Positions 1-18,980 of a stretch of DNA of 18,980 bases are shown one piece after another. The stretch covers positions 1 to 18,980 of the forward strand of contig JAZDMQ010000066.1 in NCBI GenBank assembly GCA_043800755.1, read 5' to 3'. Origin of the DNA: a bacterium. GTDB taxonomy: Bacteria > Methylomirabilota > Methylomirabilia > CAVQYV01. The notes under the pieces are model-generated. The model made no database searches. It was not told the DNA's origin and saw only the letters and a list, made by a program, of their open reading frames with translations. How positions within the stretch are numbered: the stretch's first letter is position 1; the number at the start of each line of letters is the position of its first letter. Made by a program: the position numbers and the translations under genes.

Positions 1-26
1 AATGCAATTCGCAGGGGACGTGCCAT
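1..26 (-). CDS. N-terminus (partial, runs off window) of a probable REP-associated/IS200-like tyrosine (Y1/HUH) transposase
   Basis: ATG at 26 on - strand reads MARPLRIA..., the typical start of this family (MARPLRIxxxGxxYHV). It is preceded by the GGGTCAGGTCT...TTGACA motif commonly seen at such element ends. Only 8 codons are visible. Confidence 0.5.
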
Positions 27-90
27 GGCTGACCAAAGAGAGACCCCGTCTTCTGACGGACAGCAAGGAATGGGATAAGCGAACAACTCC

Positions 91-120
91 CTGTTACCAT
101 AGAGGGCGGTGGTTTGTCAA
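91..120 (-). promoter_or_regulatory. possible sigma70 promoter of the transposase
   Basis: TTGACA (120-115), 18-bp spacer, TG-G-TAACAG (weak extended -10). Confidence 0.3.
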
Positions 121-129
121 GAGTGTAGA

Positions 130-161
130 CCTGACCCAAGAACAGCCTGACCCAAGAGCAG
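130..161. repeat. 16-bp tandem direct repeat at the putative element end
   Basis: CCTGACCCAAGAACAG (130-145) and CCTGACCCAAGAGCAG (146-161), 1 mismatch. Confidence 0.85.
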
Positions 162-163
162 CC

Positions 164-454
164 CCATTGGAGAATAGAACGCACGGCAGCACGAAGGTCG
201 GTATCCCCCGACAGTTGATCACAGAAGGAATTGAGAAGTCGGTTGCGCTCTTCTTCCTCCATTTTTTGTTTTGCCAAAGAGAGAATCCAGTTATGAATCA
301 GCTGAGCCCTAGAAGAAGTAATTGCATCATTTGGGAACCTTTCGCACGGAAACAAAAAGATAGCGCCGGCAATACGGTTTATCTCGTTGATACTTGTAGC
401 GTACTTTAAGGCATCGCCCACTTGGACCGCAATCAGTCTGTAGTTGGCTGCCAT
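164..454 (-). pseudogene. integron cassette gene (MAANYRLIAVQVGDALKY...), apparently truncated after ~96 codons by the repeat/transposase element
   Basis: ATG at 454 with GGAG upstream, ~40 bp after the attC crossover; AT-rich. The frame has no stop before the window edge (so it is absent from the ORF track) but enters the GGGTCAGG repeats after ...AVRSILQW. Confidence 0.55.
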
Positions 455-486
455 GCTTTTATCGCTCCATTTTTCTTTCTATTCTT

Positions 487-570
487 CACCAACGCCCAAG
501 TTCACCCGCGGCTTTGCCGTAGGCGCGAAGCGCCGGAGGCAAAGGCGTCGGGTGGAACGCCTTGTTGGGC
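487..570 (-). other. attC site (integron cassette recombination site), 84 bp
   Basis: - strand: GCCCAAC-aaggcgttccacccgacgcctttgcc...ggcaaagccgcgggtgaacttgggc-GTTGGTG. R'' fits RYYYAAC, R' begins GTT, and the interior is an imperfect palindrome with unpaired bases. Confidence 0.85.
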
Positions 571-1108
571 AGACGCGTTGCAAGCTTGCGGAGCAGCGGA
601 CCTATCAAGCTGGCGCCGCTCGACTGATTCGCGTGAGTGGGCACGGCTGCAAAGCCTCAATCGTGCGGACGGACCGAGATGCCGGTACCCCAGGAAGAGC
701 GCGGCGCCGTGGCCTTCGGGTGATCATGCCGAAGGCATCGTCGTTCGGGCCCCAACGCATGGAGGTGAGTCTCGGTTGCCAAGCCTGGTTGCTGGACCAG
801 CTCGGCGGCTTCCGAAGCCGTGATTGGCAGGAGCGTCCAATACTGGGGGTCTTCGCCGTCTGCCCAGTCGATTGTCTCTGTGAAGACCGAGACGAAGTGC
901 TGGGTGCAGCTTCGACAAGCGAGGATCATGACGTGAAAGTGCGACTCATCGATCAGGTCAGCCTCACGAGCAAGCGCCAAGCGAGCCTCCCAGGCGGCGT
1001 CCGGGGTAGCTGGCCAGCAATGCTCGCAGCCGAAGTCCGTCTGCGCTGTTTCGTCATCGACCATGTTCGTCTCCGACCGGGTCGAATACTCGCCAAGCGT
1101 CTGCCTAA
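493..1108 (-). mobile_element. complete integron gene cassette (616 bp)
   Basis: Bounded by two G|TT crossover points. Cassette start TTAGGCAGACGC is complementary to its own end GCGTCTGCCCAAC, as expected for a circularisable cassette. Confidence 0.8.
657..1064 (-). CDS. cassette-encoded hypothetical protein, 135 aa, two CxxC motifs (putative Zn-binding)
   Basis: ATG at 1064 with GGAG RBS; CEHC and CRSC motifs. The longer ORF-track version (to 1367) would read through the attC and is not preferred. Confidence 0.75.
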   Translation of the reverse strand: MVDDETAQTDFGCEHCWPATPDAAWEARLALAREADLIDESHFHVMILACRSCTQHFVSVFTETIDWADGEDPQYWTLLPITASEAAELVQQPGLATETHLHALGPERRCLRHDHPKATAPRSSWGTGISVRPHD

Positions 1109-1229
1109 CAAAGCGAAATTGAGCGGCAACCGCAGACGGCGCGTATCCAGCGAACGCTTGCGTTCGCGTCTTAGCGCCGACCAGGCGGGCAGCCCCGAAG
1201 GGGTTGACCGCTCGAATGACTTGTTCGCG
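1103..1229 (-). other. attC site, 127 bp
   Basis: - strand: CGCGAAC-aagtcattcgagcggtcaacc...ggttgccgctcaatttcgcttt-GTTAGGC. R' is canonical GTTRRRY and the L''/L' arms pair; R'' deviates from RYYYAAC. Confidence 0.75.
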
Positions 1230-1358
1230 CCGAAGGCGCAGCAAGTCAGGAGAGTGACGGGCAATTCCGCCTTCATTCGCACCGCCTTGCGGCGCGACGA
1301 TCCATTTGACCGACTGGGTACGGCTTTTTGTTGCCCCATCCACCCTGTTCATGGTAAA

Positions 1359-1386
1359 AGTATCCACAATCCGCCTTCTTTGTCAA
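1359..1386 (-). promoter_or_regulatory. putative sigma70 promoter facing the cassette array (Pc-like)
   Basis: TTGACA (1386-1381), 16-bp spacer, GATACT (1364-1359). Confidence 0.45.
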
Positions 1387-1498
1387 CAATCATCTCATGT
1401 GCAGAGGGTATCGGCCAAGAGGTGCGAAAGCACACAACAGGGTCCCTGCCTCTGCCATCCAACAGATGGGGTGGCGTTTGATTTCAGGGGAATCGCAT

Positions 1499-2008
1499 GT
1501 GGTTGCCATTCGCCAGGAAAGGACGGAAGACGCTGCTGCCATCCGGCAGGTCAACGAGCAGGCGTTCGGACAGGCGGAGGAGGCGGATATCGTTGATGCG
1601 CTCCGCCGGCGGGGTGCCTTCACCCTGTCTCTGGTCGCCCTTCTCGCTGATCAGGTCGTCGGGCACATCCTGTTTACCCCAGTCACCATCGAGTCAGGGA
1701 ATTCGAGCTTCGAGGCCCTCGGCCTGGGGCCGATGGCGGTATTGCCGCCCTACCAAAGGATGGGAATCGGCTCGAAGCTAATTCGTGCCGGCCTCGATCA
1801 ATGCCGCCAGGCCGGCCACGAGATCGTGATCGTGCTGGGCCATCCGGAGTACTATCCCCGCTTTGGATTCTCGCCGGCCAAGCCCCTCGGCATCCAGTAT
1901 GAGCAGGAGGTTCCTGACGAAGTCTTCATGCTCACGGAGCTCCGCGCGGGCGCTCTGGCCGGCCGGGGCGGGATCGTGAGATACCAGCCGGAGTTCAACT
2001 CGGTTTGA
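1499..2008 (+). CDS. GNAT N-acetyltransferase, YhbS-like (169 aa)
   Basis: IRQERTED..., VVGHILF, LGPMAVLPPYQRMGIGSKLI (acetyl-CoA motif A), VLGHPEYYPRFGF. GTG start at 1499 after AGGGG RBS. Confidence 0.9.
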   Translation: MVAIRQERTEDAAAIRQVNEQAFGQAEEADIVDALRRRGAFTLSLVALLADQVVGHILFTPVTIESGNSSFEALGLGPMAVLPPYQRMGIGSKLIRAGLDQCRQAGHEIVIVLGHPEYYPRFGFSPAKPLGIQYEQEVPDEVFMLTELRAGALAGRGGIVRYQPEFNSV

Positions 2009-2040
2009 CCAAGCGCCTTGCTAATCGAGAAGAGGTGAAG

Positions 2041-2496
2041 ATGACCATCCAAGCCCGATACGTCCACACGAACGTCGTCGCAAAGGATTGGAAGAGACTG
2101 GCCCGGTTTTATGAAGAGGTCTTCGGCTGCTCGCCCGTCCCTCCGGAGAGAAACCTCTCAGGCTCCTGGCTGGAATCGGCTACCGGGGTGTCAGGGGCTC
2201 AGATTCAAGGGGTCCATTTGCGGCTGCCAGGCCCAGGGAACGAAGGGCCGACGCTGGAGATCTTCCAATATAACCAGGAGGAAGGGCGACCCAAGACCGC
2301 AATCAACCGCCCTGGATTCGCCCATATCGCCTTCGCCGTAGAGGAGGTCGAGGCCGCCCGCAAGGCGGTGCTCGCGGCGGGCGGAGGGGTAGTCGGGGAG
2401 GTCGTTTCAGTAGAGATCCCGCCCGCCGGCAAAGTCATCTTTGTCTATGTCACCGATCCGGAGGGAAACATCATCGAGCTGCAGCACTGGTCTTAG
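2041..2496 (+). CDS. VOC/glyoxalase family protein (151 aa)
   Basis: YVHTNVV, LEIFQY, FAHIAF, DPEGNIIELQ metal-ligand motifs; ATG at 2041 after GAGGTG. Confidence 0.9.
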   Translation: MTIQARYVHTNVVAKDWKRLARFYEEVFGCSPVPPERNLSGSWLESATGVSGAQIQGVHLRLPGPGNEGPTLEIFQYNQEEGRPKTAINRPGFAHIAFAVEEVEAARKAVLAAGGGVVGEVVSVEIPPAGKVIFVYVTDPEGNIIELQHWS

Positions 2497-2520
2497 CGAT
2501 CGCGGGGAGGGCTCAAGATT

Positions 2521-2676
2521 ATGGAGAAGATTAACATCGGAAGCAATGCTTTCGTGTACCCTATGCCGGTTTCGATAGTGGGCGCGATTGTTGACGGCCG
2601 GCCTAATTTCATGGCAGTAGGCTGGGTCTGTCGGGTAAACCGAACTCCACTTCAATGTTGCCCTTCTCTGAGCTAA
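2521..2676 (+). pseudogene. truncated flavin reductase/flavoredoxin family gene (51 codons)
   Basis: GGGGAGG RBS, then MEKINIGSNAFVYPMPVSIVGAIVDGRPNFMAVGWVCRVNRTP, a typical family N-terminus. Resemblance ends near 2649 and TAA follows at 2674-2676. Confidence 0.75.
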
Positions 2677-4440
2677 ATGGATAACCCTTTCCCTTCCTCT
2701 TCCCCTTCCCCATTCTTAGTTTTCGACTTCTGCGACCGCCAGGGCAGACTACAGCGCCTTGGCTTCATGAATCCTTCAAGGATCATTATTGCGAATTCTG
2801 TGGACGAAGTTCGACCGGCACTCCGAACAGTACACCAGTCAGTGGGCGCCGGATTCTACGCGGCTGGATACATCTCCTACGAGGCTGCACCCGCCTTTGA
2901 TTCAGCATTAGTGGCACATGAGGCAAGGATACCTTTGCTCTGGTTCGGCCTCTTTCGGGGGCCGGTTGAAGTTGCCCCTTCCCACTCTGATGACGGGTTT
3001 CATCTCACAGACTGGCAACCCTCGATCACTCGAAACCTGTATGATAGCCATATTGCGGCAGTACGGGAGGCGATCGCACGAGGTGATACCTACCAGGTGA
3101 ACTATACCATGCGATTGCGTGCTCGATTTGAAGGCGATGACTTCGCCTTCTACCATCGTCTGCGGCACGCACAGCGTGCAAGCTACTGTGCTTATCTCAA
3201 CATGGGGCGCTACCGCATTCTCTCTGCCTCCCCAGAGCTGTTCTTTCGCTGGCACGGTAGCCAAATCATCACCCGACCCATGAAAGGAACCGTGCGGCGC
3301 GGGCGCTGGACTGAGGAGGATGAAGCCTTATCTGCCTGGCTTGCAGCCTCGGAGAAGAATCGTGCGGAAAATGTAATGATCGTTGATTTACTTCGCAACG
3401 ACTTAGGGCGAGTTGCGGAGATTGGCTCTGTGTATGTCTCCCGCCTCTTTGAGATTGAGCGTTACCGTACGGTCTTCCAAATGACCTCCACTATTTCCGC
3501 GAAGGTGCCTCCTTACACAACTTTGGAGGATGTATTCGCGGCGCTTTTCCCCTCCGGCTCCATCACCGGCGCACCAAAGGTGAGTACGATGGAGCTCATC
3601 GCGGAGCTGGAAGAGGAACCACGGAATAGTTACTGCGGTGCAATTGGCCTGGTGACACCCGACGGGGAGGCTGTATTCAATGTCGCCATTCGCACCGTGT
3701 TGGTGGATAGCCAGACGGGCATCGCAGAGTACGGCGTTGGCGGTGGCATCACCTGGGACTCCACTGCCGAGGATGAGTACGCGGAGGCACTGGCCAAGGC
3801 AGCGGTCCTGGCAGAGGCGTGGCCCAGGTTCGACCTGTTGGAGACCCTTCGCCTGGAGGAAGGAACATATGCGCGGTTAGAGAGGCATCTTGAGCGCCTC
3901 ATCGCCTCAGCTTCCTACTTCGACATCCCTCTCTCGGCCGAGGGAGTGCGATCTGCATTGGAAGAGCACGCACGGGTCTATTCGAGTGGAGCACGGCGGG
4001 TGCGGCTTCTGGTCTCGCCCGAGGGAAAAGTGCGGGTGGAGAGCGATCCATTGCCTCTGGCCTCCCAAGCTTCACTCCCTGTTGCCCTGGCAAGTCAACC
4101 CGTTTCCCGATTCAATCGTTTTCTCTACCATAAAACCACCTACCGATCCCTCTATGAGGCGCATCGGGCCGTACATCCCGATGTCTTTGATGTCCTGCTC
4201 TGGAATCAGGAAGGAGAACTCACCGAGTTTACCATAGGCAACCTTGTAATCGAGATGGATGGCTGCCGCTGGACGCCACCCCGTGAAAGCGGCTTGTTGG
4301 CAGGCACCTTCCGCGCCCATCTGATCGACCGGGGTGAGATCTGTGAGCGAGTCCTTTCGCGGGGAGATTTAGGGCGCGCCTCGCATCTCTGGTTGATCAA
4401 CAGCGTCCGAGGTTGGGTGCCTGTGCACTTGGTCCCGTAG
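2677..4440 (+). CDS. pabB: aminodeoxychorismate synthase component I fused to class IV aminotransferase-like ADC lyase (PabB-PabC fusion)
   Basis: GDTYQVN, SPELFF, TRPMKGT, KNRAENVMIVDLLRNDL, FPSGSITGAPK, GGGITWDS; C-terminal LLETLR...HLERL, HKTT (PLP lysine), SGLLAGT, NSVRG. Confidence 0.92.
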   Translation: MDNPFPSSSPSPFLVFDFCDRQGRLQRLGFMNPSRIIIANSVDEVRPALRTVHQSVGAGFYAAGYISYEAAPAFDSALVAHEARIPLLWFGLFRGPVEVAPSHSDDGFHLTDWQPSITRNLYDSHIAAVREAIARGDTYQVNYTMRLRARFEGDDFAFYHRLRHAQRASYCAYLNMGRYRILSASPELFFRWHGSQIITRPMKGTVRRGRWTEEDEALSAWLAASEKNRAENVMIVDLLRNDLGRVAEIGSVYVSRLFEIERYRTVFQMTSTISAKVPPYTTLEDVFAALFPSGSITGAPKVSTMELIAELEEEPRNSYCGAIGLVTPDGEAVFNVAIRTVLVDSQTGIAEYGVGGGITWDSTAEDEYAEALAKAAVLAEAWPRFDLLETLRLEEGTYARLERHLERLIASASYFDIPLSAEGVRSALEEHARVYSSGARRVRLLVSPEGKVRVESDPLPLASQASLPVALASQPVSRFNRFLYHKTTYRSLYEAHRAVHPDVFDVLLWNQEGELTEFTIGNLVIEMDGCRWTPPRESGLLAGTFRAHLIDRGEICERVLSRGDLGRASHLWLINSVRGWVPVHLVP

Positions 4441-4563
4441 AATCCCTGGGCGGAACCGAAGGATGACAGAGACCTCGAAGCGGTAAAAAAGGTGCAGGAG
4501 CTCATCGAGCGGCTGCGGGCATGGAGGGAGGAGGATGGACCTGATTTCGAGAGGAGGAATTCG

Positions 4564-5532
4564 ATGCCCAACAAATTGATAGAGCTGAAGGAGGCGGCGG
4601 CCCGGGTGCCCGATGAGACCACCATTTCCTTTGGCGGCTTCACCACCCAACGCCACCCCATGGCCTTCGTCTACGAACTGATACGCTTGAAGAGGCGCAA
4701 GCTCTATCTGTACGGGCATTCTCCCGGCGGGGATTGGGATATCCTCATTGGGGCAGGCTGTGTGAAGCGGGTGGAGCTGGCCTACGAAGCTGACGAGGCG
4801 TTCAACACGGTCGGGCCCCGCTGGCGGCTGGCAGTAGAGCGGGGCGAGATCGAGTGGGAGGATTATAGCAACTTTGCCATGGTCTCCCGGTTCGCGGCCG
4901 GAGCCATGGGCATTCCCTTCATGCCGATCCGCAGCTTGCTCGGCAGTGATGTATTGCTCCAACAGGCCCTCACGGATGAGCAGCGTGCTGCCGATCCCCG
5001 CACCTCTCCCAAGAAGCTTCACGTGATGGAGTCCCCCTTTGACCCCAATGACCGGGTGGTACTGGTCCCGGCCATTCACACCGATTTCGCGGTGCTGCAT
5101 GTGCAGAAGGCGACCGTGGATGGTACGGTTCGGATGGAGGGCCAGACCTTCGCGGATGTGCAACAGGCCCTGTGCGCAGATACGGTGATCGTGACCGCCG
5201 AGGAGATCGTGGAGGAGGAGATACTCCGCTCCGAGCCGGAGCGGAACCCCCTCCCCTATTTCGCGATCCAACATGTTTGCCATGTGCCGTTCGGTTCCCA
5301 CCCTTATGCCGTGTTCAACTATTATGACTATGACCCCCGCCAGCTGAAGATTTACCACGAGGCCGCCAAGGAGGACGCCTCCTTCCAGCGTTATCTGGAG
5401 GAATTCGTTTACGGGGTGAAGAGCCACGCGGAGTACCTGGAGGCGGTGGGCGGCCTCTCCCGGCTTGATGCCCTGAAAGCTGACCCGGCCTATGGATACA
5501 GCCCGAACCTCAAAAGAAGGAGGCTGGACTGA
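4564..5532 (+). CDS. family I CoA-transferase subunit A, glutaconate CoA-transferase GctA-like (322 aa)
   Basis: ISFGGF...HPMAFVYELIR, ILIGAG, RFAAGAMGIPFMP, LVPAIHTD...HVQKA, VPFGSHP; ATG at 4564 after GAGGAGG. Confidence 0.88.
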   Translation: MPNKLIELKEAAARVPDETTISFGGFTTQRHPMAFVYELIRLKRRKLYLYGHSPGGDWDILIGAGCVKRVELAYEADEAFNTVGPRWRLAVERGEIEWEDYSNFAMVSRFAAGAMGIPFMPIRSLLGSDVLLQQALTDEQRAADPRTSPKKLHVMESPFDPNDRVVLVPAIHTDFAVLHVQKATVDGTVRMEGQTFADVQQALCADTVIVTAEEIVEEEILRSEPERNPLPYFAIQHVCHVPFGSHPYAVFNYYDYDPRQLKIYHEAAKEDASFQRYLEEFVYGVKSHAEYLEAVGGLSRLDALKADPAYGYSPNLKRRRLD

Positions 5533-6302
5533 TGGCAGATCAACGCTACACGCTCATCGAGCTGATGGCAGTGGCCGCGGCCCGGGAAATCAGGGATGGA
5601 GAGGTGGTTTTTGCGGGGACGGGCTTGCCCATGCTGGGCGTCATGCTGGCCCAACGCACTCACGCTCCCCGTTGCTGTATCATTTTTGAGGCCGGCACCA
5701 TCGCGAGTCAACTTGCCCACTTGCCCATGTCCGTCGGTGATCCTCGAAATATCCTGGGAGCCGCCACCGCGGCGGGCCTCAACGAGGTCTTTGCCTATGT
5801 GCTGCAGGCCGGACGGGTAGATGTGGGTTTTCTGAGCGGGGCTCAGGTTGACCGCTTTGGCAACATCAACAGCACCTCCATTGGTCTAGATCCTCGGCAT
5901 CCCCGCGTGCGTTTCTCCGGGAGCGGCGGCGCGTGCGACATCGCTTGTCTGGCCCAACATACCATCATCATCGCGCGGCATGAAAAACGGCGTTTCCCCG
6001 AAAGAGTTGACTACATTACCAGTCCTGGTTGGCTGCAGGGCGGAGAGAGCCGGCAGAGAGCGGGCTTGATCCGCGGTGGACCGGACGTAGTAGTGACCAC
6101 CAAGGGAGTGATGCGCTTCCGCCCTGATACCAAGGAAATGTACCTGGCCAGCTACCATCCTGGGCTTACTGCACGTGCCGTCGCGAACGATACGGGATTT
6201 CCCTTGGAGATCGAGGGAGCCACCGAGACGCCTGTACCTACGGCCGAGGAATTGCGCATTCTCCGGGAGGTCGTGGATCCGGAGAGGATTTTTCTGGTAT
6301 AG
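5532..6302 (+). CDS. family I CoA-transferase subunit B, GctB-like
   Basis: VFAGTGLP, IFEAG (Glu53 at the catalytic Glu position), GFLSGAQVDRFGNINS, GSGGA, YITSPG; TGATG overlap with subunit A. Confidence 0.9.
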   Translation: MADQRYTLIELMAVAAAREIRDGEVVFAGTGLPMLGVMLAQRTHAPRCCIIFEAGTIASQLAHLPMSVGDPRNILGAATAAGLNEVFAYVLQAGRVDVGFLSGAQVDRFGNINSTSIGLDPRHPRVRFSGSGGACDIACLAQHTIIIARHEKRRFPERVDYITSPGWLQGGESRQRAGLIRGGPDVVVTTKGVMRFRPDTKEMYLASYHPGLTARAVANDTGFPLEIEGATETPVPTAEELRILREVVDPERIFLV

Positions 6303-6479
6303 GATGGAATGGGCGAGGGGTCGCCAAGGAAAACTCGAGGCGATCTTGTAGCAAGCGAGCGAGTCGGAAATGCAAGGAGGTGGTGCTTTCTAAAACCAGA
6401 TCAATATGGCTCCGGAAGAAGAAGGAAGAGGAATGTGAATGGGAAACACCGAGCCTGAGGCGCAAGAAAGGACGGAAAA

Positions 6480-8063
6480 ATGAGCGACCAAAAAAAAGGA
6501 ATAGACCGAAGGGAGTTTATCAAGACCTCTCTGGCGGCCGCCGGAGGGCTGGCTTTGACCAGTCTGATGGGCGGTTGGGCGTGGGGGAAGCCATCTGCCA
6601 ATGGCGAGCTGGCCGACTCTTCCCTATATCATTTATCCAAGATGATCCGCACCGGGGAGATCAGCTCCCAACAACTGGTGGAAGTTTATCTGGACCGGAT
6701 TGCGCAATTCGATGGACCGAACGGCCTCAACGCCTTTATCACGGTGACCCGGGAGGAGGCCCTGAGCCGGGCCGGGGAGCTGGATCGCCTCGCCAAGCAA
6801 AAGAAGTTTCAGGGGCCTTTGCACGGCCTGCCCATCGCGGTCAAGGACAACCTCGATACCGAGGGCATCCGGACCACTGGGGGCTCCAAGATCCTCGCTG
6901 AGTGGCGGCCTGCCCAGGATGCCCATGTGGTCATGAAATTGAAAAAGGCCGGGGCGATCATCATCGGCAAGACCAATATGCACGAATTCGCCTTCGGCAT
7001 CACCACCAACAATCCCCATTATGGGCCCACCCGGAACCCCTACGATCCCTCGCGCATCCCAGGCGGATCGAGCGGGGGGTCGGGGGCGGCGGCGTCTGCG
7101 GCCTTGTGTGCTGGCGCCATTGGCACCGACACGGGTGGATCGATTCGAATCCCGGCGTCCCTCTGCGGGGTCGTGGGGCTGAAGCCCACCCTGGGCCGGG
7201 TGGGGAGGGGAGGCATGATGTATCTCTCCTTCAGCCGCGATGTGATCGGCCCGATCACCAGGACTGTGAGCGACGCGGCCCTGCTGCTCCGCGCCATCGC
7301 GGGAAGGGATCCCCGGGATCCAGAGAGCCAGCCCAGAATCCTTCCCCGCCTTCCCATCCAACCAAGAGGGGTTGGCTTGCGGGGGAGGCGATTCGGCGTG
7401 CCCAAGAAGTACTTCTTCGAGGGCATCCATCCCGACACCGAACTGGTGATGGAGGAGGCCATTCGAGAGATCGAAAAGATGGGAGGTGCGATCAAGGAGG
7501 TCGAGGTGAAGCACATGGACATGGCCACCGCCACCGGCTTCGCCATCGTCCTGGCCGAGTCCGTCTACCTGATGGAGGATTATCTCCGGGCCTTCGATCC
7601 TGAGGCTACCATTGACAAGTATCTGGGCCAGTTGGGGCCGGATGTGAAGGGCGCGCTCGGCAGCCAGAAGGGCTCGCCCGAGTCCAAGCCGGTTCCGGGC
7701 TACATCTACGCCCGGTCCATCCGTGAGGATCGGGCTCAGATGATCGCCGGGTTCAAAGAGGCCATGTCCGGCCTGGATGCCCTACTCCTCCCCACTACGC
7801 CCCTACCTGCGGCCCCGATCGGCGATGATGTGGATACCGAGCTGCTGGGGCAGAAGGTCAACACCTTCCTCACCTTTATCAAGAACTGCGATCCCATCAG
7901 CGTGGTCGGCTATCCAGCTATCACCGTGCCCGCCGGGTATGGCAAAACTGGACTTCCCATCGGCCTGCAGATCGTGGCCCGGCCCTGGGAGGAAGCCAAC
8001 CTCCTGAGCATGGCCTACGCCTTTGAGCAGGCCACCAAAGTGCGGAAGGCACCCCAACTATAA
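6480..8063 (+). CDS. amidase signature family enzyme with twin-arginine (Tat) signal peptide
   Basis: DRREFIK Tat motif plus hydrophobic stretch; PIAVKD (Lys), GKTNMHEFA, PGGSSGGS, GTDTGGSIRIPA (Ser-cisSer-Lys triad). Confidence 0.92.
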   Translation: MSDQKKGIDRREFIKTSLAAAGGLALTSLMGGWAWGKPSANGELADSSLYHLSKMIRTGEISSQQLVEVYLDRIAQFDGPNGLNAFITVTREEALSRAGELDRLAKQKKFQGPLHGLPIAVKDNLDTEGIRTTGGSKILAEWRPAQDAHVVMKLKKAGAIIIGKTNMHEFAFGITTNNPHYGPTRNPYDPSRIPGGSSGGSGAAASAALCAGAIGTDTGGSIRIPASLCGVVGLKPTLGRVGRGGMMYLSFSRDVIGPITRTVSDAALLLRAIAGRDPRDPESQPRILPRLPIQPRGVGLRGRRFGVPKKYFFEGIHPDTELVMEEAIREIEKMGGAIKEVEVKHMDMATATGFAIVLAESVYLMEDYLRAFDPEATIDKYLGQLGPDVKGALGSQKGSPESKPVPGYIYARSIREDRAQMIAGFKEAMSGLDALLLPTTPLPAAPIGDDVDTELLGQKVNTFLTFIKNCDPISVVGYPAITVPAGYGKTGLPIGLQIVARPWEEANLLSMAYAFEQATKVRKAPQL

Positions 8064-8097
8064 AAAAGGCCTGGGCTGCAACTTGCGGCCCAGGCCT
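8062..8097. terminator. intrinsic terminator between convergent genes (U-tract on - strand)
   Basis: AGGCCTGGGCTGC...GCGGCCCAGGCCT hairpin with A6 on its left. Confidence 0.8.
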
Positions 8098-8122
8098 CAA
8101 ATCTCCTACTTTCTGTCCTTAC

Positions 8123-10585
8123 CTACCTCCACTCCACCACCTGGGTGGATTGCATTGCGGAGTTGACCTGCGCCTCAGTGAAGAGCATCGGCTTGTAGGT
8201 GAAGTCCACGAACATCTGGACCTGATCGCCCAGATGCGGGCTCTGCTCCCCATCGGCGCGGATGAAACCGCTGGTTCCGGGCGCGGTGATGTTCTCGCCG
8301 ATGATGCCCTCAGGAATCAGGCTTACAATATGGTTTTCAGTGCCGCGGTCCACCAGGGGAAACGGAGGGAGCTGGCCTACCGTGCTGGTGATCGGCTGCA
8401 TCAGGAAGAAGCCCAGGACGGTCACGGGATAGAATTGATCCATGGCGGTCTTCAGGCGGTAGTCTGCCGGGGCCTTACCCGGATTCTCCTTGGCCAGCTC
8501 CGCCAAGGCGGTCTCCAGGGCGGAATAGAGCACCTGGGCCTTCCGGCCGTTGAAGTAATCCACCCCCGTGCCTCCCTTGAGGGCTTCGTGGAAGAGGGTA
8601 TAGCCCAGGTAGCGGTGGGCCAGGATCTGGACTGCACTCTGCCCAAAGGCGTTCTTGTAGCCTTCAAACTCATCCCCGAAGGCCGCCGGGACCGCCTGGT
8701 TCCACCACCGATCGAAGATGGCCGCGCCCGGATGATCATAGTTGCCGTCCCGGTCGGCATCGAGAGCGATATTGTCCCATGCCGCCACCAGGCGCAGGGC
8801 CTCCTTGGCCGCTCCCGACTTGGGGCTCACATCTTTCACCGCCTCCAGGAGCAGGGCCTTGATGTTGATGGCCCGCTTGTCGTAGAAGGCGATGGTCTTG
8901 ACGATGTCCTTCACATCCTCCCGGGTGAGGGCCTGCTTCGCCTCGGCCAGTTGAGCCAGACAGGTGATCCGGCTATCCGAGCCCCAGCCACCCCACACGT
9001 CGGAGGTGGCCATATCGCCATGGCCCCAGCCCGGCTCCGGCTGGTTGTTCCAGTTGGCGATGTAGCCGCTGGCGGGGTTGGCCACATGGGGATTCCGGCT
9101 CTTGGGGATGTAGCCCTCCCATTCGAATTCCCCGGTCCCCGGGGTGGGAAGGCGCAGGTCCACCTCCGCGGAGCGGACGGGATGCAGTCCCAGGTGATAG
9201 TAGGCGATGTCCCCATCCACCGTGGCAAAGAAGTAGTTGATCGACATGTCGCTGCGCTGGGCCGCCTGGTCGAAGGCAGGGACTGTCTCGGCCTTCATCA
9301 GATCGTAGAAAGAGGCGAGCCCCTCCAAAAAGTGCTCCCGGCAGCTGAGCCGCTTGCTGAAGGCCACCTGGTTCTTCTCATCGGTGTAGAAGACCGGGCC
9401 ATGCACCGTGTAGCTGAATTCCGTCACCACCGGGGCCGCCTTGTCCTTTACCCGGAAGGTCTCCGACCTCACCTCCATGTCGTGCCAGGTTCCTTTGAAC
9501 CAGTACTGGCGCGGGGAGGCCGGGTTGAGCTTCTCGGCAAAGAAGTCCTCGATATTGTCCGCTCCGGCGGTAGAGGAGAAGGAGGCGCGCCGATTGTGGC
9601 CGAACATGATGAAGGGATAGCCGCTCAGGGTCGATCCCACGGCCTCGATGCCAGCCCCATGGAGGCCCACCTCGTAGAGGGCGGAAGGCAGCTGGTAGTT
9701 GAATTGCGGGCCGCCCATCAATAAAGGCTTCCCTGAAGCCGACTTCTCAGGGGAGAGGACCAGGACATAGCTGGTGGGGTGGCCAAAGGGCAAGGCTTGG
9801 GCGATCATGTCAGCTCGCTCTACGCGCTCCTTGGCCCAGGCCTCGTAAGCCGAGGGCGAGGCCTTCAAGATGGAGGCCATCGAGGGATGCCGCCACTGGG
9901 CTCCTCCCGCCAGCTTGGGATTTTCCTGGAGGGGCTGAGGGGCCTGAGCGATGGTGGTGGGGCTTTCGGGGTCCAGACCCCAACACCAGTCCTGGAACAT
10001 GACCCTCGCCTGGTCCGCTCCATAACGCTCGGTGAGGTAATTGAGCATGGAGGCATTGGCCAGCTCCCCGGAGATGTCCATGAAAAATCCCATCACCGAC
10101 AGGAAATCGGCCGCCACATCCTCCGCGCTCCAGGGCTCAGGATCGAAACCGAACTGCTGAAACTCCTGGGGAAGCTTGTTCGCCCGATCTGCCAGGGCCT
10201 CGGCGATATAACCATTGATGCCTGCGGCAAAGGAGCGGAGCACCGTCTGCAGCTCGGGCTCCAGGGCCTCGATCTGCTGCTTGACCTCGCGAAGGGTCAG
10301 ATTATCCCGGCGATTCCCCTGGTCGAAGGCCAGGAGCTTCTCGCCGTAGACCTCCGAGAGGCGCCCCCAGAAAGTGCGGCGGAACATCTCCATTTGATAA
10401 AGACGATCGGACGCTGCCGCATATCCATAGCCGTAGTAAAGTCCTTCCAGGGTTTCGGAATAGATATGAGGAACCCCGTAGTTGTCCCGCACGATCGTAG
10501 CCTGGGGAGGGGCCGCCGTCGCTAAGGCGCCCCACATCAGTACGACGAATACCACACAGACCAGCCTGAAAGCCCTTGTGCCCAT
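8123..10585 (-). CDS. penicillin G acylase family Ntn-hydrolase precursor, secreted (820 aa)
   Basis: Signal peptide, IVRDNYGVPHIY, GYGYAAASDRLYQM, predicted beta-chain start SYVLV...GGPQF, FGHN, STAG, TVHGPV, YIANWNNQP, RGTEN, PGTSGF; ATG at 10585 after AAGGGGAG. Confidence 0.92.
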   Translation of the reverse strand: MGTRAFRLVCVVFVVLMWGALATAAPPQATIVRDNYGVPHIYSETLEGLYYGYGYAAASDRLYQMEMFRRTFWGRLSEVYGEKLLAFDQGNRRDNLTLREVKQQIEALEPELQTVLRSFAAGINGYIAEALADRANKLPQEFQQFGFDPEPWSAEDVAADFLSVMGFFMDISGELANASMLNYLTERYGADQARVMFQDWCWGLDPESPTTIAQAPQPLQENPKLAGGAQWRHPSMASILKASPSAYEAWAKERVERADMIAQALPFGHPTSYVLVLSPEKSASGKPLLMGGPQFNYQLPSALYEVGLHGAGIEAVGSTLSGYPFIMFGHNRRASFSSTAGADNIEDFFAEKLNPASPRQYWFKGTWHDMEVRSETFRVKDKAAPVVTEFSYTVHGPVFYTDEKNQVAFSKRLSCREHFLEGLASFYDLMKAETVPAFDQAAQRSDMSINYFFATVDGDIAYYHLGLHPVRSAEVDLRLPTPGTGEFEWEGYIPKSRNPHVANPASGYIANWNNQPEPGWGHGDMATSDVWGGWGSDSRITCLAQLAEAKQALTREDVKDIVKTIAFYDKRAINIKALLLEAVKDVSPKSGAAKEALRLVAAWDNIALDADRDGNYDHPGAAIFDRWWNQAVPAAFGDEFEGYKNAFGQSAVQILAHRYLGYTLFHEALKGGTGVDYFNGRKAQVLYSALETALAELAKENPGKAPADYRLKTAMDQFYPVTVLGFFLMQPITSTVGQLPPFPLVDRGTENHIVSLIPEGIIGENITAPGTSGFIRADGEQSPHLGDQVQMFVDFTYKPMLFTEAQVNSAMQSTQVVEWR

Positions 10586-10640
10586 GGTACTCCCCCTTTC
10601 CGGAATTGATTTTAGCCCTTTGGCCAATGAATTAGGCAGG

Positions 10641-10669
10641 ATGCTAATCAAAGCGTAGGGATCTGTCAA
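10641..10669 (-). promoter_or_regulatory. sigma70 promoter of the acylase gene
   Basis: TTGACA-17 bp-TAGCAT. Confidence 0.65.
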
Positions 10670-10843
10670 GCTTTTAATCGAAGCTGCATCTTAAAATGGG
10701 GGGCTTGGGCCGATCTCGTCCAGGCCACGAAGCTGGCGGCGGGGAGGGGATTTCGCCTCAGGCGGAGAAGGGAGGGCCAAGGCTGGGCCGGATCACCGGC
10801 CCGGCTAAGGGGAGAATGGGAGAACGATCGAGGGTTGCCCCTA

Positions 10844-11254
10844 TCAAATCGTCAGTTTCCTTCCTACTTCATAGATCCCTCTGAACACAAAAGGGCTCTC
10901 CACACTGGGTGGTTTGTCGGGCTGCCAGAAACAAGCCACGCATTCGTGAATCTCCCTTCCCAATTCCAGCGTAACCCAGCAGTAATTGTATTGGCCCCTC
11001 AGCTTCTCTGCCCGCTCTCGCTTGGTCACCTCTAAAAGGGTTACCTTGTATTGATACTTGGAGGGGTTGTCCCGCTTCCAGTTCTGGTTGACATACTTTT
11101 CGATAAACGAAGAGTAGGCGGAGATCTCCTCGGGAGCCGTCAATGCAGGAGCCTCATTGGAGGTTTCCTTGGCCCCCAGCGGAAGGGAGAACTGAAGAAT
11201 GACCCATCCGATCAAGATAAGGATGAGGGGATTGGTAGATCTGGCTCTTTTCAT
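10844..11254 (-). CDS. hypothetical exported protein (136 aa)
   Basis: ATG after AAAGGTG; basic N-terminus plus hydrophobic signal-like segment; three Cys; no family recognised. Confidence 0.6.
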   Translation of the reverse strand: MKRARSTNPLILILIGWVILQFSLPLGAKETSNEAPALTAPEEISAYSSFIEKYVNQNWKRDNPSKYQYKVTLLEVTKRERAEKLRGQYNYCWVTLELGREIHECVACFWQPDKPPSVESPFVFRGIYEVGRKLTI

Positions 11255-11576
11255 GAATTCACCTTTATTTTCGCTCGCCCTTCAATAGCGTATGCACCCC
11301 ATTTTGGGCTCAAGCGGCGCATCGATTGATCGATTGATTGATCATTGAAAACCATCGGGTGCTGGAGTCGTCTCCAGCCCTCTTCTGTCCCTTATCTTAT
11401 CATGATTGGCCTCTCCTGTCAAAATCCATGCAGGCAGCAACCCCTCAGCCCTGCAAGATATCAAAGGAGTGGCCGGTGGGAAACTGAGACGACGGCTCTG
11501 GGACGCCGTCCCGAGGGGGTCGGCGGGCATTCTGGGGCCAGGCGCCGGCACAGGACGATCTTTTTTCAGGGTATTA

Positions 11577-11605
11577 TTGACATTGGGAAAAGGGGGGAAT
11601 AGAAT
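11577..11605 (+). promoter_or_regulatory. sigma70 promoter of the propeller gene pair
   Basis: TTGACA-17 bp-TAGAAT. Confidence 0.75.
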
Positions 11606-11668
11606 CCAGTCCCGGAAACGCACCTGTCAACCTGAGCTTCCAAAAGCACCCCTCGCCCGGAGGTCACG

Positions 11669-13735
11669 ATGAAAACAAAGCACGGTCGCTCATTGATCCT
11701 GGTCCTCATCCTGGGCTTCATCGGCCTCAGCGCCCTGGAATGCTCGGCCTATTTGGAGCAAATCTTGGCTGCCAAGAGAGCACCCAGGTTGGATGCGGTT
11801 CTCGAGGTGGGTACCATGCCCTCTCCCCTCCCTTCCCGCCGTCAGATCATCGACGCCGATAAGGGTGCCTCCTGCCTGTTGTGTCACCGCATGCCTTATC
11901 CCACTGCACCTCAGAAGCCGTCCAAACCAGGAGAGACAGTCCTCTCTTCGATTCAAACGACCCCTCCTGGAGGCCTGCGCCTGCTGACCTCCGCTTCCCC
12001 CCCTCTGAACAGCATCGCCGGGGCATGGAGCCCGGACGGCAAGCAGGTGGCCTATTCCATCAATCTTTTTCAGAAGGATTGGGATATCTGGGTAATCGAC
12101 GCGGATGGCAAGAATCGCCGGCCATTGATCTCGGGCTCTGCCATCGATATGGCCCCGGATTGGAGCCGGGATGGCAAATCCATCCTCTTTCAATCCAATC
12201 GATCCGGGAATAACGATATCTGGATGATGGAGATCGCTTCCAAGAAGCTGACCCAGCTCACCCAAGACCCGGGCCAGGAGATCCTGCCCAAATGGTCACC
12301 GGATAGAAAGAGGATCGTATTCCAGTCCAACCGCTCGGGCGATGAAGAGATCTGGGTGATGGAGATCGCGAATGGGCAATGGACGCAACTCACCAATAGC
12401 CCGGCCAAGGATGAAAATCCGGTCTTCAGCCCGTCCGGAGATCAGATCCTTTTCGTCTCGGACCGCACTGGGAACAAGGACATCTTCATCATGAACGCGG
12501 ATGGCTCGGGCCAGAAGGCGCTGACCCAAGGACCAGACGAGGATATGGCGCCCAACTGGAGCCCAGATGGCAAGAAGATCATTTTTTCCCGCAAGAACGG
12601 AGACAACCTGGATCTTTGGGTGATGAATCGAGACGGGAGCGAGCCGATCCGTCTGACCAGCCATCCGGCCGCAGAGGTCGGTCCGTACTGGAGCCCGGAT
12701 GGAAAGTGGATCATCTTTTCTTCCAACATCCGCGGCAATTGGGATGTCCTCCTCATGCAGGTGGATGCCTCGATGGTCGATCCGGAGAAGAGCCCCGTGA
12801 AGCGCCTCACCGATTCCGAGGCCCGAGAGGTGGGGGCAGTCTTCAGCCCGGATGGAAAGAAGATTGCCTATAATTCGGACGTAAAGGGACACTGGAGCCT
12901 CTGGGTGATGGAGGTGGATGGATCCAATAAAAAGCAGCTCACCGCCGATGACGAGGATGCCGGCTGGCCCGCCTGGTCCCCCGATGGCAAGCAGATCCTC
13001 TACTGGGCCACGAAGAATGGCAATCAGGATGTCTGGGTGATCAATGCCGATGGCTCCCACAAGAAGCGGCTGACCGATGATCCAGCCCTGGATGGAGATG
13101 CACAGTGGAGCCCGGACGGAAAGGGGATCGTCTTCGTCTCCGAGCGATCCGGAAAGGGTGATATCTATGTCATGGATGTCGATGGCTCCGGCCTCAAACG
13201 CCTGACCTTCACCGACGCCCTCGATTGGACGCCTTATTGGAGTCCGGACGGCAAGAGGATCGCCTATGTCTCGAATGCGACCGGCAAATGGGAGATATGG
13301 ACGGTGGAGGTCGAGACTTTAGAGAGAGCACACCTCACACCTGATTCCTGCGGCAGCTTTGCACCGCGGTGGAGGTGGGACGGGAGTCAGATCTGCCGTG
13401 TGACATGGCAAGGGGGTGAGTACGCCATCAAGGGCAGCTTCGATGTGGGGATCATGGACCAGGACGGCAGCGGAAAGATCGAGCTGGCCCCCTCTCCCTT
13501 CGATGAGCGCTCCGCCCGTTGGTGTCCTGATGGCAGTCGGATCCTATTTTGGTCCTGGCGGACCGGAAACCCCGAGATCTTCGTGGTGAAAACTGACGGC
13601 TCCCGCCTGACCCAGCTGACCGACAACCTCGCTTACGATGTCTTCCCCTCCTTCAGTCCGGACGGAAAGAAGATCGCCTTCGATTCCGACCGGATGGGGA
13701 ACTTCGATATCTGGGTGATGGAGGTACCTCGATGA
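11669..13735 (+). CDS. secreted protein with single CxxCH motif and 13 PD40/TolB-like beta-propeller repeats (paralog 1)
   Basis: Signal peptide; CLLCH at aa 69-73; 13 (W/F)SPDG-type repeats; lacks a recognisable TolB N-terminal domain; GGAGG RBS. Confidence 0.9.
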   Translation: MKTKHGRSLILVLILGFIGLSALECSAYLEQILAAKRAPRLDAVLEVGTMPSPLPSRRQIIDADKGASCLLCHRMPYPTAPQKPSKPGETVLSSIQTTPPGGLRLLTSASPPLNSIAGAWSPDGKQVAYSINLFQKDWDIWVIDADGKNRRPLISGSAIDMAPDWSRDGKSILFQSNRSGNNDIWMMEIASKKLTQLTQDPGQEILPKWSPDRKRIVFQSNRSGDEEIWVMEIANGQWTQLTNSPAKDENPVFSPSGDQILFVSDRTGNKDIFIMNADGSGQKALTQGPDEDMAPNWSPDGKKIIFSRKNGDNLDLWVMNRDGSEPIRLTSHPAAEVGPYWSPDGKWIIFSSNIRGNWDVLLMQVDASMVDPEKSPVKRLTDSEAREVGAVFSPDGKKIAYNSDVKGHWSLWVMEVDGSNKKQLTADDEDAGWPAWSPDGKQILYWATKNGNQDVWVINADGSHKKRLTDDPALDGDAQWSPDGKGIVFVSERSGKGDIYVMDVDGSGLKRLTFTDALDWTPYWSPDGKRIAYVSNATGKWEIWTVEVETLERAHLTPDSCGSFAPRWRWDGSQICRVTWQGGEYAIKGSFDVGIMDQDGSGKIELAPSPFDERSARWCPDGSRILFWSWRTGNPEIFVVKTDGSRLTQLTDNLAYDVFPSFSPDGKKIAFDSDRMGNFDIWVMEVPR

Positions 13736-13850
13736 TTAGATAAGATTCATGACAAGTCACACGTTTAACAATAGGTGATCAAAGAATTGACCGTGGTCGG
13801 GATTCTTTGATTGTTTGCTTGGCAAAACTGCTTCGGTTTGGAGGTCACTG

Positions 13851-15953
13851 GTGAAAAGCAAACATCGTCCCATGTTTCTGGGAGTGCTCGCACTCTCTCT
13901 GCTCCTGGGCTCATTCACCCTTTTGCCTCTCAAGTCGGCAGCCTATGAAAAGCTTACCGGAGCCGACACGCAGCAGAAGAAAGAAGTGGTCAGGGGCGCC
14001 TTCCCGGATCAGGTTCCCGAAGTAGGCGGAGTCCCCTTCCCTCTTCCTTCCCGGCGTCAGATCATAGACGCCAACAAGGGGGCTGTCTGCCTGCAATGTC
14101 ACCGCATGCCTTATCCCACGGCACCCCAGAAGCCGGAAGCACCTGGGAAAGAGACCCCTTCCTCCATTCAGATCAGCGCCCCCGGAGGATGGCGACTCCT
14201 CACCTCGCTCCCCTACCCTTTTAACAAAAGAGTGGGAGGGTGGAGTCCGGACGGCAAGCAGCTGGCCTATTCCGTTAATCTCTTTCAAGATGATTGGGAT
14301 ATCTGGGTAACGGATGCCAACGGCAAGAATCGCCGTCCCCTCCTTTCCGGACCTACGAGCGACCGGGCACCTGCCTTCAGCCCGGATGGCAAATCCATCC
14401 TCTTTCAATCCAATCGATCCGGGAATAACGATATCTGGATGATGGAGATCGCCTCCAAGAAGCTGACCCAGCTCACGAACCATTCCAGCGAAGAGACCAT
14501 GCCCAGATGGTCGCCGGATGCAAAGTATATAGTCTTTCAGTCCAACCGCTCGGGCGGTGAGGATATCTGGACGATGGAGCTGGACACGAAAAAATGGAGG
14601 CAGTTGACAAACGATCCGGCCAGTGACGAGGCTCCCGTCTTCAGCCCCAAGGGGGACCAGATCGTCTTCGTCTCCAATCGCTCCGGCAATAAGGAGATTT
14701 GGGTCATGAACCCGGATGGCTCGGGCCAGAAGGCGCTGACCCAAAAGCCAGGCGAGGATGTAACCCCCTGCTGGTCCCCAGATGGAAGGAAGATCCTCTT
14801 CTCCCACAAGCGGAAAGACAACTGGGACCTCTGGGTGATGAATGCAGATGGGAGCGAGCCCATCCGCCTGACCACCCATCCGGCCGCAGAGATGGATCCC
14901 CACTGGAGCCCGGACGGAGGGTCAATCTGTTTCTCCTCCAATATCCGGGGTAAATGGGACGTCCTCCTCATGCAGGTGGATGCCTCCATGGTCGATCCCT
15001 CTCGTAGCCCTCTCAAGCGCCTCACCGACAGCGAGGCCCGGGAGGTAGGGCCGATCTGGAGCCCGGATGGGAAGAAGATCGCCTACAACTCCGATGTGAA
15101 GGGTCACTGGAGCCTCTGGGTCATGGACTCGGATGGGTCCAACCATAAGCAACTGACCGGCGACGGGGAAAATGCCGGCTGGCCCTGCTGGAGCCTGGAC
15201 GGGAAGAGAATCCTGTACTGGGCATGCAAGAATGGAAATGAGGACGTATGGGTGACGGATGCGGATGGATCGAACAAGAGACGCTTAACCGATCATCCAG
15301 CCCTGGATGGAGACGCTGAGTGGAGCCCGGATGGAAAGAAAATTGTCTTCGTCTCTGAACGCACCGGTCTGGGCGATATCTATGTGATGGATGCTGATGG
15401 TACCAATCTCAAGCGCTTGACTTTCACCGACGCCTTCGATTGGACGCCCCACTGGAGCCCAGACGGGCGGAAGGTGGCTTACATCTCCAATGAGACCGGC
15501 CAGTTCGAGATCTGGGTGGTGGATGTCGAGACCTCAGAGAAGGGTCATCTCACCCCCGAGGGGCAGGCCAACGTGGTGCCTCAGTGGAGGCCGGACGGCC
15601 AACAGATCCTCTATTCAGGATGGCGAGGAGGTAAATACAAGGCCCTGCAGGGGAGCTATGATCTGGTAACCATGGATCCCCAGGGCGGCAGCAAGCAGGA
15701 CATCGTCACCTCCCCGCGGGACGAGATGACCCCGCGGTGGAGCCCAGATGGAAAGAGGATCCTCTTCTCCTCCTGGCGGACGGGGAATCCGGAGATCTAC
15801 ATTGCCGGCTATGATGGAAGCGGGCTGACCCAGCTCACCGATAATTCATCCTGGGATGTCCACGCAGCCTGGTCTCCTAACGGCAAGAAGATCGCCTTCG
15901 ATTCCGACCGCATGGGCAACTTCGATATCTGGGTGATGGAGGTGCGGGAGTAA
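13851..15953 (+). CDS. secreted protein with single CxxCH motif and 13 PD40/TolB-like repeats (paralog 2, 700 aa)
   Basis: GTG start after GGAGGTCAC (same context as paralog 1; MKSKH vs MKTKH); CLQCH at aa 80-84; 13 repeats colinear with paralog 1. Confidence 0.9.
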   Translation: MKSKHRPMFLGVLALSLLLGSFTLLPLKSAAYEKLTGADTQQKKEVVRGAFPDQVPEVGGVPFPLPSRRQIIDANKGAVCLQCHRMPYPTAPQKPEAPGKETPSSIQISAPGGWRLLTSLPYPFNKRVGGWSPDGKQLAYSVNLFQDDWDIWVTDANGKNRRPLLSGPTSDRAPAFSPDGKSILFQSNRSGNNDIWMMEIASKKLTQLTNHSSEETMPRWSPDAKYIVFQSNRSGGEDIWTMELDTKKWRQLTNDPASDEAPVFSPKGDQIVFVSNRSGNKEIWVMNPDGSGQKALTQKPGEDVTPCWSPDGRKILFSHKRKDNWDLWVMNADGSEPIRLTTHPAAEMDPHWSPDGGSICFSSNIRGKWDVLLMQVDASMVDPSRSPLKRLTDSEAREVGPIWSPDGKKIAYNSDVKGHWSLWVMDSDGSNHKQLTGDGENAGWPCWSLDGKRILYWACKNGNEDVWVTDADGSNKRRLTDHPALDGDAEWSPDGKKIVFVSERTGLGDIYVMDADGTNLKRLTFTDAFDWTPHWSPDGRKVAYISNETGQFEIWVVDVETSEKGHLTPEGQANVVPQWRPDGQQILYSGWRGGKYKALQGSYDLVTMDPQGGSKQDIVTSPRDEMTPRWSPDGKRILFSSWRTGNPEIYIAGYDGSGLTQLTDNSSWDVHAAWSPNGKKIAFDSDRMGNFDIWVMEVRE

Positions 15954-15998
15954 TATCAAGATAGACTCCTGATCCTGAGGTTAAGACTGAACAACTTC

Positions 15999-16048
15999 AA
16001 GGGCGCCTCGAGTCGATTGCATCGATCATTGGGGCGCCCTTCTTTCTT
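15999..16048 (+). terminator. probable intrinsic terminator after the propeller pair
   Basis: AAGGGCGCCTC...GGGGCGCCCTT followed by CTTTCTT. Confidence 0.6.
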
Positions 16049-16082
16049 GATGGGATTCCCTGCGCTCCTTCCCATTTTTTTC

Positions 16083-16112
16083 TTGACAGCCCAGAAATGA
16101 TGGAAGTATAAA
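16083..16112 (+). promoter_or_regulatory. sigma70 promoter upstream of the riboswitch
   Basis: TTGACA-18 bp-TATAAA. Confidence 0.65.
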
Positions 16113-16133
16113 AGACGGAAAGATAAATGGCCA

Positions 16134-16233
16134 TCGACTCTGATCTGGCATTCCTAAAGCCTGTGCTACGGATGCCAGGCGATAGGGTGCTTCTGGAAAC
16201 GGATGCGCCTCCCGTGCTTGGAAAGGAGTTCGA
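16134..16233 (+). ncRNA. Moco RNA motif riboswitch, P3-lacking (Tuco/tungsten-cofactor type)
   Basis: P1 GACTCT/GGAGTT; P2 TCTGGCAT-tCCTAAAGC..GCTACGG-ATGCCAGG; then directly AGGGTGC..GGAAAC..GCGCCT; CCCGT..GGAAAGGAGT 3' signature; upstream of a TupA-like gene. Confidence 0.88.
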
Positions 16234-16249
16234 GTAGCGGCTGCCATTT

Positions 16250-16313
16250 GCCGGCGTGAAGCTCGTCTCCGCCGGCTTCTTTTTTGCCGGTGTGAAGCTC
16301 GCCGGCCTTTTTC
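16250..16313 (+). terminator. two tandem, mutually similar terminators (riboswitch expression platform)
   Basis: GCCGGCG...CGCCGGC-TTCTTTTTT and GCCGGTG...CGCCGGC-CTTTTT. Confidence 0.75.
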
Positions 16314-16556
16314 GGCGGTCCCTCGGGTTTTCCAGCGGAATGGAACAAGGGGTCCCTGCCTCCTCCCTCCAAACCCCTTTTTTTCCGCCTCGGAGAGAGC
16401 CTCCTCTGGCTCTCTTCCGCCCATTCAGGCTGAAATGCCTTAATCTGACGGAAAGGAGTGATACCCATGAGAGACCAAACAACAATTACCGACGCTCTTC
16501 CTTCGTCTTTCAACGATCATAATTGCTTTCGTTCTCTTGTCCGAAAGGAGATGATG

Positions 16557-18038
16557 ATGAAAGGCATGCAAGTCATCCTCACCGCCCTCTTAGCGGTGGG
16601 ACTGCTCTGTCTCTTGCCTGCCCAGGGGCTCGCGGCCGAAAAATCCCTGGCCGATATCCTCAAGGAAAAAGGCGTCATCACCGAAGAGGAATATCAGCAG
16701 GTGAAGCAGATGGAGGAGGCCCAGAAGGCAGAAGAAGCCAAGAAGGTGGAGGAAGCTGCCAAAAAGGCAGAGGAAGCCGCCAAAAAGGCCACTGCGGCGG
16801 CGGAGAAGCCCGCCTCGGTGGTCGCCGGCTATCAGAAGGGCTTCTTCCTCCAGACCCCGGACGGGAAGTTCAAGGCTCTCTTCACCGGATATCTCCGGCC
16901 TGAGCTACGCCTTTACGAGAACAACACCTCCCAGGACAATCAATTCATGATACGCCAGGCCCGTTTCATCCTCGATGGATTTTACGGAAAATACTGGCAG
17001 AGCCGTATCGCCGGGGAATTCTCCACTCCCAGTGACGGCAAGTTCCTCAAGTACGCCTACCTGAATTGCAGCTATCTTCCAGATCTTCAGGTGCGGGCCG
17101 GACAGTTCAAGGCCCCCTTCAGCCGTGAATATCTGACCTCCATGCCCGACGTAGATACCATCGAGCGGAGCATGATCACCGAGAACCTGGTCCCCAAATA
17201 TGACATCGGCCTAATGCTCCACGGGCCAAAGGTGCTCGGGGGAGTGCTCAACTACGGAATCGGGGTCTTCAACGGCTACGGCGCCAACAATTCTGACGAG
17301 AACGATGACAAGGATCTGATCGCCAGGTTGGTGCTCGCCCCCTTTGTCACCAGCGATGTGGCAGCCGTCAAGGGTCTGGAGATCGGTGGTTCCTATCAAT
17401 TTGGGCGGCAGCTCAAGTATGAGTTTCAACCGAAGCTCCCCACGGATTGGGCCATGTTCAAAAAAACGACCTGTCGCGGAGATCGTGAGCGCTATGGTGT
17501 CGATCTGGCTTACAAGATAGGGCCCTTCAAGCTGCAGGGAGAATACATCTATCAGCGGGCAGAGCGGGAGAAACAGGTCCGGGTGAATCCGAGTACCCAT
17601 CAGATCGTCAGCTCTGGTGGAAAGCTGATCGATGCCCCGGATTTGATTACCCAGGGTTGGTATGTCCTGGGCACCCTGTTCGTTTGGGGCAACGAAGAGA
17701 AGGGCGTTCAGATGGTGGGGCGCTACGAGCAGATGGATTTCGATGACAAGGACGCCTCGAACGATTACTTAGAGGCCAATCCGGTGGGGAAGAACTCCCT
17801 TCTGAACCCCTACGGAAATGAGTTGAACAAGCGTGGAAATACCGCCGATGTCCTGACCTTGGGGATGAACTTTTTCCCCATGAAGAATGTGAAGCTGGCC
17901 TTCAACTGGTTCTATCAGACCATGGATAACATCTACACCACGGATAAGGTCAAACATGATACCGAGGGCAACGAGTATTTCACGGCCAAAGGCGGACCCA
18001 TGAATGCCTTCTACTTCCTGACCCAGGTGAGATGGTAG
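16557..18038 (+). CDS. outer-membrane porin, phosphate-selective OprO/OprP family (493 aa)
   Basis: Signal peptide; LADILKEKGVITEEEY plus Ala/Glu/Lys coiled coil; GFFLQTPDG, FMIRQAR, VRAGQFKAPFSREY, IERS, GVFNG; C-terminal aromatic ...TQVRW. The start could also be 16551, 16554 or 16467. Confidence 0.85.
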   Translation: MKGMQVILTALLAVGLLCLLPAQGLAAEKSLADILKEKGVITEEEYQQVKQMEEAQKAEEAKKVEEAAKKAEEAAKKATAAAEKPASVVAGYQKGFFLQTPDGKFKALFTGYLRPELRLYENNTSQDNQFMIRQARFILDGFYGKYWQSRIAGEFSTPSDGKFLKYAYLNCSYLPDLQVRAGQFKAPFSREYLTSMPDVDTIERSMITENLVPKYDIGLMLHGPKVLGGVLNYGIGVFNGYGANNSDENDDKDLIARLVLAPFVTSDVAAVKGLEIGGSYQFGRQLKYEFQPKLPTDWAMFKKTTCRGDRERYGVDLAYKIGPFKLQGEYIYQRAEREKQVRVNPSTHQIVSSGGKLIDAPDLITQGWYVLGTLFVWGNEEKGVQMVGRYEQMDFDDKDASNDYLEANPVGKNSLLNPYGNELNKRGNTADVLTLGMNFFPMKNVKLAFNWFYQTMDNIYTTDKVKHDTEGNEYFTAKGGPMNAFYFLTQVRW

Positions 18039-18144
18039 CAGGGGGTGGAGAAGGCTGCTCGTTGTTTGCTGCTACGACCTGTTCACCGGAGACCTGGATC
18101 CCGAAACCGTGCTCGAGGAGCTGATCCCCTGGTGGGAAGTGGGA

Positions 18145-18188
18145 ATGTGCCCTGCCTGAATCGACACTCAAGCAGGGCACATCGTTTT
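18145..18188 (+). terminator. stem-loop/possible terminator between porin and TupA-like gene
   Basis: ATGTGCCCTGC...GCAGGGCACAT followed by CGTTTT. Confidence 0.55.
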
Positions 18189-18264
18189 CAGGAACCGAGG
18201 CTCCCCTGACCGAAGCTCCTTGGGCAAGGCCTGTTCATTCTCTCTCACCTCAGGAGGTCAAATC

Positions 18265-18980
18265 ATGTCTCAATCGATCAAGAACGCCTCGACATCGTGG
18301 AGTATACTGCTGTTCTTGGGTTTCGTAGTACTCTTCGCCAGCCCAGGATTCGCCCAGGAGAAGTACGATGGGGTGTATGGAGATGGGGGGAATCGTTTCG
18401 TCCTGACCACCGGCAGCCCGGGGGAGTTGGGATTGTTAAAAGCGCTGGGGGAGGCCTTCGCCCAGCAGGAGAAGGCGACACTCCTGTGGAAAAAGGCCGG
18501 ATCGGGTGAGACCCTGAAGCTGCTGAAAGAAAAAAAGGTGGATGCCATCATGGTCCACGATCCGGAGGGGGAGAAGAAGGCCATCACGGAAGGATGGGCC
18601 ATGGGGCGCACCCTGATCGGATCGAATGAGTTTTTCATTGTGGGCCCAACAGACGACCCGGCGGGAATCAGCTCCGTCAAGAGCGCGGTGGAGGCCTATC
18701 AGAAGATCGCCGCGGCGCATGCAAAGTTCTTCTCTCGGGGCGATAACTCTGGAACCCACAAAAAGGAACTCGCTGTCTGGAAGAAGGCTGGCATCGAGCC
18801 TAAAGGGGATTGGTACCAGATCACGGGCGGATTCATGAAGGCAACCCTCAAGCGAGCCAACGATGAGAAGGGTTACTTCATGACCGACAGCAGCACCTGG
18901 ATCATGGAGAAAACCAATCTTCCCGACCTGAAGGTCCTGTTCCGGGGCGACAAGTTCCTGGTCAACACCTATCACACCCT
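18265..18980 (+). CDS. TupA-like tungstate/oxyanion ABC transporter substrate-binding protein (partial, runs off window)
   Basis: Not in the ORF track because it has no stop in the window. ATG after AGGAGG; MSQSIKN...signal peptide, TTGSPGELG, AGSG, MVHDP, SNEFFIVGPTDDPA, FFSRGDNSGTHKKE, MTDSST, LVNTYH. Confidence 0.88.
   Translation, partial: MSQSIKNASTSWSILLFLGFVVLFASPGFAQEKYDGVYGDGGNRFVLTTGSPGELGLLKALGEAFAQQEKATLLWKKAGSGETLKLLKEKKVDAIMVHDPEGEKKAITEGWAMGRTLIGSNEFFIVGPTDDPAGISSVKSAVEAYQKIAAAHAKFFSRGDNSGTHKKELAVWKKAGIEPKGDWYQITGGFMKATLKRANDEKGYFMTDSSTWIMEKTNLPDLKVLFRGDKFLVNTYHT

Follow-up and report, generated by a model that had tools for sequence, protein, structure and literature searches.

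The passage of tungstate and molybdate across the outer membrane is usually assumed to be passive and to proceed via general porins. The locus described here, which lies on an 18,980-nucleotide contig of an NC10 bacterium (JAZDMQ010000066.1, analysed whole and referred to as the window; host genome G000), raises the question why the gene of an OprO/OprP-family porin would stand behind a riboswitch of the Moco/Tuco class. The promoter, P3-less aptamer, terminators, porin gene and TupA-like gene that a first-pass annotation had read from the letters were all found, all on the forward strand and at or near the positions it had assigned to them (Table 1). From our point of view, it is reasonably probable, judged from sequence and context, that the locus represents a Tuco-type termination OFF switch on an operon whose porin passes tungstate, and probably molybdate, across the outer membrane.

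Table 1. Features of the riboswitch and porin locus in window coordinates.
Feature	Position	Strand	Details	Basis
Sigma-70-like promoter	16083..16112	+	-35 TTGACA 16083-16088, 18-nt spacer, -10 TATAAA 16107-16112	sequence
Moco/Tuco riboswitch aptamer	16128..16244	+	RF01055, P3-less	Rfam covariance model
Intrinsic terminator T1	16250..16285	+	7-bp GC stem GCCGGCG/CGCCGGC at 16250-16276, 13-nt loop, UUCUUUUUU, U-tract to 16285	sequence
Second tandem terminator T2	16286..16312	+	partial duplicate of T1; stem 16286-16306, 7 pairs (6 GC), tail CUUUUU	listed by the terminator scan
Long leader	16313..16553	+	blocks at about 16390-16460 and RBS AAAGGAG 16541-16547 conserved with G001	alignment
OprO/OprP-family porin	16554..18038	+	494 aa	Pfam PF07396 (Porin_O_P), 94.6 bits vs cut-off 20.9
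Constriction-loop motif	17130..17168	+	FSREYLTSMPDVD, residues 189-201 (the coordinates span residues 193-205)	aligned to OprO 117-129
Hairpin in the porin/binding-protein spacer	18146..18190	+	11-bp hairpin AUGUGCCCUGC/GCAGGGCACAU, then CGUUUUC	read from sequence
TupA-like periplasmic binding protein	18265..18980, off contig end	+	ATGSPG subfamily (TTGS in the window copy)	Pfam PBP_like_2, 99 bits

The Rfam covariance model bears out the aptamer with a full-length match to RF01055 (model positions 1-135; 64.7 bits, E 8e-14, gathering score 36), which is the sole Rfam match at gathering score within the window. Its placement in the class without a P3 stem likewise held, as the alignment shows a deletion over model positions about 59-74, which form the P3 hairpin. 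P3 is absent from all 11 RF01055 copies in 151 genomes of the phylum, and the window aptamer aligns with the other 10. Regulski et al. (2008; PMC2408646) tie Moco RNAs without the P3 stem to tungsten-related genes; since one P3-less copy in the family relative G001 precedes a gene for a xanthine-dehydrogenase-type (molybdenum) enzyme, the lack of P3 does not, however, strictly equal tungsten. The host itself looks tungsten-dependent, in keeping with the tungsten link drawn by the first-pass annotation: G000 carries seven AFOR_N (tungsten-type AOR) genes, no ModA (TIGR01256) was found in it, and its tupABC operon lies about 9 kb downstream behind a second P3-less riboswitch (71.4 bits).

All four riboswitch leaders aligned from G000 and G001 keep both promoter hexamers. 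The consensus scan missed this promoter because it accepts a -10 hexamer only with T as its sixth base, and since it listed no forward-strand site, the promoter call rests on conservation instead. The same four leaders keep a hairpin and U-tract at the position of T1, which is absent from the terminator scan because its loop exceeds the limit of that scan. The loop and 3' strand of T1 (CUCGUCUCC) could pair with the 3' strand of P1 (GGAGUUCGAG, 16225-16234) as a candidate antiterminator, and in computed folds the conformer with P1 and terminator (-65.6 kcal/mol) and the forced antiterminator conformer (-64.4 kcal/mol) are nearly isoenergetic; the P1/antiterminator switching that we infer here would be of the termination type. 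In Eubacterium limosum, P3-less riboswitches with terminators behind them went up when tungsten was limiting, according to the accessible part of that report (PMC11725836). A third terminator at 16349-16384 was rejected, its stem of 4-5 bp with a 21-nt loop being too weak.

The porin comprises a signal peptide (about residues 1-28, read from the sequence), a helical N-terminal extension (about 30-85) and a beta-barrel (about 90-494). An in-frame ATG at 16467 was discarded as its start, because 29 extra residues would then precede the signal peptide and this ATG is not kept in frame in G001. A single-sequence phmmer search against the PDB returned nothing relevant, so that a profile was needed, which matched OprO/OprP with E 1e-37; the AlphaFold model (pLDDT 81.7) has OprP (2o4v; E 5e-21) as its top Foldseek match, followed by OprO (4rjx, 4rjw). 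Like these best structural matches, which are Pseudomonas aeruginosa porins of the same PF07396 family, the window porin is a basic, anion-type channel whose gene stands beside that of a periplasmic oxyanion-binding protein. Unlike them, it carries the helical N-terminal extension, shares only about 15-16% of their residues and stands behind a cofactor riboswitch: no pst genes lie near it in the window or in the contig that continues it, and no Pho-box-like repeat was found in 15954-16560.

The TupA-like gene runs off the contig, whose final 141 bases recur without a mismatch at the end of contig C133 of the same genome; the join is bridged by the metagenome contig L037, which is 97% identical. 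On C133 the reading frame stops 38 codons past the join, giving a protein of about 276 aa, and the following gene is a convergent hydrolase. A TupA-type fold is indeed present, with Geobacter TupA (3lr1) as the best PDB match, Desulfovibrio alaskensis TupA (5my5) also among the best, and the equivalents of H59, R118, T124 and D170 kept (VH, SRGDNSGTH and MTD conserved in comparison with both structures; ligand-site assignments as given in the accessible part of PMC5517513). The protein is, however, not a canonical TupA. It lacks the TTTS motif of lobe A, with TTGS in the window copy and ATGS in L037 and G001, carries an extra N-terminal YDGxYG segment, and has neither tupB nor tupC beside it, the tupABC operon of the genome having its own TupA, to which it is 37% identical. 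It also misses the NCBIfam TupA cut-off of 400 (NF041772), both as the incomplete window copy (121.1 bits) and as the full-length L037 copy, which is 97% identical (127.4 bits); the tupABC-linked TupA of the genome falls below it as well (245 bits). The protein belongs to a large ATGSPG subfamily, with [LV][AV]TGSPG in 105 of the best 120 relatives, and the finding draws attention to thousands of proteins that automatic annotation calls 'tungstate-binding' although they lack the TTTS motif.

Taken together, we infer the ligand, the switch mechanism, the co-transcription and the porin substrate as follows. The P3-less riboswitch would switch off an operon by transcription termination, the porin gene being the first and only constant member of that operon. 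Under shortage of the tungsten cofactor, the 3' strand of P1 would pair with the 3' half of the terminator, and transcription would pass the two tandem terminators and the 240-nt leader to reach the porin gene and, probably at a reduced level, the orphan TupA-like gene. The porin would then pass tungstate, and probably molybdate, through the outer membrane, where periplasmic binding proteins would catch the anion for TupBC, encoded in the operon governed by the same riboswitch class. The hairpin between the two genes of the locus is predicted by the MFE as well as the centroid fold, while the spacer as a whole folds no better than shuffled sequences (z -0.23). This hairpin may represent an attenuator or an RNA-stability element, and a strong structure at this place counts against our reading.

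The linkage of riboswitch and porin was followed through the relatives with a covariance model rebuilt from the copies of the phylum. It matched upstream of the porin in all five close-clade loci outside G000 that have upstream DNA (L037, L038, L039, L040 and L041) and in none of 76 other porin loci; the Rfam model alone gave a match in 1 of 29 porin loci of the phylum. The link is thus conserved across the close clade, in which every relative with readable upstream DNA has the riboswitch, bar one paralog, which is the first gene of a pst operon. Four loci came from the metagenome scan for porin relatives, and 21 proteins of the clade are metagenomic. L039 has lost the tupA-like gene and carries a replaced barrel, yet the riboswitch and a porin are still there; across this replacement the stretch 15954-16733 stays 100% identical.

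The first-pass annotation had also named a predominance of pho/pst contexts among homologues as a sign against its reading, and here the picture is split. Pst-linked clades do exist, but tup/Moco-linked and sulfate-linked clades stand beside them. In the distant genus g10 of the same phylum, tupA lies directly upstream of the porin gene on the same strand in nine loci, so that OprO/P-family porins are repeatedly tied to tup genes in this phylum; the nine porins form one clade (SH-aLRT 100) that is sister to a pst-linked clade, and no Moco RNA was found in the 18 g10 genomes searched. Other family members adjoin the sulfate importer CysPTWA (6/6 checked loci). Such a division fits context-specific oxyanion porins. 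In a second phylum, around G251, RF01055 occurs in 27 of 93 genomes, and within 1500 nt on each side of these 27 Moco RNA loci there was no porin (0/27) and no Tup or Pst match; the partnership of riboswitch and porin is therefore not general.

From our point of view, the alternative that survives best, although we consider it unlikely, is that the protein is a general OprP-type phosphate/anion porin, the only one of the cell, to which the riboswitch adds cofactor-dependent tuning and through which tungstate passes incidentally without a tungstate-adapted site. It is in fact the sole PF07396 gene in G000, a genome rated 100% complete, alongside two pst operons (the upstream DNA of one pst copy is unassembled), and as such may also serve as the phosphate porin of the cell. 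Moreover, the pst-linked paralog G001:C9 nests within the same 26-member clade, so that Moco linkage is not monophyletic on the tree, and the window porin has its fold and most family-level pore residues in common with the pst-linked members. These points leave the term 'dedicated', which the first-pass annotation had implied for a tungstate channel, unsupported, whereas the context backs the tungstate link itself. Against a mere phosphate porin speaks that G001 keeps the pst-linked and the Moco-linked paralog, each in its own context and either one 63-66% identical to the window porin. Furthermore, the leader has no Pho-box-like element, whereas such a repeat precedes pstS in G000 and the pst-linked porin in G001, and there would be little reason to place phosphate supply under an OFF switch that responds to the W/Mo cofactor.

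The pore itself points in the same direction. In a profile alignment with F62 and D114 of OprO as anchors, the constriction-loop motif faces an OprO block that includes K121, S124, S125 and K126. The central phosphate-site residues of OprP are D94, Y62, S124, S125, K121, K126, R34 and R133, as listed in the accessible part of PMC5877670, and their equivalents in the window porin are, in the same order, K166, R137, S196, M197, Y193, P198, Y113 and R205. The phosphate site is thus kept at two of eight positions (S124 and R133), in an alignment that at about 16% identity is uncertain outside the GQFKAPFSREYLTS block. The equivalent of Ser125 is replaced in all three Moco-linked alleles and in all nine g10 tup-linked porins, but is kept in the pst-linked ones: the former have Asp at 125 or 127, while the latter retain T-S-S. 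Within the clade of the window, this association of motif and context compares three Moco-linked alleles with one pst-linked allele, and intermediate motifs occur in further clade members. Among the metagenomic ones, P0003, P0005 and P0006 carry T-S-S-S-[AG], P0007 has the near-variant T-S-T-S-A, and eight (P0004, P0009, P0011, P0014, P0016 and P0018-P0020) show an acidic residue at position 199. One could tentatively speculate, at less than even chances, that porins of the OprO/OprP type shifted from phosphate to tungstate on two or more occasions in one phylum, by loss of the Ser125 equivalent and of a basic constriction residue and by gain of Asp, that the window porin is a high-affinity tungstate channel under direct tungsten-cofactor feedback, and that its TupA-like partner of the widespread ATGSPG subfamily binds a non-canonical ligand such as molybdate. 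If the latter were true, it would provide a molybdenum route for a cell without ModA.

It could further be imagined that a short non-coding transcript ends at the riboswitch with its two terminators, or that these control nothing downstream, that the porin gene has its own promoter in the leader, and that the adjacency is historical. The leader is unusually long (240 nt between terminator and start, compared with about 45 nt at the tupABC copy), G000 and G001 share some of its blocks, and it could hold a promoter missed by a scan that considers the consensus only. We regard this as very unlikely, since that scan found no forward-strand promoter-like site in 16245-16553 and the adjacency of RNA and porin is retained in the five other close-clade loci, even across the replaced barrel. 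Contigs from two RNA libraries, of at least 90% likeness, cover only 16040-16411, 16418-16661 (X22) and 16605-16755 (X23) of the locus; one of them spans both terminators and one begins upstream of the predicted promoter. DNA carry-over is possible, and these contigs are not counted as evidence on transcription. The barrel may lack cover only because that sample contains another barrel allele.

Slightly less probable still is transport by the porin of another oxyanion, one connected with pterin-cofactor metabolism or with tungstoenzyme substrates (such as sulfate, selenite or thiotungstate), or an export of anions, a view that can draw on the sulfate importers beside family members, on the iron transporters and FocA-type channel that Tuco riboswitches also govern in E. 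limosum (accessible part of PMC11725836), and on a weak match to ExtI, implicated in selenite/tellurite reduction (accessible part of PMC5877670), but the sole transport partners observed beside the clade of the window and the g10 clade are TupA-type proteins and the ExtI match reaches only 25.1 bits against an equivalog cut-off of 150 (NF040900). ExtI of Geobacter sulfurreducens, a distant OprO/P-like porin proposed in the same source for a non-phosphate oxyanion, also differs in lying in a cytochrome cluster without riboswitch control.

As regards the tungstate porin that we favour, the known Moco/Tuco regulons share with G000 the P3-less aptamer, the promoter, a candidate terminator-type platform and the presence of tupABC in the regulon, as far as described in the main text of Regulski et al. 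(2008) and in the accessible part of the E. limosum report. In the latter, Gram-positive organism the regulon comprises WOR1, TupABC, iron transporters and FocA, whereas the controlled gene in G000 encodes an outer-membrane porin. Neither 'porin' nor 'outer membrane' appears in the main text of PMC2408646, and 'outer membrane' does not occur in the accessible part of the TupA structure paper (PMC5517513). Literature searches gave no report on a Moco riboswitch together with a porin, none describing an outer-membrane porin for tungstate or molybdate, judged mostly from the entries as listed, only an unrelated use for phosphate-selective porin and tungstate, and nothing relevant by title or abstract on TupA and porin among the matches listed.

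Based on its genomic context, the porin is a credible candidate for the outer-membrane route of tungstate. If it shares the cofactor feedback of the importer, passage through the outer membrane would be a regulated, and possibly selective, step at a picomolar-to-nanomolar metal supply. The locus and its relatives also offer natural paralog pairs for the study of oxyanion selectivity in OprP-type porins, namely the pst- and Moco-linked porins of G001 and the pst- and tupA-linked sister clades of g10, and both pairs differ at the defined constriction motif.

The locus holds a real riboswitch in front of a porin gene, together a predicted operon under riboswitch control. All elements named in the first-pass annotation, namely an aptamer without the P3 stem, a promoter, terminators, an OprO/OprP-family porin gene and a TupA-like gene, were found, and the covariance-model search that it had suggested returned the Mo/W cofactor riboswitch (Moco/Tuco) as the only Rfam family at gathering score within the 18,980-base window.

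Features of the riboswitch-porin operon
Feature	Coordinates	Strand	Remarks
Promoter	TTGACA 16083-16088, TATAAA 16107-16112	+	sequence reading; conserved in leaders
Moco/Tuco aptamer RF01055	16128-16244	+	Rfam 64.7 bits vs gathering score 36, E 8e-14; P3 hairpin deleted
Terminator T1	16250-16285	+	GC-rich hairpin and U-tract; read from sequence
Terminator T2	16286-16312	+	GC-rich hairpin and U-tract, in tandem with T1; listed by scan
Porin (PF07396)	16554-18038	+	494 aa; signal-peptide-like N-terminus, helical extension, barrel
TupA-like ORF	18265 to beyond contig end	+	PBP_like_2 99 bits; TupA weakly, 121 bits vs cut-off 400

Both promoter hexamers are kept in 4/4 aligned riboswitch leaders, taken from the host genome and from G001, a relative in its family; the pair was missed by the consensus scan, which restricts the last base of the -10 hexamer. 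A leader of 240 nt separates T2 from the porin ORF. The loop and 3' strand of T1 (CUCGUCUCC) are able to pair with the 3' strand of the aptamer stem P1 (GGAGUUCGAG), and this P1-complementary segment is kept with changed bases (CUCAACUCC, CUCAUCUCC) in the aligned G001 copies (porin leader and riboswitch RS1). Computed folds gave -65.6 kcal/mol for the conformer with P1 and terminator and -64.4 kcal/mol for a forced antiterminator conformer. As such, the leader architecture would fit an OFF switch by termination, in which ligand binding would favor P1 and the terminator over the antiterminator. In Eubacterium limosum, terminator-bearing P3-less riboswitches are reported to be upregulated under W limitation (PMC11725836).

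The barrel scores 94.6 bits with Pfam Porin_O_P, and the AlphaFold model of the porin (pLDDT 81.7) is closest to OprP (2o4v, E 5e-21), followed by OprO. The 226-nt spacer to the TupA-like gene contains a strong 11-bp hairpin (18146-18190, followed by CGUUUUC), which could either dampen expression of the TupA-like gene or act to stabilise the porin mRNA at its 3' end. The window covers one whole contig of a 2.43 Mb genome assembled into 166 contigs, and its last 141 bases recur at the end of contig C133. The two contigs are bridged by metagenome contig L037 (97% identical), and read across this join the binding protein has ~276 aa. Since an alpha/beta hydrolase gene follows in convergent orientation, the unit consists of riboswitch, porin and TupA-like gene, without a permease or ATPase.

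The best solved relatives of the TupA-like protein are the TupA structures 3lr1 and 5my5, and it keeps the equivalents of H59, R118, T124 and D170 of Desulfovibrio alaskensis TupA (PMC5517513). It differs from characterised TupA by an extra N-terminal segment and by replacement of the TTTS motif with TTGS in the window copy and ATGS in those of L037 and G001. The full-length L037 copy (2937-3809) reaches 127.4 bits against the cut-off of 400, and identity to the tupABC-linked TupA of the same host genome is 37%. It belongs to a very large and tightly conserved subfamily, with 4376 proteins matching at E 1e-20 or better and source names pointing to Desulfobacterota-type bacteria and Planctomycetes; the best 120 of these, from several phyla, are all at least 65% identical, and 105 of the 120 carry [LV][AV]TGSPG. 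Many of the relatives bear the automatic name 'tungstate-binding' protein. The protein is a putative oxyanion-binding partner that probably feeds TupBC. In the host genome (L004, 11511-11600, minus strand) the ORF ends ~17 codons earlier than in L037 (3760-3812), the two being separated there by an indel of ~80 nt; this early stop may be genuine or may stem from the assembly.

On C133, ~9 kb further in the same orientation, tupA-tupB-tupC is preceded by another P3-less RF01055 copy (71.4 bits), and the genome encodes seven AFOR_N genes (tungsten-type aldehyde oxidoreductase) and three PF00384 enzymes, while a TIGR01256 search found no ModA in it. The window porin is its only PF07396 protein. 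Both of its pst operons are broken at pstS by the assembly, and the one assembled pstS 5' end follows a two-component pair rather than a porin. Besides the porin-linked ones, nine other P3-less copies occur in the phylum, upstream of tupABC (the host copy), tupA-tupB (one), tupB-tupC (three) and, once each, a MoCF_biosynth gene, a GEGP di-haem protein, a RACo-like protein and a xanthine-dehydrogenase-type enzyme; the last of these warns against equating P3-less strictly with 'tungsten'.

In the protein collection, 24 relatives share 54-95% identity with the window porin, after which the best falls to 31%. Among 81 loci with porin homologues (phylum 28, metagenomes 4, species genomes 49), a covariance model trained on the 11 RF01055 copies of the phylum, all P3-less, matched only upstream of close-clade porins, at 5/5 such loci outside the host genome: L037 and L038 (~97% protein identity), L040 (69%, partial), L039 (61%) and L041 (contig C5 of G001). 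The other 76 loci gave no match with this model (best L043, 13.7 bits, E 0.3). Rfam itself, run on the 29 phylum loci only, found the RNA in one (G001 C5). In a second phylum, none of 27 Moco RNA loci contained a porin. L039 matches the window at 100% identity across ~15954-16733 (riboswitch, leader, signal peptide and helical extension), drops to 55-70% nucleotide identity from ~16740 to the porin end, lacks the TupA-like gene except for a 3' remnant, and is again 98% identical downstream. Riboswitch and porin are therefore the constant unit of this clade, and the binding protein is dispensable. The exchanged cassette (window 16740-18038, L039 4190-5530) encodes barrels of 61% protein identity; very divergent barrel alleles share one genomic background, a pattern expected when diversifying selection or exchange acts on a surface protein.

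One could argue that these porins serve phosphate, as neighbors of the pst type occur in the family. G001 carries two close paralogs of the window porin. Its C5 copy lies in the order riboswitch, porin, TupA-like gene (frame-shifted in the assembly), canonical TupA, two genes, a third riboswitch and tupB-tupC, whereas its C9 copy is without riboswitch and heads pstS-pstC-pstA-pstB-phoU. In a quick IQ-TREE search with 104 porins (omitting duplicates L006 and L024, near-identical L038 and L045, partial L021, L022, L031, L040 and L088, and P0022-P0024 of <400 aa), the close clade comprised 26 rows (SH-aLRT 100), with the window's own group sister to the rest and the C9 copy nested inside. Linkage has therefore changed from one context to another inside a clade in which no member falls below 54% identity to the window porin. 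A Pho-box-like repeat was absent from 15954-16560 but is present upstream of the host pstS (TGTCACCGAAATGTAAC), with a close variant upstream of the pst-linked G001 porin. The former (contig C18, 260-330, minus strand), with four TGTNAN units repeated directly every 11 nt and TGTCACCGAAATGTAAC at its end, is likely a Pho box.

A distant genus of the phylum, g10, had no Moco RNA by Rfam in the 18 genomes searched. The g10 porins, at 29-33% identity to that of the window, form two sister clades (support 100 each, joined at 97), one in which nine loci carry a co-oriented TTTS-type tupA immediately before the porin (NF041772 scores of 211.8 and 221.7 bits in the two examined), the other with pstS downstream at five loci; a sixth pstS-linked locus, L033, falls into a separate clade. 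Across the 29 phylum loci, 10 are TupA-linked, 7 PstS-linked, 2 lie beside phoU and 10 had no match to the queries. The tup association arose at least twice in the phylum. In other phyla, an ABC importer adjoins the porin at 12/47 loci, being the sulfate system CysPTWA in 6/6 checked, and these porins form their own clade. Hence, judged by context in each clade, the family behaves as tetrahedral-oxyanion porins whose neighbors indicate the anion. Of the checks proposed in the first-pass annotation, linkage of the porins to tup genes and Moco RNAs recurred, and homologues in pst context were seen as well: a pst-linked copy lies inside the close clade and another pst-linked clade exists.

For the constriction site, a profile of 59 family members was aligned to OprO/OprP (E ~1e-37), with numbering anchored by two OprO entries differing exactly at F62Y and D114Y. 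Opposite the central sites D94, Y62, S124, S125, K121, K126, R34 and R133 of OprP (PMC5877670), the window porin has K166, R137, S196, M197, Y193, P198, Y113 and R205, so that 2/8 are kept; most of these differences occur throughout the NC10 family. The contexts are told apart by the residues that follow GQFKAPFSREYL.

Residues following GQFKAPFSREYL by genomic context
Context	Porins	Residues
pst-linked	G001 C9 and metagenome protein P0003	T-S-S-S-A
pst-linked	g10, 5/5	T-S-S-R-F (OprO: T-S-S-K-W)
Moco-linked	window	T-S-M-P-D
Moco-linked	G001 C5	I-T-L-A-D
Moco-linked	L039	D-S-I-A-Q-D
tupA-linked	g10, 9/9	F-S-D-N-N

In both lineages, the tup-side paralog has lost the S125 equivalent together with the basic residue, and an Asp is present. 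This is suggestive of a motif that tracks context, in a small independent sample with intermediates such as T-S-S-A-D among members of unassigned context.

Taken by itself, each component family is already known. Tungstate/molybdate uptake is, from our point of view, the best-supported role of the porin and somewhat favored, as a candidate function of a channel that may or may not be 'dedicated' to these anions. The literature searched yielded no paper on a cofactor riboswitch with an OprO/P-type porin or on a tupA-porin pairing, and both pairings are absent from the main text of the founding Moco riboswitch paper (PMC2408646).

Several further observations concern the neighborhoods. Locus L035 (G001 C5, 2768-12732) holds three P3-less riboswitches inside 8 kb, of which RS1 lies upstream of the gene for a GEGP di-haem protein (NF041762, 376.7 bits), RS2 of the porin, TupA-like and TupA genes, and RS3, immediately preceded by an amino-acid-kinase-family gene, of tupB-tupC. 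The CysPTWA-adjacent porins come from Acidobacteriota, Armatimonadota and Myxococcota (L057, 3896-6166; L042, L046, L047, L049, L055), and in L057 a single frame of 756 aa covers porin and sulfate-binding protein, owing either to a fusion or to a stop codon that was missed. Directly upstream of the window riboswitch lie two tandem paralogous genes (11669-13735 and 13815-15953; ~700 aa each, ~75% mutual DNA identity) with 10-11 PD40 repeats each, resembling TolB-like double propellers, and a hairpin at ~16000-16050 looks like their terminator. Finally, one ORF at 2677-4440 fuses aminodeoxychorismate synthase component I (PabB) with a class IV aminotransferase domain (PabC-like).
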